Part shown: positions 1 through 64,000 of the stretch, piece by piece
Layout of the letters: each line of letters opens with the position of its first letter
Position numbering within the stretch: the stretch's first letter is position 1
Assembly (NCBI GenBank): GCA_017435465.1
Contig: JAFSEX010000005.1
Location: 223,982-287,981 of the forward strand
Length of the DNA stretch: 64,000 nt
Origin: Bacilli bacterium
GTDB taxonomy: Bacteria > Bacillota_I > Bacilli_A > RF39 > UBA660
Direction of reading: 5' to 3'
Notes under the pieces: generated by a model
Seen by the model: only the letters and a program-made list of their open reading frames with translations
What the model was told of the DNA's origin: nothing
Database searches by the model: none
Program-made: the position numbers and the translations under genes

Positions 1-198
1 TGATAATATAGAAAATGTAAAAAAATATGCTAAAAATATAATTTGTTTCTATTCGGATAATGATCCTTATGTTAAATATGAGGTTGAAAAAGACTTTGCT
101 GATAAGGTTGCAACAGAACAAATATTATTAAACGACGCAGGACATATAAATGCAGAAAGTGGTTATGACACTTTTGAAGATATAGTAAATTATTTATA
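1..198 (+). CDS. 3' fragment of a serine-hydrolase-like gene (YdeN/RBBP9-type alpha/beta hydrolase C-terminus); the 5' end lies outside the window
   Basis: Reading frame is open from the window edge to TAA at 196-198. C-terminal sequence ...DAGHINAESGYDTFEDIVNYL resembles the conserved His region at the end of Ser_hydrolase family proteins. Confidence 0.3.
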
Positions 199-220
199 AT
201 AGTGAGATTTTTTATTAACA

Positions 221-1081
221 ATGAAAGATATAAAAAGAAAAGAACATTTTGTTCCACAAGCACACTTAAAAAACTTTAGTTTTAAAAATAAAAATACCGA
301 CAAAGTTGTTGTAATAGATAAAAACAAAGATGAAACATATCCAAGTAGTATTGATGATGTAGCTTGCCAAAGAGACTTTTATGAGGTTTACGACAAAGAA
401 ACTAACTATTGGGAAAATTGGTATGCAGAAATTGATGGTAAAATAACATCTATTTATAATTCAATAATAATAAATGCAAGATATGCAAATAACAAACAAA
501 AAATTTTAAGCGATTATTTAAAACAGGAATTATCCTTAATTATAGTTTCCCAAATGTTAAGAACTAAGGTTGCAAAAAAATATTTTTTATCAATAGGTAA
601 TGATATTACTACTGAAATGATAACAAGTACCAAAAGAATTCTGAAAGATGTACTAACTAATGAACAAGTTAATTTATTAGATGAATATATGAATAAAGAG
701 GATTTTATATATTCAACAGCACTGGATTATATGAATTCTGATAAATTTATTAAAAAAGCAATTAATATATTGCAAAATAAAATATGGATTGTACATAAAA
801 ATGTAAATTATAAAAAAATTCCTTTTGTTACAAGTGATAATCCAGTAATATTATATAATCTATTTACACATAAGGTTGGATTCGGTAGTAATGGATTACT
901 TAAAGATGGGACTGTTATATACTTTCCAATTAATAAAGAACTATTAGTAGCAATATATCCAAGATATGAAAATTTAGAGAAGTATAATAATAAAATAGAT
1001 TTTCTAAATGATGATAAATTTGTAATGAGTTTTAATAAATCTAATTATATACAATGTGAAAGGCAAGTTTTTTATTCATAG
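221..1081 (+). CDS. DUF4238 family protein
   Basis: 286-aa ORF. The N-terminal HFVPQAHLKNFSF matches the H-x-x-P-Q-x-x-L-x-x-F signature that opens DUF4238 proteins as I remember it. The ATG follows a T-rich spacer. Confidence 0.5.
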   Translation: MKDIKRKEHFVPQAHLKNFSFKNKNTDKVVVIDKNKDETYPSSIDDVACQRDFYEVYDKETNYWENWYAEIDGKITSIYNSIIINARYANNKQKILSDYLKQELSLIIVSQMLRTKVAKKYFLSIGNDITTEMITSTKRILKDVLTNEQVNLLDEYMNKEDFIYSTALDYMNSDKFIKKAINILQNKIWIVHKNVNYKKIPFVTSDNPVILYNLFTHKVGFGSNGLLKDGTVIYFPINKELLVAIYPRYENLEKYNNKIDFLNDDKFVMSFNKSNYIQCERQVFYS

Positions 1082-1089
1082 ATAAATTA

Positions 1090-1143
1090 ATGACAAGATG
1101 ACAGAAGTTTGAGACACCCACACAATTATTGTCATCTTGTCAT
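1090..1143. promoter_or_regulatory. Perfect 14-bp inverted repeat ATGACAAGATGACA(N26)TGTCATCTTGTCAT between the DUF4238 gene and the next gene; candidate operator or atypical terminator
   Basis: Left arm 1090-1103 is the exact reverse complement of right arm 1130-1143. No T-run follows. An extended -10 promoter (TGTTATAAT near 1222-1230) lies downstream. Confidence 0.4.
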
Positions 1144-1246
1144 AAAAAGAATTTTAAATATAATTTTGTTTTTTTAAATTAATATTAATAATTGTAAAAA
1201 ATTAATAAAATTATGTTATAATACATAATACATTCAAAAGGAGGTT

Positions 1247-2875
1247 TTGTTAATGAATATTGGAGATTTAGTACCAAGAAAGGATTATGAATATTATATT
1301 GTTGAAAAACTTTTTGTTAACCCTAAAAAACAAGGAGATATGGATGACTTGGATGATTGGGATGACTATAGCGACTATAAAATAGGTGAAAAAATAATAG
1401 CAGAAAAAAAATATCTTACGCGAGACGTTGGTGGATATGCTGATTCATTTAAAGAATTTTTAAAAAAATATTGTAGAGTTGCAACACTAGAAGAAGAGAA
1501 TAAAATGTATGAAGAAGAGTTTTCTAATGCTCTAGTATTAGATATATATGGCGATAAGAGTTACAATGTTGGTTTTTACTATGTTCCTACGAAAGATGTA
1601 GGTCTTGATGAATATACTCATGAACAAGATTCGTGGGAGAGATGGAAAAAGAAAGAAAAAATATTCAAAAATTTAGGAATAGATTCTGCAACATTTTACG
1701 AAATAGATGATGAGGGAAAATTTATTTATGTTGAGGGACGCAAAGCTAATGATGAATTATTAAAATATTGCAGATTAGCAACGCCAGAAGAGGCAAAAAC
1801 ATTTAATGCAATTGTAGCAGAAAGAAAAAGAATACAACGCGAAAAATATTTAGCAGAAAAACAAGCAGAAGAACAAGAAAAAATAGATAGATATAACAAA
1901 AATAAGAGTGATTCTAATTATTATCCAGGTAGTTGTGGAAACTATAATCAAGTATTAGTAAATAGCGATGGTACACCAGAAAAATCAAAATTATACGATT
2001 TATATACAATAAAACAATTTTATAATGAATTGATAAAATCAGGAAAGTTTGATAAAGAAATTTTAGAAAAAATAATGCTTTATGGTGGTACAGTCCCATA
2101 TATTTTAAGTAATACACAAGAAGAAACAAGAAAATTTGGTGATATTGATATATTTATTCCAATACAAAACATGAAAGTATTTAGAAATGCATTATTGGAT
2201 AAACCATATTTTGAGATGAACTTTGATTCAATGGAATTAACAGAAAAAGCAGGACTTTTAGTTGCGGGTTCCAGATTTGAAAGACCTTGGTTTATGGGAG
2301 ACGATGATGACATAGAAGCATATCGTGAATATGAAAGAATGGTATCAAAATTACAAGATGAAGCCAGAAAAAAAATTGTTTTTCAAGATTATGGATTTAA
2401 AGGTTCTTTGTTTGGAATTAATATCTCTGTATTTCCTATATATCAATGGAACAAAGATAATAAATTAGATATATGTGCTAAAAGTTTTAGAATTGGAAAA
2501 GAAGATGGTGATAGTAAATTCCTTCTTAATACAGTAGTAACTCATAATACACCTATCACATCATTTTCTAAACTTGTTGAAATCTGTGGTGGACAAATTG
2601 GAGCTGCAAACATTGAATATACAATAGCTAGTAAGAAAAGTGCGATAAATCATGGATACATATTAAGACAAGAAAGTGATTTAGCAGATTTACAATTTAT
2701 TGAAGATCATAAATCAATATTAGGAATAAATGACGCTTTAGTAAAACATTATGAAGAAAATATACCAGATTATGGAATAGCTAAAGTATATAGAATAAAA
2801 AGAAATTATGAAGTTTGTGAATATACTCCTGAACAATATAAAAATATAGTAACAAGAAATCACAAACCTTCTTAA
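1247..2875 (+). CDS. Large hypothetical protein with an internal repeat and a possible nucleotidyltransferase-fold motif (GG..x17..GDIDIF)
   Basis: 542-aa ORF with a strong RBS (AAAGGAGG, 8 nt upstream). The motif LYGGTVPYILSNTQEETRKFGDIDIFIP resembles the G[GS]...D-x-D signature of Pol-beta-type NTases, but the spacing is long. Two repeats of YCR(V/L)AT(L/P)EE occur near the N-terminus. Confidence 0.4.
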   Translation: MLMNIGDLVPRKDYEYYIVEKLFVNPKKQGDMDDLDDWDDYSDYKIGEKIIAEKKYLTRDVGGYADSFKEFLKKYCRVATLEEENKMYEEEFSNALVLDIYGDKSYNVGFYYVPTKDVGLDEYTHEQDSWERWKKKEKIFKNLGIDSATFYEIDDEGKFIYVEGRKANDELLKYCRLATPEEAKTFNAIVAERKRIQREKYLAEKQAEEQEKIDRYNKNKSDSNYYPGSCGNYNQVLVNSDGTPEKSKLYDLYTIKQFYNELIKSGKFDKEILEKIMLYGGTVPYILSNTQEETRKFGDIDIFIPIQNMKVFRNALLDKPYFEMNFDSMELTEKAGLLVAGSRFERPWFMGDDDDIEAYREYERMVSKLQDEARKKIVFQDYGFKGSLFGINISVFPIYQWNKDNKLDICAKSFRIGKEDGDSKFLLNTVVTHNTPITSFSKLVEICGGQIGAANIEYTIASKKSAINHGYILRQESDLADLQFIEDHKSILGINDALVKHYEENIPDYGIAKVYRIKRNYEVCEYTPEQYKNIVTRNHKPS

Positions 2876-2884
2876 GAAACTTAA

Positions 2885-2920
2885 AAAAGGTAGTTGAAAA
2901 TCTTCAACTACCTTTTCAAC
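2885..2920 (+). terminator. Rho-independent terminator after the 1247-2875 gene
   Basis: AAAAGGTAGTTGAA / TTCAACTACCTTTT hairpin followed by a T-rich stretch. Confidence 0.6.
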
Positions 2921-3031
2921 TACCAATATTTTTAATTCATTCTAATTATTAAGTAAAATAAATATTTTTAAATGTAATAAAATAAAGGTAAAAGTATTTA
3001 TATAAACTTTGAAGTACGTGAATACTAACCG

Positions 3032-3176
3032 CCCCCTGAAGACTAGCCGAGAGGCTAGTCATTTTTGTTTATCCCAATAAAATCAAGGGTTTGCGAGGGC
3101 TGGGGTAGTAAAAAACACCTTTTCAGGTAACAAAAAGGTAACACTTTTTGCTACTTAAGTGTTACCTGAAAGCATA
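3032..3176 (+). repeat. Intergenic repeat copy A: unit X (CCCCCTGAAG, hairpin GACTAGCC-gaga-GGCTAGTC, ATTTTTGTTT...AAGGGTTTGCGAG) followed by unit Y (GGTAACAAAAAGGTAACAC...GTGTTACCTGAAAGCAT)
   Basis: The hairpin at 3041-3060 is followed by a T-run, so it is terminator-like. Both units recur at 4972-5172 with 70-80% identity; in copy B the hairpin stem sequence differs but base-pairing is preserved. Confidence 0.6.
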
Positions 3177-3291
3177 TTTTACAAAAAATAATCTTTGTAA
3201 ATGCTTATAAAATAAGACTTTTTGATAAAAATAAGTTAGTCCAAATGGTTTTGGTTGATTGTGTGATATAATTATAATGAGAGGTGTAATT

Positions 3292-4086
3292 ATGGCAACA
3301 AGTATTTTTGATATTGAGGTAAGATTAGACATAAATAAAGAATTTAATAAAATGGTTAAATATTTGCATCATACCAGTAATACAACATATACCAAAATAT
3401 ATGGCAGTACATTTATTGAGGCAATTAATTATTATGCGATTAAGGTTTGGCCATATAGAGGAACTGCGATAACTTGTGAAGAATATTTGGAGAATATTGG
3501 TATATCATCTTATTATTTTAAAGATGGAATGGGAATTGATAAAATTAAATTCTTATACTATTTAGAATTTATATATAATATATATAAGTTTGCTAGTTAT
3601 AGAGGATTAATTAAAATTGAAAGCGAAAGTGTAAAAGCTATAATCAAAAATCTTAATCTAATAGTAGAACAAATGAATTATGAATTTGTAAAAAAAGAAG
3701 ATAAATATTTATTAGTAAAAAGAAATGCTGATATTGATAGTATATTAACTCTAGTTGAAAAGGACATTGCAGAATTATTGTTAGAATATAATGATTTTAA
3801 AATAAAAGATAACTTGCAACGAAAAAGTGAGATACTTAAATCAATAGATAAATATATTGAAAAGAATCAGTCTGAATATTCTAAAATTGATAAAGATTCA
3901 TATAAATCATGGGGATATATAGTCAATAATTTTGGCGTGAATCATAAGACAAATGAAAAATATAAAGATGAAGACGAAAATAATTTAATAAAATGGTATG
4001 ATAAAGCTTTTATGTTAAGTATACATTTAATTAGATTAACTAAGATAAAAGAAATTAACAATGAAAGAAAAAGTTTAGAAAGTTAA
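3292..4086 (+). CDS. Hypothetical protein (first gene of the repeat-bracketed cassette)
   Basis: ORF 3259-4086. The internal ATG at 3292 (MATSIFDIEV...) has a GAGAGGTG RBS. I recognise no motifs. Confidence 0.55.
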   Translation: MATSIFDIEVRLDINKEFNKMVKYLHHTSNTTYTKIYGSTFIEAINYYAIKVWPYRGTAITCEEYLENIGISSYYFKDGMGIDKIKFLYYLEFIYNIYKFASYRGLIKIESESVKAIIKNLNLIVEQMNYEFVKKEDKYLLVKRNADIDSILTLVEKDIAELLLEYNDFKIKDNLQRKSEILKSIDKYIEKNQSEYSKIDKDSYKSWGYIVNNFGVNHKTNEKYKDEDENNLIKWYDKAFMLSIHLIRLTKIKEINNERKSLES

Positions 4087-4125
4087 ATTGTATGTTATAA
4101 TAGTTAATACCAAAGGGAGGTTTTT

Positions 4126-4950
4126 ATGACTATAGATAAGATAGATATTAACTTAACAGAAGATACATATGCTTATATATACAGAGATAGCGAAAAAGAA
4201 ATATCTGAAACATTTAAAGAAACTTTAAAGAAATATGTTGGGATAATAAATGATTTAGTAAATAAAGATTTAAAACAATTATCTGATGAAGAATTTTATA
4301 ACTTACTTTGTAATGTATATAGTATAACTTTAACTACTGGAGATTATTTAAAAATAATTTCAAAAAGAAATAATAAAAAATATAATAAATTTACTGAAAT
4401 TGATACATTTATGACTTTTGCAGATACTGCTACTGAGGGACGTGGTAAAGGTTTCAGTTGGTGGCAACAATTATATCAAGTTAGTTATATTGTTGCAGTT
4501 TCAGAAAATACAGAAATTAAGTATGGAAGTACTTTAAAAAAAGAAGATATTAAAAGAATGGTAGAAGATAAATCCATAGTTATAGTAAAATCTATAACAA
4601 AACCAATAGAACATAAATTAAATATAAATGAAGAAGTTGAAAACATACCAACAATGGAATTAAATTGTTCTCATTCTTGTGGTAATATATATGGTTCAAT
4701 ATGCAAAGATGATAATTTCCCAATTATCGTTTCAATGTTAAGAAGAAAATTTACTAAAAATAGAATACTTAAAGACATGAAAGCATATATTGAGGAATTA
4801 CAAGATGAAATGCAAATAGTATTATCACATTCACAACCAGATTATGCTTATAATGAAGTATCAAAATTATGTAATGAATGGTATGAAAATTCAGAAGAAA
4901 AAGAAACATTTAAAAGTTTGCAAAGAAAACTTAAAAGCACAGAAATTTAA
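4126..4950 (+). CDS. Hypothetical protein (second gene of the cassette)
   Basis: 274-aa ORF with RBS AAGGGAGG, starting 40 bp after the previous stop. I recognise no motifs. Confidence 0.6.
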   Translation: MTIDKIDINLTEDTYAYIYRDSEKEISETFKETLKKYVGIINDLVNKDLKQLSDEEFYNLLCNVYSITLTTGDYLKIISKRNNKKYNKFTEIDTFMTFADTATEGRGKGFSWWQQLYQVSYIVAVSENTEIKYGSTLKKEDIKRMVEDKSIVIVKSITKPIEHKLNINEEVENIPTMELNCSHSCGNIYGSICKDDNFPIIVSMLRRKFTKNRILKDMKAYIEELQDEMQIVLSHSQPDYAYNEVSKLCNEWYENSEEKETFKSLQRKLKSTEI

Positions 4951-4971
4951 TATAATTAAAAATTATTTTTG

Positions 4972-5210
4972 AGGTAACAAAAAGGTAACATTTTTTCAAA
5001 TTTAGGTGTACTGAAACAGCATGAAATTGAACTAAATTGGCCCAAAATGGACTTTTTTGAACCTGTTTGAACTATGAAAACAACGAATTTAAAATCCCCC
5101 TGAAGCTAGGTCGAGAGACCTAGCATTTTTGTTTTTCTAAGGAAAACAAAGGGTTTGCGAAGATTGAAGTAGCCCAAAGTGTATTTTTATCTACACTTTA
5201 TCTACACTTT
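4972..5210 (+). repeat. Intergenic repeat copy B: unit Y (4972-5022), then unit X with hairpin GCTAGGTC-gaga-GACCTAGC (5096-5172), then a duplicated ATCTACAC motif (5189-5207)
   Basis: Direct similarity to 3032-3176. The stem has compensatory changes on both arms. ATCTACACTTTATCTACAC recurs at 6738-6756. Confidence 0.6.
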
Positions 5211-5440
5211 TTTGACCTAAATTTTTAAGAACAAAATCTCGAAATTCCTTATAAAACCTAGAAAAGTTTAATATCGAAGTAATTAAAATTAAAAAATGAG
5301 TTTTACCAAGGTATTTAGGGGATTTTTTAAGTAATTAGAAAATTTGAGTTCCTTTATTTATCTAGGTTTAAGAATTAAAAAAATAAAATGTATGTTGCCC
5401 CTGGAAGTATCCTGAGGCAAAAAATGTGATATAATTATAT

Positions 5441-5956
5441 ATGGAAGTGATAATTATGCGATTGAGAAAACCTAAATTAGAAGATAAAGAAAAATTAAAA
5501 GATTATGTAGAAGAACATCATGTCAATGGTGAAATGAGTATTAGTGCTTCTAATGGGATGTCAACAATGAATTATGAAGAATGGCTAGAAAAACTAAAAA
5601 TAGATGAGTCTGGAGAAAATAAAGAATGGGGTATTTCAGAAACTTATATTTTAGAAGATAATGATAAAGTAATTGGAATGCTAAATATTAGATATACTTT
5701 ATCAGATGAAATGGCGGGAATTTATGGTCATATAGGTTATGGAGTAAGACCAACTGAAAGAAGAAAAGGATATGCAACTTATATGTTAAAAGAAGCGTTG
5801 ATAAAATGCAAAGAAAGGGGAATGGGTGAAGTAATATTAGGTTGTTATGAAGATAACTTTGGATCTAATAAAACAATTATAAATAACAATGGTGTTTTAT
5901 ATAAAAAATCTAAAATGAAAGATAAAGATTCTTTATATTATAAAATAAATTTGTAA
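5441..5956 (+). CDS. GNAT family N-acetyltransferase
   Basis: The stretch HIGYGVRPTERRKGYATYMLKEAL fits the acetyl-CoA binding motif A region (R/Q-x-x-G-x-G/A) of GNAT enzymes. Size is 171 aa. Confidence 0.6.
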   Translation: MEVIIMRLRKPKLEDKEKLKDYVEEHHVNGEMSISASNGMSTMNYEEWLEKLKIDESGENKEWGISETYILEDNDKVIGMLNIRYTLSDEMAGIYGHIGYGVRPTERRKGYATYMLKEALIKCKERGMGEVILGCYEDNFGSNKTIINNNGVLYKKSKMKDKDSLYYKINL

Positions 5957-5970
5957 AAGGAGTAGATAAT

Positions 5971-6726
5971 ATGAGAGTAAATTATTTTTGTAGTGGTTTT
6001 GATGTCAATAATGCTTTTTGGCCAGAGTTGGCAGAAAGGTTTAAAAATGAAATGACCGATACGAAAAGTATTGTTTATATTCCAGGTAGTCCACAAAAGA
6101 TAGAAAAAGCAAAAACAAAATATGTTCCTGCATTTACAGAGCATTTTAGAAAAGCAGGAATTCAATTTGAAAGTTCTTATTTGATTTCACCTGAAATGGA
6201 TTCTTAGGAAGCTAAAGATTTAATTAATAATGCAAGTTTTGTCATGTTAATGGGTGGGGATCCTTTTGCCCAAAAAGAAATGTGTGAAAAATTAGGAATA
6301 TTAGAAAATTTAAAAAAATATAATGGAGTAATGCTAGGATTTAGTGCAGGTGCTATGTTAATGTCTAAAAATATAATAATCACACCTTGTAGTGAAGAAT
6401 ATCCGGATTTTCATATTGAACCAGGAATGAATTTATCAGAAATATCAATTTATCCACACAATAATTTTGGTGGAAATGAATATCCTGAAAAAGTTTGCGC
6501 TGGAGATGAAACCTACGATAGAAATGATTTAATTAAAGTGGCGCAAGAATATGGTGAATTTTATTTATTACAAGATCATTTAAATGAAACTGGGTTAACA
6601 AATGTTAGCTTAATAAGAACCTGTGGTTTAGAAATTGAGTTTATCACTCAAAATGATGGCAAAATTTTTAAAGCAACAAGTAATGGTATTGAGCTACTTA
6701 CAGATAACAAAAAATATACAAGATAA
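5971..6726 (+). pseudogene. Peptidase E-like (S51 family) gene interrupted by a single in-frame amber codon (TAG 6205-6207)
   Basis: ORFs 5971-6207 and 6244-6726 are in the same frame (offset 273 = 91 codons). The joined protein carries S51-like motifs (LMGGDP, GFSAGAM). Confidence 0.5.
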
Positions 6727-6900
6727 AATAATAAATTATCTACACTTTTATCTACGAATTTTCTAAATTCTAGGGTGGTGTAGCAATTGTCTAAAATGGC
6801 AATATGCCGTATTTTAAGGGATTAAAAGGTATTGTAAGATAATCAAATTGCCCCTAAAATTTTTCCCCTTGAAGAGACCAAACAAACTAAATAATTTTCT
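6727..6900. repeat. Third locus of the intergenic repeat family (ATCTACACTTTTATCTACG; partial X-like CCCCTTGAAGAGACC)
   Basis: Shares the motif at 6738-6756 with 5189-5207 and an X-like segment near 6865-6880. Confidence 0.4.
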
Positions 6901-6955
6901 ATTATTAATATTTATGTTATAATCATGGTATATCCATAGAATAAAAGGTGATTAT

Positions 6956-7801
6956 ATGACAGGATTAGTATTAGAAGGTGGCGCAATGCGTGGAATGTAT
7001 ACCGCAGGAGTATTAGATGTTTTATTAGAAAACAGTATTAAAATAGACGGTATAATTGGAGTTTCAGCAGGTGCATTATTTGGTGTTAATTATTTTTCAA
7101 AACAAAAAGGAAGAGTAATAAGATACAGTAAAAGATTTTGCAAAGATATACGATATATGAGTAAATTATCATTTTTATTAACAGGTAATATTGTTAACAA
7201 AAACTTTGCCTTTTATAAAGTTACCAAAAAATTAGATAAATTTGATAATGATACATTTATCAAAAATAACAAAAATTATTATGCCACTGTAACAAATGTA
7301 GAAACTGGAAATCCAGAATATATAAAAATTGATAATCCAATTAAACAACTAGAAGTTTTAAGAGCAACATCTGCTATCCCTCTTGCATCTAAAATTATAA
7401 AAATAGATGATAAAAAATATTTAGACGGTGGAATATCAGATAGTATTCCAATTCATAAATGTAAAGATTTGGGATATGAAAAAATAATTTTAATTTTAAC
7501 TCAACCACTAAATTATAGAAAAAATTCATTAGATAAAAATAAAGAAAAATTAATTGAAAAAAAATTTAAAAAATATCCTAAACTTATAAACACAATGAAA
7601 AATAGACATAATAATTATAATAGTACAATAGAAAAAATAATTGATATGGAAAATGAAAAAGAAATATTTGTAATAAGACCCTCAAAAAAAATAGATATTA
7701 ATCTTATTGAAAGAGATAGTAATAAATTACAAGAAGTATATGATTTAGGTGTTAGTGATTGTAAAAAAAATTTAAAGAAATTAAAAGAATACTTAAGATA
7801 A
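6956..7801 (+). CDS. Patatin-like phospholipase
   Basis: Gly-rich oxyanion motif GGAMRGMYTAGVLDVL, GxSxG nucleophile motif GVSAGALFG, and a DGG catalytic Asp region. Confidence 0.75.
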   Translation: MTGLVLEGGAMRGMYTAGVLDVLLENSIKIDGIIGVSAGALFGVNYFSKQKGRVIRYSKRFCKDIRYMSKLSFLLTGNIVNKNFAFYKVTKKLDKFDNDTFIKNNKNYYATVTNVETGNPEYIKIDNPIKQLEVLRATSAIPLASKIIKIDDKKYLDGGISDSIPIHKCKDLGYEKIILILTQPLNYRKNSLDKNKEKLIEKKFKKYPKLINTMKNRHNNYNSTIEKIIDMENEKEIFVIRPSKKIDINLIERDSNKLQEVYDLGVSDCKKNLKKLKEYLR

Positions 7802-7816
7802 GGATAGTGAAAATAT

Positions 7817-8710
7817 ATGGAAAAATCAAAAGTTTATTTTACAAAAAATATTAATTCAAATAGTCTTGTAGAAATTTATAATACATTAAATAAAGATTTA
7901 AATGGTAAAGTTGCTATTAAGATATCAACTGGAGAAAAAGGTAATAATAATTATTTGAATCCATTGCTTATAAAAGACTTAGTTCAAAGTTTAAATGGAA
8001 CTATAGTAGAATGTAATACAGCATATGCTGGCAAAAGAAATACTACTAAAGAACATTTAGAAACTGCTAAAGAACATGGATTTTTTGATATTGCGAATGT
8101 AGATATTATGGATTCTGAAGGTGATATTGAATTACCAATAAAAGGTGGAAAACATTTAAAAGTAAATTATGTTGGTAAAAATATTAAAAATTATGATTCA
8201 ATTTTAATATTATCACATTTTAAAGGACATCCTATGGGAGGCTTTGGAGGAGCACTAAAAAATATGTCAATAGGGATTGCTTCTTCAAAAGGAAAATGTT
8301 GGATACATAGTGCGGGTAAAGTAGATAATCCTAAGACAATATGGAAAAATACGGCACCACAAGATGTATTTTTAGAATGTATGGGAGAAGCTGACAAATC
8401 AGTTATAGATTATTTTAAAGATAATATTGCCTATATAAATGTTATAAACAATCTTTCAGTAGATTGTGATTGTGTAGCAACACCAGAAAAACCATGTATG
8501 CATGATATAGGAATTGCTGCATCATTAGATCCAGTTGCGTTAGATAAAGCATGTCTAGATTTAATATATAATTCTACTGATGAAGGTAGAGAACATTTTA
8601 TTAAACGTGTTGAAACTAAAAATGGTAAACATATAATTGATTATGCGGTTACACTTAAAATAGGTAATGATAATTATGAATTAATAAATATTGATAAATA
8701 TCAAGATTAA
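7817..8710 (+). CDS. DUF362-like domain protein (Fe-S associated, unknown function)
   Basis: SHFKGHPMGGFGGALKN and DCDC motifs resemble DUF362 proteins, which frequently neighbour ferredoxins. Confidence 0.45.
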   Translation: MEKSKVYFTKNINSNSLVEIYNTLNKDLNGKVAIKISTGEKGNNNYLNPLLIKDLVQSLNGTIVECNTAYAGKRNTTKEHLETAKEHGFFDIANVDIMDSEGDIELPIKGGKHLKVNYVGKNIKNYDSILILSHFKGHPMGGFGGALKNMSIGIASSKGKCWIHSAGKVDNPKTIWKNTAPQDVFLECMGEADKSVIDYFKDNIAYINVINNLSVDCDCVATPEKPCMHDIGIAASLDPVALDKACLDLIYNSTDEGREHFIKRVETKNGKHIIDYAVTLKIGNDNYELINIDKYQD

Positions 8711-8751
8711 AATTTTTATTAATGATAATACTAAAAATGTGGTGATAAAAT

Positions 8752-9246
8752 ATGACAAAAAATAAAGCATCAATTTTTAGTATTATTTTTATATCTTTTT
8801 TAATAATTAATTATATATATTTTATAATTCCTAAAGAACAAACAAATACAGTTTTTTATGAATTAACAGAAACTGTGGATAATGAAAATGATTATAATTA
8901 TTACTATATAGAATTTAAAGATGGAATAAATATTAAAAATTTTAATAAAATAAATGAAATGTTTAATAATTTAGATTTTGAAATTATAGAAATATACACA
9001 ACTCCAAATATTAAGTTTAATGAAAACCTGCAAAATAAATTAAAAAAATATAGTTATGACAACATAATTAACTATATAGATTATTATATTAAAAATTTAA
9101 AAAAGTATAATTTAGATGAAGAAATTAACAATGTAAATATATTTGGTATAAAAATAGATAAAATATTAATTTATACATCAAAAGGAAATATAGAAATAAT
9201 TGCAGATAAAAATAAAGATATTACTTACAAACAAAAAGAAGGCTAA
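8752..9246 (+). CDS. Hypothetical membrane-anchored protein
   Basis: 164-aa ORF with an N-terminal hydrophobic segment (FSIIFISFLIINYIYFII). Confidence 0.45.
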   Translation: MTKNKASIFSIIFISFLIINYIYFIIPKEQTNTVFYELTETVDNENDYNYYYIEFKDGINIKNFNKINEMFNNLDFEIIEIYTTPNIKFNENLQNKLKKYSYDNIINYIDYYIKNLKKYNLDEEINNVNIFGIKIDKILIYTSKGNIEIIADKNKDITYKQKEG

Positions 9247-9249
9247 TAA

Positions 9250-9438
9250 TTAGTCTTCCATTGAAATTGCGCCTGTTGGACATCCATCAATCGCATCATT
9301 TACATCATCTATATATTTTTCAATATCCGCATTTTCACGTATAAATGCTAAACCATCATCATCAATATCAAACACATCACTAACTAATGCTTGACATGCT
9401 CCACAACCGATACATGCATCTTTACTTACTTTTAACAT
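9250..9438 (-). CDS. fer: Small single-cluster [4Fe-4S] ferredoxin
   Basis: 62 aa with CIGCGAC...CP, the Cys pattern (C-x2-C-x2-C...C-P) of clostridial/Bacillus-type ferredoxins. Convergent with the 8752 gene. Confidence 0.75.
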   Translation of the reverse strand: MLKVSKDACIGCGACQALVSDVFDIDDDGLAFIRENADIEKYIDDVNDAIDGCPTGAISMED

Positions 9439-9562
9439 TTTATCAACTCCTCTAAATAATTATATAAACTAAAAATCAAAAAATCAACAAAAATCTACAT
9501 TAATGTTTTAATTTTGTCAAAAATATGATATTATTTTTGTATAAAAGTAAGAGGGTGTCATT

Positions 9563-10372
9563 ATGAAGAGTAGAATGGATAGATATTATAATTCAGAACA
9601 AGAATTTGTTGGAAGAACTAAAAAAAATGAACAACTATATAGAAAAAGAGATTATGATGTATATTCTTCAAATGAAACTATAATAGATACTAGTAATGAA
9701 GTTGATATTACAAAAATAAAAGATATCATAAAAAGTAGAGAAGATTATCAAAGGGCTAGATCATATAGAACAATGCTTAATGATAAAAAGTTTGACTATG
9801 ATGATGTTCCTTATGAAGAAGACAATTATGAAGAAAAGGATTATGATATAAATGCCTTACTTCAAAAAGTAAAAGAAGAAAAGGGTATTAAAAATGATGA
9901 TGAAGAAAAGGTTAGAAAACTTAAAAACACCCAATATGATATATTAAGTAAATTGAATGTGAAAAGCAAAGAAAATTTAAAACATGAAGAAATTCAAAAA
10001 GAAGAATTACAAGATTTAATAAATACAATAACCCGTAAAGATGAAAAGGAAGATGAATTGGATTTATTTGAAAATTTAAAATCAGAGAACACAATAGTAA
10101 CAAAAAGTGCGAAAGAATTAGAAAATTCACTTACACCTGAATTAATCAAAGCAAAAAGCATAGAACAAACAAAAGAACAAGAAAAAGAAAGTAGTTTCTA
10201 TTCTGATTCATTTACTTTCTCAAGAAAAGACTTTGAAGGAATGAAAGATTTAGATGTAGATCAAGGCTCTAATAAATTAATTACAGGAATAATAATTATG
10301 TTAATAATAGTAATATTAATTGTCGGAGTATTTGTATTAGATTCATTCTATAATTTTATTCCATTCTTCTAA
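9563..10372 (+). CDS. Hypothetical charged protein with a C-terminal transmembrane anchor
   Basis: 269 aa, K/E/D-rich, with a C-terminal hydrophobic stretch GIIIMLIIVILIVGVFVL. Confidence 0.45.
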   Translation: MKSRMDRYYNSEQEFVGRTKKNEQLYRKRDYDVYSSNETIIDTSNEVDITKIKDIIKSREDYQRARSYRTMLNDKKFDYDDVPYEEDNYEEKDYDINALLQKVKEEKGIKNDDEEKVRKLKNTQYDILSKLNVKSKENLKHEEIQKEELQDLINTITRKDEKEDELDLFENLKSENTIVTKSAKELENSLTPELIKAKSIEQTKEQEKESSFYSDSFTFSRKDFEGMKDLDVDQGSNKLITGIIIMLIIVILIVGVFVLDSFYNFIPFF

Positions 10373-10429
10373 TTTAGTGTAATAAAAAAATATTAATCAT
10401 AATATACTTTATTGAAACGAGGGATATAT

Positions 10430-10939
10430 ATGATTAATAAACAAAGCATATGGTTCTTAACTCTTTTTAGTTTAATACTTGTATTAAGTGTATATTATAT
10501 TACAATGCCAAATGAACTATTACTAACTAATAATTCAAAACAAACATCCAAGACTGAAGGTACTATTGAAGAGACTGTTGTAATAGAAGAAAGTGAAATA
10601 TTAACCGCACTTAGAGTAGAATCTGAAGAACAAAGAACTGCTGAAATTGATGAATTAAATAAAATTTTAAATAATGGAGAAGCAAGCATCGATGATAAAA
10701 ATAATGCCTTTGAAAAATTAAAAGATATTAATTCAATCAAAGGAAAGGAACAAATTATCGAGAAAAAAATAAAAGATAATTTTAAACTTGATGCTTTTGT
10801 AAAAATTGATGATAACAATCAAGTAAGAGTAGTAATTGCAGGAACTGAACATACTATTGAACTTGCAAATAACATTATGAGATCAGTTCAAGAAGAGTTT
10901 GATACTAAAATGTATATATCTGTAAAATTCCAAAGCTAA
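10430..10939 (+). CDS. spoIIIAH: Stage III sporulation protein AH (SpoIIIAH)
   Basis: N-terminal WFLTLFSLILVLSVYYITMP parallels B. subtilis SpoIIIAH (WLLTMLSLVVVLSVYYIMSP). The central LTALRVESEEQR...ELN and the C-terminal domain also align. Start set at the ATG with a GAGGG RBS; the ORF-track start is 10412. Confidence 0.7.
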   Translation: MINKQSIWFLTLFSLILVLSVYYITMPNELLLTNNSKQTSKTEGTIEETVVIEESEILTALRVESEEQRTAEIDELNKILNNGEASIDDKNNAFEKLKDINSIKGKEQIIEKKIKDNFKLDAFVKIDDNNQVRVVIAGTEHTIELANNIMRSVQEEFDTKMYISVKFQS

Positions 10940-10972
10940 CATAAATGTTAGTTTTTTTGGGATTTCATCACT

Positions 10973-11000
10973 CACTTATATATTTGTAACACATACAATA
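10973..11000 (+). promoter_or_regulatory. Candidate sigma-K-type promoter upstream of gerE (AC-16 nt-CATACAATA)
   Basis: CATACAATA at 10992-11000 fits the mother-cell -10 consensus CATA---TA, with AC 16 nt upstream. B. subtilis gerE is sigma-K dependent. Confidence 0.3.
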
Positions 11001-11049
11001 TTATGAGTAAAAATATATACCACCTCAAATAAAGAGGAAAGTGAGGGAA

Positions 11050-11259
11050 ATGATGAGTAAAGATATATTAACCAAAAGAGAAAAAGAAGTATTTGATCTA
11101 CTTGTACAAAATAAAACTACTAAAGAAATAGCTGAAACATTAAATATAAGCGAAAAAACTGTTAGAAATCATATATCAAATGCAATGCAAAAATTAGGGG
11201 TTAAAGGAAGAGCGCAAGCAGTTGTAGAACTATTAAAATTAGGAGAATTAAATATTTAA
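11050..11259 (+). CDS. gerE: Spore germination/late sporulation regulator GerE (LuxR-type HTH)
   Basis: LTKREKEVFDLLVQNKTTKEIAETLNISEKTVRNHISNAMQKLGVKGRAQAVVELLKLGEL is near-identical in pattern to B. subtilis GerE. Size about 70 aa. Confidence 0.8.
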   Translation: MMSKDILTKREKEVFDLLVQNKTTKEIAETLNISEKTVRNHISNAMQKLGVKGRAQAVVELLKLGELNI

Positions 11260-11334
11260 AACAAGCCGCTTTATTAGCGACTTTTTTCATTTTATAAAAT
11301 TATATGCATAAAATTAACTAGAGGTGTTAAAATT

Positions 11335-12300
11335 ATGTTAAAAAGAATTTCTATAAGAAAAATAATTTTATCTTCTTTTACTCTATTAGTTTTATCTCTT
11401 ATATATTTACTACCAAACAATACTAAAGATTTACAAGTTGAACAAACAGAACAATATACAAATCTAAATACAGAAAATATGCATGAAATATATCTATTAG
11501 ATAGTAATAATTATATTGCAAGAACAACTGTATCATTAGTTGATAATAATAAGACAATTATAGAAAAAGCTAAAGCATTATTAGAATCAATGATAATTGG
11601 TGGAAAAAAAGAAAATTTAATCCCTAATGGATTTAAAGCTATAATACCCGTTGATACAAAAATATTAAGTGTAAAATTTGATGATGGAATTTTAAAAGTA
11701 GATTTTTCTAAAGAAATATTAGAAATAAATCAAGAATATGAAGAAAAAATGATAGAATCAATTTGTTATACATTAACTAGTATTAAAGATATAAAAGGTA
11801 TATTAATATATGTTGAAGGAAATATGTTAACAGAACTTCCTAAAAGCAAGAAGTTTTTACCTAGTATTATAGATAGAAGTTTTGGAGTTAATAAAGTATA
11901 TAATATAACAAATATAGATGATATAATACCTGTAACTGTCTATTATATAAATGAATATAATGATAATTATTATTATGTGCCTGTAACAAAATATGTTAAT
12001 AATACTAATGATAAGGTGAAAATTATTATACAAGAATTATCTAGCATGCCAACATATCAAAATAATTTAATGAGTTTTTTAAATTCAAATACAAAATTAT
12101 TAGAATATGAAATTAAGGATAAACAAATGAGATTGGAATTTAATAATTATTTAATTGATAATATAGATGAAATGAATATTTTAGAAGAAGTAAAATATAC
12201 AATTTCTTTTTCAATAATGGATAATTATGATGTAAATGAGATAATATTTAGTGTTGATAATAAAGAAATTTCAAAAACTGTATCAAAAAATCTTGAATAA
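11335..12300 (+). CDS. gerM: GerM-like sporulation/germination protein (two GerMN domains) with an N-terminal signal/anchor
   Basis: Segments IYLLDSNNYIARTTVSL...AKALLESMIIG...LSVKFDDGILKVDFSKE match the GerMN domain pattern. A second copy lies in the C-terminal half. Confidence 0.5.
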   Translation: MLKRISIRKIILSSFTLLVLSLIYLLPNNTKDLQVEQTEQYTNLNTENMHEIYLLDSNNYIARTTVSLVDNNKTIIEKAKALLESMIIGGKKENLIPNGFKAIIPVDTKILSVKFDDGILKVDFSKEILEINQEYEEKMIESICYTLTSIKDIKGILIYVEGNMLTELPKSKKFLPSIIDRSFGVNKVYNITNIDDIIPVTVYYINEYNDNYYYVPVTKYVNNTNDKVKIIIQELSSMPTYQNNLMSFLNSNTKLLEYEIKDKQMRLEFNNYLIDNIDEMNILEEVKYTISFSIMDNYDVNEIIFSVDNKEISKTVSKNLE

Positions 12301-12352
12301 TCCACAATTTTATTGTATAATCAGTGTATAAATTTTATTTGTGTGCTGATTT

Positions 12353-12429
12353 GTCCTGGTAGCTCAGCTGGATAGAGCATGCGCCTTCTAAGCGCACGGT
12401 CAGGGGTTCGAATCCCTTCCAGGACACCA
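12353..12429 (+). tRNA. tRNA-Arg (anticodon TCT)
   Basis: 77-nt cloverleaf: acceptor GTCCTGG/CCAGGAC, D-arm GCTC-AGCTGGATA-GAGC, anticodon stem TGCGC/GCGCA with loop CTTCTAA (anticodon TCT), T-arm with GGTTCGAATCC, 3' CCA encoded. Confidence 0.85.
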
Positions 12430-12439
12430 CTTTAGATAA

Positions 12440-12470
12440 TAAACTCGAATTTTATTCGAGTTTTATTATA
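12440..12470 (+). terminator. Terminator after the tRNA
   Basis: CTCGAAT-ttt-ATTCGAG hairpin followed by TTTTATT. Confidence 0.5.
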
Positions 12471-12500
12471 CAAAAATTTATGTTATATTATTTGTAGGTA

Positions 12501-13118
12501 GTGATTTTTATGTTTAAAATTATAGAACAACAAATAAAAGACAATGGATATGATAATCATATTTATTTTGGATTAACTGATGTAGAAATATATTGCTTAA
12601 AACAAATTTTAAAAAAAGATTATGGATATATAGATCTTATAATTAATTTTGATGATTCAAAAAAATTAAGTCAATTAATTAATTCTATTCCCAAAAATTT
12701 AAATCATGAATTAATAAAAAGTATTATATATGAGCAATATATAAATTATAAAATATTAAAAGCAGGAAATATTAGTGATGAAAATATTGGAATATCTACT
12801 AATGAACTTGAAAACATATTATTTAGTGATAATTTTGAAAATTTTAGAAAAATAGATTTTATTTTGTATATGACTTTAGAAAAAGAATTAAAGAAATTAA
12901 ATAAAAAAACAAGATTACATTTATTTTTAGATGATGTTAATGATATTTTATTACAAATAAAAATTAATGATTTAATATATTCTCGTCAATCATTAATATT
13001 AATGGTATATACAGTTAAAGATAAATTAATAACTCATACAACTAGTAATAATAGTTTTATAGAAAGTCCACATGACTACAGAAGTTTTTATAAAAATAAA
13101 GAAAAAATTTTAAAATAA
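12501..13118 (+). CDS. Hypothetical protein
   Basis: 205-aa ORF (GTG at 12501 or ATG at 12510). I recognise no motifs. Confidence 0.45.
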   Translation: MIFMFKIIEQQIKDNGYDNHIYFGLTDVEIYCLKQILKKDYGYIDLIINFDDSKKLSQLINSIPKNLNHELIKSIIYEQYINYKILKAGNISDENIGISTNELENILFSDNFENFRKIDFILYMTLEKELKKLNKKTRLHLFLDDVNDILLQIKINDLIYSRQSLILMVYTVKDKLITHTTSNNSFIESPHDYRSFYKNKEKILK

Positions 13119-13173
13119 TAATAAATTATTATTAAACTTAGTATTTATGTTAATAATAATACTGGGTGATAAT

Positions 13174-13959
13174 ATGAATATTTTATTTACAGGCGCAGTT
13201 TCTGGAATTGCAAATAGTGTAGTTAATGAATTATTAAAATTTAAAAAATATAATATATATTTAACAGTAGAAACAGATACTCAATTAAAAAATGTTAAAG
13301 AAAAATATAAAAATAATCCAAGAGTAAGTTGTTTTAAATTAAATGTTACAAATGTACATGATAGAGAAAAACTAAAAGATTTAAATATTGATATACTAGT
13401 AAATAATGCCGCAATTGGATATGGTGGTTCAATTGCAGAAATACCAATGTCTAAGGTTAGAAAAAATTTTGAAATTAATGTTTTTTCTACTTTTGAGATA
13501 ATACAAATTGTTTTAAAAAACATGATAAAAAAAGGTAAGGGTAGAGTAATAGTTATATCATCAATTGCTGGTATTATACCATTTAATTTTTTAGGTAGTT
13601 ATTCAGCAACTAAATCAAGTGTTACTACACTTACCACAACATTAAAAAACGAAATGAAATTAATTAATAAAAATATAAAAATAGTTTTAATTGAACCTGG
13701 ACTTTATCATACAGGATTTAACCAAGTAATGTTTGAAAATAAATATGATTGGATGATTAAAGAATCTTATTTCAAAGAAAATTTAGATAAGATAAATAAT
13801 AAAGAAAAATTAATGCTTTCAATTATGGAAAAAAGAAAACTAGACTCAATAGTTAATAAAATAGTAGAAGCAATAACAACTAAAAATCCAAAATTTATTT
13901 ATCGGGCACCATTTACACAAGCTATGACTTCAAAAATATATGATTTATTTTTTAGATAA
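13174..13959 (+). CDS. Short-chain dehydrogenase/reductase (SDR) family oxidoreductase
   Basis: N-terminal TGAVSGIANSV (Rossmann TGxxxGIG-like), NAAIGYGG, and the catalytic YSATKSSV (YxxxK). The ATG at 13174 is preferred over the ORF-track start 13147. Confidence 0.7.
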   Translation: MNILFTGAVSGIANSVVNELLKFKKYNIYLTVETDTQLKNVKEKYKNNPRVSCFKLNVTNVHDREKLKDLNIDILVNNAAIGYGGSIAEIPMSKVRKNFEINVFSTFEIIQIVLKNMIKKGKGRVIVISSIAGIIPFNFLGSYSATKSSVTTLTTTLKNEMKLINKNIKIVLIEPGLYHTGFNQVMFENKYDWMIKESYFKENLDKINNKEKLMLSIMEKRKLDSIVNKIVEAITTKNPKFIYRAPFTQAMTSKIYDLFFR

Positions 13960-14078
13960 AATTAAAAACTAAGATTGAAAAAAATCTTAGTTTTTAATTT
14001 TTATAAGGATAGTAATAATTATTTTTTAAAATATAAATATATATTGACAATATATTAGATAAAAAGTAAAATCATAGT

Positions 14079-15431
14079 ATGGAGAATGGAAGTGGTAAAA
14101 TGGTAGATAAAATAAATAAAAGAAAAAATATGAGAAATAAAATCATTTTATCAATTCTAGCCCTATTGATAATTTTTGTAACTTTTTTAAGTATGTCATA
14201 TGCATATTTCAGTACATCTGCTATGAGTGAAGAACAAACAGTTACAACAGGAAATTTATCATTAAAATTTGATGATAATACAAGTATAATAAGAAATGAA
14301 AATATATATCCAATATCAAGAAGCCAGATATTAACAGATGCTACAAAAAAAACATTTACTATTATTAATACAAGCGATACTGATATATATACAATTTTAA
14401 TTTTAGAAGAAATGAATCTTCCAGATGAATTAAGGAATGTAGATTTTAGTTGGGCATTATATCAAAATAATGTAATGAAGACAACGGGAACATTTAATAT
14501 ATCAAAAAATTCTGACAAAGTATTTTTAACTAATTTTGAACTATTAAAAGAAGGATTATCAAAAACTTATGATTTATACATTTGGATAGAGGAAAGTGGT
14601 GTGGCTCAAGATTCAATGCAAGGAAAACTTTTTAATGCTACAATTGTTGTAAATGGCCTTGGCACTCTTGGTAAAAATACTGTAGCAACTGTAATAAAAA
14701 GTAAAAGTACTCCAAATACTACATTACCAAATTTTACAACCCCATCAGTTAATAATGGATTATTCCAAACAAATACAAATACTTTAAACAATCAACCAAC
14801 ATATTATTATAGAGGTAATGTTACAAATAATTATTTATCTTTTGCTGGACAATTATGGAGAATAGTTAGAATTAATGAAGACGGTTCAATTAGATTAATT
14901 TTAGAAACAAATATAGGAAGCAAAAAATATAGTAGTAATACAACATGTAATTTAAGTAATCAAACAAATTGTACAACTAACTATCAAATTAGTAATATTA
15001 AAACAATATTAGATAAATGGTACTCTACTACAATTAAAGCTAATTCTAATCTAGATAGCAAAGTTGTAACCGGGAAATTTTGTAATGATACATCAAATAC
15101 TTTTGTTGATAGAAGTGCTAGTCCAACGTTTGATTGTACTAATGTAATAGAGTCAAAAGTTGGAACAATTAGTGCTGATGAAGTTATTTATTCTGGGGCA
15201 CTATATAACTCAGCAAGTAATACAACATATTTAAATAACAATGCATCATTTTATACAATGACATCTAGTTCAAATTCACAAGTCTATATATGGAATAATA
15301 GTAATACATCACTTACAAATGATGCAAATATATTTGATTATTATGATGTTCGACCAGTAATAAATTTAGATTCTACTACAATAATAACTAGTGGAGAAGG
15401 AATAATTAATGATCCTTATATAGTAAATTAA
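14079..15431 (+). CDS. Secreted protein with a TasA/camelysin-like N-terminus (SipW-type signal)
   Basis: Signal/anchor followed by SYAYFSTS...TTGNLSLKFDD resembles the AxFSD...ASGTLDL start of the TasA/CalY family. The long C-terminus is N/T/S-rich. Alternative starts at 14100 or 14130. Confidence 0.4.
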   Translation: MENGSGKMVDKINKRKNMRNKIILSILALLIIFVTFLSMSYAYFSTSAMSEEQTVTTGNLSLKFDDNTSIIRNENIYPISRSQILTDATKKTFTIINTSDTDIYTILILEEMNLPDELRNVDFSWALYQNNVMKTTGTFNISKNSDKVFLTNFELLKEGLSKTYDLYIWIEESGVAQDSMQGKLFNATIVVNGLGTLGKNTVATVIKSKSTPNTTLPNFTTPSVNNGLFQTNTNTLNNQPTYYYRGNVTNNYLSFAGQLWRIVRINEDGSIRLILETNIGSKKYSSNTTCNLSNQTNCTTNYQISNIKTILDKWYSTTIKANSNLDSKVVTGKFCNDTSNTFVDRSASPTFDCTNVIESKVGTISADEVIYSGALYNSASNTTYLNNNASFYTMTSSSNSQVYIWNNSNTSLTNDANIFDYYDVRPVINLDSTTIITSGEGIINDPYIVN

Positions 15432-15458
15432 AAGACAATCGTTTGATTGTCTTTTAAT
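15432..15458. terminator. Bidirectional terminator between convergent genes
   Basis: AAGACAATC-gttt-GATTGTCTT hairpin with T-runs on both sides. Confidence 0.6.
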
Positions 15459-16533
15459 TTAATTCTTTTATCTTTTCAACATTTTTAAAATTCAATTTAG
15501 CAACTTTATTAAGTTCATCAAATCCAAATTTTTTAACAAACTTAACACCAAATTCATCAACTAAATTAGATGCACCCTTAGGTAAAAACATATCATATTT
15601 TGCTCCTAATTTTTCTAATTCAATTAAGAATGTATATCTACTAATTAATGAACCACATGCAACTGCAAGATTTTTATCTTCAGCTTTAGTCATAAATTCA
15701 ATATCTCGAACAACATTTTCTTCATTTTTTAAATATTCATAGTATTTTCTTGGATTTACAAATTGATCCAAAATAATATAATCATATTCTAAAACATTGT
15801 TTTTAAGTTTATATAAAACCTCATTATGTAATAAAGCTTTAAAAGTATTCATATTAATTTCACTAGAATACATTGTATTGTATTCTTCATTAGTTAGAAT
15901 AGCACTTTCATATTTAATCTTTTTCATGATTTCAGGCACAATTTTTAAAATAGTTTCATCACTCATTTTTTTAGAATCTTTAACTCCTAAACTTTCTAGA
16001 AATGGAATATCTTCTTTAGTAACATAAGAAGCTGTTACAACAATAGGGCCAAAGAAATCTCCAGTACCAACTTCATCAGATCCTATTGAAGTAATATTAT
16101 AATAATCTTTTACAGTTTTTTTAGTATCAGTAATTTTCTTTTCTTTTCTACCCTTAATATATGTACATCTTGGATAATTACTGCAAGCGGTAAATTCTCC
16201 ATATTTTCCATTTCTAATAACTAAATTATGACCACATTCAGGACATATTTCACCAGTTTCAGTTGGTGGAACTTTTTTTTGTTCTTCAGTATTTTCAATA
16301 GGGTTTAAATGAGCTTCTCTTTGTTTCCAAAGCGATGCATCAATATCTGCACTTATACCTTGAAACATAGCTTTACCTGATTCATATAAAGTAATTACAG
16401 TATCAGCATCATCTGCTTGAAATATCGCATAAGGGGGAGTTTTTTCTCTTCTTTTAAATGCATATTCTCTTATCATCTCTTCTTTTATTTGATCACTAAC
16501 TTTTATTACAATTGTTTTTTGTTTTGATTTCAT
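15454..16533 (-). CDS. rnhC: Ribonuclease HIII with an inserted topoisomerase-type C4 zinc ribbon
   Basis: Catalytic motif IGSDEVGTGDFFGP (DESGKGDxxGP in RNase HIII) and an N-terminal TBP-like domain. Between them, CPECGHNLVIRNGKYGEFTACSNYPRCTY matches the zf-C4 topoisomerase ribbon pattern. Confidence 0.65.
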   Translation of the reverse strand: MKSKQKTIVIKVSDQIKEEMIREYAFKRREKTPPYAIFQADDADTVITLYESGKAMFQGISADIDASLWKQREAHLNPIENTEEQKKVPPTETGEICPECGHNLVIRNGKYGEFTACSNYPRCTYIKGRKEKKITDTKKTVKDYYNITSIGSDEVGTGDFFGPIVVTASYVTKEDIPFLESLGVKDSKKMSDETILKIVPEIMKKIKYESAILTNEEYNTMYSSEINMNTFKALLHNEVLYKLKNNVLEYDYIILDQFVNPRKYYEYLKNEENVVRDIEFMTKAEDKNLAVACGSLISRYTFLIELEKLGAKYDMFLPKGASNLVDEFGVKFVKKFGFDELNKVAKLNFKNVEKIKELN

Positions 16534-16621
16534 AGTAATTCCTCCTGATATTATTTTATCATAAAATCTTTATTTTTTCTCACAAATATAATATACTAAT
16601 AATATAGTTAGGAGAGTTATT

Positions 16622-17329
16622 ATGAATATAGTAGATGCAATTATAATTTTAGTACTTTTAATGGGTGCAGTATTAGGATTTAAGAGGGGTGCAATAAAAA
16701 CTTTAGTTTCATTTATTGGATTAGTTATAGCTTTAGTTTTAGCTTTCTTTTTAAAAAATCCAGTTTCGACATTTATGTACGAACATTTACCATTCTTTGA
16801 TTTTGGTGGAGTATTTAAAGGAGTAAGCGTATTAAATATTTTATTATATGAAGTTTTGGCTTATTTTCTAGTATTATCAATTTTATTTATAGGTGTTAGA
16901 TTATTAAGTTTTGTTGCCAATATAATAGAAAAGGCTTTAGATTTTACAATTGTACTTGGAATACCATCTAGAATAATAGGAATATTTGTAGGATTTGTTG
17001 AAACATATATTTATGTATTTATAATTTTATATGTACTTGCATTACCAATGTTTAATATTGGAATATTAAATGAATCAACATTAAAAAATCGTATTTTAAA
17101 TAATACACCGATTTTGTCAAATACAGTAGGTGGAACTTTAGATGCTTTTGTTGATGTATATGATTTAAGTAAAAAATATGATACTTCTTCAAAAAATGAG
17201 TTTAATCAAGAAGCCTTAGAGGTATTGTTAAAATATAATATTACTACTGTTGATTCAATTGATAAATTAATTGAAAAAGAGAAAATTACAATTAATAATA
17301 TAGATAGTATTTTAGATAAATATAGATAG
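16622..17329 (+). CDS. cvpA: CvpA family membrane protein (colicin V production protein-like)
   Basis: N-terminal MNIVDAIIILVLLMGAVLGFKRGAIKTLVSFIGLVIALVLAF is typical of CvpA. Four predicted TM segments. Confidence 0.6.
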   Translation: MNIVDAIIILVLLMGAVLGFKRGAIKTLVSFIGLVIALVLAFFLKNPVSTFMYEHLPFFDFGGVFKGVSVLNILLYEVLAYFLVLSILFIGVRLLSFVANIIEKALDFTIVLGIPSRIIGIFVGFVETYIYVFIILYVLALPMFNIGILNESTLKNRILNNTPILSNTVGGTLDAFVDVYDLSKKYDTSSKNEFNQEALEVLLKYNITTVDSIDKLIEKEKITINNIDSILDKYR

Positions 17330-17438
17330 AAAAATTTTAATAAAAATATAGAAAAATAATTAAAAAATTAAAAAAGTAATGGAAATATATAAAGTTTTGT
17401 ATTTAATTACTTGACTTTATTATGAGAGGAGAAATAAT

Positions 17439-17747
17439 ATGAGTTTAATACATTTTAATAATGAAAATTTTGATGAATTAATAAATAACGGTAAAGTTTT
17501 GGTAGATTTTTATGCGAATTGGTGTGGACCATGTAAAATGATAAGTCCAATTTTAGAAGAAATTGGTATTGAAAAAGATGATGTAATTATTGTTAAAGTA
17601 GATGTTGATAACAACAGTGATTTGGCAACTAAATATGGAGTAATGAGTATTCCAACCATGATTCTATTTGAAAATGGAAAAGAGATAAATAAACATATAG
17701 GCTTTTTACCAAAAGATGAAATAATAAGTTTAATAGAAAACAAATAA
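17439..17747 (+). CDS. trxA: Thioredoxin
   Basis: WCGPCK active site; 102 aa. Confidence 0.85.
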   Translation: MSLIHFNNENFDELINNGKVLVDFYANWCGPCKMISPILEEIGIEKDDVIIVKVDVDNNSDLATKYGVMSIPTMILFENGKEINKHIGFLPKDEIISLIENK

Positions 17748-17755
17748 CAAAGGAT

Positions 17756-18331
17756 TTAATCTTCCTTTGTTATTTTTATATCATTATTAATATTATTTAT
17801 TTTATTTATTATTTCATTAATTTTATTAGAATCTATGTTAATTTTAAAATTAATTTTTTCATTAAAAGATTTTTGAATTTCAAAATCTCTTAAAATATAT
17901 TCAATATCTTTTAAAGAATCATATGAAAATTCTAATTTTAAAGTTTTATATTCTATATTTTCTATAATTATTGACTCTCTTATAGTTTCACTAACTGTAT
18001 TAGAATAAGCACGAACTAATCCACCTGCACCAAGTTTTATTCCACCAAAATATCTTACAACAACACATAAAACATTATTTAAATTGTTTTTCTTTAAAAC
18101 ATTCAAAATTGGAATTCCCGCTGTTCCACTTGGTTCACCATCATCACTACATTTTTCATAGTTTTTAAATATATATGCATAACAGTAATGATTGGCTCCT
18201 TTATAATTTTTTTTTAACTCATTCAATTCATTATTAATATCTAATTTATTTAATTTAATTAAGCAAACTATAAACTTTGATTTATTAATAACATATTCTT
18301 TTATTACATTTTCTTTTATTGTATAATTCAT
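17756..18331 (-). CDS. yigZ: YigZ/IMPACT family protein
   Basis: SDDGEPSGTAGIPIL and VVVRYFGGIKLGAGGLVRAY are UPF0029 signatures. Start trimmed to the internal Met (MNYTIKE). Confidence 0.7.
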   Translation of the reverse strand: MNYTIKENVIKEYVINKSKFIVCLIKLNKLDINNELNELKKNYKGANHYCYAYIFKNYEKCSDDGEPSGTAGIPILNVLKKNNLNNVLCVVVRYFGGIKLGAGGLVRAYSNTVSETIRESIIIENIEYKTLKLEFSYDSLKDIEYILRDFEIQKSFNEKINFKINIDSNKINEIINKINNINNDIKITKED

Positions 18332-18418
18332 ACGTATCACCAACACACAAAATATATAATAAACTTTACAAAAAGTCAAATAAGGTATATAATATTACGT
18401 CAAAGGGGAGAGGTATAA

Positions 18419-19183
18419 GTGAAAGAGGATAATGAAAAAAAAAGAAGTTTATTTAATAAAATTAAGAAATATATCCCTAATACAATAACAGCTGGTAGAA
18501 TAGGAATGGCAATGGGATTTATTGGTTCATTTTTAAAGGGGAATATGAGTAGTGCAGTTACTTTATTTGCTGGAGCAAGTATTTCGGATGCAATAGACGG
18601 ACATTTAGCCAGAAAATGGAAAGTTGAAAGTAAATTTGGAAAATATTTAGACCCTTTAGCAGATAAATTATTAGTAGGAAGTGCATTATTATTATATGGT
18701 ACTATAAATCCTATGATGTATATTACTTTATTAGGCGAACTTTCAATTGCTGGAGTGAATATACTATCATTAATAAAAAATAAAAAAGTTGATGTAAATA
18801 AAGCAGGGAAGATGAAAACCGTTTTGCTTATGACAACTGTTAGTTTAGCACTTTTATCAACACTATTTTATAATGTGACATTTAACAAATTAATAACTTT
18901 TTTAACAATGATTAATATACCATTTCAAGGATCAACTTTTGCTGGATATGTAGAACAACTATTTAAAGTAAATAAAGATGAATGTAATAATAACAATAAA
19001 AATATAAATGAAATTAATAATAATAACGAGTTAGAAAATACTAAATCTAAAACTAAAAACAAAGAATTAGATAGAAAAAGTAAAATTGAAAAATTAAAAG
19101 AAGAAAGAGAAAAATTAATTGGTAATAATATTGAATATGAAGAGCAAAAAGTTAAATTTAAAGGAAATGTAAAGAAAAAGTAA
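18419..19183 (+). CDS. CDP-alcohol phosphatidyltransferase family protein (PgsA-like) with a Lys-rich C-terminal tail
   Basis: DAIDGHLARKWKVESKFGKYLDPLADK contains the D-x2-DG-x2-AR...G...G-x3-D motif. Confidence 0.6.
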   Translation: MKEDNEKKRSLFNKIKKYIPNTITAGRIGMAMGFIGSFLKGNMSSAVTLFAGASISDAIDGHLARKWKVESKFGKYLDPLADKLLVGSALLLYGTINPMMYITLLGELSIAGVNILSLIKNKKVDVNKAGKMKTVLLMTTVSLALLSTLFYNVTFNKLITFLTMINIPFQGSTFAGYVEQLFKVNKDECNNNNKNINEINNNNELENTKSKTKNKELDRKSKIEKLKEEREKLIGNNIEYEEQKVKFKGNVKKK

Positions 19184-19345
19184 CAACTAAAACTAATAAA
19201 TAATGTAAAAAAATTAACAAATTTATACTGTTAATTTTTTTTATAAGTGTTTTTTGCTTCTTTTTGTTTAAAAAGTATTTAAAATAATTAAAATTTGTTG
19301 TATAATTTGATATATAATAGGTAATTATAGTAGGAGGTACATATT

Positions 19346-29702: not shown

Positions 29703-29763
29703 AACATTGATTTTATAAAAATAAAATGATAGAATATTAAGACGTAGTCGGAGAGGTGTTAAT

Positions 29764-30192
29764 ATGAAAAAGTTTAAACGTTCCCTTCGTGGCTATAATA
29801 CAAAAGAAGTTAATGCTTTTGTAAATGAAGTTGTAAGCCAAGTTGAAATTATGGTTAATCAAATAAAAGAAAAAGATTTAAAAATACAAGCATTAAATGC
29901 AAATCTTTTAAAATATAAAAATATGGAAGAAACTCTAAATAAATCTATAGTTATGGCTCAAGAAACTTCAGAACAAATGAGAAGAATGGCGCGCATTGAA
30001 AGTGAAAATATTATTAGTGATGCAAAGAAAAACGCTAATAAGATTGTAAATGATGCATTAACTAGAGCTTCAAAAGTTGAAGCAGAAACTGCTGTTCTTA
30101 AGAAAAATATAAATATATTTAAAACAAGATTAAAAAATATTATTGAACAACAATTACAAATGGTTGATGATATGGATAATATAGATATTTAA
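29764..30192 (+). CDS. divIVA: DivIVA-domain protein
   Basis: N-terminal FKRSLRGYNTKEVNAFVNEV is the DivIVA motif, followed by a coiled coil. Same order (sepF...divIVA-ileS) as the B. subtilis ylm/divIVA region. Confidence 0.65.
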   Translation: MKKFKRSLRGYNTKEVNAFVNEVVSQVEIMVNQIKEKDLKIQALNANLLKYKNMEETLNKSIVMAQETSEQMRRMARIESENIISDAKKNANKIVNDALTRASKVEAETAVLKKNINIFKTRLKNIIEQQLQMVDDMDNIDI

Positions 30193-30199
30193 AACAAAT

Positions 30200-30413
30200 G
30201 ATAGAGACGGTATTTTAATTTAATTTAAGCGAGTAGGGATTTTGGTGTAAGCCTATAATATAAATTAAAATATAGATCACTCTTGATGTGTCTTTCTGAT
30301 ATTAGGAAAGAACCTTATACTAGGTTACAAGTATCTAAGTGTATGATAATAATCATAAACTAAGGTGGTACCGCGGGAAAATCTCGTCCTTAAATTTTTA
30401 AGGACGTTTTTTT
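30200..30413 (+). ncRNA. T-box riboswitch leader (probably Ile-specific), ending in an intrinsic terminator
   Basis: Conserved T-box sequence AAGGTGGTACCGCGGG at 30362-30377. Terminator CGTCCTTAA/TTAAGGACG plus T7 at 30385-30413. Upstream AGAGA and AGTAGGGA (AG-box) elements. A candidate specifier ATC followed by A is at 30286-30289. Confidence 0.7.
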
Positions 30414-30433
30414 ATATAGTAAAGGAGGTAGTT

Positions 30434-31390
30434 ATGACAATTTTTATAAATATTTTAATACTAATAATTGGATTTGTTTTTCTGATTAAAGGTGCAGATA
30501 TATTTGTTGATGGTGCATCTTCAACAGCAAGAAACTTTAATTTATCTAAAATGTTGATAGGTCTTACCATTGTAGCATTTGGTACAAGTGCGCCAGAATT
30601 TGCAGTATCTTTAAAAGCGATGATTAGTGGAAGCAAAGATATGGTATTAGGAAATGTAATAGGCAGTAATATATTAAATATTTTATTAATTTTAGGAATA
30701 TGTAGTATTATTAATCCATTAAGAGTTAAAAGCAATACTGTAAAAAAAGAATTACCAATAACACTTATGATTACAGTATTACTTGCAGTATTATTTGTAG
30801 ATAATTTATTTGATGTCAATGTGGTAAATCAAATAAGTCGTAATGATGGAATCGCAATATTATTATTCTTCATGATTTTTATTTATTACCTATTTTCAAT
30901 TATGCGAAATAAAGTTGATGAAGATGAAGAAGAACCACCAAAATATTCAATGATAAAATCAATAATTTTTACAATACTAGGAATTGTTGCTGTAATAATA
31001 GGAAGTGAATTAGTTGTAACTAGTGCAACAACACTTGCTAAAAGTTTTGGAGTGAGTGAAAGAATTATATCACTTACAATAGTGGCGTTTGGTACATCTT
31101 TACCTGAACTTGTTACATCTATTATTGCTACAATAAAACGTGAACAAGATATTTCAGTTGGAAATATAATTGGAAGTAATATATTTAATATTGGTATTGT
31201 TTTAGGTTTACCAGTTGCACTATTTGGTGGAATAATTCCTATAGAATTTAGTTATCTAGATATTGTGGGATTAATTGTTTCAGCACTATTATTATTTATA
31301 TTTGCTGGAACAGGATATAAAGTTACTAAAAAAGAAGGTTTAGCAATGCTTGTAACTTTTATAATATATTATACATGTATTTTAATTTAG
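30434..31390 (+). CDS. CaCA-family cation/Ca2+ antiporter (YrbG-like)
   Basis: Two alpha-repeat signatures, FGTSAPEFAVSL and FGTSLPELVTSI. About 10 TM segments. The ORF-track start at 30365 lies inside the T-box, so the ATG at 30434 was used. Confidence 0.7.
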   Translation: MTIFINILILIIGFVFLIKGADIFVDGASSTARNFNLSKMLIGLTIVAFGTSAPEFAVSLKAMISGSKDMVLGNVIGSNILNILLILGICSIINPLRVKSNTVKKELPITLMITVLLAVLFVDNLFDVNVVNQISRNDGIAILLFFMIFIYYLFSIMRNKVDEDEEEPPKYSMIKSIIFTILGIVAVIIGSELVVTSATTLAKSFGVSERIISLTIVAFGTSLPELVTSIIATIKREQDISVGNIIGSNIFNIGIVLGLPVALFGGIIPIEFSYLDIVGLIVSALLLFIFAGTGYKVTKKEGLAMLVTFIIYYTCILI

Positions 31391-31402
31391 GAGGGATTAG
31401 GG

Positions 31403-31735
31403 ATGAAAAAGAAAAAACAATTAAATGTTACAAAACAAAATATGAGGGAATATGGCTTTACCGATGGATATTCAGGTAGAAAATCACAAGAAAATGAATG
31501 GATAAGAAGATTGGTTAAAAGAAAAATGAATACAACAGTAATTAAAGAATATATCGAATCATATAGGACTGGATACAAAGTTGGACAATATACTTTAAAC
31601 GGTTTAGATAATACTAAAATTAAAGATGGTGAAGTATATTATAATAATCAATTAATTAATGAAAAAGTTGGTGATAATGAAATAAATCAAAAAATAAAAT
31701 CATTAACACCGAAAAAAAAGAAAGAAGGAAAATAA
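31403..31735 (+). CDS. Hypothetical basic protein
   Basis: 110-aa K-rich ORF tightly packed between the antiporter and ileS. Confidence 0.45.
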   Translation: MKKKKQLNVTKQNMREYGFTDGYSGRKSQENEWIRRLVKRKMNTTVIKEYIESYRTGYKVGQYTLNGLDNTKIKDGEVYYNNQLINEKVGDNEINQKIKSLTPKKKKEGK

Positions 31736-31737
31736 TT

Positions 31738-34440
31738 ATGGATTATAAAGATACATTATTAATGCCTCAAACCGATTTTCAAATGAGGGGTAATTTACCA
31801 GAAAATGAAAAATTACAAAGACAAAAATGGGATGAAATGGATTTATATTCAAAAGTAAAAGAAAAGAATAAAGGAAAAACACCATTTGTATTACATGATG
31901 GGCCACCTTATGCGAATGGAAACATCCATATTGGTCATGCAATGAATAAAATTTTAAAAGATTTTGTTAATAGATATAAGATGATGAGTGGATATGATAT
32001 AACATTTATTCCAGGATGGGATACTCATGGACTTCCTATTGAACAAGCAGTTACTAATAGTGGTGTAGATAGAAAAAGTATGAGTAAATCTGATTTTAGA
32101 ACACTATGTGAAAAATATGCTTATGAACAAATTGCTAAACAAGATGCTGGATTTAAAGAATTAAATGTTATCGCAGATTGGGATAATCCTTATATAACTC
32201 TTAAAAAAGAAATGGAAGCAAGACAAGTTGAAGTATTTGCGGAAATGGCTAAAAAAGGATTAATCTTTAAGGGATTAAAACCAGTTTATTGGAGTCCATC
32301 TAGTGAATCTGCACTTGCTGAAGCAGAAATTGAATATAAAGATAGAAAAGATCCATCTATATTTGTTGCTTTCCCAGTATCAAAAGGAAATGACAAAGTT
32401 AATGTTGGAGAAAACTTAGTTATATGGACTACAACTCCATGGACTCTACCTGGTAACTTAGGTATTGCAGTAGGTGAAAACTTTGACTATGCTAAAGTAG
32501 AGGTTGATGGAAAAATATATATTATGGCTAATGATTTAGTTGAATCTCTAGCTTTAGAATTCAATTGGGAAGACTATAAAATAGTTGAAACTATTCCTGG
32601 AACATCATTTGAGGATGTAGAATATCAACATATATTTATGGATAGAACTTCTCCAGTTGTGATTGGATTTCATGTTACACTAGATGCAGGAACTGGTTTA
32701 GTACATATTGCTCCTGGATATGGTGCAGATGACTTCATTATTGGTAAACAATATGATTTAGGTTTAATCAATGGAGTTAATGATCAAGGTTACTTAACTT
32801 TAGAATCCGGTGAATTTGAAGGATTATTCTTTGAAGATGCTAATAAGGCAATTACACAAAAACTTGATGAACTGGGTGTATTATTAAAATTAAAATTTAT
32901 TAAACACTCTTATCCACATGATTGGAGAACAAAAAAACCAATTATATTTAGAGCAACACCACAATGGTTCTGTAGTATTGATAAAATTAAAGACACATTG
33001 TTAAATGAAATTGAAAATAATATTAAATTCCATACACCATGGGGAAAGAAAAGATTATATAACATGATCAAAGATCGTGGTGATTGGTGTATTTCAAGAC
33101 AAAGAGTTTGGGGAGTTCCAATTCCAATATTCTACAATGAAGATGGTAGTGAAATATTAGATTATGATGTAATGATGCATGTCGCAAATCTATTTAGAGA
33201 ACATGGTTCAAATATTTGGTTTGAGAAAAATGCCAAAGATTTACTTCCAGAAGGGTATACAAATGAAGCTAGTCCAAATGGAAACTTCACAAAAGAAGAA
33301 GACATTATGGATGTTTGGTTTGATTCTGGTTCTACTCATACAGGAGTATTAGTTGAAAGAGGACTAGAATACCCAGCTCATATGTATTTAGAAGGTTCAG
33401 ATCAATATAGAGGTTGGTTTAACTCATCATTAATTACTGGGGTAGCCGTATATGGAAAAGCACCATATAAAGAATTAGTATCTCATGGATTTGTACTTGA
33501 TGGACAGGGAAATAAAATGTCTAAAAGTTTAGGAAATACTGTTTCACCAGCTGATATGGTTAGATTACATGGTTCAGATATATTAAGATGGTGGGTTGCT
33601 TCAACTGATTATACAGAAGATATTAAAATTGGTGATGAATTAATTAAACAAGTTAAAGAAACATATAGAAAAATAAGAAATACTTATAAATTTATGTTAG
33701 GTAATTTAAAAGATTTTAATCCTGAAACTGATTCAATAAAATATGAAGATATGTCATTATATGATAAATATATGATGAATAAATTAAATGAATTTACTAA
33801 TGATATATTAAATGCATATAATGAATATAATTTCTCTGAAGTATATAAATTAACAAATAATTTTGTTTCAACAACATTATCTAGTTTCTATTTTGATTTT
33901 ACTAAAGATATATTATATATTGAAGCAAAAGATTCATTATTAAGAAAAAGTGTTCAAACAGTTATTTATAATATTTTAAGTAATGAAATTAGTCTTCTTG
34001 CACCATTATTACCATATACAAGTGAAGAAGTTTATAATCTATTACCTGGTAAAAAAGAGTTAAGTGTTCACTTAACAGATATGCCAGAAGTTATTGAATA
34101 TTCTGACAGTAAAGAATTAGATGAATTATTTGACTTGTTCTTTGATTTCAAAGAAGTTGTTTATAAAAAACTTGAAGATATACGTAATGAAAAAGTTATA
34201 GGATCAAGTCTTGAAGCTGAAATTAAAGTAAGTACTAATGATAAATATAATTTATTAAATGAAAAATTAGGTGATTGTTTACATCAATTATTAGTTGTTT
34301 CAAAAGTTATATTTACAGAAAACAATAAAGAAATTGAAGTTTCAAAAAGTAATGGTGAAAAATGTGATAGATGTTGGAATTATGTAGATGAACTTCATGA
34401 TGGAATTTGTAATAGATGTAATAGTGTAGTAAATAAATAA
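31738..34440 (+). CDS. ileS: Isoleucyl-tRNA synthetase
   Basis: HIGH motif (PYANGNIHIGHA), KMSKS, and C-terminal zinc-finger Cys pairs (CDRCWNY...CNRC). 900 aa. Confidence 0.92.
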   Translation: MDYKDTLLMPQTDFQMRGNLPENEKLQRQKWDEMDLYSKVKEKNKGKTPFVLHDGPPYANGNIHIGHAMNKILKDFVNRYKMMSGYDITFIPGWDTHGLPIEQAVTNSGVDRKSMSKSDFRTLCEKYAYEQIAKQDAGFKELNVIADWDNPYITLKKEMEARQVEVFAEMAKKGLIFKGLKPVYWSPSSESALAEAEIEYKDRKDPSIFVAFPVSKGNDKVNVGENLVIWTTTPWTLPGNLGIAVGENFDYAKVEVDGKIYIMANDLVESLALEFNWEDYKIVETIPGTSFEDVEYQHIFMDRTSPVVIGFHVTLDAGTGLVHIAPGYGADDFIIGKQYDLGLINGVNDQGYLTLESGEFEGLFFEDANKAITQKLDELGVLLKLKFIKHSYPHDWRTKKPIIFRATPQWFCSIDKIKDTLLNEIENNIKFHTPWGKKRLYNMIKDRGDWCISRQRVWGVPIPIFYNEDGSEILDYDVMMHVANLFREHGSNIWFEKNAKDLLPEGYTNEASPNGNFTKEEDIMDVWFDSGSTHTGVLVERGLEYPAHMYLEGSDQYRGWFNSSLITGVAVYGKAPYKELVSHGFVLDGQGNKMSKSLGNTVSPADMVRLHGSDILRWWVASTDYTEDIKIGDELIKQVKETYRKIRNTYKFMLGNLKDFNPETDSIKYEDMSLYDKYMMNKLNEFTNDILNAYNEYNFSEVYKLTNNFVSTTLSSFYFDFTKDILYIEAKDSLLRKSVQTVIYNILSNEISLLAPLLPYTSEEVYNLLPGKKELSVHLTDMPEVIEYSDSKELDELFDLFFDFKEVVYKKLEDIRNEKVIGSSLEAEIKVSTNDKYNLLNEKLGDCLHQLLVVSKVIFTENNKEIEVSKSNGEKCDRCWNYVDELHDGICNRCNSVVNK

Positions 34441-34444
34441 TTTA

Positions 34445-34478
34445 ACGGGTTTTAATAAACCCGTTTCCTTTTTAGTGT
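34445..34478 (+). terminator. Terminator after ileS
   Basis: AACGGGTTT-taat-AAACCCGTT hairpin followed by a T-run. Confidence 0.6.
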
Positions 34479-34496
34479 TAAGTTATATATTATACT

Positions 34497-35369
34497 GTGG
34501 AGGTAAGTATGTTTAAAAATGAAGGAATAAAAATTTCTATAATGAGTATTATTATAAATGTTATTTTATCAGTTTTTAAATTTATTGCGGGTGTTATTGG
34601 TAAATCTAGTGCGATGATTAGTGATTCTGTTCATTCTTTATCTGATATAATTAGTACAATAGTTGTAATAATAGGAATTAATATATCAAATAAACAAAGT
34701 GACGATTCACATCAATATGGACATGAACGATTTGAAGCTGTTTCTGCTTTAATTTTATCAATGATACTTTTATTTACTGGAATATTTATTGGATATGATG
34801 GAATAGTAAAAATAATTTCAGGTACTGATCTTGAAATTCCAACAACAATTGCTCTTATTGCGGCAATTATATCTATTGTTGTAAAAGAAGTTATGTATTG
34901 GATAACTAGAAAGGTTGCTAAAAAAACTAATTCTAGTGCATTAATGGCTGATGCATGGCATCATAGAAGTGATGCATTATCTTCAATAGGTAGTTTAATT
35001 GGAATTGTATTCTCTATTCTTGGCTTTCCAATATTAGATAAAATAGCATCCCTAATAATATGTTTATTTATTCTTAAAGTGGGATATGATATTTTAAAAG
35101 ATTCAATTTATAAATTGGTTGATAAATCTTGTGATGAAAAATTAATAACAGAAATGAAAGAATTGATTCTAAAAACTGAAGGAGTCTTAGAACTTGATTT
35201 GATTAGAACAAGACTGTTTGGAAATAAAATATTTGTTGATGTAGAAATAAGCGCAGATAAAAATTTAACTTTAGAAATGTCACATAAAATAGCTGATAAT
35301 ATTCATGATGAAATAGAAGAAAAATTTCAAAATGTTAAACATTGTATGGTACATGTTAATCCAAAATAG
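34497..35369 (+). CDS. Cation diffusion facilitator (CDF) family metal efflux transporter
   Basis: Six TM segments, HSLSD in TM2, and a C-terminal cytoplasmic domain typical of CzcD/YeaB-like CDF proteins. Confidence 0.7.
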   Translation: MEVSMFKNEGIKISIMSIIINVILSVFKFIAGVIGKSSAMISDSVHSLSDIISTIVVIIGINISNKQSDDSHQYGHERFEAVSALILSMILLFTGIFIGYDGIVKIISGTDLEIPTTIALIAAIISIVVKEVMYWITRKVAKKTNSSALMADAWHHRSDALSSIGSLIGIVFSILGFPILDKIASLIICLFILKVGYDILKDSIYKLVDKSCDEKLITEMKELILKTEGVLELDLIRTRLFGNKIFVDVEISADKNLTLEMSHKIADNIHDEIEEKFQNVKHCMVHVNPK

Positions 35370-35481
35370 TAAAAAAGTATGAAAATCATTGATTTTTTCA
35401 TACTTTTTTATATAAATTTCAAAAAAAAATTGCAATTTCTAAAAAAAATGTTAAAATATAGGTGTAAAGGGAGTGGTTTAA

Positions 35482-36864
35482 ATGGTTAAAAATAAAAAAA
35501 GTTTTTTTAACTCAGATTCAATTGGTGTACTACTTTTAGTATCATTGACTGTTTTTGCGGGTTACATGGGGTGTAGTCAAAGATTTTTAAGTGATATACA
35601 AGAAGAAAAAGTAACAACAAATAGTAAAAATTATAATAGAAGTAGTTATAGTGATTATGATTATGATAACGATGATGATGAATACTATAATAATTATGAA
35701 GATTATTATTGGAATTATAATGATTATGATGACTATTATTATGATGATACATATTCTTATAATCAAAATTACGATGATTATGGTTATAGTTATACAGGAT
35801 ATAAGAATTATGATGATGAAGGATATTATGATTATGATTATAACTATTATAGAGACACTAACAAACCATCAATTCGTATTAGTGCATTTAATGTAATTTA
35901 TCAATATGAAAGCTTTGATCCATGGGAAGGTATAAGTGCTAGTCATTCAAAATTTGGAGATGTAACAGATATAATTGAAATTGTTCATAATGATCTAGAT
36001 ATTAATATTCCTGGTCAATATTCAATTGTATACAAAGCATGTAATTATCCTGGTTCTATTTATTGTAGAACATTAACTAGACAAATTACAGTTAAACAAA
36101 AAGAAGATCCAAATTACTATAATACAAAAGCACCCGTATGGGAAAAAGTAAAGGACAAATCTTGTTCAGTAGGAAGTACAAGTTGTAGATCAAATAAAAT
36201 TGCAGAACCAACTGCAACTGATCCATACTCAAAAAGATCACTTGATGTAACTTTAATAGAAGGTAATGTTGATATTTACACACCGGGAACTTATGTTTTA
36301 GTATATTATGCAGAAACAGAAAATGGTATAAGTGGAACAATTACAAGAATAGTAACAATAGAAGATACAAATAACAATTATGACGACGACTATGATGATT
36401 ATTATGATAATGATTATCAACAAAGAAAATATATAGATAATCATTATTCAGAATACTATGATGATGGAACATATCGTGGTACATTAAATCCAGATTACAG
36501 TTATAATCAAATAAGTAAATATATTCAAGATTATAAATGGACTAATAAAGTTTATTATACTTATAAATGTAGTAACTTAAATGGTTATGGAATCAATGGA
36601 TGGGAATATATTTCAACAGATACATCTGATGACCACCCAACTTATGAATATAATATTGGAAATTTTAGTGGTACGTTAGAAAAAGATGATTTTTATTGTG
36701 TTCCAGGTCAAGGTTGTGAAGAAGATGTAAATAGACAACTTGGTACTTGTAGTAATCTTGGTGAAACAAAACAAATTACAAGAACTTGGGTAGGGATTTA
36801 TTCAGGATATGTATATACAAATGAAGAAGAAACATACTCTGGATATGTATATAGATATAGATAG
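35482..36864 (+). CDS. Secreted/lipoprotein-like protein with extreme Tyr/Asp/Asn low-complexity regions and two Ig-like (DUF5011-type) domains
   Basis: Signal peptide ending AGYMGCSQ. Runs such as YDYDNDDDEYYNNYEDYYWNYNDYDDYYYDD. Two segments ending ...PGQYSIVYKA.../...PGTYVLVYYAETENG...RIVTIED match the DUF5011 pattern. Confidence 0.5.
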   Translation: MVKNKKSFFNSDSIGVLLLVSLTVFAGYMGCSQRFLSDIQEEKVTTNSKNYNRSSYSDYDYDNDDDEYYNNYEDYYWNYNDYDDYYYDDTYSYNQNYDDYGYSYTGYKNYDDEGYYDYDYNYYRDTNKPSIRISAFNVIYQYESFDPWEGISASHSKFGDVTDIIEIVHNDLDINIPGQYSIVYKACNYPGSIYCRTLTRQITVKQKEDPNYYNTKAPVWEKVKDKSCSVGSTSCRSNKIAEPTATDPYSKRSLDVTLIEGNVDIYTPGTYVLVYYAETENGISGTITRIVTIEDTNNNYDDDYDDYYDNDYQQRKYIDNHYSEYYDDGTYRGTLNPDYSYNQISKYIQDYKWTNKVYYTYKCSNLNGYGINGWEYISTDTSDDHPTYEYNIGNFSGTLEKDDFYCVPGQGCEEDVNRQLGTCSNLGETKQITRTWVGIYSGYVYTNEEETYSGYVYRYR

Positions 36865-36865
36865 A

Positions 36866-36905
36866 ATTATTCTAAAAACGGAAAGAAAAATTAAAATTTT
36901 TCTTT
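36866..36905 (+). terminator. Terminator after the 35482 gene
   Basis: GGAAAGAAAAA-ttaaaa-TTTTTCTTTCC hairpin followed by T7. Confidence 0.6.
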
Positions 36906-36939
36906 CCATTTTTTTGTATTCCAATTTTTTCCAAATTTC

Positions 36940-37020
36940 TAAAACTGTTGATAGAAAAATCTTGACTCGGGGGGGGAATGTTATATACTTATTATGATAA
37001 TTGTGGATAATTATCAAAAA
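36940..37020 (+). promoter_or_regulatory. Conserved upstream element copy 1: TTGACT, a G8 tract in the spacer, TATACT, and the palindrome GATAATTATC
   Basis: TTGACT 36962-36967, G8 36969-36976, TATACT 36984-36989 (16-nt spacer), palindrome 37006-37015. About 80% identical to 49054-49140. Confidence 0.5.
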
Positions 37021-37115
37021 TTGTCATTTTTATAAATTATTAAAATAAAGGAGTGTGAAGTACAAGATTATAGTATTAAAAATATTGGTTGAATAGTATT
37101 ATAATGGAGGTAAAT

Positions 37116-38366
37116 ATGAGTAAGAAAGTAAAAATAGGATTAATAATAGGAATTATCTTTTGTATTACTATGATTGTTACAATTCTTTTGGTTTCAAATA
37201 ATAAATCATATACTATTAAATTTGATAGTAATGGTGGAACTGCAATTGAAAATCAAATAGTAAAAAAAGGTGATAAAATTGTTAAACCAATAGATCCAAC
37301 AAAAGATGGATATAAATTTGAAGGATGGTATTTATATGGGGATAAATACTATTTTGACAAAGAAGTAACAAAAAGTTTTAAACTAAAAGCAAAATGGATA
37401 AAGCAAGATGATGCAGAAAAAGTAACAATAACATTCGATACTAACGGTGGATCAAAAATAAGCAGTATTGAAATAACAAAAGGTGAAAAATTAAATAAGC
37501 CAGCTGATCCAACAAAAGATGGATATGTCTTTATTGAATGGCTATTAAACAATAATTCATTTAATTTTGATGTAGAAATAGTATCAGATATTAAATTAGT
37601 AGCAAGCTTTAAAAAATTAGAAGAAGATACATTTACAGTAACATTTGATTCAAAAGGTGGAAGTAGTGTTGCAACTCAAACAGTAAAAAAGGATGAAAAA
37701 TCATTAAAACCAGCTGATCCAACACGTGATGGATATAAATTTAATGGATGGTATTTAAATAATAAAAAATATGATTTTAATACAAAAATTACTGGCAATA
37801 TTACATTAATTGCAAAATGGACTTCAACACAAACAAATAATCAAACACAAAATAATACTCAAACTAATACGCAAAAACCTGCTGAAACTCCACAAACACC
37901 ACAAGTTGTAAAATATAATGTTGTTTTTCATAGTGATGGTGGAAGTGCTGTATCAACGCAAGTTGTAACTGCAGGGGCAAAAGCAACTAAACCAGAAAAT
38001 CCTACAAGAACAGGTTATAAATTTGTGGGTTGGATGTTAAATGGTGGAGCATATAATTTTAATACACCAGTAAATAATAACATAACACTTACTGCAGCTT
38101 GGGAGCTAATTCCTGTACCAGATGTATATACAGTTAAAATGGGATTAATTGATGGAGATGAAACATCAACAGAAAGAAAAGTAATTGTTTATAAAAATAA
38201 TATTGAAATAACTGCAAGTCAACTAATTAATCAAGATGGAAGAGTAATTGGTGGATATGTTTCATCACTAGGAGCAATAAGAGTAAATAAATCACAATAT
38301 GAAAGTGCAACAAGTTTGAAAGTAAAACTAAATGACGGAACAACAGTGAGTGCAAATAAGGGGTAG
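37116..38366 (+). CDS. Membrane-anchored surface protein with four Listeria-Bacteroides (Flg_new/InlB B-type) repeats
   Basis: Four repeats of the form (F/V)xSNGGxx(I/V)....V..G.K...P.DPT(K/R)DGY.F.GWY. N-terminal TM anchor. Confidence 0.65.
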   Translation: MSKKVKIGLIIGIIFCITMIVTILLVSNNKSYTIKFDSNGGTAIENQIVKKGDKIVKPIDPTKDGYKFEGWYLYGDKYYFDKEVTKSFKLKAKWIKQDDAEKVTITFDTNGGSKISSIEITKGEKLNKPADPTKDGYVFIEWLLNNNSFNFDVEIVSDIKLVASFKKLEEDTFTVTFDSKGGSSVATQTVKKDEKSLKPADPTRDGYKFNGWYLNNKKYDFNTKITGNITLIAKWTSTQTNNQTQNNTQTNTQKPAETPQTPQVVKYNVVFHSDGGSAVSTQVVTAGAKATKPENPTRTGYKFVGWMLNGGAYNFNTPVNNNITLTAAWELIPVPDVYTVKMGLIDGDETSTERKVIVYKNNIEITASQLINQDGRVIGGYVSSLGAIRVNKSQYESATSLKVKLNDGTTVSANKG

Positions 38367-38380
38367 AAAAGGAGTAAAAA

Positions 38381-40516
38381 ATGAAAAATAAAATAATAAA
38401 TATAGCAATAATTATATTATCAATTTTCTTTGTTAGTAGTACTGATGTTTTTGCATTAAATCCAGTTTCAGTATCAGTTCATGATATTGAAGCAGATACA
38501 TATGTTATTGGAACACACATGTTTGATACAAATAGAACATATTTATCAACTGAAGATATCATGTGGGCTGCAAGAACAATAGATACTGATAGTAAAGATG
38601 ACATGATAATCTATTATAAAGATTTTAATAATGAGTGGATTAATGGTAGAACAGGAGAAGAAATTACTGTTCCTTCAACATTTGAAATTGAAGAAATAAA
38701 TGGAAGCAAGGCAGATTCTGTTAGTATATTTTACATAGAAGATAATTCTAATTATTCAATAATTGATCAATATTTATATACAAAAAATGATTTAACAATT
38801 ATTCCAGACAGTGATAAAAATTATACAATTAATTTTAATGCATATAATTTTGAAAACAAAACATATGATTTTAATTTTGTATGTAAATCGGATAACGAAA
38901 CAAATCTTGATTTAGGTACTATTCCAACAACTATTGAAATACTTAATGGGGAATTTGCATTACCAATAACTGTTAGTCAAAATGCAAAAGAAGGATATTA
39001 TTATTGTGAAATGACTTTAGGTGATAATAAATATAATGATTTTGGTATTAACATAGGACAGTCTGAACATATTTTTGAAGCAGAAGCATTAGAAATATAT
39101 ACTAATGATGAAAATTATAATGAATTTGCTGAAACTTTTTATCCAAAAGAATACAATACATTTGAAGTAGAAGAAGAGTCATCTTGGAGTTATGATCAAT
39201 TATTCTTTTTCCTTAATCCATTTATTGATGAAGGCGTATATAATGTAGAAATATCAGCAACTAAAAATGGAAAATCAGTAGAATTAAAAGATGTTCCAAC
39301 AAATATTAATATTGACTATTCAAAAGTAAATGGATTTTCAATAGATTTTGTTGATAAAATTACTGAAGGTAACTATACAATTGAAATAACTATTGATAAT
39401 ATTACAGAATATTTTTATTTAAAAGTTAAAAAACCAGTTAAAGTAGAATTAGAAACGTTATATAATAAAACTGATGGCTACTATATTGAAAATGGTAACA
39501 TAATAACAAACGAAAAAAATAAAACTTATACTGCAACCTTCAATACAACTAATCTTTCTGATGGAACCTATAATATTAAAAATTATATTGAAGCAATGAG
39601 TGTTGGGTTATCACAATCATTAAAAAGTGATTATAAAGTAGAGGTTAAAGATAATAAATTTACATTTGATTTTGTAATACCTAAAACTCTACCAGAATGT
39701 GATAGTTATTATATTGATCTAAAATTAATGGATGAAAATAATAATGAAATTAGTGAATTTATAATAAATCCTTTTTCAATTAACGGTAACAAATCAACAG
39801 GATTAAAATTTACAAGTTCTGAAGAATGTGGAAATCCTTTTGGTACTGTGTGCTTATCTGGAAGAAATGAAACAACTGGTGGTGCAATAATAGAATTGAA
39901 TTTTGCAACTCAAAAATGGGTAAGTGGTTTTGAAATTTATAGTTCAGATACTGAAGACGGACAATATACATTACTTGCTGACATTAATGATGGGTTCTAT
40001 CATGCAGAATTAGAAAATGAACAATCATGGGGAAATATAGAAGTTGAGGTTCCATTACAAGGAACAAAATATTTCAAAGTTATTCCATACATATTAGATG
40101 ATAACGATAATAAAATCTATAAAGAAGAATCAAATATTATAGATTATACTGATGAAATATATTCTTGGATTGGATTTAAACGAAATCCATATGGAAGTGA
40201 TATAATTGTTTCATATGATAATGAACATAATGCGACAATAACTATTGAATCATCAATATCAAAGAATGATTATATTGATGGATATATTATTTCAGAATCA
40301 GAAGATAATGGTATTAGTGGAACGTTAATAAAAAAATATGAAATTGACAAAAATATTACTTTTAATGAATATAATATGTCTAAAGAACAAGTTCAAGTTA
40401 CAATTCCTAACGGTGAAACAAGATTTTATATAATAACACCTTATATAAATATTAATGGTGAAGAAACAATTTTAGATTCACCTTATAGTATTAGATATGA
40501 AAACATTAATCAATAA
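38381..40516 (+). CDS. Large secreted hypothetical protein (signal peptide; beta-rich)
   Basis: 711 aa with an N-terminal signal IINIAIIILSIFFVSSTDVFA. Sits 14 bp after the previous gene, so probably an operon. Confidence 0.5.
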   Translation: MKNKIINIAIIILSIFFVSSTDVFALNPVSVSVHDIEADTYVIGTHMFDTNRTYLSTEDIMWAARTIDTDSKDDMIIYYKDFNNEWINGRTGEEITVPSTFEIEEINGSKADSVSIFYIEDNSNYSIIDQYLYTKNDLTIIPDSDKNYTINFNAYNFENKTYDFNFVCKSDNETNLDLGTIPTTIEILNGEFALPITVSQNAKEGYYYCEMTLGDNKYNDFGINIGQSEHIFEAEALEIYTNDENYNEFAETFYPKEYNTFEVEEESSWSYDQLFFFLNPFIDEGVYNVEISATKNGKSVELKDVPTNINIDYSKVNGFSIDFVDKITEGNYTIEITIDNITEYFYLKVKKPVKVELETLYNKTDGYYIENGNIITNEKNKTYTATFNTTNLSDGTYNIKNYIEAMSVGLSQSLKSDYKVEVKDNKFTFDFVIPKTLPECDSYYIDLKLMDENNNEISEFIINPFSINGNKSTGLKFTSSEECGNPFGTVCLSGRNETTGGAIIELNFATQKWVSGFEIYSSDTEDGQYTLLADINDGFYHAELENEQSWGNIEVEVPLQGTKYFKVIPYILDDNDNKIYKEESNIIDYTDEIYSWIGFKRNPYGSDIIVSYDNEHNATITIESSISKNDYIDGYIISESEDNGISGTLIKKYEIDKNITFNEYNMSKEQVQVTIPNGETRFYIITPYININGEETILDSPYSIRYENINQ

Positions 40517-40520
40517 TAAT

Positions 40521-40555
40521 TAGATTAAACAATTACGGAAATTCCGTAATTGTTT
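40521..40555 (+). terminator. Terminator after the surface-protein operon
   Basis: AAACAATTACGGA-aat-TCCGTAATTGTTT hairpin. Confidence 0.6.
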
Positions 40556-40635
40556 TCTTATCGTAGTCTACTAGACAAAATCTTAATTTTATAGTATAAT
40601 CTTAAAGCATTTGATTGAAAGGGGAGTTTATTCAA

Positions 40636-42036
40636 ATGAAGAAAACAAAAATTATATGTAGTATAGGTCCAGCAACTCAAAGTTGGGAAAATTTTAAAGG
40701 ATTAGTAGAAGCAGGAATGAATGTTGCTCGTATTAACTTTTCACATGCAACAATAGAAGAAAGAAAATTAGATGAAAGTTTAGTTAAAAGAGCCCGCGAA
40801 GAATTAGGAGCAAATATTGCAATATTATATGATACAAAAGGACCAGATTTAAGAACTTGTGAATTTGAAAATGATAGATTAGAATTAGTAGAAGGCAAGA
40901 CAATTAGAATAGTTGAAGATGATGTTGTTGGAAACAGTGAAAGAATATCATTAAATTATAAGGGTGTATTAAAAGATTTAAAAGTTGGATCAATTATTTT
41001 ATTAGACGACGGTTTTTATAAATTAGTGGTAACATCAATGGAAAACGATGGAGTTACTTGTGAAATACAAAATTCTGGCGTTATTAAAAGTAGACGTGGA
41101 GTTTGTATGCCAGGTATAAAATTAGATGTTCCATACATTTCAGAAAAAGACGAAGAAGATATTAAATATGCTTGTGAAAATGATGGGGATTATCTTGCTA
41201 TTTCATTTGTTAATAGTAAAGAAGATATAAATCAAGTTAAAGAATTATGTGCGAAATATGGTAAACCAAATATGCCAATTATTTCTAAAGTTGAAACTCA
41301 ATATGCAATGGATAATCTAGAAGAAATCGTTGAAGCTTCAGATTATATTATGATTGCTCGTGGAGATTTAGGAATTGAAACCGGTGTAGAAAATTTACCA
41401 TTATATCAACAAATGATGATAGATTCATGTCATGCACATAGTAAGGGTGTAATAATGGCAACACAAATGATGTATAGTATGAAAACTAATATACGTCCTA
41501 CAAATGCTGAAGTTACTGACGTTTCACATGCTGTTTTAGCAGGTTGTGATGCAATCATGACTAGTGATGAAACAACAATTGGTAAATATCCAATTGAAAC
41601 AATTAAAACAATGTCTACAATTTGTGAAAGTGCTGAAAAAATTACAAAATATAATTTAGATGATTATAAATTAAGAGGGACAGAAATTCATAATACAATA
41701 GCCAAATGTGCAGTTGAAGCTACAAAAGATTTGAAAGTTAAAGCAATAGTTGCATCAACTCTAACTGGAAAAACAGCATTAGATATCGCATCACTTCGTC
41801 CAGATGCTTTCATAGTTGCGACTGTAACAGATGAAAAAGTTGCACGTAGCCTAGCATTAAAATGGGGAGTATATACAAATCTTGTTCCAGTATATGATGA
41901 CACTGATGATATTGTAAATGCAGGTATTAAATCAGCAAAAGAAATCATAAACTTAAAAGAAGAAGATTTAATAGTAATTGTTGGTGGAGCACCAGCAAAT
42001 GCTCATACTAATTTTATGAAAATAGAAAAAATATAA
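40636..42036 (+). CDS. pyk: Pyruvate kinase
   Basis: KTKIICSIGPA...NVARINFSHA N-terminus and the K+/substrate site MIARGDLGIE. 467 aa. Confidence 0.9.
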   Translation: MKKTKIICSIGPATQSWENFKGLVEAGMNVARINFSHATIEERKLDESLVKRAREELGANIAILYDTKGPDLRTCEFENDRLELVEGKTIRIVEDDVVGNSERISLNYKGVLKDLKVGSIILLDDGFYKLVVTSMENDGVTCEIQNSGVIKSRRGVCMPGIKLDVPYISEKDEEDIKYACENDGDYLAISFVNSKEDINQVKELCAKYGKPNMPIISKVETQYAMDNLEEIVEASDYIMIARGDLGIETGVENLPLYQQMMIDSCHAHSKGVIMATQMMYSMKTNIRPTNAEVTDVSHAVLAGCDAIMTSDETTIGKYPIETIKTMSTICESAEKITKYNLDDYKLRGTEIHNTIAKCAVEATKDLKVKAIVASTLTGKTALDIASLRPDAFIVATVTDEKVARSLALKWGVYTNLVPVYDDTDDIVNAGIKSAKEIINLKEEDLIVIVGGAPANAHTNFMKIEKI

Positions 42037-42050
42037 AAAAGAGGGATAAC

Positions 42051-42587
42051 ATGCAAAAACAAAAACATGATGTAGTAATTAATAATGAAGATTTAAAATA
42101 TATGAATTTTGTTATTTCTAACTTAAGCGTTAGATTTGTTAAAGACTATATTAAAATAGAAAAATTGATACAAAATCATATGGCAAATAAAATTTCATTA
42201 GATGAATATTCAAAAGAATACAAAAATATTATTAATGAAAGTAAGATGCAAATTAAATCTTTCTCTAATAACTTTAAAGAATTATATATTATGAATTTAA
42301 TTAATAAAAAAATTAAAAATAAATCAATAAATTTATATGACAATGTAACATTTGATAATATTTTATTTGGAATTATTAATTCATTAAAAATTAATATGAT
42401 TTCGTCAAATGTTTTCAATTCTGTTATTGAATATGATATTAATGAAGTGCTAAATAAATTTAATAATAGAAAAGTAAATTTGTTGATATCTGATGAAGTT
42501 GATATCCAAAATAAACAATATATGAAATATGTTGAAAATAAAATCAATAATTATGAAAAAGGTATTCAAAAAAGTAAAAAGATGTAA
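42051..42587 (+). CDS. Hypothetical K/N-rich protein
   Basis: 178-aa ORF between pyk and polC. I recognise no motifs. Confidence 0.4.
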   Translation: MQKQKHDVVINNEDLKYMNFVISNLSVRFVKDYIKIEKLIQNHMANKISLDEYSKEYKNIINESKMQIKSFSNNFKELYIMNLINKKIKNKSINLYDNVTFDNILFGIINSLKINMISSNVFNSVIEYDINEVLNKFNNRKVNLLISDEVDIQNKQYMKYVENKINNYEKGIQKSKKM

Positions 42588-42651
42588 ATAATTTCTTTAT
42601 TATACATCTTTTTTTTGATATACTTAATTTAGTATTAAGAGGGTGTTTAGG

Positions 42652-45600
42652 ATGCAAAATAAGCTAATGGAATTACTAAATAATATAGGTTTAGAAAAAG
42701 AATATATAACATTATTTAAAAATGCTTCAATAAATAAAATTTTAATTAATAAAGAAAAAATGACTTATAAAATAATCGTTGATATAGAAGACAATGTTGA
42801 TGATGTTATTACTAATAGAATAATAAGTTTATTTAAAGAAAAATACAATAATATAAATGATGTAAATATTGAATATAATATTTTAAAAGTTAATGAACAA
42901 ATATTTGAAGAAGAGCAAAAAGTAATTAAGGAAACTAAAAAAATAGAAAAAAGTGAAAATGATACAATTATTTTTGGAAGCAGAATAGATGGTAATGTTA
43001 CTAGAATAGATAATATTTCGGTTGAAAATGAAAATGTAGTATTTGAAGGATTATTATTTGGTGTTGATTATTTTGAATCTAGTAAAAGCGATTTTAAAAT
43101 AGTTACATTAAAAATTACAGATTATACTAGTAGTATTTATGCTAAAGTATTTTTTAATGATAAGGATGAATATAGTAATTTTAAATCTAAAATAAAACAA
43201 GGTAATTGGTATCGTATTAATGGATTTACTAAAAATGATATGTATGCAAAGTGCTTAGTTGTAAATGTACGTGATATTGAATCAATTCCATCAAAAGATG
43301 AAATAAGAATAGATGATGCAGATGAAAAACGTGTTGAATTACATGCACATACATTTATGAGTCAAATGGATGGATTAGTTAGTCCAACAAATCTTATAAA
43401 TAGGGCACGTGAATTTGGTCATAAAGCAATTGCGATAACTGATCATAATGCAGTACAGGCTTTCCCAGAAGCTTATAACAATGCTAAGGGTATGAAAGTA
43501 ATATATGGTGTTGAGTTAAATTTAATAGATGATAATGTTGATATGGTATTTAGAGAAGATGATAGTCCATTATTAGATAGTACTTATGTTGTATTCGACT
43601 TTGAAACAACTGGATTTAATGCGGGTGGAGTAGATCAAATAATTGAAGCAGGCGCAGTTAAAATTTGTAATGGTGAAATTATTGATAAATTTGATGAATT
43701 TATTAACCCTGGAAAACCATTACTTCCTAAAATTACAGAATTAACTGGTATTACAGATGAAATGTTAAAAGACAAAGATGATGAAGAAACTGTAATCAAA
43801 AGATTTATTGAATGGACAGGAAATTGTCCAATGGTTGCGCATAATGCTAAATTTGATGCATCATTCTTAGAAGCTTGTTATAGAAAATATAATTTGGGTG
43901 AATATAAAAATGTTTTAATAGATACTTTAGAGTTATCTAGAGTTATGGATAGTAACTTTGCAAGACATAGTCTATCTGCACTTGTAAAAAGGTATGATAT
44001 TCCATTTGATGAAGAATCTCACCATAGAGCAGATTATGATGCTGAAGCAACTGCACTTATTTTCCATAAAATGATTAAAAGATTATCAGATAGAAACTTA
44101 GAAAAAATTAGTGATATAAAAACTATTGTTGAAAGTGATGATATTCATAAATTTGGTAACATTTATCATATAAACTTACTTGTTAAAAATAAGGAAGGAC
44201 TTAGAAACTTATTTAAAATAGTATCATTAGCAAATACTAAATATTTATATAAAACTCCTAGAATTTTAAGAAGTGAAATTAATAAATATAGAGAAGGACT
44301 TTTAGTAGGTAGTGGATGTGTAAATGGTGAAATATTTATGCAAGCTAAAAGTAAAAGTGATGAAGAACTTGCAAATCTTATGGAATTCTATGATTATATA
44401 GAAGTTCAACCATTAACTGTTTATGATCATTTAGTCCAAACTGGAGATTTTTCTAATACTTTAGAATTAGAAGAAAATATAAAGAAGATTATTAGAGTAG
44501 GTAGGCAAAAAGGAAAAATTGTTGTTGCAACAGGTGATGTTCACCATTTAGACCCTAAAGATAAAATTTTTAGAGAAGTTATTATTACTCAAAAAACTCC
44601 TGGTATTGGTGGATTTCATCCTTTATATAAACCTAATACTATTAAGAATGTTCCATCATTTCATTTTATGACCACTAAAGAAATGTTAGATAGTTTTTAC
44701 TTTATTGATATTGAAATACGTAGAGAAATTGTTATTGAGAACACTAATAAAATTGCAGATATGATTGAAGAAGTAGAAATTATTAAAGATAAATTATATA
44801 CTCCTAAAATGGATAACAGTGATAGTCAAGTTAAAGAAATGGTATATAATCGTGCCCATGAAATATATGGTGAGAACTTGCCAAAAATTATTGAAGAACG
44901 TATTGAAAAAGAATTACAAGGTATTATCGGTGGAGGATTTGACGTAATTTATTTGATTGCAGAAAAACTAGTTAAGCGTTCTAATGATGATGGATATTTA
45001 GTTGGTAGTCGTGGTAGTGTAGGTAGTAGTTTTGTTGCAACTATGATGGGAATTACTGAAGTTAATCCATTACCACCACATTATATATGTCCTAAATGTA
45101 AGAAAAGTATATTTGAAGAAAATGGTATTGAACTTGGTTCTAAATATTTTAGTGGGTATGATTTGCCTGATAGAGTATGTGGGTGTGGGACTCAAATGAA
45201 AAAAGAAGGACACGATATGCCATTTGCAACATTCTTAGGATTTAATGCAGATAAAGTTCCGGATATAGATCTTAACTTCTCTGGTGAATATCAGTGGAGA
45301 GCTCATGATTTCACTAAAGAAATGTTTGGTGAACATAATGTATTTCGTGCAGGTACAATTGGTACAGTAGCTGAAAAAACTGCATATGGTTTTGCGAAAG
45401 GTTATTGTGAATATAATAATATTGAACTTCCACCTGCAGAAATTGAAAGATTAGCAATGGGGTGTACTGGAGTTAAGAGAACAACTGGTCAACATCCTGG
45501 TGGTATAATTGTTATTCCAAAATATATGGATATATTTGATTTTAGTCCATATCAATATCCTGCAGATGATGCAACTTCTAGATGGTATACAACTCACTTT

Positions 45601-46701
45601 GATTTCCATGCAATACACGATAATGTATTAAAACTTGATATACTTGGACACGATGATCCGACCGCACTAAAAATGCTTGGAGATATTACTGGAGTTAATC
45701 TAGAAGATATTCCTTTTGATGATAAAAAAGTATTAAGTATTTTCTCATCACCTAAAGCTTTAGGTGTTACTAAAGAACAAATTATGTGCGAAACTGGTAC
45801 TTTAGGTGTTCCTGAATTTGGTACTAGATTTGTTATAGAAATGTTAAAAGATACACGTCCTACAACTTTTGCTGAACTTGTTAAAATTTCAGGATTATCA
45901 CATGGTACTGATGTATGGCTTGGTAATGCAAAAGATTTAATTATTAACAAAATCTGTGAATTTAAAGATGTTATAGGATGTCGTGATGATATTATGGTTT
46001 ATTTAATGTATCATGGATTAGAACCTTTAGATGCATTTAAAATAATGGAGTTTGTAAGAAAAGGTAAGGCAAGTAAAGATAAAGAACAGTGGGAAATTTA
46101 TAAAAAGTTAATGCAAGAGAAAAATATCGAAGAATGGTTTATTGATACTTGTCATAAAATAAAATACATGTTTCCTAAAGCCCATGCTACTGCATATGTT
46201 ATGATGGGTTATAGAGTAGCTTGGTTTAAGGTGTATAAACCTATTGAATATTATTCAACATATTTTAGTGTAAGAAGTAGTGATTTTGATATTGAAACTA
46301 TGATTGCAGGTTATGATAAAATTAAAGAAAAAATATTTGAAATAACTAACAAAGGTTATGATGCAACTAATAAGGAAATTTCTATCATGGGTGCTTTAGA
46401 TATCGCACTTGAAATGACTGCTCGTGGATTTAAATTTGGAAATATTGATTTAAATAAATCAGATTCAACAAAATTTATAATTGATGAAGATAGAAAAACT
46501 TTAATTCCTCCATTTAGAGTTATTGATGGACTAGGAGATACAGTTGCTAAAAAAATAATTGAAGAGAGAAATCAAAGACCTTTCTTAAGTATTGAAGATT
46601 TGCAAGTTAGAGCTAAAATATCTACTACTACTATTGCAAAAATGCGCTCAATGGGAATATTAGATAATATGGATGAATCTAATCAACTTAGTTTATTTTA
46701 A
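42652..46701 (+). CDS. polC: DNA polymerase III PolC-type (Gram-positive replicative polymerase)
   Basis: PHP domain (RVELHAHTFMSQMDG), 3'-5' exonuclease (VVFDFETTG...AHNAKFD...HRADYDA), polymerase core (GSRGSVGSS, PDIDLNFSGE), and the C-terminal NQLSLF. Confidence 0.92.
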   Translation: MQNKLMELLNNIGLEKEYITLFKNASINKILINKEKMTYKIIVDIEDNVDDVITNRIISLFKEKYNNINDVNIEYNILKVNEQIFEEEQKVIKETKKIEKSENDTIIFGSRIDGNVTRIDNISVENENVVFEGLLFGVDYFESSKSDFKIVTLKITDYTSSIYAKVFFNDKDEYSNFKSKIKQGNWYRINGFTKNDMYAKCLVVNVRDIESIPSKDEIRIDDADEKRVELHAHTFMSQMDGLVSPTNLINRAREFGHKAIAITDHNAVQAFPEAYNNAKGMKVIYGVELNLIDDNVDMVFREDDSPLLDSTYVVFDFETTGFNAGGVDQIIEAGAVKICNGEIIDKFDEFINPGKPLLPKITELTGITDEMLKDKDDEETVIKRFIEWTGNCPMVAHNAKFDASFLEACYRKYNLGEYKNVLIDTLELSRVMDSNFARHSLSALVKRYDIPFDEESHHRADYDAEATALIFHKMIKRLSDRNLEKISDIKTIVESDDIHKFGNIYHINLLVKNKEGLRNLFKIVSLANTKYLYKTPRILRSEINKYREGLLVGSGCVNGEIFMQAKSKSDEELANLMEFYDYIEVQPLTVYDHLVQTGDFSNTLELEENIKKIIRVGRQKGKIVVATGDVHHLDPKDKIFREVIITQKTPGIGGFHPLYKPNTIKNVPSFHFMTTKEMLDSFYFIDIEIRREIVIENTNKIADMIEEVEIIKDKLYTPKMDNSDSQVKEMVYNRAHEIYGENLPKIIEERIEKELQGIIGGGFDVIYLIAEKLVKRSNDDGYLVGSRGSVGSSFVATMMGITEVNPLPPHYICPKCKKSIFEENGIELGSKYFSGYDLPDRVCGCGTQMKKEGHDMPFATFLGFNADKVPDIDLNFSGEYQWRAHDFTKEMFGEHNVFRAGTIGTVAEKTAYGFAKGYCEYNNIELPPAEIERLAMGCTGVKRTTGQHPGGIIVIPKYMDIFDFSPYQYPADDATSRWYTTHFDFHAIHDNVLKLDILGHDDPTALKMLGDITGVNLEDIPFDDKKVLSIFSSPKALGVTKEQIMCETGTLGVPEFGTRFVIEMLKDTRPTTFAELVKISGLSHGTDVWLGNAKDLIINKICEFKDVIGCRDDIMVYLMYHGLEPLDAFKIMEFVRKGKASKDKEQWEIYKKLMQEKNIEEWFIDTCHKIKYMFPKAHATAYVMMGYRVAWFKVYKPIEYYSTYFSVRSSDFDIETMIAGYDKIKEKIFEITNKGYDATNKEISIMGALDIALEMTARGFKFGNIDLNKSDSTKFIIDEDRKTLIPPFRVIDGLGDTVAKKIIEERNQRPFLSIEDLQVRAKISTTTIAKMRSMGILDNMDESNQLSLF

Positions 46702-46704
46702 AAC

Positions 46705-46740
46705 TTTACAATTTTGTAAAGTTTTTTATTTAAAAAAAAA
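46705..46740 (+). terminator. Terminator after polC
   Basis: AAACTTTACA-attt-TGTAAAGTTT hairpin followed by a T-run. Confidence 0.6.
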
Positions 46741-46809
46741 AGTATTCATATAATAAATAATTGTAATATATAATGTGACTATTTAAAAATTAAAAATGGA
46801 GTGGATAAT

Positions 46810-46974
46810 ATGGATTATTATGATGAAATAAAACAAGAATTAATTTCAAATGAAATAAATAAAAAAATAAAAGATTACGGAAAAAATAAATATGAATTAC
46901 AAAAATATTATAATGTCGGAAAACTATTGTTAGAGCGTTATTTAAAGAAGTTGTTAACTTCCTTTCTTAAATAA
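46810..46974 (+). pseudogene. 54-codon remnant resembling the N-terminus of a YhcG/DUF1016-type nuclease-like protein
   Basis: MDYYDEIKQELISNEINKKIKDYGKNKYELQKYYNVGKLLLE resembles DUF1016_N. The ORF terminates early and has a good RBS. Confidence 0.25.
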
Positions 46975-47280
46975 ATATTAACATGCTATTGGAGATATAG
47001 CAAGTAAAAGTTAACTAATATTATTTCAAAAATGGAATAAGACTTAATATTTTAATTAATATCATTTTTCTTTTTCTAGGAAATTATTTCATTATTCCTA
47101 GAAATTGTATAGTTTAAAAGTAAAAAATAAATTTCCTTTCTAACTGATTTATTTTTATTTTCAGTTCAAAAGGGAATTTAATTATTTAACAACCGACAAG
47201 ATAACCGACAAGATATAAGCAAGACGATTGAAATTATTTTTATTGTTTGATATAATAAGATTATGTTAGGAGTGATATAA

Positions 47281-48276
47281 ATGGATAAATATCAACCACC
47301 TTTTGAAATATCTAATAAGATGTTAGATTTAGTTGGAAGTATAATGGAAAAAATAGGACAATTAAACAATTATAGCGATTTAAATAAAATGCCTATTTTA
47401 AGAAGAAATAATAGGATTAAATCAATTCATTCTTCATTAGCAATTGAAGCAAATTCATTAACTTTTAATCAAGTAAAAGATGTTATTAACGGTAAGCTAG
47501 TTATTGGTGAACAAAAAGAAATACAAGAAGTTAAAAATGCTTATAAAGCGTATGAAATGATAAAAGAAGTAAATCCTTATAAGATTAAAGATTTATTAAA
47601 TATTCATAAAACTTTAACTTATTTAACTGTTGAAGAATCTGGAGTATTTAGAAATGGTGCAGAAGGAGTTTTTGATGAAAATAACAATTGTATTTTTGTT
47701 GCTCCTAAACCTGAGTTTGTAGAAGGATTAATGAATGATTTATTTTCTTGGATGAAAGAAAATAAAGATAATATACATCCATTAATATTATCATCAATAT
47801 TCCATTATGAGTTTGTATTTATACATCCTTTTAGTGATGGTAATGGAAGAACTGCTAGGTTGTGGCAAAATATAATATTATCTAATTGGAAAGAAATTTT
47901 TGAATATGTTCCGATTGAATCACAAATTAAAAAATATCAACAAGAATATTATAAATCAATAGATACTTGTAATAAAAATGGAAACTCAAAAGTATTTATA
48001 GAGTTTATGTTAACTATGATAGATGAAGTATTGGAAGATTTAATAAGTAGTACTCAAAATGAAATAACACATATTAATGCTTATGTTAATAAGTTATTAA
48101 ATGTAATGGATTATAATATACCAATGAGTTCTAATGAAATAATGGAAAAGTTAGGATTAAAATCAAAAGAATCATTTAGAGAAAATTATTTAAATCCAGC
48201 ATTAGAAAATGGTATTATTAAAATGACTCTACCAGATAAACCTACCAGCAAAAATCAAATGTATTATAGAGATTAG
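47281..48276 (+). CDS. fic: Fic family protein (AMPylase-type Fido domain)
   Basis: Canonical Fic motif HPFSDGNGRTARL. N-terminal helix SLAIEANSL resembles the [ST]xxxE[GN] inhibitory motif. Confidence 0.8.
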   Translation: MDKYQPPFEISNKMLDLVGSIMEKIGQLNNYSDLNKMPILRRNNRIKSIHSSLAIEANSLTFNQVKDVINGKLVIGEQKEIQEVKNAYKAYEMIKEVNPYKIKDLLNIHKTLTYLTVEESGVFRNGAEGVFDENNNCIFVAPKPEFVEGLMNDLFSWMKENKDNIHPLILSSIFHYEFVFIHPFSDGNGRTARLWQNIILSNWKEIFEYVPIESQIKKYQQEYYKSIDTCNKNGNSKVFIEFMLTMIDEVLEDLISSTQNEITHINAYVNKLLNVMDYNIPMSSNEIMEKLGLKSKESFRENYLNPALENGIIKMTLPDKPTSKNQMYYRD

Positions 48277-48374
48277 TTATTTACTATTACACTACAAAAC
48301 TTAAATTTTGTAGTCTGATTGTAGGTAAATATATAAATATGTGATTTTCAGTATACAAGGAAGTAGTGAATTAA

Positions 48375-48839
48375 ATGAAAATAATAAATATAGCAAGTAA
48401 TAATTCAGTTTGGAGAGGCCAAGATTATTATAAAGAAAAGAAAATTAAAAAGTATAAAAAGATAAGTGATTATGAATATGAAGCTATTGCTTTAGGCAGT
48501 GATAAAAACAATTATAATGTTTTTCTAGATATAGAACATCCTAGAAAATCAAAATGTGATTGTTCTCACGCAAAAGACAAAAGAATAATATGTAAACATA
48601 TTGTTGCACTTTATTTTACAATATTTCCTAAAGAAGTTGATACTTTTCTAAAAGAAGTAGAAGAAGCACAAAATGAATATGAAGATTACAAAGGTAAACT
48701 ATATAATAAAACTTTAAAATATATTAATAAAATGTCTAAAAAAGAGTTAGAAGAATCTTTAGTTTATATATTAAATATCTCTCCAGATTGGTTTTATGAC
48801 AAATTTGTTAGAGAGTATGTTGGTTTTGATGTAGATTAA
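48375..48839 (+). CDS. SWIM zinc-finger domain protein
   Basis: CDCSHAKDKRIICKHIVALYF fits the SWIM pattern C-x-C-x(9)-C-x-H. Confidence 0.5.
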   Translation: MKIINIASNNSVWRGQDYYKEKKIKKYKKISDYEYEAIALGSDKNNYNVFLDIEHPRKSKCDCSHAKDKRIICKHIVALYFTIFPKEVDTFLKEVEEAQNEYEDYKGKLYNKTLKYINKMSKKELEESLVYILNISPDWFYDKFVREYVGFDVD

Positions 48840-49053
48840 AAAAGTTTTGCAATCATAAGTATGCAAAACTTTTTGTATGTTAAGATTATTATAGTTAATT
48901 AATCAATAATTTTTTCAAAATTAAATAATTCTGAATCAAAAAATTCTTTTAATGTTATATTAAATATCTTACATATTTTATAAATATTTGTTGAACTTGG
49001 ATTGTCTACTTTTACTTTATCACTACAGTTGTCTAATGTAAAGTATAACTCTA

Positions 49054-49145
49054 TTGACACCTGTTGAAAACTTTTTCTTGACTTGGGGGAATATTATATA
49101 CTAAACTTGAAAATTGTGGATAATTATTAATTAATTATCAAAAAA
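49054..49145 (+). promoter_or_regulatory. Conserved upstream element copy 2: TTGACT, G5 tract, TATACT (13-nt spacer), GATAATTATT
   Basis: TTGACT 49078-49083, G5 49085-49089, TATACT 49097-49102. Paralogous to 36940-37020; the only length difference is the G-tract. Confidence 0.5.
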
Positions 49146-49160
49146 GGAGTGAAAAAATTT

Positions 49161-50024
49161 ATGGAAAAGAAAAATACAGGGTTAATAGTTTTAGTTGTAG
49201 TTTTAAGTATTGCAATATTAGGACTTGGTGGATTTATTGTTTATGATAAGGTATTATTTAAAGATTCTAATATTGAAAATGTAGATAAAAATGAATCTTA
49301 TATGGAACAAAATAAAATTGTAAAAAAGACTGAAAAATTGATAAGTAACATTCCATTAATTCATAAATATGAAGAAAAAATCACTGATTTTAACGCTATT
49401 GATAATTATGATAAAATAACGCTTGCTGTTGATTATATAGCACGAAATGAAAATTCAAAAATTTATAATTATAGCGATAAAATAAGTGTAGAAAAAATTA
49501 ATAATACTTTAACAAAAATATTTAATGATAAAATTTCTTTTGATAATGAAAATATTATGTGTTGTTATTCTGATGAAGTTTTAGAACACTGTCATATAAC
49601 ATACGATGAACAAAATAACCAATATATTAGTGGTACAGGAGAACCACATGGATATTCAGAAACATATGCTTTTTATAATAAATTAATAAATTTTGAAAAA
49701 GTTAATAATACTTATGAATTGACTTATATTTATTTGTTTGATGAAATAGGGGATAGTCCTAGACCTATAGGGTCAGAGTTATATACTACATATGTAAACA
49801 AAAATAACCCATATATTGAATTTTCACAAAGTGATTATGATAAAATGTATGATATATATAATAAAACAGGTAAAACTGAAATAGAACAAATAAAAGAAGT
49901 AGTTGCAGAAAAAATAGAAAATCTTGATAATTATAATGAATTCCCAAAATATAAATATATAGTAGAATTGGATAATAACGATAATCCAAAACTAGTAGGA
50001 TATGAATTTATAGATGTTAAATAA
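49161..50024 (+). CDS. Hypothetical membrane-anchored secreted protein
   Basis: N-terminal TM LIVLVVVLSIAILGLGGFIVY. Start set at the ATG 9 nt after the AGGAGTG RBS; the ORF-track start is GTG at 49149. Confidence 0.5.
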   Translation: MEKKNTGLIVLVVVLSIAILGLGGFIVYDKVLFKDSNIENVDKNESYMEQNKIVKKTEKLISNIPLIHKYEEKITDFNAIDNYDKITLAVDYIARNENSKIYNYSDKISVEKINNTLTKIFNDKISFDNENIMCCYSDEVLEHCHITYDEQNNQYISGTGEPHGYSETYAFYNKLINFEKVNNTYELTYIYLFDEIGDSPRPIGSELYTTYVNKNNPYIEFSQSDYDKMYDIYNKTGKTEIEQIKEVVAEKIENLDNYNEFPKYKYIVELDNNDNPKLVGYEFIDVK

Positions 50025-50125
50025 CATATTAGTAAAAGTGTTTTTTCGACACTTTTTTTAATTTAAAACAAATTTTTATAAATTTTATGTTATACTAGTA
50101 TTACATAATAGGAGGTATACTTTTA

Positions 50126-51409
50126 ATGGATGAGTTTGTAGAGGGTAAAAATTATAAATTAAGTATCATACATCAAGACCACTATGGTAGAGGTATCGCA
50201 AAGTTTAATAGATATCCAATCTTTATACCATATACATTACCGGGAGAATTAATAGAAGTTAAAATAACAAAATCAAAGAAAAACTTTGCGGAAGGACTAC
50301 CAGAAAAATTAATAACAGTTTCTAATAATAGAGTTAAAATTCCATGTGAAAATTTTTATGTTTGTGGTGGTTGTGATATTATGCATCAAAAATATGAAGA
50401 TGGACTTAAAATGAAAAAAAGAAATTTATTAGAAATTTTATATAAATTTGGTAAGATTGATGTGACAAAACTAAAAATAAATAATGTTGTTAAGTGTGAT
50501 GATATTTTTAATTATAGAAATAAAGTAACGTTTCATGTTAAAGATAATAAAATTGGTTTTTATAAAAATGAAACCAATGAATTAATTAATATTGATGAAT
50601 GTAAAATAATTAATGATAAATTTAATAAAATTTTAAAATATATAAAAAAACATTTATCTGATAGCGGAATAACTGAAATCGTTATGAGATATGGTACATA
50701 TACTGATGAATTAATGATTATATTTAAATCTAATAAAAATATTGATGAACAATTTATTAGAAATTTAGTTAAATTAAATAAGAGTGTTAAAAGTATTTAT
50801 TTACTTAAAAATTCAAAATATAAATTAATTTATGGGGAAAAATATATTCATGAAAATTTGTTAGATAAAACATTTAGAATTAGTCCTGATTCATTTTTTC
50901 AAGTTAATACTAAACAAGCGGAGAAAATGTTTTCTAAAGTTTTAAAATATATTAATAGTGATGATAAAAATATTTTAGATTTATATTGTGGAATAGGTGT
51001 AATTAGTTTAATTATTAATAATAGTAGAAAAAATATTATTGGGGTTGATATAGTTAAAAATGCGATAGAAGATGCGAATGTGAATAAAGTTTTGAATAAT
51101 GCTTCTAAAGTGGAATTTGTCTGTGAAAATGTATCAAATATATTGCCAGTAATAAAAAGGGCAAAAAAAGATTTAGATGTTATAATTTTAGATCCACCAA
51201 GAACTGGTATTGATAAAAATAGTGTTAATATAATCAATGAATTATTGCCAAAAAAATTGATATATATTTCATGTAATCCAGTTACTTTAGCACGTGATTT
51301 AAAAACATTAAAAGAAAATTATAATGTTGAAGAAATAACTCCGTATGATATGTTTCCTATAACTCATCATATTGAAACTGTTACTTTATTAACTATAAAG
51401 GAGAATTAA
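50126..51409 (+). CDS. rlmD: 23S rRNA (uracil-C5)-methyltransferase, RumA/RlmD family
   Basis: TRAM domain N-terminus, Fe-S cysteines (CENFYVCGGCDIMH), SAM-MTase DLYCGIG and ILDPPRTG motifs. Confidence 0.8.
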   Translation: MDEFVEGKNYKLSIIHQDHYGRGIAKFNRYPIFIPYTLPGELIEVKITKSKKNFAEGLPEKLITVSNNRVKIPCENFYVCGGCDIMHQKYEDGLKMKKRNLLEILYKFGKIDVTKLKINNVVKCDDIFNYRNKVTFHVKDNKIGFYKNETNELINIDECKIINDKFNKILKYIKKHLSDSGITEIVMRYGTYTDELMIIFKSNKNIDEQFIRNLVKLNKSVKSIYLLKNSKYKLIYGEKYIHENLLDKTFRISPDSFFQVNTKQAEKMFSKVLKYINSDDKNILDLYCGIGVISLIINNSRKNIIGVDIVKNAIEDANVNKVLNNASKVEFVCENVSNILPVIKRAKKDLDVIILDPPRTGIDKNSVNIINELLPKKLIYISCNPVTLARDLKTLKENYNVEEITPYDMFPITHHIETVTLLTIKEN

Positions 51410-52092
51410 TGGAAGAATTAGTAAATATTGAATTAAAGAAATATTTAAAGAATAATATACTAAAAGAATATGAACTTAATGATTCAGGTCATAATATAGA
51501 TCATATAAATTTTGTTTTAGAACGTGCATATGAACTAAGCAAAATATATAATATTAATTATGACATGTTATATACTATTGTTTGTTTCCATGACATAGCA
51601 TGTCATATAAATAGAGAAGAACATGAAATTTTATCTGCTAAAAGATTATATAATGATGAATTTTTAAATAAATATTTCAATGAAAAAGATATGTTAATAA
51701 TGAAAGAAGCGGTAGAAGACCATAGAGCATCATTAGAATATATTCCAAGAAATATATATGGAAAAATATTATCATCAGCTGATAGAAAAATTGGTGTTGA
51801 TAATTATTTGCATGCGTCTATAGGATTTAGTATGAAAAAAAATCCTGAAAAAACTTTTGAAGAATTAATTGAAGATTCATATCAATTTGCTATAAAAAAG
51901 TTTGGAAAAGATGGATATGCAGTAAAAAAGATGTATGTTAAAGATAAAAAATATGAAGAATTTTTAAAAGAAATTCAATATTTAATCGATAATAAAAAGG
52001 AATTTATTAAAAAAGCACAAAGTGTAATAAATAAAATAATAAACTTTATTGGTAATATAATATTTTTATGTTATTATATTAATGGAGGGTGA
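51409..52092 (+). CDS. HD-domain phosphohydrolase
   Basis: HNIDHINFVLERA...CFHDIACH provide the H...HD metal-binding motif. 227 aa. Confidence 0.55.
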   Translation: MEELVNIELKKYLKNNILKEYELNDSGHNIDHINFVLERAYELSKIYNINYDMLYTIVCFHDIACHINREEHEILSAKRLYNDEFLNKYFNEKDMLIMKEAVEDHRASLEYIPRNIYGKILSSADRKIGVDNYLHASIGFSMKKNPEKTFEELIEDSYQFAIKKFGKDGYAVKKMYVKDKKYEEFLKEIQYLIDNKKEFIKKAQSVINKIINFIGNIIFLCYYINGG

Positions 52093-52099
52093 AGGTAAT

Positions 52100-53242
52100 A
52101 TGAATGAAAAAATAAAAAATATAGTTGAAAAATTTAATTTTGAAGGCAATCCAGTTAATATAGTTGAAAATAGTCAAGGAAATATTAATTCAACATATAT
52201 GATAACTTTAGATAATAATCAAAAATTTCTTATACAAAAAATAAATTCATATGTATTCAAAGAACCATATGTAGTTATGAGAAATATCGATTTAGTTACA
52301 GAACATATTAAGAAAAAATTAAGAGAAAATAAAGATACAACTCATAAAACACTAAATATTATAAAAACAAAAGATAATCAAAATTTATTTACTTATATAA
52401 ATGGTGATGGTGAAAAAGAATATTATAGAGCATATGAATTTATTGATAATTGTATATCTTATAATAATTTTGATGAATGTAAAATTTCTAAAGAAAAAGC
52501 AGCTTATAATGCAGGAAAATGTTTTGGGTTTTTTCATAAATTATTGAGTGATTTTCCTACTAGTATGTTAGTGGATACAATACCAGATTTTCATAATACT
52601 CCAAAACGTTTTAATGATTTATTAATGAGTATTGAAAATAATATAACAAATAGAGCATTTAGACATTCTATTGAAATAATTGATTTAATATCAAAAATAA
52701 AAGAATGTTCTATTATATGGGATTCTCTAGGAAAAAACATTCCTGTAAGAGTTACACATAATGATACCAAATTAAATAATATTTTAATGGATAAAGATAC
52801 TAATGAAGGTGTTGCAGTAATTGATTTAGATACTGTTATGAAAGGTTCAGTATTATTTGATATTGGGGATGGAATACGTTCTGCTTGTTCTAATTCTTTT
52901 GAAGATGAATTAGATCCAAATAAAATATTTTTAAATTTAGAAATAACTAAAAGTTATTTAAATGGATATTTAGAGGAAATGGGACCTTATTTAGAAAAAG
53001 ATGAAATAACTTATATAGGACTTTCAATAAAAACTTTGACATATGAGTTAGTTTTACGTTTTTTAACAGATTATATAAATGGAGATATTTATTTTAAAAT
53101 TAAATATCCTGAACACAATAAAGATAGATTTATGAATCAATATATTCTATTAAATGATATAAATAAAAAGATGGAAGAGATAGATGAATACGTAAACACT
53201 TTATATAAAAAACAAAAAAATAATCAATATATAAAAAAATAA
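52100..53242 (+). CDS. CotS/APH-family kinase-like protein (bacterial spore kinase type)
   Basis: VTHNDTKLNNILMD (HxDxxxxN catalytic loop) and IDLD (DFG-equivalent). N-terminal SQGNINSTYMITL is typical of CotS/YtaA/YutH. ATG at 52100 with a GGAGGGTGAAGG RBS. Confidence 0.5.
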   Translation: MNEKIKNIVEKFNFEGNPVNIVENSQGNINSTYMITLDNNQKFLIQKINSYVFKEPYVVMRNIDLVTEHIKKKLRENKDTTHKTLNIIKTKDNQNLFTYINGDGEKEYYRAYEFIDNCISYNNFDECKISKEKAAYNAGKCFGFFHKLLSDFPTSMLVDTIPDFHNTPKRFNDLLMSIENNITNRAFRHSIEIIDLISKIKECSIIWDSLGKNIPVRVTHNDTKLNNILMDKDTNEGVAVIDLDTVMKGSVLFDIGDGIRSACSNSFEDELDPNKIFLNLEITKSYLNGYLEEMGPYLEKDEITYIGLSIKTLTYELVLRFLTDYINGDIYFKIKYPEHNKDRFMNQYILLNDINKKMEEIDEYVNTLYKKQKNNQYIKK

Positions 53243-53244
53243 TT

Positions 53245-53275
53245 CAAGGCAAATCCTTGAATTATTTTACTATAG
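53245..53275. terminator. Bidirectional terminator between convergent genes
   Basis: AATTCAAGG-caaat-CCTTGAATT hairpin. Confidence 0.6.
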
Positions 53276-53957
53276 TACCAATTTTATCTCCATTAGAAGC
53301 TTTTAATAAATTTCCTTTTTTGTTTACATCAAATACTAAAATAGGTATTTGATTATCCATACAAAGAGAAGTCGCAGTTGAATCCATTACATTTAATTTT
53401 TTATTTAGTACATCAATATATGAAATTTCATTAAATTTAATTGCAGTTTTATCTTTTTTGGGATCTGCACTATAAATTCCATCAACATTAGTTGCTTTAA
53501 AAATAATATCTGCATTAATTTCTGCAGCTCTTAGTGCTGCGGCAGTATCAGTTGAAAAAAATGGATTTCCAGTTCCACAACCAAATATAACAATTCTTCC
53601 TTTTTCTAAATGCCTTGTAGCTCTGTTTTTAATATAAAATTCTGCAATTTGTCTCATTTCAATACCAGTTTGAACTCTAGATTCAACGTCAACTTGTTTA
53701 AAACCTTCTTGTAAGGTTAGTGCGTTCATTGTAGTAGCTAACATGCCTATATGATCTGCTGTGCAATGATCCATATCTTTATGACATCTTCCTCGCCAAA
53801 AGTTTCCGCCACCTACAACAATTGCAATTTCATTTCCAGCATCTTTACATTCTTTAATTTCTTCACAAATTTTTAATACTGAATTAAAATCAATGCCTTT
53901 ACCGTCATCACCAGATAATGTTTCACCACTTAATTTAATTAAAATGCGTTTACCCAT
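53262..53957 (-). CDS. pyrH: UMP kinase
   Basis: KRILIKLSGE, VVGGGNFWRG, GMLATTMNALTLQ, VIFGCGTGNPFFSTDTAAALRAAEI and DGIYSADPKKD align along the full length with B. subtilis PyrH. Confidence 0.88.
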   Translation of the reverse strand: MGKRILIKLSGETLSGDDGKGIDFNSVLKICEEIKECKDAGNEIAIVVGGGNFWRGRCHKDMDHCTADHIGMLATTMNALTLQEGFKQVDVESRVQTGIEMRQIAEFYIKNRATRHLEKGRIVIFGCGTGNPFFSTDTAAALRAAEINADIIFKATNVDGIYSADPKKDKTAIKFNEISYIDVLNKKLNVMDSTATSLCMDNQIPILVFDVNKKGNLLKASNGDKIGTIVK

Positions 53958-54058
53958 TAAAAAGTACCTCCTATATTATTAGTATAACATATTTATTAAA
54001 TTAAAACACTTGACTTTTAATCCATATTTTAAATAAAATTATAATAGGTGGTGTAAAT

Positions 54059-54862
54059 ATGAAAACAGTAGTAATAACTGGTAGTGCAAGAGGTCTTGGA
54101 TTTGAAATGGCAAAACTATTTAAAAAGAAGAATTTAAATGTAATTATTAGTGATTTAAATGAAGAAAACTTAATTAGAGCAAAAGAAGAATTAGATAAAA
54201 TAAAAAGTAATTCAAAAGTAGAACAATGTGTTTGTAATGTTACAAAATACAATGATATTCAAAACTTAATTAATTTTTCAAAAGAAAAATTTAAAAAAAT
54301 TGATATATGGATTAATAATGCGGGTGTTAATCAACCTGAAAAAGCAATTTGGGAATTAACTGAACAAGAAATAAATATGGTTTTAGATGTGAATTTAAAA
54401 GGTGCGATTATTGGATCCAAATTAATTATGGAAGAAATGATTAAAAATAAAAGTGGTGCAATTTACAATGTAGAAGGATATGGGAGTAATGATGCTAAAA
54501 TGTTAGGTCTTTCAATTTATGGAACATCTAAAAGAGCAATAACATATTTTACAGAAGCACTTGCTAAAGAATGTGAAGAAAGAAATACAGGAATAATTGT
54601 TGGTAAATTAAGTCCTGGAATTATGATTACCGATTTTATTAAAAATGCCTTAGGTGATAAAGAAAAAATTAATTTGTCTGAAAAAACTAAAAAAGTTTAT
54701 AATATTTTAGGGGATTATCCGGATGTAGTCGCTAATTTTTTAGTAAATGGTATTTTAAATAACAAAAAGAATGGCGCAAAAATAGAATGGTTAACAAATA
54801 AAAAAGCAGCATGGAGATTTATGACTGCTAGATTCAATAAAAGAGATTTTTTTAAGAAGTAA
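54059..54862 (+). CDS. Short-chain dehydrogenase/reductase (SDR)
   Basis: TGSARGLGFEMA Rossmann motif, NNAG, and the catalytic YGTSK. Confidence 0.7.
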   Translation: MKTVVITGSARGLGFEMAKLFKKKNLNVIISDLNEENLIRAKEELDKIKSNSKVEQCVCNVTKYNDIQNLINFSKEKFKKIDIWINNAGVNQPEKAIWELTEQEINMVLDVNLKGAIIGSKLIMEEMIKNKSGAIYNVEGYGSNDAKMLGLSIYGTSKRAITYFTEALAKECEERNTGIIVGKLSPGIMITDFIKNALGDKEKINLSEKTKKVYNILGDYPDVVANFLVNGILNNKKNGAKIEWLTNKKAAWRFMTARFNKRDFFKK

Positions 54863-54955
54863 ATCTAGAAAAAGATTTACTTTTTTTGTTGACAAAACTT
54901 ATAATAACGTGTACTATTGTATTAGTTAAGTAACACAATATAGAAAGGATAGATT

Positions 54956-55321
54956 ATGAAGTTTGATTTTGATAATAATATACCAATATATATACAGTTA
55001 GTTGAACAATTAAAAATATATATTATATCTGGTAAATTTAAACCAGGTGATAGGATGGCATCAGTACGTGATTTAGCTTTTCAAACAAAAGTTAATCCTA
55101 ATACGATGCAAAAAGCATTAGTAGAACTAGAAAATTTGGGATTAATATATACAGAAAGAACTAATGGAAAATTTGTTACTACTGATGAAAAATTAATAAA
55201 AAAATATAGGAATGAATATGCTAGTAATTTATCTAAACAATATTTTTATAATATGAAAAATATAGGAATTAATGAAAAAGAAGCAATTGAGTATTTAAAA
55301 AATATAGGAGGGAATAAATAA
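54956..55321 (+). CDS. GntR-family (YtrA-type) transcriptional regulator
   Basis: PGDRMASVRDLAFQTKVNPNTMQKALVELENLGLIY is the GntR HTH. The short 121-aa form is typical of YtrA-like regulators of ABC operons. Confidence 0.7.
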   Translation: MKFDFDNNIPIYIQLVEQLKIYIISGKFKPGDRMASVRDLAFQTKVNPNTMQKALVELENLGLIYTERTNGKFVTTDEKLIKKYRNEYASNLSKQYFYNMKNIGINEKEAIEYLKNIGGNK

Positions 55322-56016
55322 TGGAATTATTAAAATGTATTAATTTAAATAAAAGTTTTGGAAATAAAAAAATCTTAAAAGATATTAATTTTACTATTCC
55401 AAAAGGAAAAATAATTGGATTACTTGGAAAAAATGGAACAGGAAAATCTACACTAATAAAATTAATTAATGATTTACTAACAATTACTTCTGGTGAAATT
55501 TTAATTAATGGTGAGTCTATTGGAGTTGAAAGTAAAAAAATAATTTCGTATTTACCAGAGAGAACATATTTAGATAAATCGATGAGTGTTGATGAAGTTA
55601 TCACATATTTTAGTGAATTTTATGATAATTTTGATGCAAAAAAAGCAAGAAAATTACTTAAAGATTTAGATTTAGATACAACGCAAAAATTATCTAAAAT
55701 GAGTAAGGGAATGCAAGAAAAAGTTTGTTTAGTTTTAGTTATGAGTAGAAAAGCTGACCTTTATATTTTAGATGAACCTTTAGGTGGAGTTGATCCTGCT
55801 ACTAGAGATTATATTTTAGATACAATTTTATCTAATTTTAATGAAGGAGCATCAGTAATTATTTCAACACATTTAATTTCTGATATAGAAAGAATATTAG
55901 ATGAAGTAATTTTTATTGATGATGGTAAAATTATTTTAACATCTAGCAGTGATGAATTAAGAGAAAAGGAAAATGCATCAATAGATGAAGTGTTTAGGAG
56001 GATGTTCAAATGTTAA
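55321..56016 (+). CDS. ABC transporter ATP-binding protein
   Basis: Walker A GKNGTGKST, a signature-like LSKMSKGMQEK, and Walker B LYILDEP. Start overlaps the GntR stop. Confidence 0.8.
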   Translation: MELLKCINLNKSFGNKKILKDINFTIPKGKIIGLLGKNGTGKSTLIKLINDLLTITSGEILINGESIGVESKKIISYLPERTYLDKSMSVDEVITYFSEFYDNFDAKKARKLLKDLDLDTTQKLSKMSKGMQEKVCLVLVMSRKADLYILDEPLGGVDPATRDYILDTILSNFNEGASVIISTHLISDIERILDEVIFIDDGKIILTSSSDELREKENASIDEVFRRMFKC

Positions 56017-56801
56017 AGAAATTATTAAAATATGATTTAAAATATATGTTTAAAGTTGTAGTAATCTTTTATGGATTATCATTAATCTTTGCTTTGTTAA
56101 CAAGAATATTTTTAAATATAGAAAATTCATTTATTATGTACGTAATTGGACAAATATGTAATGGATGTATGATATCAATGTTATTTAATATTTTAATTAA
56201 TAACTTAATGCGTTTATGGGCAAGATTTAAACAAAATTTTTATGGGGATGAATCTTATTTAACACATACTCTTCCTATAGATAAAAAAACATTATATTTA
56301 TCTAAAATGTTATCTACAATTATTACTTTATTTACAAGTTTTGTAGTAATTGTATTAACAATCTTTATAGCTTATTATTCTAATGATTTTGTTGATATGG
56401 TTAAAAATATGTTATTTCCACTTAGTGATGCATATAATGTTAATATAGTTCTAATTATCCTAGCATTCGCATTTATATTATTTTTAGAAATTTTAAATAT
56501 AGTACAAGTAGGATATACAGGTTTAATTTTAGGACATAGAAAAAACAATTTAAAAGTATGGTTATCAATTGTATATGGATTTATTGCTATGACTATTAGT
56601 CAATTATTTGTTCTACTAATATTATTTGTTATCGCATTATTTAATAAAGATATATTAAATTTAATCTTTACTAACGAAATGATTAGTATAGAATCTACTA
56701 AAATAATTATTTATTTATCTATTGTTTTATATACGTTTATAATAATAGTTGAAAATTTTATAAATATAAAATTATTTAAAAAAGGTGTAGATGTTGATTA
56801 A
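56010..56801 (+). CDS. ABC-2-type transporter permease-like membrane protein
   Basis: 263 aa with 6 predicted TM segments. Overlaps the ATPase stop, so coupled in an operon. Confidence 0.5.
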   Translation: MLKKLLKYDLKYMFKVVVIFYGLSLIFALLTRIFLNIENSFIMYVIGQICNGCMISMLFNILINNLMRLWARFKQNFYGDESYLTHTLPIDKKTLYLSKMLSTIITLFTSFVVIVLTIFIAYYSNDFVDMVKNMLFPLSDAYNVNIVLIILAFAFILFLEILNIVQVGYTGLILGHRKNNLKVWLSIVYGFIAMTISQLFVLLILFVIALFNKDILNLIFTNEMISIESTKIIIYLSIVLYTFIIIVENFINIKLFKKGVDVD

Positions 56802-56971
56802 TTTTAAAGTATTTTAAAATAAAATTAAATATAATATATATTGAGAGCTAATTTATGTAAAATTTATCATTATTGATAAATTTTTTTCGATTTTTAAAAT
56901 TATACGTGTTATAATACAGTATGAGGTTTAATAAAATTTAAAATACATAAATTATAAGAAAGGGTGATAAT

Positions 56972-59539
56972 ATGTTAGAAATAAAAAAAATCAGTAAAAT
57001 ATATGAAACTGATGGTTTTAAGCAAAAGGCATTAGATAAAGTTAGTATAAACTTTAGAAATAATGAATTTGCATCTATTTTAGGACCTTCAGGAAGTGGG
57101 AAAACAACTCTTTTAAATATTATTGGCGGTCTAGATAAATATGATTCAGGAGACTTGATAATAAATGAAGTTAGTACTAAACAATATAATGATAGTAATT
57201 GGGATTCATATCGTAATCATAGAGTAGGATTTGTATTCCAAAGTTATAATTTAATTTCTCATCAATCTATTTTACAAAACGTTGAGTTAGCGCTTACTTT
57301 ATCAGGTGTTTCAAAAACAGAAAGAAGAAAAAGAGCAAAGAAAGTTTTAAACGATGTTGGACTTTCTAAGCATATTAATAAACTTCCAAATCAATTATCT
57401 GGTGGACAAATGCAAAGAGTTGCGATTGCGCGTGCCCTAGTAAATGATCCAGATATATTACTTGCAGATGAGCCAACTGGCGCACTTGATTCTGAAACAA
57501 GTAAACAAATTATGGAATTGTTAAAGAAAGTTGCTAAAGAAAAACTAGTTATAATGGTAACACATAATCCAGAACTTGCTTATGAATATTCAAATAGAAT
57601 TGTTAAATTAAAAGATGGTCAAATAATTGATGATTCTAATCCATATGATGGAAAAGAAGATACAAAAGAAGCATTAGAAATAGAACAAAGAAAATCTAAA
57701 AAGACAACAATGAATTTAAAAACTGCTTTAAGTCTATCTTTAAATAATTTGATGACTAAAAAAGGTAGAACTATTTTAACCGCTTTTGCAGGTTCGATAG
57801 GTATAATTGGAATTGCTTTAATTTTATCATTATCTAATGGACTTAATAGTTACATTCAAAGAGTAGAAGAAGATACTCTATCTTCATATCCATTATCATT
57901 AGAAAAAACAACTGTAGATAGTTCAGTTATTATGCAATCATTAATGGAATCAAGTAAGAATTCAAATGCAAAAGATGATAAAGTATATTCAAATAATATA
58001 ATGACAGATATGTTAACATCTATGGCTAAAGAACAAAATGTTAATAATTTAAAGGATTTCAAATCATATATTGAAAGTGATAAATCTAATATTAAAGATT
58101 ATTTAAGTGATTTAAAATATACATATAATTTAAATTTAAATATATATAAATCAGACTATTCAGAAAAAATTGTTCAAGTAAATCCTAGTACAGTTTTTGA
58201 TAGTTTAGGTTTAGGTGACACAGGAAATTCTGAATTTGGTGTAGCTTTTAATAGTATGGGAGAAATCAATTCATGGACTGAACTTACAAATAATAAAGAA
58301 TTATTAGATACACAATATGATTTAGTATCCGGTAAAATGCCTGAAGCTTATAATGAAGTTGTATTAGTAATGGATCAAAATAATCAAGTTAGTGATTATG
58401 CGCTATATTCACTTGGTTTATTAGATCAAAGTGAATTAAAAAGTAGTATGAAAAAAATAATGAGTGGAGAAGAAATTGAAAAGAAAGAAATGCTTGAATA
58501 CAATTATGAAGATATAGTTGGATTAAAATATAAATTAGTTTTAAATACTGATTATTATGAAAAACAAAATAATATATGGGTAGATAAATCAGATGATGAA
58601 GCATATATGAAAAATGTTTTAGATAATTCGGTTGATATTGAAGTTGTAGGTATTATTAAAATAAGTGATGAATCATCACTTACTACAACAGGTGTTATTG
58701 GATATACTAAAGAATTAACTGAATATACAATAAATAAAATAAATGAAAGTGAAATTACAAAATTACAAAAAGAAAACCCAAATGTAAATGTATTTACAGG
58801 ATTAGAATTTTCTGACAACGCAACTTTTGATATGAATAGTCTAACTATGGAACAAAAACAATATTTAGCATCACTTTCTAAAGAAGAACTTGCTAAAGTA
58901 GTTTCACAATATACAGAAAATGCATCTTCTACTTATGAAACTAATTTAATTAAATTAGGAATAGTTGATTTAGAAGATCCACAAACAATTATGTTATATC
59001 CTAAAGATTTTGAAGCAAAAGATGAAATAACTAATATTATTTCAAAATATAATGATTCAAAAGAAGAAGAAGATAAAATTATGTATACTGATATTGTTGG
59101 TGTAATGATGGATTCAGTTACAACAATAATAGATGCGATTAGTTATATTTTAATGGCATTTGTAAGTATATCATTAATTGTATCATCAATTATGATTGCG
59201 ATAATTACATATATTTCTGTAATTGAAAGAACTAAAGAAATTGGTATTTTAAGAGCAATTGGTGCAAGTAAAAAAGATGTTTCAAGAGTATTTAATGCGG
59301 AAACATTTATTGAAGGTTTATTTGCTGGTATATTAGGGATTGCAGTAACACTACTTTTAAATATTCCAATTAATATAATTATTAAAAATATTACAGGAAT
59401 TAGTGGTGTTTCCAAACTTCCAGTTGGAGGAGCAATCATCTTAGTAATAATTTCAGTAGTACTTACATTAGTTGCAGGATTAATTCCTTCACGTATGGCA
59501 AGTAAAAAAGATCCAGTTATCGCACTTAGAAGTGAATAA
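56972..59539 (+). CDS. Fused ABC ATPase / FtsX-family permease (MacB-like)
   Basis: N-terminal Walker A GPSGSGKTT, LSGGQMQRVAIARAL and LLADEPTGALD. The C-terminus carries 4 TM segments and an FtsX-type domain (ILRAIGASKKDV). Confidence 0.75.
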   Translation: MLEIKKISKIYETDGFKQKALDKVSINFRNNEFASILGPSGSGKTTLLNIIGGLDKYDSGDLIINEVSTKQYNDSNWDSYRNHRVGFVFQSYNLISHQSILQNVELALTLSGVSKTERRKRAKKVLNDVGLSKHINKLPNQLSGGQMQRVAIARALVNDPDILLADEPTGALDSETSKQIMELLKKVAKEKLVIMVTHNPELAYEYSNRIVKLKDGQIIDDSNPYDGKEDTKEALEIEQRKSKKTTMNLKTALSLSLNNLMTKKGRTILTAFAGSIGIIGIALILSLSNGLNSYIQRVEEDTLSSYPLSLEKTTVDSSVIMQSLMESSKNSNAKDDKVYSNNIMTDMLTSMAKEQNVNNLKDFKSYIESDKSNIKDYLSDLKYTYNLNLNIYKSDYSEKIVQVNPSTVFDSLGLGDTGNSEFGVAFNSMGEINSWTELTNNKELLDTQYDLVSGKMPEAYNEVVLVMDQNNQVSDYALYSLGLLDQSELKSSMKKIMSGEEIEKKEMLEYNYEDIVGLKYKLVLNTDYYEKQNNIWVDKSDDEAYMKNVLDNSVDIEVVGIIKISDESSLTTTGVIGYTKELTEYTINKINESEITKLQKENPNVNVFTGLEFSDNATFDMNSLTMEQKQYLASLSKEELAKVVSQYTENASSTYETNLIKLGIVDLEDPQTIMLYPKDFEAKDEITNIISKYNDSKEEEDKIMYTDIVGVMMDSVTTIIDAISYILMAFVSISLIVSSIMIAIITYISVIERTKEIGILRAIGASKKDVSRVFNAETFIEGLFAGILGIAVTLLLNIPINIIIKNITGISGVSKLPVGGAIILVIISVVLTLVAGLIPSRMASKKDPVIALRSE

Positions 59540-59631
59540 AGATAGAATAAATTTCTATCTTTTTTTGAAAAAATATATACATATTGCTATAAATATAATA
59601 AAATTAAAGTAGATTGATAGGAGGTATAATC

Positions 59632-59826
59632 ATGAAAAAAAGATTATATAAAATAGAAAAAGGTAAAAAAATATTTGGAGTGTGTGGTGGTATTGCAGAA
59701 TATTTTGACATTGATCCAACTGTTGTTAGATTAATATGGGTACTTTTAGTATTTTGTCTAGGTACAGGTATTTTGGCATATTTAGTTGCGGCACTTATAA
59801 TGCCATATAAAAATGAGATTGATTAA
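59632..59826 (+). CDS. PspC-domain protein
   Basis: KRLYKIEKGKKIFGVCGGIAEYFDIDPTVVRLIWVLL is the PspC motif. Start set at the ATG with a GGAGG RBS. Confidence 0.7.
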   Translation: MKKRLYKIEKGKKIFGVCGGIAEYFDIDPTVVRLIWVLLVFCLGTGILAYLVAALIMPYKNEID

Positions 59827-59843
59827 GAAAAGAGGTAAGTAAT

Positions 59844-64000: not shown

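Follow-up and report, generated by a model that had tools for sequence, protein, structure and literature searches.

Do the four consecutive genes at the start of this stretch of DNA (the window, 64 kb in length) act together as one defence or toxin system, or did they arrive separately? The sequence-only reading had seen here four same-strand open reading frames, and all four are present on the + strand: g1 (221-1081), g2 (1253-2875), g3 (3292-4086) and g4 (4126-4950). In our reading, which we hold with a probability of roughly 0.8, they arrived as independent cargo on two mobile elements, element A and cassette B, which lie in tandem at the 3′ end of a small RNA (sRNA) gene. What is established is how the two elements are built, that the hot spot is conserved across relatives and that the four genes are independent of one another. 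The proposal of an accessory, defence-like island was sound in that the genes are accessory, mobile and situated in a hot spot that in relatives houses defence genes, and an accessory island is what the evidence supports, but among the four genes homology suggests a defence role for g1 alone.

The sRNA gene 3′ end as an attachment site

The core sequence CCCCCTGAAG forms the 3′ end of a conserved sRNA gene of about 100 nt, which sits downstream of recG and 7.5 kb before the start of the window, and matched no Rfam family. Three copies of the core, each with a hairpin, CATTTTTGTTT and AAGGG.TTG, were found at position 2273 of L015 (L015 positions equal window positions + 9780) and at 3032 and 5096 of the window; their flanks are conserved and their stems co-vary. 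The first copy is the terminator of the sRNA gene. Copy b (3032-3108, + strand), which would be both attR of element A and attL of cassette B, comprises the core (3032-3041), a terminator hairpin (3041-3060) and AGGGTTTGCGA (3086-3096). Copy c (5096-5172, + strand), where cassette B would end in its attR and a third cassette begin, has its core at 5096-5105 and its hairpin at 5105-5124, the latter identical in L019. At the right of the third cassette there is a degenerate core (CCCCTTGAAG) and no hairpin. The earlier suggestion of a repeat-bracketed cassette around g3 and g4 was thus correct, since direct repeats are found on both sides (3032-3108 with 5096-5172, and 3106-3162 with 4953-5009), and their motifs are far commoner than in shuffled sequence.

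Each element carries its own candidate arm-type repeats at both ends (CAACTACC for A, AGGTAACA for B and ATCTACAC for C), with a spacing of 11-12 nt. Those of element A lie at 2889-2924 (2905 and 2917 on the + strand, 2896-2889 on the - strand) and also by the integrase at its left end (L015 2366-2385). In cassette B, the left repeats lie at 3125-3167 (3125 and 3136 on the + strand, 3167-3160 on the - strand) and are kept in L066, and a motif match places two right copies at 4972-4990 (+ strand). The 8-mers are taken as arm sites by analogy only.

Could the repeats be ordinary conserved terminators or dispersed intergenic repeats, and the genes a stable part of the chromosome? The hairpins do score as intrinsic terminators, and in the contigs examined from the species of element A neither an empty site nor an excised circle was found. 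Also, the GC content is even across the region at about 0.25, so that the check for a deviating composition, which the sequence-only reading had proposed, gave no foreign signal. However, divergence begins exactly at the core in many genomes that have an identical sRNA body. The sRNA gene occurs in 11 genome loci (L015, L017-L019, L022-L028), in L038, which came from the g4 look-up, and in 111 metagenome loci, and identical sRNA bodies are followed by 2-7 different downstream sequences that split right past CCCCCTGAA(G). In L023, as compared to L022 and L025, an insert of 1.46 kb displaces the native terminator. Moreover, in 20 of the 111 metagenome loci the antisense strand downstream of the sRNA encodes an integrase homologue (39-56% identity), whose gene in 13 of these 20 ends 110-170 nt from the core; one IMG/VR viral contig contains a prophage with an arm-binding integrase at the same site. 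The element-specific arm repeats at both ends and the confinement of the att motif to these junctions within the 64-kb window likewise speak against plain terminators, a reading that we consider very improbable. By the sequence comparisons, then, the bracketing repeats are att sites, and element A and cassette B would have integrated successively at one of them, the CCCCCTGAAG end of the sRNA gene. In relatives, the cargo at this position includes an AbiEii/AbiEi pair in two cases, HEPN_Apea and a type II methyltransferase, and the sRNA-gene 3′ end is supported as a hot spot of recombination where related gut bacteria keep phage-defence genes.

Element A and its DUF4238 gene

Element A measures 10,539 bp between the cores at L015 2273 and window 3032. 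It encodes a tyrosine integrase (Phage_integrase, E 9e-27) of the phage type with a SAM_3 domain, a Mob_Pre relaxase (E 5e-11), an AAA_25 protein, a small protein and an HTH regulator, and no type IV secretion genes were found in its 10.5 kb. With an integrase and a relaxase, no conjugation apparatus, and att sites that bound it at a specific target, its predicted gene content is that of an integrative mobilizable element. The right half is cargo and consists of a seven-gene operon ending in g1, an inverted repeat of the backbone, and g2. According to gene calls and Pfam on L015, the tightly packed operon encodes HTH, GNAT, cupin, alpha/beta hydrolase, DUF5680 and Ser_hydrolase proteins and then g1; the 3′ end of the Ser_hydrolase gene, the sixth, occupies 1-199 of the window (+ strand). 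The other cargo (GNAT, cupin, hydrolases) resembles small-molecule chemistry more than defence. When element A and cassette B were searched with PADLOC, the HTH regulator was the sole match besides g1.

The identification of g1 (286 aa) as a DUF4238 protein was confirmed end to end: residues 7-286 align with positions 1-278 of the 281 of Pfam PF14022 (E 6e-33; 114.9 bits, above the gathering cut-off of 27 bits), and the HFVPQAHLKNF signature lies at residues 9-19. The PADLOC model DUF4238-Pers matches residues 4-244 over its positions 3-254 of 309 (E 6.3e-12), and phrog_29785 is matched with an E of 1.5e-10; g2, g3 and g4 matched no PADLOC model. A DUF4238 homologue from a P2-prophage hot spot of E. 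coli is active against T7 (Rousset et al. 2022, PMC9122126). Like that system, g1 is a single protein and mobile-element cargo, covers PF14022 in full length and matches the PADLOC model of the system. In contrast to it, g1 is distant in sequence (PADLOC E 6e-12), comes from an uncultured low-GC member of the Bacilli, and ends a seven-gene operon instead of standing as an isolated gene; its activity is putative. It is credible from these matches that g1 is a single-gene defence homologue, of a family with one experimentally validated anti-phage member, and it may shield the host or element A from phage as its E. coli homologue does.

Between g1 and g2 lies the perfect 14-bp inverted repeat that the sequence-only reading had reported at 1090-1143. 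Its arms, ATGACAAGATGACA (1090-1103) and TGTCATCTTGTCAT (1130-1143), each have the composition ATGACA-AG-ATGACA, and its RNA fold has an energy of -21.4 kcal/mol (z -5.7). The repeat itself is real, but it is not a regulatory feature of the g1/g2 pair. A homologue of 83% identity is present in L063, directly beside the right-end arm sites of an element that has no g2, which marks the repeat as a conserved backbone part of the element A family; it may terminate the cargo operon or bind a protein.

A solitary nucleotidyltransferase

The same comparison delimits a single-gene insertion of 1.73 kb (1149-2882, + strand) that contains g2 and its promoter-like sites and separates the backbone inverted repeat from the right arm; A-runs flank it at 1144-1148 and 2883-2888. 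In L063, positions 12093-12166 and 12161-12323 are contiguous, and they align to 1075-1148 and 2882-3042 of the window. Thus, g2 appears to be a separately acquired one-gene module with its own predicted promoter, inserted into the backbone of element A. The promoter-like sites (1137-1222, + strand) are consensus matches only: a candidate TTGTCA-16-TATAAT (1137-1164), partly within the right arm of the inverted repeat, and a candidate extended -10, TGTTATAAT, which had been pointed out near g2 and does lie at 1214-1222.

The open reading frame of 542 aa that had been described for g2 exists as a frame from a TTG (1247-2875), but the likely start is the ATG at 1253, 8 nt past GGAGG, which matches public gene calls and gives 540 aa. 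The Pol-beta-NTase-like motif is present as well, and the string YGGTVPY..x..RKFGDIDIF is invariant in 29 homologues. In these 29 sequences G280, G281, D299 and D301 are invariant and D327 is near-invariant, which satisfies hG[GS]...[DE]h[DE]h plus a third carboxylate. An internal repeat, too, had been claimed; it is real yet short (LKKYCRVATLEE at about residues 71-82, again as LKYCRLATPEE at about 172-182), went undetected when the two halves of g2 were compared by BLASTP, and is conserved family-wide in both copies as LKxYCRxATxEE. The duplicated element and a long helix make up the N-terminal ~220 aa, and a Pol-beta-fold nucleotidyltransferase (NTase) domain follows at the C terminus. The AF2 model (pLDDT 89.7) matched TM1012 (probability 1.0), ANT(2″)-Ia (0.99; TM 0.62 on target; 4wqk) and MenT1 (0.72) in Foldseek, with E-values that are weak (4e-3 or higher) because the query is multi-domain. 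Structure prediction, which had been recommended as a check, therefore shows in the model a Pol-beta NTase fold for g2.

The family itself is very rare, with 80 matches in 1.84 billion representatives, and g2 was not found in 72,556 plasmid records. None of the 29 members matched Pfam, though one distant relative carries DUF2204; the window's g2, the sole member scanned against NCBIfam, had no match there, and none was seen against all PADLOC models, including the CBASS CD-NTase, at E<=1.

Two more specific identities were weighed. If g2 were a toxin of the AbiEii/MenT type (a tRNA nucleotidyltransferase) joined in one protein with its antitoxin or sensor, the MenT1 match would fit, as would the true AbiE pairs in cassettes at the same hot spot in relatives and the C-terminal ASK..A...R and D..D, which by eye we take to resemble AbiEii motifs III and IV. 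PF08843, however, was not matched at E<=5 by any of the 29 members, the family profile reached an hhalign probability of only 0.1 against the true AbiEii of L093, and in four independent contexts no AbiEi-like or MenA antitoxin, nor any conserved neighbour, adjoins g2, so that we regard this identity as unlikely. Somewhat less likely still is a small-molecule-modifying NTase, for instance one that modifies antibiotics as the ANT and Lnu types do, in which case element A would be an island for resistance or detoxification and not for defence. Integrative mobilizable elements of Firmicutes often bear resistance genes, the remaining cargo comprises GNAT acetyltransferases, a cupin and alpha/beta hydrolases, and ANT(2″)-Ia is among the Foldseek matches. 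Against this, the likeness to 4wqk is one of fold only, as the Pfam and NCBIfam results show, ANT(2″) and Lnu(A) have a third of the size of g2, which includes a conserved 220-aa N-terminal module, and both the rarity of g2 and its absence from plasmid records are at odds with such a role. With the minimal Pol-beta NTases (TM1012/DUF2204, ANT(2″)-Ia, MenT/AbiEii), g2 shares the fold, G-G...D-x-D, the third acidic residue and a helical C-terminal subdomain. It differs from them in falling outside each family by sequence, in an extra beta-rich insert and the N-terminal duplicated module, and in being solitary, with no antitoxin partner. Hence g2 is best called an orphan NTase, for which identity as AbiEii, ANT or CD-NTase is not demonstrable. 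It might be a conflict-type nucleotidyltransferase in which the duplicated module at the N terminus governs the catalytic domain or directs it to its target.

Cassette B, gene independence and comparable systems

Cassette B spans 2,064 bp (3032-5096) with g3 and g4 as its sole genes, and neither recombinase nor transfer genes were found within it. Having attL and attR only, it corresponds by predicted content to an att-bounded, cis-mobilizable unit, and it would move only with a matching integrase in trans. A predicted extended -10 (TGATATAAT, 3264-3272) and ribosome-binding site (RBS; GAGAGGTG, 3279-3286) precede g3 on the + strand (3264-3286). This stretch is kept up to the ATG in L066, where cassette B-type ends surround a different cargo, Peptidase_S51, which indicates that the ends are a reusable chassis. 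The left end may supply the sRNA with a terminator as well as the promoter and RBS that drive g3 and g4, the two being accessory genes expressed from this promoter. The g3 frame is listed as 3259-4086 and likely starts at the ATG at 3292 (264 aa). It encodes an orphan whose AF2 model is confident (pLDDT 91.9) and has no solved-fold match (best PDB match probability 0.30), and its homologues adjoin recombinase genes on other mobile elements. The product of g4 is a 274-aa orphan in profile searches; at the same recG-sRNA hot spot, another cassette begins with a homologue of g4. A two-gene toxin-antitoxin or defence pair of g3 and g4 was considered and rejected, since their co-occurrence across genomes fails: g3 is found without g4 in L008, L041 and phage SMO_1P, and g4 without g3 in L038 and L040.

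That all four genes would be one co-functional defence or toxin system, the single gene combination previously envisaged, is suggested by their adjacency on one strand and by the order g1-g2-g3-g4, which was found again in contigs of four samples of the same species, with an identical arrangement in all. Outside the species, however, the genes are never together (g2 homologues stand alone, without g1, g3 or g4, in L002, L003 and L011-L014), an att site and terminator separate g2 from g3, and g2 is an insertion relative to the L063 element. Because homologues of g2, g3 and g4 each occur without the others, we give the idea of one system hardly any credence and favour independent cargo.

Among known architectures, an integron cassette array was considered and rejected. 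Integron cassettes, too, are small, hold one or two genes between recombination sites, accumulate at a single locus and can exchange their cargo; here, by contrast, the integrase is of the phage type with SAM_3 and not of the IntI type, attC-like sites and a single common promoter are absent, and each cassette comes with a promoter and RBS of its own, with arm-type repeats and with a lambda-like att core. Closer in kind is ICESt1/CIME of Streptococcus thermophilus, where integrative mobilizable elements and decayed cis-mobilizable elements (CIMEs) accrete in tandem at one att site (reviewed in PMC5704250). As there, an element with integrase and relaxase lies in tandem with integrase-less attL/attR units that have a common core at the end of a target gene. 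In contrast to what is described there, an unannotated sRNA gene serves as the target here instead of one for a tRNA or a protein, and the integrase-less units are very small (1.2-2.1 kb) and bear a conserved predicted promoter and RBS, with at least one chassis recurring with different cargo; these last two features give the units the look of expression cassettes more than of decay products. The use of sRNA genes as phage attachment sites has been described for the enterobacterial ryeB and ryeE (PMC3603311), where, as here, integration occurs at the 3′ hairpin of the sRNA and the incoming element brings a replacement terminator. The present site differs in that it belongs to another phylum and an unrelated sRNA, and is common to phages, mobilizable elements and mini-cassettes.

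The small RNA gene downstream of recG

The host of this region is an uncultured Bacilli genome assembled from metagenome data, and the sequence preceding the window was read from L015, a 150-kb metagenome scaffold (L-numbers denote loci from other contigs or genomes compared with the window). Adding 9780 to a window position gives the L015 position, and the two sequences differ by 1 mismatch over 11 kb. Upstream of the window there follow, in this order, recG, a 230-nt spacer, antisense genes and a sense-strand operon, and the spacer contains a third copy of the repeat that brackets part of the region within the window. The core of this repeat forms the 3′ end of an sRNA gene of ~100 nt (L015 2200-2320, ~7.5 kb upstream of window position 1), which consists of a TTGACA-17-TATCAT promoter, two hairpins, an unpaired CAACCAAAACCCCCUGAAG and a terminator. 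The promoter is of the sigma-70 type. The unpaired tail CAACCAAAACCCCCUGAAG is C-rich and strictly conserved among the sRNA copies, and it could base-pair with ribosome-binding sites that are rich in G.

Related genomes, whose RecG is 51-64% identical, have the same gene downstream of recG, and we identified it on L017-L019, L022-L028, L038 and L044-L162. A scan of gut and rumen metagenomes yielded at least 111 true copies (111 of the 120 stretches listed), and recG lies nearby in 74 of these 111 among the matches listed. The variants were folded one by one; an alignment of eight sequences with MAFFT and RNAalifold misaligned the variable hairpins. Two hairpins followed by the unpaired tail were obtained for 68 of 79 distinct variants, the mean folding z-score of the variants was -4.35, and the stems take 43-49 different sequences and therefore co-vary. 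Rfam returned no family for the sRNA on L015 or on 14 further loci, such that a widespread sRNA outside Rfam has been uncovered.

The three repeat copies (L015 2273, window 3032 and window 5096) have in common CCCCCTGAAG, a 7-8-bp stem with a GARA loop, CATTTTTGTTT and AAGGG.TTG. Their stem sequences vary yet remain complementary, and the hairpins score as intrinsic terminators. Four observations mark this att core as a site of recombination. Downstream of one and the same sRNA body, two to seven different sequences occur, with the divergence setting in directly 3′ of CCCCCTGAA(G). Compared with L022 and L025, L023 carries a 1.46-kb insert, and the native terminator is shifted downstream. Furthermore, integrase homologues (39-56% identity) lie antisense just past the core in at least 20 loci, and Mob_Pre homologues are found just past it in at least five. 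Finally, in L200 (IMG/VR UViG_3300031555_005889) this sRNA 3′ end is occupied by an integrated prophage. The prophage encodes an S24 repressor, SSB, NinB, a PD-(D/E)XK nuclease and an integrase that contains an Arm-DNA-binding domain, and the core is followed by three TTAGATACT repeats with 11-nt spacing. Tyrosine-integrase elements are thus shown to recombine within CCCCCTGAAG at the 3′ end of the sRNA gene. The sRNA gene survives each integration intact because the arriving element supplies a terminator hairpin of its own, and earlier arrivals are pushed downstream, such that a stack builds up. Neither excision products nor empty sites were seen for this species in the contigs compared, and when empty sites were sought through exact matches to the g1, g3 and GNAT proteins, all contigs showed the same arrangement.

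Units of the stack

The unit adjoining the sRNA gene is element A, an integrative mobilizable element of 10,539 bp that reaches from L015 2273 to window 3041. Its antisense genes upstream of the window encode a tyrosine integrase, a Mob_Pre relaxase, an AAA_25 protein and a 78-aa protein, and its sense-strand operon comprises HTH, GNAT, cupin, alpha/beta hydrolase, DUF5680 and Ser_hydrolase genes with g1 as the last gene; g2 follows. Repeats of CAACTACC with 12-nt spacing are located beside the integrase gene (L015 2366-2385) and at window 2889-2924. Since element A adjoins the sRNA gene and is complete, it is probably the latest arrival.

The sequence-only reading of the region had placed a perfect 14-bp inverted repeat between g1 and g2, upstream of an extended -10 promoter. 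The analysis confirmed the inverted repeat, with arms at 1090-1103 and at 1130-1143, the extended -10 at 1214-1222, and also the direct repeats that bracket the cassette. A role of the inverted repeat as a regulator of g2 was rejected: other g2 homologues do not have the repeat conserved upstream of them, and a related element without g2 has kept it. In this element (L063), whose integrase is 50% identical to that of element A, the inverted-repeat homologue abuts attR and the CAACTACC arm sites: L063 12093-12166 aligns with window 1075-1148, and L063 12161-12323 with window 2882-3042. Window 1149-2882, which holds g2 and its promoters, therefore represents a one-gene insertion into a conserved backbone. 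As judged from the alignment, the inverted repeat is a component of element A and not of a g1-g2 regulatory unit.

Downstream of element A lies cassette B (3032-5105), which carries g3 and g4 and has AGGTAACA repeats with 11-nt spacing on its left (3125 and 3136) and right (4972 and 4983). It is followed by a third unit, cassette C (5096 to ~6874), with ATCTACAC repeats at 5189, 5200, 6738 and 6750; its right core, CCCCTTGAAG at 6865, is degenerate. The cargo of this third unit is a GNAT gene (5456-5956) and a Peptidase_S51-like gene (5971-6726) with one in-frame TAG (6205-6207), which is also present in the conspecific contigs that cover the gene (L015, L035-L037). Neither cassette B nor the third unit has an integrase. 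By analogy, the 8-mers, which are placed one helical turn apart, are putative arm-type binding sites, and because those of B and C differ from those of A, other integrases would be needed in trans for these two units. Pairs of AGGTAACA also gave 35 matches in IMG/VR; these were rejected as meaningful sites and attributed to chance because none lies near an att core.

A counterpart of cassette B is found in L066, where positions 4094-5331 (oriented) are ~84% identical to window 3032-5105 at both ends. On the left, the match extends from the core to the ATG and so includes hairpin, arm repeats, extended -10 and RBS; on the right, it spans the arm repeats together with the stretch preceding the core. 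In place of g3 and g4, L066 carries an intact Peptidase_S51 gene. The comparison points to a conserved expression cassette that exchanges its cargo, and in the window the cassette promoter would drive expression of g3 and g4.

The genes g1 to g4

The sequence-only reading had grouped g1 to g4, four consecutive plus-strand genes at 221-4950, as a candidate defence-like island, and the four ORFs are present as described. They do not form a single system. Homologues of g2 occur alone beside a ribosomal-protein operon (L002), alone between unrelated divergent genes (L003), and beside HTH and DUF6076 genes in a clostridial genome (L011-L014). Homologues of g3 in L008 and L041 (8001-8795) are located just downstream of a large serine recombinase gene and upstream of Fic or MazEF, and lack g4. 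The temperate Solobacterium phage SMO_1P (L164 3599-4495) has a g3 homologue with 30% identity in its lysogeny module, between a repressor-like HTH gene and a tyrosine integrase gene. In all of these loci (L008, L041, L164) a recombinase gene adjoins the g3 homologue. Homologues of g4 are found without g3 in L038 and L040, and the order g1-g2-g3-g4 is repeated only in contigs of the same species. Adjacency within an island is thus not evidence of a system, and would have misled here. The region does not stand out by its GC content, the window being uniformly AT-rich (GC ~0.25).

The gene g1 (221-1081, plus strand) encodes a full-length DUF4238 protein, as the sequence-only reading had recognised (Pfam E 6e-33; PADLOC DUF4238-Pers E 6e-12; phrog_29785 E 1.5e-10). 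One member of the DUF4238 family has been validated, a single-gene system of a P2 hot spot that blocks T7 (PMC9122126). Hence, g1 is a further member of a known family, and it may act like its E. coli homologue. Scans of Pfam, NCBIfam, PHROGs and PADLOC gave nothing significant for g2, g3 and g4, and of the four genes the PADLOC search thus bore out a defence link for g1 alone. Sequence searches of the PDB returned nothing for the g2 and g3 profiles or the g1 and g4 sequences.

For g2 (plus strand), the likely start is the ATG at 1253 (540 aa) rather than the TTG at 1247. Its family is small, with only 51 matching clusters among 5.8 billion sequences and only 80 profile hits among 1.84 billion representatives. 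All relatives come from gut metagenomes or metagenome-assembled genomes of uncultured Bacilli and Clostridia, and g2 was not found in the phage and plasmid collections searched. YGGT.PY...R.FGD.DIF.P and QD.GFK are invariant in the family alignment and D327 is near-invariant; a duplicated N-terminal LKxYCRxATxEE element and a C-terminal E-Y-T-.-A-S-K..A...R..D..D, most positions of which are nearly invariant, are conserved as well. The AlphaFold2 model is confident (pLDDT 89.7), and its best PDB matches in Foldseek are nucleotidyltransferases (NTases) throughout: TM1012 (probability 1.0), a fungal NTase-like protein, ANT(2″)-Ia (probability 0.99, TM 0.62 on the target) and MenT1 (probability 0.72). 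Among viral structures, Foldseek gave weak LicD-like NTase matches only. Of ten distant hits scanned against Pfam, one has an NTase domain (DUF2204).

The C-terminal motifs of g2 had suggested AbiEii, whose motifs they resemble by eye. This assignment was rejected, as PF08843 matched none of 29 members even at E<=5 and hhalign of the family profile against true AbiEii gave a probability of 0.1. The conserved motifs and the NTase fold, together with the failed family tests, therefore make g2 an orphan NTase of the Pol-beta fold, predicted to be catalytically intact and, according to alignment and model, equipped with a conserved extra N-terminal module ahead of the NTase domain (about residues 225-540). 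It may transfer a nucleotide to some target under the control of this module.

Structure prediction was less informative for g3 (ATG, 3292-4086, plus strand): the model is confident (pLDDT 91.9), but Foldseek matched no solved fold in the PDB, the best hit being the ScpB winged helix (probability 0.30). The family of g4 (4126-4950, plus strand) is small and comprises 26 clusters.

Hot-spot cargo and the wider reading

Relatives carry cassettes at the same hot spot (L093 272-2150, L071 2147-7150, L038 3778-10653). Their cargo includes AbiEii with AbiEi in two independent cases, an Apea-type HEPN protein of 446 aa, and a type II DNA methyltransferase with a 374-aa partner of no assigned family and an ASCH protein. 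With AbiE, HEPN and methyltransferase cargo, this site shows the behaviour of a defence island; plain enzymes, namely Peptidase_S51 and GNAT, are carried there too. What stands of the proposed defence-like island is thus its accessory and mobile nature, the hot spot with its defence cargo in relatives and the family of g1, and what falls is the single four-gene system.

It is conceivable, though on balance unlikely (roughly one chance in five for the reading as a whole), that the small att-bounded units are a platform for gene capture and expression, with g2, g3 and g4 as new conflict proteins. The units would then be working entities rather than decayed elements. Their chassis, made up of arm sites, a promoter, an RBS and a terminator that ends the sRNA, would take up single genes of different kinds. 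Shuffling of the units would occur in trans, through integrases from the phages and mobilizable elements that share this sRNA as their target. In such a platform, g2 would be an NTase with a duplicated N-terminal sensor. If this were true, g2, g3 and g4 would each be a new single-gene anti-phage or inter-element conflict protein of uncultured gut Bacilli.

Tandem accretion of a mobilizable element and integrase-less att-bounded elements has been well documented (PMC5704250), and sRNA genes are known as phage attachment sites in enterobacteria (PMC3603311). What is new here is the target sRNA, the very small promoter-bearing cassettes with exchangeable cargo, and the three orphan families of g2, g3 and g4. 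The stack of recG, sRNA and cassettes is an easily found recombination hot spot in a large group of uncultured low-GC gut Bacilli, and can be mined for defence and conflict genes as the P2/P4 hot spots in E. coli. Given their place on mobile elements, the g2, g3 and g4 families are reasonable candidates for cloning.

Just past the cassette stack, a stand-alone patatin-like phospholipase is encoded at 6956-7801. It is weakly similar to a CBASS lipase effector (NCBIfam E 1.5e-7; PADLOC Effector E 1.3e-6), and no cyclase was found near it. A tRNA-Arg(TCT) gene (12353-12429) and a T-box leader (30189-30394, 107 bits) are unconnected with the island. Across window 1-64000, 31 of 32 2-kb bins show positive GC skew, the exception at 14001-16000 being slightly negative, and the cumulative curve climbs almost without interruption. 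A single replichore therefore appears to contain the entire window, and most of the genes would be on its leading strand.

Follow-up and report, generated by a model that had tools for sequence, protein, structure and literature searches.

Tandem accretion of ICEs, IMEs and CIMEs has been described in streptococci (e.g. ICESt1/ICESt3 and IME_Sag2603_tRNAlys, PMC5704250). As in these accretions, the locus analysed here carries tyrosine-integrase elements at the 3' end of a gene that is left undisrupted, the gene end is contained in one of the flanking repeats, and a functional IME with a MobV/Mob_Pre relaxase is associated with integrase-less units that keep both attL and attR. The locus also resembles the islands found at the ssrA (tmRNA) gene of Dehalococcoides (PMC3146451): several islands are arrayed in tandem behind a single-copy RNA gene, direct repeats of the 3' end of this gene form their limits, the integration module is on the reverse strand beside attL, and this module is missing from some units, for which CIME status was proposed. 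Here, the target is a ~100-nt small RNA (sRNA) gene that has a promoter of its own and immediately follows recG, and we consider it very probable that the region consists of integrase-type mobile elements inserted in tandem at the 3' end of this gene. In Prochlorococcus, tycheposons are reportedly integrative elements stacked at RNA genes with small cargo units between partial target copies, as seen here; they are said to differ in phylum, in targeting tRNAs and in their mobility genes.

The window (the whole stretch of DNA that was analysed, 64 kb in length) contains the right-hand part of the array, with the following features:

1-3031, + strand: right-hand 3 kb of IME1; the rest of this 10.5-kb element lies outside the window on the same contig
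221-1081, + strand: IME1 cargo gene, DUF4238 (Pfam)
1247-2875, + strand: IME1 cargo gene for a 542-aa protein without assigned function
2884-3031: right end of IME1
2889-2924, + strand: putative distal (P) arm repeats of IME1, an inverted GGTAGTTG and two direct CAACTACC
3032-3070, + strand: X-A, the IME1/cassette E2 junction and a copy of the 3' end of the recG-downstream sRNA, with core CCCCCTGAAG at 3032-3041 and hairpin at 3041-3060, then ATTTTTGTTT
3041-3060, + strand: X-A terminator hairpin of 8 bp with a GAGA loop
3085-3097, + strand: conserved motif AAGGGTTTGCGAG, downstream of the terminator
3125-3167, + strand: Y-A, putative proximal (P') arm of cassette E2, with AGGTAACA at 3125-3132 and 3136-3143 and inverted TGTTACCT at 3160-3167
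3168-3291, + strand: conserved leader of E2 type upstream of the cargo, with a predicted extended -10 box (TGaTATAAT, ~3264-3272)
3292-4086, + strand: cassette E2 cargo, 264-aa gene
4126-4950, + strand: cassette E2 cargo, 274-aa gene
4972-4990, + strand: Y-B, putative distal (P) arm repeats of cassette E2, two copies of AGGTAACA
5096-5134, + strand: X-B, the cassette E2/cassette E3 junction, with core CCCCCTGAAG at 5096-5105, hairpin at 5105-5124 and a T-run
5189-5207, + strand: putative proximal arm repeats of cassette E3, ATCTACAC at 5189-5196 and 5200-5207 (repeat family D20)
5398-5407, + strand: degenerate extra core CCCCTGGAAG, a relic within the left end of E3 that is also found in locus L065
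5441-5956, + strand: cassette E3 cargo, GNAT acetyltransferase gene
5971-6726, + strand: cassette E3 cargo, S51-peptidase-like gene with an in-frame TAG at 6205-6207
6738-6756, + strand: putative distal arm repeats of cassette E3, ATCTACAC at 6738-6745 and ATCTACG at 6750-6756
6865-6874, + strand: X-C, the last core (CCCCTTGAAG), degenerate and without hairpin, at the right edge of the array

A preliminary description of this DNA had recognized two intergenic repeat units, X and Y, and both pairs (X at 3032-3108 and 5096-5172, Y at 3106-3176 and 4953-5023) indeed exceed chance in the 64-kb window. The pattern CCCCCTGAAG-N7-GAGA-N7-CATTTTTGTTT has two exact matches, at 3032-3070 and 5096-5134 on the + strand, for an expected count of 0.00 from shuffles, and the Y 19-mer AGGTAACAAAAAGGTAACA occurs twice (3125-3143 and 4972-4990) when 0.02 occurrences are expected. 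A repeat search of the window recovered the X pair as family D1 (71% identity over 77 nt) and the Y pair as family D3 (77% identity over 57 nt), and AAGGGTTTGCGA is present at 3085 and 5149. The stems of the two X hairpins, GACTAGCC/GGCTAGTC and GCTAGGTC/GACCTAGC, differ at 5 of 8 positions and every pair is Watson-Crick, which can be read directly from the sequence, as originally reported. Both hairpins were identified as intrinsic terminators in a terminator scan (8 pairs, including 5 G-C, ahead of ATTTTTGTTT), each being a G+C-rich stem-loop with a U-run on the same strand, downstream of a transcription unit, as in Rho-independent terminators. The third partial locus that had been suspected also exists, with ATCTACAC/ATCTACG at 6738-6756 followed by the degenerate, hairpin-less core at 6865-6874. 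Directly to the left of X-A lies a further repeat set that had been overlooked (GGTAGTTG at 2889-2896, CAACTACC at 2905-2912 and 2917-2924). Y-A keeps an inverted third GGTAACA copy at 3160-3167, which in Y-B is lost or degenerate. Two earlier statements do not hold: such elements are present at three junctions only, not between all genes from 221 to 8710, and X and Y are not units of one repeat family. [quoted passage not shown] An island at a tRNA-Arg gene was considered and rejected, the 3' end of the tRNA not being repeated.

X is not free-standing: it is the 3' end (CCCCCUGAAG, terminator hairpin and U-run) of the ~100-nt, three-hairpin sRNA, which folds into two hairpins, a C-rich single strand (AACCAAAACCCCCUGAAG) and an intrinsic terminator. 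As had been proposed, the hairpin is selected for its structure; it is the intrinsic terminator of a small RNA. The covariance model that had been called for was built (R1) and finds a full-length sRNA with 97.9 bits at L108:2212-2316, ~7.5 kb left of the window (L108 is a 20-kb stretch of the same contig that reaches 9.8 kb left of the window; L108 coordinate = window coordinate + 9780), and matches only the 3' part of the sRNA in X-A (47.5 bits) and X-B (47.6 bits). For the sRNA alignment, copies were folded singly, the structure was written by hand on a cleaner subset and the copies were realigned with the covariance model; 95.9% of its cells are paired, versus 29-41% in slid controls, 22 of the 25 pairs are changed on both sides, and in helix 4 pairing reaches 99.7% and 7 of 8 pairs covary. 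In a direct MAFFT alignment of the 45 native copies, hairpin 2 is misaligned and RNAalifold shows two helices only. Uncultured gut Bacilli carry the sRNA in no fewer than 46 species-level genomes; in ~45 loci the end of recG precedes it by 100-260 nt, and a TTGAC[AT]-N16-18-TAnnnT motif lies upstream of 39 of 49 copies. No Rfam 15 family matched the window or five native loci at the gathering threshold, and searches of Rfam up to an E-value of 10 returned only chance-level matches. We conclude that this is a strongly covarying sRNA family, absent from Rfam and conserved beside recG.

The preliminary description had also asked for an integrase nearby, and a tyrosine integrase gene is indeed present ~6.3 kb left of the window start (L108 2376-3521, - strand). 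Its product matches PF00589 (9e-27) and PF14659, and Arm-DNA-bind_4 below the Pfam threshold (18.3 vs 22.3 bits). The order recG, sRNA, CAACTACC/TAACTACC repeats, integrase stop codon can be read directly in L108, the distance from the stop codon being ~60 nt to the arm repeats and ~100 nt to the core. The 8-mer pair at the right end of IME1 thus recurs at the opposite end, between the sRNA and the integrase stop codon, and a perfect 11-bp repeat, CCCCCTGAAGA, flanks the element, with one copy inside the sRNA (L108:2272-2282) and the other at window 3032-3042, 10.5 kb apart. Besides sRNA/attL and the integrase, the left part of IME1 holds a Mob_Pre relaxase (PF01076, L108 3617-5047), an AAA_25 protein and an HTH protein, and T4SS families had no match among the other genes between the two cores. 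With a tyrosine recombinase beside an att site, flanking repeats and a relaxase without conjugative pore genes, IME1 is a 10.5-kb integrative mobilizable element whose right end lies at window 2884-3031; this right-end sequence is also found in L033, L067, L088, L049 and L075.

The two units that follow are of another kind. E2 is bounded in attL/attR fashion by X-A and X-B, with AGGTAACA repeats inside both ends, and E3 by X-B and the degenerate X-C, with ATCTACAC repeats inside both ends; neither has an integrase or transfer genes of its own, as in CIMEs. No integrase was found in the window, including by tblastn with the IME1 integrase, and the stretch 3292-6726 has no match to recombinase or relaxase families. 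The 264-aa and 274-aa proteins of E2 had no significant Pfam, NCBIfam, PADLOC or PHROG match. The S51-like gene of E3 had no tblastn match to the S51 peptidase of L118, so that these two cargos are not close relatives.

The same architecture is found in >80 gut Bacilli genomes, where the further copies that the preliminary description had hoped for were recovered. The 87 X copies comprise 31 different hairpins, nearly all perfectly paired, and related TTATAAGGGTTTGCAAG motifs lie behind most of them. The invariance of CCCCTGAAG and CATTTTTGTT in these copies is partly due to ascertainment, because the genome search pattern for X demanded both; covariance-model matches that are independent of this pattern still have the core. 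In 13 other loci an integrase homologue begins 106-306 nt past X, on the reverse strand in 12 of the 13, with a direct-repeat pair between X and the integrase, and ~12 other loci contain arrays in which 2-3 X copies follow each other at intervals of 0.9-4 kb. In 30 of 85 copies, the contig ends <200 nt downstream of X. As anticipated, the gene cassettes between the repeats differ in content from genome to genome: the E2-type leader shares 81-90% nucleotide identity with L039, L110, L118, L151 and L174 while the cargo differs, and E2-type ends enclose four other cargos in four neighbourhoods (L039, L118, L151 and L174). The Y-A module is also present in L039, L118 and L151, and homologues of the Y-B right end in L039, L151 and L189; L189, too, combines such ends with different cargo and different neighbours. 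X-B with the same ATCTACA arm is found in L065, where a cassette right end 85.6% identical to that of E3 is followed by an intact X. A breakpoint is apparent at the core: in related genomes recG is ~80% and the 5' part of the sRNA ~90% identical, yet the stem-loops right after the core are unrelated (33-61%); conversely, L108 and L055 have distant recG genes and stem-loops that are 100% identical. Some junctions lack any X (L110, L174), and an indel that distinguishes the window from L174 has ends that miss the att cores, so that ordinary recombination has a share in the shape of the array as well. L039 and L065 have the array in reverse orientation with respect to recG. When metagenomes were scanned with the Y 19-mer, most matches were unrelated contigs of higher GC content that contain clusters of GGTAACA repeats, and only L110, L118, L151, L174 and L189 were relevant. 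BLAST of X-Y against plasmid and phage collections gave no match, and a pattern scan of viral contigs gave three matches that must be due to chance because none has a hairpin.

We propose the following mechanism. Tyrosine integrases would recombine within or right beside CCCCCTGAAG, and each element would import everything 3' of the core: the terminator hairpin, the U-run and a short conserved motif, behind which stands a pair of 7-9-nt direct repeats that is specific to the element type and that the integrase presumably binds. Upon insertion, the sRNA terminator would stay functional and the core would be duplicated at the far end of the element. Successive insertions would have produced the order recG, sRNA and first core, IME1, X-A, E2, X-B, E3 and degenerate X-C. 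X is therefore an att junction, and Y, which stands at either end of the AGGTAACA-type cassette, would represent its arm-type integrase-binding repeats. Each element would be selected for terminating the sRNA, with termination of the upstream cassette as a by-product. The hairpin would change in sequence and keep its shape because each island brought its own working terminator. The compensated stem differences between X-A and X-B did not arise in situ, because the two copies belong to different, horizontally acquired elements.

It is quite possible, although we lean against it, that the array is a fossil in which E2 and E3 are decayed and immobile, X now being only a terminator between cassettes and Y being without present function. 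The lack of an integrase in E2, E3 or the remaining window would fit, as would the degenerate third core, the additional core relic at 5398-5407, the nonsense codon in the S51-like cargo gene and the C-terminal fragment of an integrase that persists within the L046 cassette; the published model of CIME formation is also one of decay then accretion (PMC5704250). However, the E2-type non-coding ends are 81-90% identical where recG DNA is only 68% identical, and they surround unrelated cargo in four neighbourhoods; such conserved ends around unrelated cargo are difficult to account for unless the ends moved recently or are under selection. Comparison between genomes suggests that E2 and E3 may still be mobile; no circular form, empty site or excision product was seen. 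Could Y and the other repeat pairs be operators of a regulator acting at the cassette promoter, rather than integrase arm sites? Y-A lies ~120 nt upstream of the conserved promoter and leader, Y and the promoter are found between genes without X in L110 and L174, and IME1 encodes an HTH protein. We nevertheless consider it unlikely because: (i), the repeats are also present at distal cassette ends with no promoter after them (Y-B; 2889-2924; 6738-6756); (ii), in at least 10 loci a convergent integrase gene has a repeat pair between its stop codon and X; (iii), the repeat tracks the integrase clade, with CAACTACC pairs adjoining a group of 88-90% identical integrases (L044, L045, L059, L081 and L089), AGATACC in L073/L074, AGGCTCTA in L085, AGGTAGCA in L086, CACCTCTTAT in L092/L098 and TTTACCTATAC in L118; and (iv), the X-less junctions are hybrids with a Y-B-type left and a Y-A-type right part, as expected from deletion between arms.

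Integron-type cassettes, and the MITE-like or IS200/IS605-type repeats suggested in the preliminary description, fare less well. Like integron cassettes with attC, the units are small (1-2 genes), on one strand and highly variable in cargo, with structured sites between them, but it is very improbable that X acts as an attC. The head of the array is the sRNA gene, not an intI/attI/Pc head; the integrase is inside a relaxase-bearing IME with flanking arm repeats; the sites comprise double-strand att cores and arm repeats instead of folded attC; the 8-bp GNRA hairpin of X is perfectly paired and followed by a U-run, in contrast to the imperfect palindrome of attC; and the cassettes have their own conserved promoter region, unlike promoterless integron cassettes. 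A transposable repeat with subterminal hairpins might be invoked from the hairpin near gene-block boundaries and from the many members of the family; we find it hardly credible, since no Y1 transposase (TnpA) or TnpB was detected in the window or L108 with Pfam, the X and Y copies of the 64-kb window are all on one strand at one locus with a single hairpin type, the hairpin terminates a covarying sRNA, the 5' part of which is only found beside recG, and the boundaries are adjoined by tyrosine integrases. Finally, a local segmental duplication that happens to include terminators would account for there being only two copies each of X and Y in the window, but the order differs (X-Y on the left, Y-X on the right), identity between the copies is only 71-77% and their stems are entirely different, and the occurrence of the family in >80 genomes refutes this reading, for which we see practically no room.

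The array at the sRNA gene shows that apparent covariation of RNA structure in intergenic repeats may reflect the horizontal import of alternative terminators rather than evolution in place, and compensatory changes between repeat copies should be read with caution. The sRNA gene emerges as a hotspot for the stacking of small cargo cassettes by integrase elements, candidate anti-phage genes (DUF4238-Pers, PDC-S18) being present in some of the cassettes, and the succession of recG, sRNA and CCCCCTGAAG provides an anchor to find flexible gene content and new integrase/att pairs in poorly studied Bacilli. In none of the loci examined was an integrase found beside AGGTAACA-type arms. It is tempting to speculate, though we regard this as rather doubtful, that the AGGTAACA-type units, with their counterparts in other genomes, are not mere debris but form a distinct class of miniature, integrase-less, promoter-bearing cassettes moved in trans by related tyrosine integrases into the CCCCCTGAAG core of the sRNA, which had not been described before. 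The recG-sRNA locus of gut Bacilli would then be an integron-like gene-capture platform made from lambda-type att sites, and because elements would have to supply a functional sRNA terminator, the sRNA itself would be under selection.

The differences from described systems are instructive. What sets the locus apart from the streptococcal accretions is its target, a gene for a small regulatory-type RNA instead of a tRNA or a protein, whose intrinsic terminator is replaced by the element. Its integrase-less units also make up a family that shares conserved arms and a conserved promoter leader and has interchangeable cargo of 1-2 genes. The Dehalococcoides islands rely on a recombinase of the serine type (CcrB-like), and their 20-bp repeat is located in the T-loop of the tmRNA (PMC3146451), in contrast to the lambda-type tyrosine integrases, the arm repeats and the ~10-bp core followed by a diverged terminator found here. 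At tRNA genes, phage and island integrases reportedly show a sublocation preference (as Williams is said to have set out in 2002), the element carrying a replacement 3' part that keeps the gene functional. Unlike in tRNA genes, the replaced part is here a terminator hairpin that is free to covary, so that elements carry very different stems. E2 and E3 are integrase-less cassettes of the CIME type that follow an IME: a known kind of system, at a new sRNA target.

The repeats of this part of the contig held up in a pattern search. The window (~25% G+C, Firmicute-like) contains unit X, CCCCCTGAAG-N7-GAGA-N7-CATTTTTGTTT, exactly twice, where shuffles expect none, and AAGGGTTTGCGA lies 3' of both copies at equal spacing; unit Y, AGGTAACAAAAAGGTAACA, is likewise found at two positions. 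The X stems are 8 bp long and differ between the copies at five positions with complete pairing in both, confirming the compensated stems of the preliminary description, and an intrinsic-terminator scan calls both hairpins as predicted terminators. The third partial locus that it reported is also present, as a ATCTACAC duplication followed by a degenerate att core, and a further repeat set directly left of the first X copy had been overlooked. The features in the window are:

2889-2924, third repeat set: GGTAGTTG, then CAACTACC, TTTT, CAACTACC
3032, unit X, copy X-A
3125 and 4972, unit Y
5096, unit X, copy X-B
5189-5207 and again 6738-6756, ATCTACAC duplication
5398-5407, further core relic
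6865-6874, degenerate core CCCCTTGAAG (X-C), after the 6738-6756 repeats
12353-12429, tRNA-Arg(TCT) gene
30189-30394, T-box leader (107 bits)

Short-read contigs of the same locus (L109 and L002, run SRR12529390) stop at window 3061, within the X-A hairpin, at 3201, and at 4996, just past the distal Y-B repeats, as would be expected at repeats or at junctions that vary between strains. The 3' end of the tRNA-Arg gene is repeated nowhere in the window, which means that this gene anchors no island.

X forms the 3' end of a predicted small RNA gene. The pattern CCCCTGAAG-N17-19-CATTTTTGTT, applied to a single genome of each species, matched 102 loci, ~85 with a perfect hairpin and ~17 chance matches without one, the true matches lying nearly all in uncultured gut Bacilli (rabbit, goat, sheep, roe deer, human). 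The sequence upstream of X falls into two classes. In the element class, X follows the distal end of a mobile element; the native class consists of a sigma-70-type promoter, two hairpins whose sequence varies among genomes with pairing kept, AACC(A/G)AA(A)C, CCCCCTGAAG and the terminator, and in ~45 loci recG (47-68% amino-acid identity to that of the window's contig) ends 100-260 nt upstream. All native copies, folded individually, form three hairpins, and the covariance model then built, R1, found 46 full-length copies. In their alignment 95.9% of cells are paired, versus 29-41% with slid partners, and 22 of 25 pairs have changed on both sides, so the earlier claim of selection on structure holds. 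No family in Rfam 15 matches this recG-downstream RNA. The window's own contig, L108, carries the full gene at L108:2212-2316 (97.9 bits with R1), ~7.5 kb to the left of where the window starts; the score of X-A and X-B, 47.5 bits each, comes from the core and terminator only. The predicted RNA, found in L108 and 45 other loci, would be ~100 nt long, with its own promoter immediately 3' of recG and a C-rich single strand, AACCAAAACCCCCUGAAG.

The loop of hairpin 2 is enlarged by a 30-40-nt insertion in L074 and L105, and an inverted core copy (CCTTCAGGGG) follows the terminator, ~40 nt past X, in L008 and L024. A motif, AAGGGTTTGCGAG / TTATAAGGGTTTGCAAG, lies 14-25 nt past the terminator U-run (window 3085-3097 and 5149-5161) and follows most X copies elsewhere; it is kept across different element types, and sites that seem unoccupied have a weaker version of it. 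In L039 and L065 the X array is on the strand opposite to recG, the two being convergent, which suggests that the whole locus is inverted.

Left of CCCCTGAAG, element-specific sequence runs right up to the core, and to its right the stems diverge directly after GAAG. Loci with ~80% identical recG and ~90% identical sRNA 5' parts nevertheless have unrelated stem-loops (33-61% identity; e.g. L084/L047, L011/L092, L023/L050), L108 and L055 have distant recG genes and identical stem-loops, and in L044/L089 the integrase side is 91.5% conserved, above recG (~80%). This break in similarity argues for a crossover in or adjoining the 10-bp core, the terminator travelling with the element. Such travel would explain why 34 of 87 X copies have a hairpin in common, that of the widespread CAACTACC-type integrative mobilizable element (IME), and why there are 31 variants in total. 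Because the scan pattern fixed the core and T-run, part of their invariance among its matches is ascertainment; R1 matches obtained independently of the pattern carry the core too.

The element left of X-A, IME1, is 10.5 kb long and bordered by the perfect repeat CCCCCTGAAGA. The contig order is recG, sRNA, GCTTTCAACTACCGACTAACTACC, integrase, Mob_Pre relaxase, AAA_25 protein, a 78-aa gene, an HTH protein and cargo to window 2875; the other end is made of the CAACTACC repeats at 2889-2924 and the ~100 nt after them, and this right-end sequence also precedes X in L033, L049, L067, L075 and L088. An integrase had been suspected nearby, and the one next to the sRNA is of the tyrosine type, on the reverse strand (PF00589, PF14659 and a weak Arm-DNA-bind_4 match). 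Homologues (38-90% identity) lie 106-306 nt past X in 13 other loci, 12 of them on the reverse strand, with a direct-repeat pair in between whose motif differs by integrase clade.

Direct-repeat motifs between X and the integrase gene
CAACTACC: group with 88-90% identical integrases
AGATACC: L073, L074
AGGCTCTA: L085
AGGTAGCA: L086
CACCTCTTAT: L092, L098
TTTACCTATAC: L118

From their position and their co-variation with integrase clade, we infer that these repeats are putative arm-type integrase sites. GGTAACA, the heptamer of the Y repeats, is also clustered, in three direct and three inverted copies, just past a conserved CDS end in metagenome contigs of unrelated bacteria (L117, L140, L142, L168, L175 and L193; 34-46% G+C), so it serves elsewhere as a protein-binding repeat. 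Among the IME1 cargo (window 221-2875) is a DUF4238 protein that fits DUF4238-Pers, a candidate defence model in PADLOC; the next gene encodes a 542-aa protein that matches no family, and together they may form a defence system.

From X-A to X-B, cassette E2 comprises, in this order, Y-A, in which AGGTAACA stands twice directly and once inverted, a conserved leader that has an extended -10 box, then two genes, Y-B and ~100 nt. Content between the repeats is variable, as had been proposed: ends of the E2 type, 81-90% identical, surround different cargo in other loci.

Cargo between E2-type ends
L039: metallophosphoesterase-like gene and a 301-aa gene
L151: one 388-aa gene
L118: S51 peptidase

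In L118 the native sRNA is followed directly by the E2-type cassette, another X, three copies of TTTACCTATAC and an integrase. The neighbours of these cassettes differ from locus to locus and recG DNA is just 68% identical among the genomes, which argues that E2 is one member of a family of cassettes that lack an integrase and spread horizontally; by the nomenclature used for IMEs it is a CIME, a cis-mobilizable element (PMC5704250). About a dozen further loci have two or three X copies in an array, 0.9-4 kb apart. The cassette array initially proposed holds.

Each end of the next cassette, E3 (5096-6864), carries ATCTACAC repeats and is homologous to an L065 cassette, which is of the ATCTACA type and ends in an intact X. 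That cassette contains a strong match (L065:5616-6509, reverse strand; 1e-105) to PDC-S18, a candidate defence protein in PADLOC. Decay is visible in this array: besides the degenerate third core, the S51-peptidase-like gene at window 5971-6726 is split by an in-frame TAG (6205-6207) into 78-aa and 160-aa ORFs, its homologue in metagenome contig L174 having GAG there and being intact, and L110 and L174 have hybrid Y junctions without X. In L174 the intact S51-like gene directly follows a 264-aa gene; in the window the two are separated by a 274-aa gene, Y-B, X-B, a ATCTACAC arm and a GNAT gene. The ends of this indel (window 4087-5941) are not at att cores, and arrays are thus reshuffled by other recombination too.

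The transposon analogy of the preliminary description, with IS200/605 elements or MITEs, is wrong, the defining features of both failing here; readings as an integron, to which the likeness is superficial, or as a plain duplication fail in the same way. The array instead matches the tandem accretion of IMEs and CIMEs at a gene's 3' end (PMC5704250) and the tandem ssrA islands of Dehalococcoides (PMC3146451), and resembles tycheposon arrays. It differs from these systems in that the target is an undescribed sRNA, that the element would replace the terminator of its target gene, and that the cassettes form a coherent family in which the ends are conserved and the cargo is interchangeable. Systems of this kind are already known, and the target sRNA and the cassette family add new members to them.

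What the first reader, a model, noticed from the sequence alone, without database searches (positions are those of the whole stretch)
36940..37120. Paralogous promoter elements upstream of surface-protein genes differ only by a poly-G tract in the -35/-10 spacer (G8 vs G5), suggesting phase variation
About 85 nt upstream of the Listeria-Bacteroides-repeat surface protein operon (37116-40516) is about 80% identical to the region upstream of another membrane-anchored exported protein (49161-50024). Both contain CTGTTGA...TCTTGACT-(G)n-AAT(G/A)TTATATACT...ATTGTGGATAATTAT. In copy 1 the G8 tract gives a 16-nt TTGACT-TATACT spacer, which is near optimal. In copy 2 the G5 tract gives a 13-nt spacer, which is non-functional. 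A homopolymeric G run of 8 is very unusual in a roughly 25% GC genome. Slipped-strand change in tract length would switch expression ON and OFF, as with the classical phase-variable surface-antigen promoters of Neisseria, Haemophilus and Mycoplasma. The shared palindrome GATAATTATC downstream may also bind a common regulator.
Basis: partly seen in the sequence, partly recalled or inferred. Interest (0 to 1): 0.8.

Follow-up and report, generated by a model that had tools for sequence, protein, structure and literature searches.

The report
Poly-G tract inside shared surface-protein promoter
Two surface-protein genes of an uncultured ruminant-gut bacterium share a copied promoter whose only length-variable part is a run of G's that sets the spacing between the two promoter boxes; this is the classic design of a slippage-driven expression switch, but the available assemblies do not show it switching.

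Summary
Window 36945-37014 and 49061-49127 are 79% identical. Both read CTGTTGA-N10-TTGACT-N-Gn-AAT(G/A)TTA-TATACT-...-ATTGTGGATAATTAT, with G8 (16-nt spacer) and G5 (13-nt spacer). The downstream genes are not homologous to each other.

The organism is a ruminant-gut "Bacilli bacterium" MAG (locus tags IJO32_). Related contigs gave six more copies, counting orthologues, in at least two further species. Every copy has an uninterrupted G tract that starts 1 nt after the -35 box and ends 7-8 nt before the -10 box. Tract lengths are 5, 5, 6, 7, 8, 8, 8, 8 and spacers are 13-17 nt. All G/C runs of 6 or more in 103 kb of clade DNA lie in this spacer.

The element is the conserved 5' cassette of a multigene family of N-terminally anchored proteins (MEKKNTGLIV...). 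Part of it also sits in front of the Flg_new operon.

Evidence on switching is mixed:
- **For:** one orthologue pair differs, G8 versus A+G5.
- **Against:** copy 1 is G8 in three lineages (100%, 96% and 84.5% nt identity). Copy 2 is G5 in every assembly, and G5 is too short to slip often.

Verdict: a slippage-prone, spacing-setting promoter tract and a candidate contingency locus. It is a new member of a known kind. ON/OFF switching is unproven.

The parts
36880..36917 (+). Intrinsic terminator of the upstream gene (35482-36864). It shows that a new transcription unit must start after it.
   Evidence: a 12-pair stem at 36880-36907 followed by a T run, against 0.1 expected in shuffles. Strain L140 has two changes in the loop only.
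36945..36961 (+). Copy 1 upstream block CTGTTGATAGAAAAATC. It is A/T-rich and looks like an UP element. The UP-element role is an inference.
   Evidence: Identical or nearly identical in L140, L118, L143 and L123b. Copy 2 and L141 carry the alternative block TGAAAACTTTTTC.
36962..36967 (+). Copy 1 -35 hexamer, TTGACT.
   Evidence: Conserved in L140 and L141.
36969..36976 (+). Copy 1 G8 tract inside the 16-nt spacer (36968-36983).
   Evidence: G8 is also found in L001, L002, L140 and L141.
36984..36989 (+). Copy 1 -10 hexamer, TATACT. An alternative extended -10, TGtTATATA at 36979-36987, is not conserved in L141.
36995..37016 (+). Copy 1 downstream box TGATAATTG-TGGA-TAATTATCA. It contains ATTGTGGATAATTAT and the palindrome GATAATTATC. 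It lies at about +1 to +20 of the predicted transcript and could be a 5'-terminal hairpin or an operator.
   Evidence: 100% conserved in L140 and L141. RNAalifold predicts a 9-12 bp hairpin, with no informative covariation.
37116..40516 (+). Downstream operon. A Flg_new (Listeria-Bacteroides repeat) protein with an N-terminal membrane anchor lies at 37116-38366. A 711-aa protein with a signal peptide lies at 38381-40516.
   Evidence: Flg_new E=8.5e-64. (N-termini).
49061..49077 (+). Copy 2 upstream block, CTGTTGAAAACTTTTTC.
49078..49083 (+). Copy 2 -35 hexamer, TTGACT.
49085..49089 (+). Copy 2 G5 tract inside the 13-nt spacer (49084-49096).
   Evidence: The same length is found in L003, L004 and L005.
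49097..49102 (+). Copy 2 -10 hexamer, TATACT. An alternative weak -10, TAAACT at 49102-49107, would give an 18-nt spacer.
49113..49139 (+). Copy 2 downstream box, ATTGTGGATAATTAT followed by TAATTAATTATC. This is a split inverted repeat, GATAATTA-N5-TAATTATC.
49161..50024 (+). Gene IJO32_01710 (287 aa). It belongs to the MEKKNTGLIV... family of N-terminally anchored proteins.

Best explanation
Both sites are copies of one sigmaA (sigma-70-type) promoter cassette.

The cassette is the conserved 5' region of a multigene family of N-terminally membrane-anchored proteins (MEKKNTGLIV...). In full it consists of:
1. an A/T-rich hairpin with a T run;
2. an A/T-rich block, TGTTGATAGAAAAAT;
3. the -35 box, TTGAYT;
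4. one base;
5. an uninterrupted G tract;
6. 7-8 bases;
7. the -10 box, TATAMT;
8. the ribosome-binding region, GGAGTGGATAA;
9. the ATG.

Copy 2 (49061-49127) heads one family member. Copy 1 (36945-37016) is the promoter part of the cassette placed in front of the unrelated Flg_new surface-protein operon.

The G tract is the only part of the cassette that changes in length. Because it lies wholly within the spacer, its length sets the -35/-10 distance: 17 nt in one copy, 16 in four, 14 in two and 13 in one. That distance in turn sets promoter strength. Length changes arise by slipped-strand mispairing.

What is shown: the anatomy, the conservation of the tract, and the fact that all indels fall inside the tract.

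What is inferred:
- that these hexamers are the working promoter;
- that 16-17 nt is the expressed state and 13-14 nt is off or very weak;
- that slippage gives heritable, reversible tuning or switching of individual surface-protein genes.

My probabilities are about 0.85 that this is the promoter, about 0.7 that tract length controls its strength, and about 0.3 that switching is frequent enough to count as true phase variation. The stated confidence refers to the combined 'slippage-prone, spacing-setting promoter tract' reading, not to proven ON/OFF switching.
For: - Both hexamers and the tract are at the stated coordinates.
- A terminator lies directly upstream of copy 1, and no other conserved promoter lies before the gene.
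- The downstream genes are not homologous, so the shared DNA is regulatory.
- Six more copies or orthologues exist. In every one the tract begins 1 nt after -35 and ends 7-8 nt before -10:
  - L118: G8, spacer 16.
  - L143: A+G5, spacer 14.
  - L123a: G7, spacer 16.
  - L123b: G6, spacer 14.
  - L140: G8, spacer 16.
  - L141: G8 plus an extra A, spacer 17.
- The tract stays uninterrupted in species 2, although the hexamers and flanks there have diverged (CTGACC...TATAAT).
- All G/C runs of 6 or more in 103 kb of clade DNA are in this spacer. G8 is expected 0.006 times per window.
- The orthologue pair L118/L143 (92% nt, 95% aa identity) differs by a net 2 nt inside the tract.
- In 112 unrelated natural occurrences of CTTGACT...TATACT, the 17-nt spacer is about 20-fold enriched over background. 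Spacing therefore matters for these hexamers.
- The downstream genes encode anchored or secreted proteins.
- The same design is experimentally established for T. pallidum tp0126 and N. meningitidis porA (PMC7864442), and for M. hyorhinis vlp and M. mycoides Vmm (PMC10502178).
Against: - No length heterogeneity is seen where it could be looked for.
  - Copy 1 is G8 in the window, L001 and L002 (all 100% identical, so one clone), in L140 (96% nt) and in L141 (84.5% nt).
  - Copy 2 is G5 in four sources.
  - L123 and L124 are both G7.
- G5 and G6 are short for frequent slippage.
- Copy 2's gene is intact and identical across samples despite a 13-nt spacer. It is probably transcribed some other way, so the -35/-10 spacing may matter less than assumed.
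- Most copies sit at 16 nt, not at the 17-nt natural optimum.
- No transcription start site, read-level or expression data are available.
- Whether the genome has mismatch repair is unknown.
- Other members of the protein family lack the G tract entirely: P0022, P0007 and P0062.
Confidence: 0.55

Rival explanations
1. The G tract is a fixed cis-element. It could be a recognition or structural motif in the spacer for a regulator, or for the polymerase itself, and it is kept for its sequence rather than its mutability. The promoters would then form a small co-regulated set (a regulon) of surface-protein genes. The length differences would be tolerated or compensated, not used as a switch.
For: - A pure G run of 5 or more is kept in all eight copies, even where the flanks diverged.
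- G8 is unchanged across three lineages of copy 1, down to 84.5% nt identity.
- In L123a a shorter tract (G7) is accompanied by an 8-nt instead of a 7-nt right flank, which keeps the spacer at 16 nt. In L141 the spacer gained an A, not a G.
- Further shared blocks that could be operators flank the promoter: TGTTGATAG upstream and TGTGGATAA downstream.
Against: - The position of the tract's 3' end relative to -35, and of its 5' end relative to -10, shifts by up to 3 nt between copies. That is hard to reconcile with a rigid protein-DNA contact.
- No candidate regulator gene is linked in the window.
- The downstream box is absent as a separate element in the c3 and species-2 copies, where it is the ribosome-binding region.
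- TGTGGATAA-like 9-mers are not enriched in the window (31 versus 27 expected).
- I know of no sigma or regulator consensus that fits. SigB, SigH and SigF were checked by eye, and their -35 partners are absent.
Confidence: 0.2
2. The tract is a neutral passenger. An ancestral 5' cassette happened to contain a G run and was copied along with the gene family. The run has since drifted in length by occasional slippage. Copies with 13-14-nt spacers are decayed promoters, and their genes are read from other starts. On this reading the tract has no adaptive role.
For: - The cassette plainly spreads by duplication or gene conversion. It has the same 5' region as the paralogues, and L141's copy-1 orthologue carries the copy-2-type upstream block.
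- L143 combines a shortened, interrupted tract with a weakened -35, TTAATT, which looks like decay.
- Copy 2 has an alternative -10, TAAACT, at 18 nt.
- Other family members work without any G tract.
Against: - Uninterrupted G runs persist in species 2, where the neighbouring promoter bases have changed heavily.
- The only G/C runs of 6 or more in 103 kb of 19-27% GC DNA are these.
- G8 is kept over 15% nucleotide divergence at copy 1, even though homopolymers mutate far faster than single bases. This indicates selection on length.
Confidence: 0.2
3. The conserved sequence works at the RNA level, as a leader or riboswitch-like element or a small ORF transcribed from a promoter further upstream, rather than as a promoter.
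For: - The 5' leader of copy 1 is well conserved between species and can form hairpins.
- A short TTG-started frame spans the tract, and the 3-nt difference between G8 and G5 keeps it in frame. This is read directly from the sequence.
Against: - No Rfam family matches the region: none at gathering threshold over the whole window, and none at E<=10 in the copy 1 region (36850-37200), apart from weak hits on the terminator.
- Copy 1 lies directly after a terminator, with no room for an upstream promoter.
- The short frame has no ribosome-binding site. It is lost in L141 (the extra A shifts the frame) and in L123b (no start codon).
- The predicted pairs show almost no covariation.
Confidence: 0.05

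Closest known systems
Treponema pallidum tp0126 (OmpW homologue) promoter poly-G, and Neisseria meningitidis porA promoter poly-G
   Same: A homopolymeric G tract lies between the -35 and -10 boxes of a sigma-70-type promoter of a surface-protein gene. Tract length sets the spacing, and expression is best at 17 nt (as described in PMC7864442).
   Different: - In those systems length heterogeneity within isolates and length-dependent reporter activity have been measured. Here neither has been.
- Tracts here are shorter, 5-8. Only tracts of 8 or more were selected for study in T. pallidum (PMC7864442).
- The host here is a low-GC (24.5%) uncultured gut Firmicute, not a pathogen.
- Here the tract-bearing promoter is a copied cassette shared by several genes.
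Mycoplasma hyorhinis vlp genes (poly-A tract in the promoter) and M. mycoides Vmm (TA repeats in the promoter spacer)
   Same: - A multigene family of surface proteins has a conserved 5' region (promoter plus N-terminal targeting sequence) and divergent mature parts.
- Each gene has its own simple repeat in the promoter, so each could switch independently (PMC10502178; family features).
   Different: - The tract is poly-G rather than poly-A or TA.
- The proteins have an uncleaved-looking N-terminal membrane anchor without a lipobox cysteine, so they are not lipoproteins.
- The organisms have cell-wall genes. MurT/GatD lie next to one copy in L123.
- The genes are scattered, not clustered.
- Switching has not been shown.
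Ordinary constitutive sigmaA promoters (TTGACT-17-TATACT)
   Same: The hexamers are the same. 112 unrelated genomes carry CTTGACT...AATNTTATATACT, mostly with a 17-nt spacer.
   Different: None of those 112 has a G run in the spacer or the flanking blocks. The copies here sit at 13-17 nt, mostly 16.

Membership tests
Promoter-spacer homopolymer contingency loci (porA / tp0126 / vlp type) | An uninterrupted homopolymer lies between the -35 and -10 hexamers of a sigma-70-type promoter. | tested here: met
   The same holds in all 8 copies or orthologues. The hexamers are predicted, not mapped.
Promoter-spacer homopolymer contingency loci (porA / tp0126 / vlp type) | Length differences are confined to the tract and change the spacing in single-base steps. 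| tested here: met
   Left flank is always 1 nt and right flank 7-8 nt. Tract lengths are 5-8 and spacers 13-17 nt. The orthologue pair L118/L143 differs by a net 2 nt inside the tract.
Promoter-spacer homopolymer contingency loci (porA / tp0126 / vlp type) | The tract is long enough for frequent slippage (about 8 or more in characterised systems). | tested here: inconclusive
   Copy 1 is G8, which is borderline. Copy 2 is G5, which is too short. The threshold is taken from PMC7864442.
Promoter-spacer homopolymer contingency loci (porA / tp0126 / vlp type) | Tract length varies within a population or between closely related strains. | tested here: inconclusive
   - Assembly consensus only.
- Copy 1 is G8 in three lineages.
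- Copy 2 is G5 in four sources.
- L123 and L124 are both G7.
- L118 (G8) differs from L143 (A+G5).
- Read-level data are not available with these tools.
Promoter-spacer homopolymer contingency loci (porA / tp0126 / vlp type) | Expression switches ON and OFF with tract length. | not testable with these tools
   This needs reporter fusions or transcript and start-site data. The only indirect support is the natural spacer preference for 17 nt.
Promoter-spacer homopolymer contingency loci (porA / tp0126 / vlp type) | The controlled genes encode surface-exposed proteins. | tested here: met
   The Flg_new protein has an N-terminal anchor. The 711-aa protein has a signal peptide. The MEKKNTGLIV family has an N-terminal anchor. 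Surface location is predicted, not shown.
Vlp-like variable surface protein multigene family | Several paralogues share a conserved promoter and N-terminal targeting region, while the mature regions diverge. | tested here: met
   - IJO32_01710, _05680 and _06995 share the first ~31 residues, with 97% identity over the shared N-terminal stretch between P0001 and P0006.
- The promoter cassette is shared by the first two.
Vlp-like variable surface protein multigene family | A lipoprotein signal peptide with a lipobox cysteine. | tested here: not met
   The N-termini read MEKKNTGLIVLVVVLSIAILGLGGFIVYDK..., with no cysteine after the hydrophobic stretch.
DnaA-box-regulated promoter | DnaA boxes (TTATCCACA, read on the other strand as TGTGGATAA) are clustered or enriched at the promoter. 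| tested here: not met
   - Each window copy has one perfect box.
- Matches with up to one mismatch number 31 against 27 expected in the window.
- In the other copies the same bases are the ribosome-binding region, GGAGTGGATAA.
Known cis-regulatory RNA (Rfam) | A match to a curated covariance model. | tested here: not met
   The whole window gives only a T-box and a tRNA, both elsewhere. At E<=10 the copy 1 region (36850-37200) gives only three weak hits, all on the terminator. The copy 2 region was covered only by the gathering-threshold scan.

The most novel reading that the evidence does not exclude
An uncultured, cell-walled, low-GC Bacilli lineage of the ruminant gut runs a Vlp-like system. 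A dispersed multigene family of anchored surface proteins, plus a co-opted Flg_new operon, each sits behind its own copy of a poly-G promoter cassette. Individual cells would then stochastically and reversibly express different combinations of surface proteins. This would be a contingency-locus strategy, so far documented mainly in pathogens and wall-less mycoplasmas, operating in a commensal Firmicute.
Probability: 0.25. Interest if true: 0.6.

Novelty: new member of a known kind. Interest (0 to 1): 0.4.

Why it matters
If the tracts do switch, this would extend promoter-spacer homopolymer phase variation to uncultured commensal gut Firmicutes. That mechanism has been characterised in Neisseria, Treponema and Mycoplasma.

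It would also give a simple sequence signature, the cassette plus a G run of 6 or more in a 25% GC genome, for finding variable surface antigens in metagenome-assembled genomes. Such loci matter for phage and host immune evasion, and for interpreting strain heterogeneity in metagenomes.

If the tracts do not switch, the finding is still a clear case of a promoter cassette that was copied between unrelated surface-protein genes and is tuned by spacer length.

Tried and rejected
1. **Genome-contig scan.** I used the broad pattern CTTGACTN{1,16}AATNTTATATACT.
2. **JGI metagenome scan.** TGTTGATAGAAAAATNTYGAYT gave one unrelated hit. The viral contig scan gave none. The plasmid collection had no match.
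3. **DnaA-box reading of TGTGGATAA.** Rejected, because the boxes are not enriched and the same bases are the ribosome-binding region in other copies.
4. **Alternative sigma readings.** I compared the SigB GGGWAT, SigH GAAT and SigF/G -10 motifs by eye. The required -35 partners are absent at the right distance, and the GAAT motif is not kept in species 2.
5. **Rex, CcpA (cre), CtsR, CodY and Spo0A operator consensus sequences.** Compared by eye, with no convincing match.
6. **RNA element or leader peptide.** No Rfam hit, no covariation, and the small frame is not conserved.
7. **Is the G-tract promoter universal in the MEKKNTGLIV family?** No. P0007 (10 loci), P0062 and P0022 lack it, and so does the more distant Flg_new orthologue in L142.
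8. **nhmmer profile of the 8 copies.** A search of all 1.05 Mb of held DNA found no further copies.
9. **Mismatch-repair genes.** None is present in the window, so their status is unknown.
Full report
**1. The observation**

- **Copy 1:** CTGTTGATAGAAAAATC (36945-36961), TTGACT (36962-36967), C, G8 (36969-36976), AATGTTA, TATACT (36984-36989).
- **Copy 2:** CTGTTGAAAACTTTTTC (49061-49077), TTGACT (49078-49083), T, G5 (49085-49089), AATATTA, TATACT (49097-49102).
- **Downstream box:** both copies continue, after 10-11 bases, with ATTGTGGATAATTAT (37000-37014 and 49113-49127).

The spacers are 16 and 13 nt. The 70-nt cores share 55 identical positions, 79%.

This is more than chance would give. 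TTGACTNGGGGG occurs nowhere else in the window, against 0.10 expected. A G or C run of 8 or more is expected 0.006 times in a window of this composition. The proteins encoded downstream are unrelated, so the similarity belongs to the non-coding DNA itself.

The copies also differ in the block just upstream of -35 and between -10 and the box. The perfect palindrome GATAATTATC is present only in copy 1.

**2. Context**

Copy 1 lies 38 nt after a clear intrinsic terminator of the preceding gene (36880-36907 plus T run). It lies 127 nt before the ATG of a two-gene unit:
- a Flg_new (Listeria-Bacteroides repeat) protein with an N-terminal membrane anchor (37116-38366);
- a 711-aa protein with a signal peptide (38381-40516).

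Copy 2 lies 59 nt before a 287-aa protein with no Pfam domain (49161-50024). The surrounding genes are chromosomal housekeeping genes such as ileS, pyk, polC and a tRNA methyltransferase. No known RNA family matches either region at Rfam gathering thresholds, and a permissive search of the copy 1 region adds only weak hits on the terminator.

The organism is a metagenome-assembled 'Bacilli bacterium' from ruminant gut samples, with locus tags IJO32_ and 24.5% GC.

**3. The element is a family, and it is the 5' cassette of a gene family**

The 287-aa protein begins MEKKNTGLIVLVVVLSIAILGLGGFIVYDKVL. Dozens of proteins from uncultured genomes share this ~31-residue anchor, followed by unrelated N/D-rich linkers and C-terminal parts. 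At least two paralogues are in the same MAG, IJO32_05680 and IJO32_06995.

Fetching the DNA around relatives gave six more copies or orthologues of the promoter:

| Copy | Source and downstream gene | -35 | Tract | Right flank | -10 | Spacer |
|---|---|---|---|---|---|---|
| c1 | window, Flg_new operon | TTGACT | C + G8 | AATGTTA | TATACT | 16 |
| c2 | window, IJO32_01710 | TTGACT | T + G5 | AATATTA | TATACT | 13 |
| L118 | same genome, IJO32_05680 | TTGATT | C + G8 | AATATTA | TATAAT | 16 |
| L143 | orthologue of L118, 95% aa, 92% nt | TTAATT | C + A + G5 | AATATTA | TATAAT | 14 |
| L123a | another species, 47%-identical relative of the 287-aa protein | CTGACC | A + G7 | ATAATTTT | TATAAT | 16 |
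| L123b | same contig, 72-aa MEKKNIGLI... ORF | TCGACT | C + G6 | TAAATGA | TATATT | 14 |
| L140 | copy-1 orthologue, 96% nt | TTGACT | C + G8 | as copy 1 | TATACT | 16 |
| L141 | copy-1 orthologue, 84.5% nt, 72% aa | TTGACT | C + G8 | AAATATTA | TATACT | 17 |

The multiple alignment shows a larger shared unit in the family genes:
1. an A/T-rich hairpin plus T run (…TGTAAAGTTTTT);
2. the block TGTTGATAGAAAAAT;
3. the -35 box;
4. the G tract;
5. the -10 box;
6. AAGGAGTGGATAA (ribosome-binding region);
7. ATG GAA AAG AAA AAT…

The 'downstream box' of the two window copies (TTGTGGATAATTAT) aligns with that ribosome-binding region. Copy 1 is therefore the promoter part of the family cassette placed in front of an unrelated operon.

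L141's copy-1 orthologue carries the copy-2-type upstream block (TGAAAACTTTTTC). This suggests exchange between cassettes.

Other family members have ordinary promoters without a G run: IJO32_06995, P0007 in ten loci, and P0062. So does a more distant Flg_new orthologue. The G-tract cassette is thus restricted to a narrow clade.

**4. What the G tract does: evidence for a spacing-setting, slippage-prone element**

In every copy the tract starts exactly one base after the -35 hexamer and ends 7-8 bases before the -10 hexamer. All length differences between copies are therefore inside the tract, which is the signature of slippage rather than substitution.

The run stays uninterrupted even in species 2, where the hexamers and flanks have changed. 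In 103 kb of DNA from this clade, the only G or C runs of 6 or more are these spacer tracts.

My too-broad genome scan gave an unplanned calibration. Among 112 unrelated genomes carrying CTTGACT…AATNTTATATACT:
- 65 have a 17-nt spacer;
- 5 have 16 nt;
- 7 have 18 nt;
- 1 to 6 have each other observed length.

Spacing is therefore under strong natural selection for these hexamers. 13-14 nt is at background level, and 16 nt is sub-optimal rather than near optimal.

The design matches experimentally characterised cases. These are the tp0126 promoter poly-G of Treponema pallidum and porA of Neisseria meningitidis (PMC7864442). They also include the promoter poly-A of Mycoplasma hyorhinis vlp genes and the spacer TA repeats of M. 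mycoides Vmm (PMC10502178).

**5. Evidence against frequent switching**

The other assemblies of the window strain (L001, L002) are 100% identical to the window over 6-7 kb. They add nothing beyond showing the same consensus.

The informative comparisons are as follows.
- **Copy 1:** G8 in a strain with 4% nucleotide divergence, which has seven to eight substitutions in the same intergenic region but none in the 72-nt core. It is also G8 in a species with 15% divergence.
- **Copy 2:** G5 in L003, L004 and L005, which differ from the window at a few other sites.
- **L123 and L124:** both G7.
- **L118 versus L143:** the only orthologue pair that differs. There the shorter, interrupted tract comes with a weakened -35 box, which could equally be promoter decay.

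G5 and G6 are shorter than the tracts treated as variable in known systems. The copy-2 gene is intact and identical across samples despite its 13-nt spacer, so it is probably transcribed anyway. An alternative -10, TAAACT, lies at 18 nt.

Consensus assemblies cannot reveal minority tract lengths. The decisive test is therefore still open.

**6. Rival readings**

- **Fixed cis-element for a regulator, or a structural signal.** This fits the constancy of G8 at copy 1 and the apparent compensation in L123a and L141. It is hard to square with a 3-nt range in tract length at fixed flanks, and no regulator or known consensus fits. The DnaA-box look of TGTGGATAA is not supported.
- **Neutral passenger of a duplicated cassette.** This fits the decay-like L143 and the family members that lack the tract. 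It does not fit the persistence of pure G runs in a 25% GC genome, nor the conservation of G8 over 15% divergence.
- **RNA-level role.** This is unlikely.

**7. Verdict**

The finding is a real, conserved sigmaA-type promoter cassette. It is shared by unrelated surface-protein genes and carries a G tract that sets the -35/-10 spacing and has changed length by slippage during evolution.

It works like, and has the anatomy of, the porA / tp0126 / vlp class of contingency promoters. Membership in that class in the strict sense, meaning reversible high-frequency ON/OFF switching, has not been demonstrated. I put it at about 0.3.

I classify it as a new member of a known kind, of moderate interest. 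The main value is that it would be an instance in an uncultured commensal Firmicute, tied to a Vlp-like dispersed gene family.

Noticed in passing
window 49161-49260; proteins P0001-P0066: A large family of proteins from uncultured low-GC genomes shares an almost invariant ~31-residue N-terminal anchor, MEKKNTGLIVLVV.LSL.V.GLGG[FY]IVYDK. It is followed by N/D-rich linkers and unrelated C-terminal parts, with no Pfam domain. At least three paralogues lie in the source MAG: IJO32_01710, _05680 and _06995.
   Followed up: partly
window 48896-49057, minus strand: A 53-codon GTG-started frame lies directly upstream of copy 2 and diverges from it. It looks like the C-terminal half of an XRE/Cro-type HTH protein, but only weak sub-threshold HTH_26/HTH_3 hits were found. 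In the distant orthologous locus L142 an intact divergent HTH_3 gene sits at the equivalent place upstream of the Flg_new operon.
   Followed up: partly
window 36990-37115; L140 1359-1484; L141 43-166: The ~120-nt leader of the Flg_new operon is about 85% conserved between species whose proteins are only 72% identical. It includes a 5'-terminal hairpin (36995-37016) and an internal SD-like AAGGAGTG (about 37050). No covariation was seen and no Rfam family matches.
   Followed up: partly
L141 1-20 versus window 49064-49083: The copy-1 orthologue in L141 carries the copy-2-type upstream block TGAAAACTTTTTCTTGACT instead of TGATAGAAAAATCTTGACT. Two Logan contigs (L005, L141) both begin inside this block. 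This suggests gene conversion between cassettes and a repeat-induced assembly break.
   Followed up: no
L006-L117 (unrelated genomes): 112 occurrences of CTTGACT...AATNTTATATACT come from many phyla. 65 have exactly a 17-nt spacer, and several sit in front of tRNA genes or short leaders. This is a natural illustration of the spacer optimum.
   Followed up: yes
window 52008-52031 versus L003: The only differences between the window and three other assemblies in this 7-kb stretch are clustered in an A-rich segment at the 3' end of ORF 51409-52092. They are indels plus substitutions and change the C-terminus (227 versus 208 aa).
   Followed up: no
window 30189-30394: A T-box leader (107 bits, above the Rfam gathering score) lies upstream of ORF 30365-31390. 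A tRNA lies at 12353-12426.
   Followed up: no
window 47281-48839: A Fic/DOC-family gene and a SWIM zinc-finger gene lie between polC and copy 2. Together with the HTH remnant they may be a small inserted island.
   Followed up: no
L123 2195-2260: A partial cassette lacks -35 and the G run (cTTATCCACAAAATTATTGATAGAAGAT). In species 2 a TTATCCAYAAAA motif precedes the TGATAGAA block at two sites.
   Followed up: no
window 1247-2875, 14079-15431, 19346-21034, 27310-29115: Four large ORFs (450-601 aa) have no Pfam match at E<=1e-5. At least one, 14079-15431, has an N-terminal hydrophobic anchor.
   Followed up: no

Follow-up and report, generated by a model that had tools for sequence, protein, structure and literature searches.

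The element that lies upstream of the gene at 49161-50024 is best explained as one member ('copy 2') of a family of promoters of the porA/vlp type, in which a homopolymer tract occupies the spacer between the -35 and -10 hexamers. Judging from the sequence comparisons set out below, we put the probability of this reading, with copy 2 as a contracted, low-expression and slowly-reverting allele, at roughly 0.55. The cassette would then be a lineage-restricted, sigma-A-like promoter of the housekeeping type, whose spacer is for the most part an uninterrupted run of G, the length of which sets that of the spacer (13-16 nt across the copies); slipped-strand mispairing would lengthen or shorten the run on an evolutionary timescale—and, for the copies with G7-G8, probably within populations too—and would in this way tune, or switch, how strongly the genes for surface-anchored proteins are transcribed. 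In copy 2 (49085-49089), contraction of the run to G5 would have left a mere 13 nt between TTGACT and TATACT, which are then no longer in register.

The copy-2 element and its transcription unit

Throughout, 'the window' denotes the whole 64-kb stretch of DNA that was analysed, which has a G+C content of 24.5%. The proteins it encodes are identical to those of an NCBI MAG ('Bacilli bacterium'; locus tags IJO32_), and an IleS search, which brought up a 94%-identical protein (P0228), gave no relative with a name. A sequence-only reading of this region had proposed a second poly-G promoter with a tract of five G; the element is indeed present, copy 2 running TTGACT-T-G5-AATATTA-TATACT at 49078-49102 (spacer, 13 nt), with the G run sitting, as had been suggested, inside the spacer between the two hexamers. 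Reading along the forward strand, the component parts of the unit are as follows.

48839-48877, + strand: terminator-like hairpin 3' of the upstream SWIM-domain gene (RNA fold -13 kcal/mol, z -4.2, then a U run)
49061-49076, + strand: box A, CTGTTGAAAACTTTTT, the upstream conserved part; TGTTGATAGAAAAAT in other copies (alignments)
49078-49083, + strand: putative -35 hexamer, TTGACT (sequence)
49084, + strand: single T between the -35 and the G tract (sequence)
49085-49089, + strand: pure G5 tract in the putative promoter spacer; homologous tracts are G8, G8, G7, G8, G7 and G6
49090-49096, + strand: AATATTA, between G5 and the -10 of copy 2 (sequence)
49097-49102, + strand: putative -10 hexamer, TATACT, 13 nt from the -35 (sequence)
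49102-49107, + strand: weak alternative -10-like hexamer, TAAACT, 18 nt from the same -35 (promoter scan, 9/12 matches)
49114-49144, + strand: box B and dyad, TTGTGGATAATTA-N5-TAATTATCAAAAA (repeat search, alignments)
49144-49149, + strand: Shine-Dalgarno sequence AAGGAG, 11 nt before the ATG (sequence)
49161-50024, + strand: gene for a 287-aa, N-terminally anchored protein of the MEKKNTGLIVL... anchor family (ORF; ATG at 49161)
50034-50059, + strand: terminator-like hairpin and T run at the 3' end of the copy-2 unit (RNA fold -9.3 kcal/mol, z -4.3)

The first of the two hairpins, a perfect 12-nt inverted repeat (arms 48840-51 / 48862-73), insulates the copy-2 unit against read-through from the SWIM-domain gene; with such hairpins on both sides of it, the gene is monocistronic and appears to depend upon its own promoter. 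A promoter scan of the region upstream of the gene returned no match of standard spacing except that which pairs the same -35 with the weak TAAACT at 18 nt, a grade of match that is common in the AT-rich DNA found here (23 found against 18.3 expected). The leader RNA of copy 2 has no significant structure (z -1.46) and, over the window, Rfam identifies just one T-box and one tRNA, with nothing at the promoter element. Readings of the element as a sigma-H, sigma-54, ECF or extended -10 promoter were tried and rejected; none gave a fit when compared, by eye, with the respective consensus sequences.

By itself the G5 tract is ordinary: the window contains three runs of G5 (the others being at 16433 and 27019) and two of C5. 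What lies beyond chance in copy 2 is the position of the tract, homologous to that of the G8 of a conserved element.

A 53-aa ORF on the minus strand (48899-49060) adjoins the element; it weakly matches the C-terminal third alone of Cro/C1-type HTH domains (HTH_26, E=0.02; HTH_3, E=0.07), and is possibly what is left of an XRE-family gene that was cut short when the cassette arrived. In none of L028, L030 and L049, where the copy-2 gene has orthologues, is synteny with the window kept. Further downstream, several small indels (~51985-52035) set the 3' end of the 227-aa gene at 51409-52092 apart from its counterpart in the ENA/Logan assemblies, where the product is called at 208 aa; those assemblies are otherwise 100% identical to the window, and this is either an AT-rich, indel-prone spot or a difference of assembly.

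Homology between copy 2 and copy 1

The conserved element just mentioned lies some way upstream in the window.

36945-37014, + strand: copy 1 element, TTGACT-C-G8-AATGTTA-TATACT, preceding the genes for an Flg_new-repeat protein and a 711-aa protein

Here TTGACT (36962-36967) is followed by a single C, by G8 (GGGGGGGG; 36969-36976), by AATGTTA and then by TATACT (36984-36989), giving a spacer of 16 nt; this G8 is the longest run of either G or C in the 64 kb, with no other exceeding 5. The cores of the two copies (36945-37014 and 49061-49127, from CTGTTGA to GGATAATTAT) are identical at 53/67 positions, or 79%, and at 45/52 from the -35 onward; the sole gap between them, of 3 nt, falls within the G run. 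Two occurrences of the pattern TTGACTNGGGGG were counted in the 64 kb (0.10 expected), and an nhmmer profile search of the window detected no copy beyond copies 1 and 2. On these alignments copy 2 is a true paralogue of copy 1, not a chance resemblance.

The genes downstream of copy 1 encode an Flg_new/internalin-like repeat protein and the 711-aa protein, which has homologues with dockerins. For this second gene of the operon (38381-40516), homologues of 33-38% identity often carry both dockerin and Flg_new domains; the window protein itself produced no dockerin match. These homologues hint that related gut Bacillota may build surface assemblies of the cellulosome type. Immediately 5' of copy 1, a 460-aa protein (35482-36864) combines long, Tyr/Asp/Asn-rich stretches of low complexity with a bacterial surface Ig-like domain, and may be a further surface protein adjoining the Flg_new operon.

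Relatives of the element in three species

Five extra copies were reached via homologues of the 287-aa protein, and thence their contigs, all from gut Bacilli of 23-24% GC; together with copies 1 and 2 (c1 and c2, below) they make up a set of seven copies from three species.

c1, species A, window 36962-36989: TTGACT-C-G8-AATGTTA-TATACT, spacer 16 nt
c2, species A, window 49078-49102: TTGACT-T-G5-AATATTA-TATACT, spacer 13 nt
c3, species A, L006, before the paralogue IJO32_05680: TTGATT-C-G8-AATATTA-TATAAT, spacer 16 nt
50a, species B, L050: TTGATT-C-G7-AATGTTG-TATAAT, spacer 15 nt
50b, species B, L050: TTGATT-C-G8-AATATTG-TATAAT, spacer 16 nt
28a, species C, L028, before a 47%-identical orthologue of the copy-2 gene: CTGACC-A-G7-ATAATTTT-TATAAT, spacer 16 nt
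28b, species C, L028: TCGACT-C-G6-TAAATGA-TATATT, spacer 14 nt

The -35 takes the form TTGAyT, CTGACC or TCGACT, and the spacers range from 13 to 16 nt, none being longer than 16; in 28a, G7 together with one extra base keeps the spacing at 16 nt. Tract lengths (8, 5, 8, 7, 8, 7 and 6, in the order listed) differ between homologous loci with conserved flanks. Across the DUF1016 locus, L006 and species B share 79% nucleotide identity, making 50a the positional orthologue of c3, and this orthologous pair differs by one G (G8 in species A, G7 in species B). In a distant orthologue (L049; 32% GC) the equivalent place is occupied by TTGACC-17-TATACT, where the -10 is extended by TGTGA and the G run is missing; an arrangement that supports our assignment of the hexamers, and shows the G run to be a lineage-specific addition. 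Genome, metagenome and viral contig collections were also scanned with the exact pattern TTGANTNGGGGN{0,12}GAATNTTATATA (the viral contigs with a box-A pattern in addition); these scans returned chance matches alone, in unrelated phyla, indicating that the element is lineage-restricted.

An AT-rich hairpin (TTTACA...TGTAAAG, then a T run) is found ~20 nt upstream of box A in five of the seven cassettes (L006 ~2900-2925; L028 ~2358-2385 and ~6228-6255; L050 ~6675-6700 and ~8670-8695), from which it would appear that the duplicated unit is longer than the promoter itself.

Might the resemblance have arisen by chance, or the G run be an artefact of assembly or sequencing? AT-rich intergenic DNA does yield many promoter-like matches, and runs of G5 do arise by chance; however, a profile built without copy 2 recovers copy 2 with E=5.4e-7, one built from the copies outside the window alone recovers both copy 1 (1.8e-11) and copy 2 (0.003), the same sequence is present in independent ENA, NCBI and Logan assemblies, and the element is conserved across three species. 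This explanation is effectively refuted.

A different account, which we consider doubtful, would have the length differences reflect the fixed divergence of paralogues in the absence of any switching: the G run would be a conserved feature of the spacer (for reasons of DNA shape, or contact with a factor) subject to rare, ordinary indels, with copy 2 as a weaker constitutive promoter, working perhaps via TAAACT at 18 nt. The availability of that alternative -10 is in its favour. It sits poorly, however, with tract lengths that vary among the seven copies when the G positions are without interruption (49/49) and the flanks diverge by 15-30%, with the concentration of indels in the tract, and with genomes otherwise devoid of G/C runs of at least 6; in ~105 kb from these species, 6/6 such runs are inside the spacer of an element. 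No factor or sigma, moreover, is known to recognise a G run of this kind, which also counts against it. We favour slippage within the tract as the probable cause of the length differences, as expected of a homopolymer-spacer promoter family; also in favour of a switch is the fact that the downstream genes, those behind copy 1 and those of the MEKKN-anchor family, code for surface proteins.

Spacer norm and expected promoter strength

Hexamer pairs with at least 11/12 matches number 11 at a spacer of 16 nt and 6 at 17 nt in the window, against 0-4 of the same grade at each other spacer from 10 to 24 nt, save for 7 at 24 nt; the tRNA promoter in L007 reads TTGACA-17-TATAAT. Taken together, the clustering of pairs and the tRNA promoter indicate that the organism uses canonical -35/-10 promoters with a modal spacer of 16 nt. 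The 13-nt spacer of copy 2 is outside the norm for this genome. It had been calculated previously that G5 leaves the hexamers 13 nt apart, and that a gain of three or four G would be needed; the arithmetic is right, such a gain restoring 16-17 nt, and it is at 16 and 17 nt that strong pairs concentrate.

For sigma-70/sigma-A promoters, a spacer as short as 13 nt should make a promoter very weak, and by the same analysis that of copy 2 should be very weak too. In 1995, van der Ende is said to have found porA expression abolished by the loss of two G's. Situated between hairpins and apparently reliant on a promoter with a 13-nt spacer, the copy-2 gene most likely yields little or no transcript; as the short-tract allele, copy 2 makes its gene a candidate for silence in this strain. 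Saying this, TAAACT at 18 nt could, by its sequence, sustain some transcription, and the intactness of the gene argues for its expression at some times; both speak against a strictly 'OFF' state.

Tract length within loci and the prospect of slippage

Tract length is constant among the assemblies of each locus compared (G5 for copy 2 in L001-L003, G8 for copy 1 in L004-L005 and G7 for 28a in L028-L029), a comparison that is weak as a test for polymorphism because the assemblies—99.5-100% identical to the window or to one another, and each giving the majority tract length only—are of nearly the same strain. Identical lengths in every assembly of a locus are nonetheless what fixed divergence of paralogues would lead one to expect, and the intact state of the copy-2 gene, along with the shortness of G5-G8 tracts in comparison with classic phase-variable ones, likewise favours that account.

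The length at which G/C tracts become prone to slippage is commonly given as 6-7 or more: copy 2 (G5) falls below this, and copies 1, c3, 50a, 50b, 28a and 28b (G6-G8) attain it. A cut-off of 6 has been applied to phase-variable G/C homopolymers (PMC5084427), and with G5 beneath it ready reversion by the addition of three or four G is unlikely. The proposal that the gene stays OFF until slippage adds 3-4 G remains plausible in its direction but overstates reversibility. Within the homopolymer-spacer family that we favour, copy 2 would best be viewed as a contracted allele in a low, 'near-locked' state, rather than as an OFF phase that reverses readily: five G are few for slippage to be efficient, and it would take three to four insertions to restore the spacing.

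The Logan assembly of SRR12529390 is broken within the copy-2 element, with L043 running to 49082 and L003 beginning at 49067; the break is located 3 nt before the G run, and the 16-nt overlap is unlike a simple length-variant bubble. A gap in coverage, trouble in sequencing through the G run, or heterogeneity could each account for it.

Box B, the dyad and a DnaA-box reading

Below the -10, GTGGATAA is positioned exactly 13 nt downstream in 6/7 copies. On the minus strand of both copy 2 (49115-49123) and copy 1 (37002-37010) there is a perfect DnaA-box 9-mer, TTATCCACA, that forms the left arm of the dyad found just after the -10, and the window as a whole contains five such 9-mers against 0.9 expected. 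These features might be taken to mean that the main control is exerted by a DNA-binding protein (DnaA, or some repressor) acting at the candidate TGTGGATAA box and dyad, with copies 1 and 2 making up a true regulon and the G run being secondary; an interpretation we judge improbable. The other three perfect boxes of the window are inside ORFs, and matches to the DnaA box in the other copies are of 7-8/9. The dyad half-sites, which abut in copy 1, are 11 nt (~one helical turn) further apart in copy 2. Furthermore, the other copies have AGTGGATAA/G at this point, as the spacer between ribosome site and ATG: in our alignment A4 the segment reads AAGGAGTGGATAAyTATTATG, that is, the ribosome site plus the spacer to the start codon, so that the fixed distance of 13 nt follows from common descent. 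In copies 1 and 2 alike, AATTGTGGATAA is a derived form, and the leader is longer and has acquired a new ribosome site. The operator/DnaA reading of box B was downgraded on these grounds, the box being the ancestral segment between ribosome site and ATG.

The two copies had been thought to define a small regulon of exported proteins. That the products are anchored or exported holds good; the regulon is unproven, with the shared box explained by common descent, and any regulatory role for box B is speculative.

The copy-2 protein and the MEKKN-anchor family

The copy-2 ORF (49161-50024) encodes 287 aa plus a stop, as opposed to the 288-aa membrane-anchored protein described from the letters; the anchor itself is upheld by a confident AlphaFold model (pLDDT 85.7; 22 homologues), in which a helix (residues 6-32) is connected through a disordered linker to a folded alpha+beta domain. 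Going by this model the product is membrane-anchored, and the gene looks intact. The protein belongs to no Pfam or NCBIfam family, and a search of its model against PDB folds gave nothing significant (best E-value 0.1, to NTF2/VirB8-like cones). Its N-terminus, MEKKNTGLIVLVVVLSIAILGLGGFIVYDKVLF, has no cysteine and is thus not that of a lipobox lipoprotein.

Genes for MEKKNxGLI... anchors are found behind 6/7 cassettes. Identity over their first 99 coding nucleotides is 89% among the species-A paralogues and reaches 100% for the pair 50a/50b, and the C-terminal parts of the proteins are unrelated; the genes are, in other words, paralogues with a common promoter and 5' coding region but divergent mature parts, in the manner of a vlp-like family. 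In five more distant members of the anchor family (P0007, P0019, P0022, P0062 and P0100) the promoter is of the ordinary kind, and the G run is absent.

The family is a widespread one of small proteins, with 161 representatives retrieved by phmmer; its N-terminal anchor (MEKKNTGLIVLVxxLSxxVxGLGGFIVYDKVL) is nearly invariant and is joined to unrelated C-terminal domains (sites: window 49161-49260; L006 3001-; L007 3001-; L050 6778- and 8773-; L028 6325-). This conservation of the N-terminus, in nucleotides as well as residues, would be in keeping with a dedicated signal for sorting, with gene conversion, or with the two together. Two of the cassettes precede very short, anchor-only ORFs of 72 and 87 aa (L028 6325-6987; L050 6778-8208), each with a separate ORF after it (124 aa and 379 aa); such pairs may have arisen by the splitting of a gene, or the short ORFs may encode small anchored peptides.

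Comparison with known systems

That a homopolymer tract in a promoter spacer can act as a switch is well established: references 24 and 32 of PMC5084427 document it for porA and opc, and references given in PMC11868660 for vlp. In the porA (poly-G; van der Ende 1995) and opc (poly-C; Sarkari 1994) genes of Neisseria meningitidis, a G/C run lies, as it does here, between the -35 and the -10; tract length sets the spacer and hence the level of surface protein, shorter tracts resulting in little or no expression. Our element differs in its host (an uncultured gut Bacilli bacterium of Gram-positive type and 24% GC, rather than a proteobacterial pathogen), in its tracts (G5-G8, compared with ~9-14) and in being a multi-copy cassette, for which switching and its effect on expression are predicted.

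The vlp genes of Mycoplasma hyorhinis (Rosengarten & Wise 1990/1991, as referenced in PMC11868660) constitute, like those described here, a surface-protein family in which each gene has its own conserved, homopolymer-spacer promoter. Both families also have a conserved 5' coding region for a membrane-targeting N-terminus, coupled to divergent C-terminal parts, and both occur in low-GC, Bacillota-related lineages. They differ in the base of the tract (G here, A in vlp), in the anchor (here of an uncleaved transmembrane type without a lipobox cysteine) and in arrangement, our genes being dispersed, with the exception of the two copies in L050, whereas those of vlp are clustered. The poly-A spacer mechanism of vlp is reportedly the subject of work by Yogev in 1991 and by Citti & Wise in 1995. 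MurT/GatD, SpoVA and, next to a sigma-70-family gene that may be sigma-F, a STAS gene are all present on contigs of the related species. This makes it probable that the hosts, unlike Mycoplasma hyorhinis, have a wall and form spores.

In Bordetella pertussis fim2/fim3 (poly-C), in other promoters with homopolymeric tracts (PMC1891110) and in Neisseria nspA (poly-A; PMC6389960), a homopolymer in the promoter region modulates transcription of a surface component, and strains differ in tract length; the position of the tract relative to activator sites is different from that seen here, and those cases have experimental backing, ours being predicted from sequence. The kind of switch is well known; its proposed presence in this uncultured gut bacterium is new.

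A broader reading, offered tentatively, is of a vlp-like system operating in three uncultured, probably spore-forming gut Bacilli of 23-24% GC, in which portable cassettes, homogenised by gene conversion, would undergo independent G-run switching to produce combinatorial surface variation, with copy 2 as a 'near-locked' OFF allele. Each portable unit would comprise the AT-rich hairpin, box A, -35, G run, -10, ribosome site and the start of the anchor coding sequence, placed before many unrelated surface domains.

Multi-locus, repeat-driven phase variation is known almost solely from host-adapted pathogens, and whether this represents a real restriction or a bias of the databases was posed as an open question in a 2025 review (PMC11868660). 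If our interpretation is true, the G-run cassette would bring within the range of this phenomenon commensal Bacillota of the livestock gut that are low in GC and possess a wall; it would also provide a simple genomic marker for use with metagenomes, as at 24% GC essentially every G run of at least 6 would mark such a locus. Proteins encoded by the window recur in gut metagenome assemblies (ENA, Logan).
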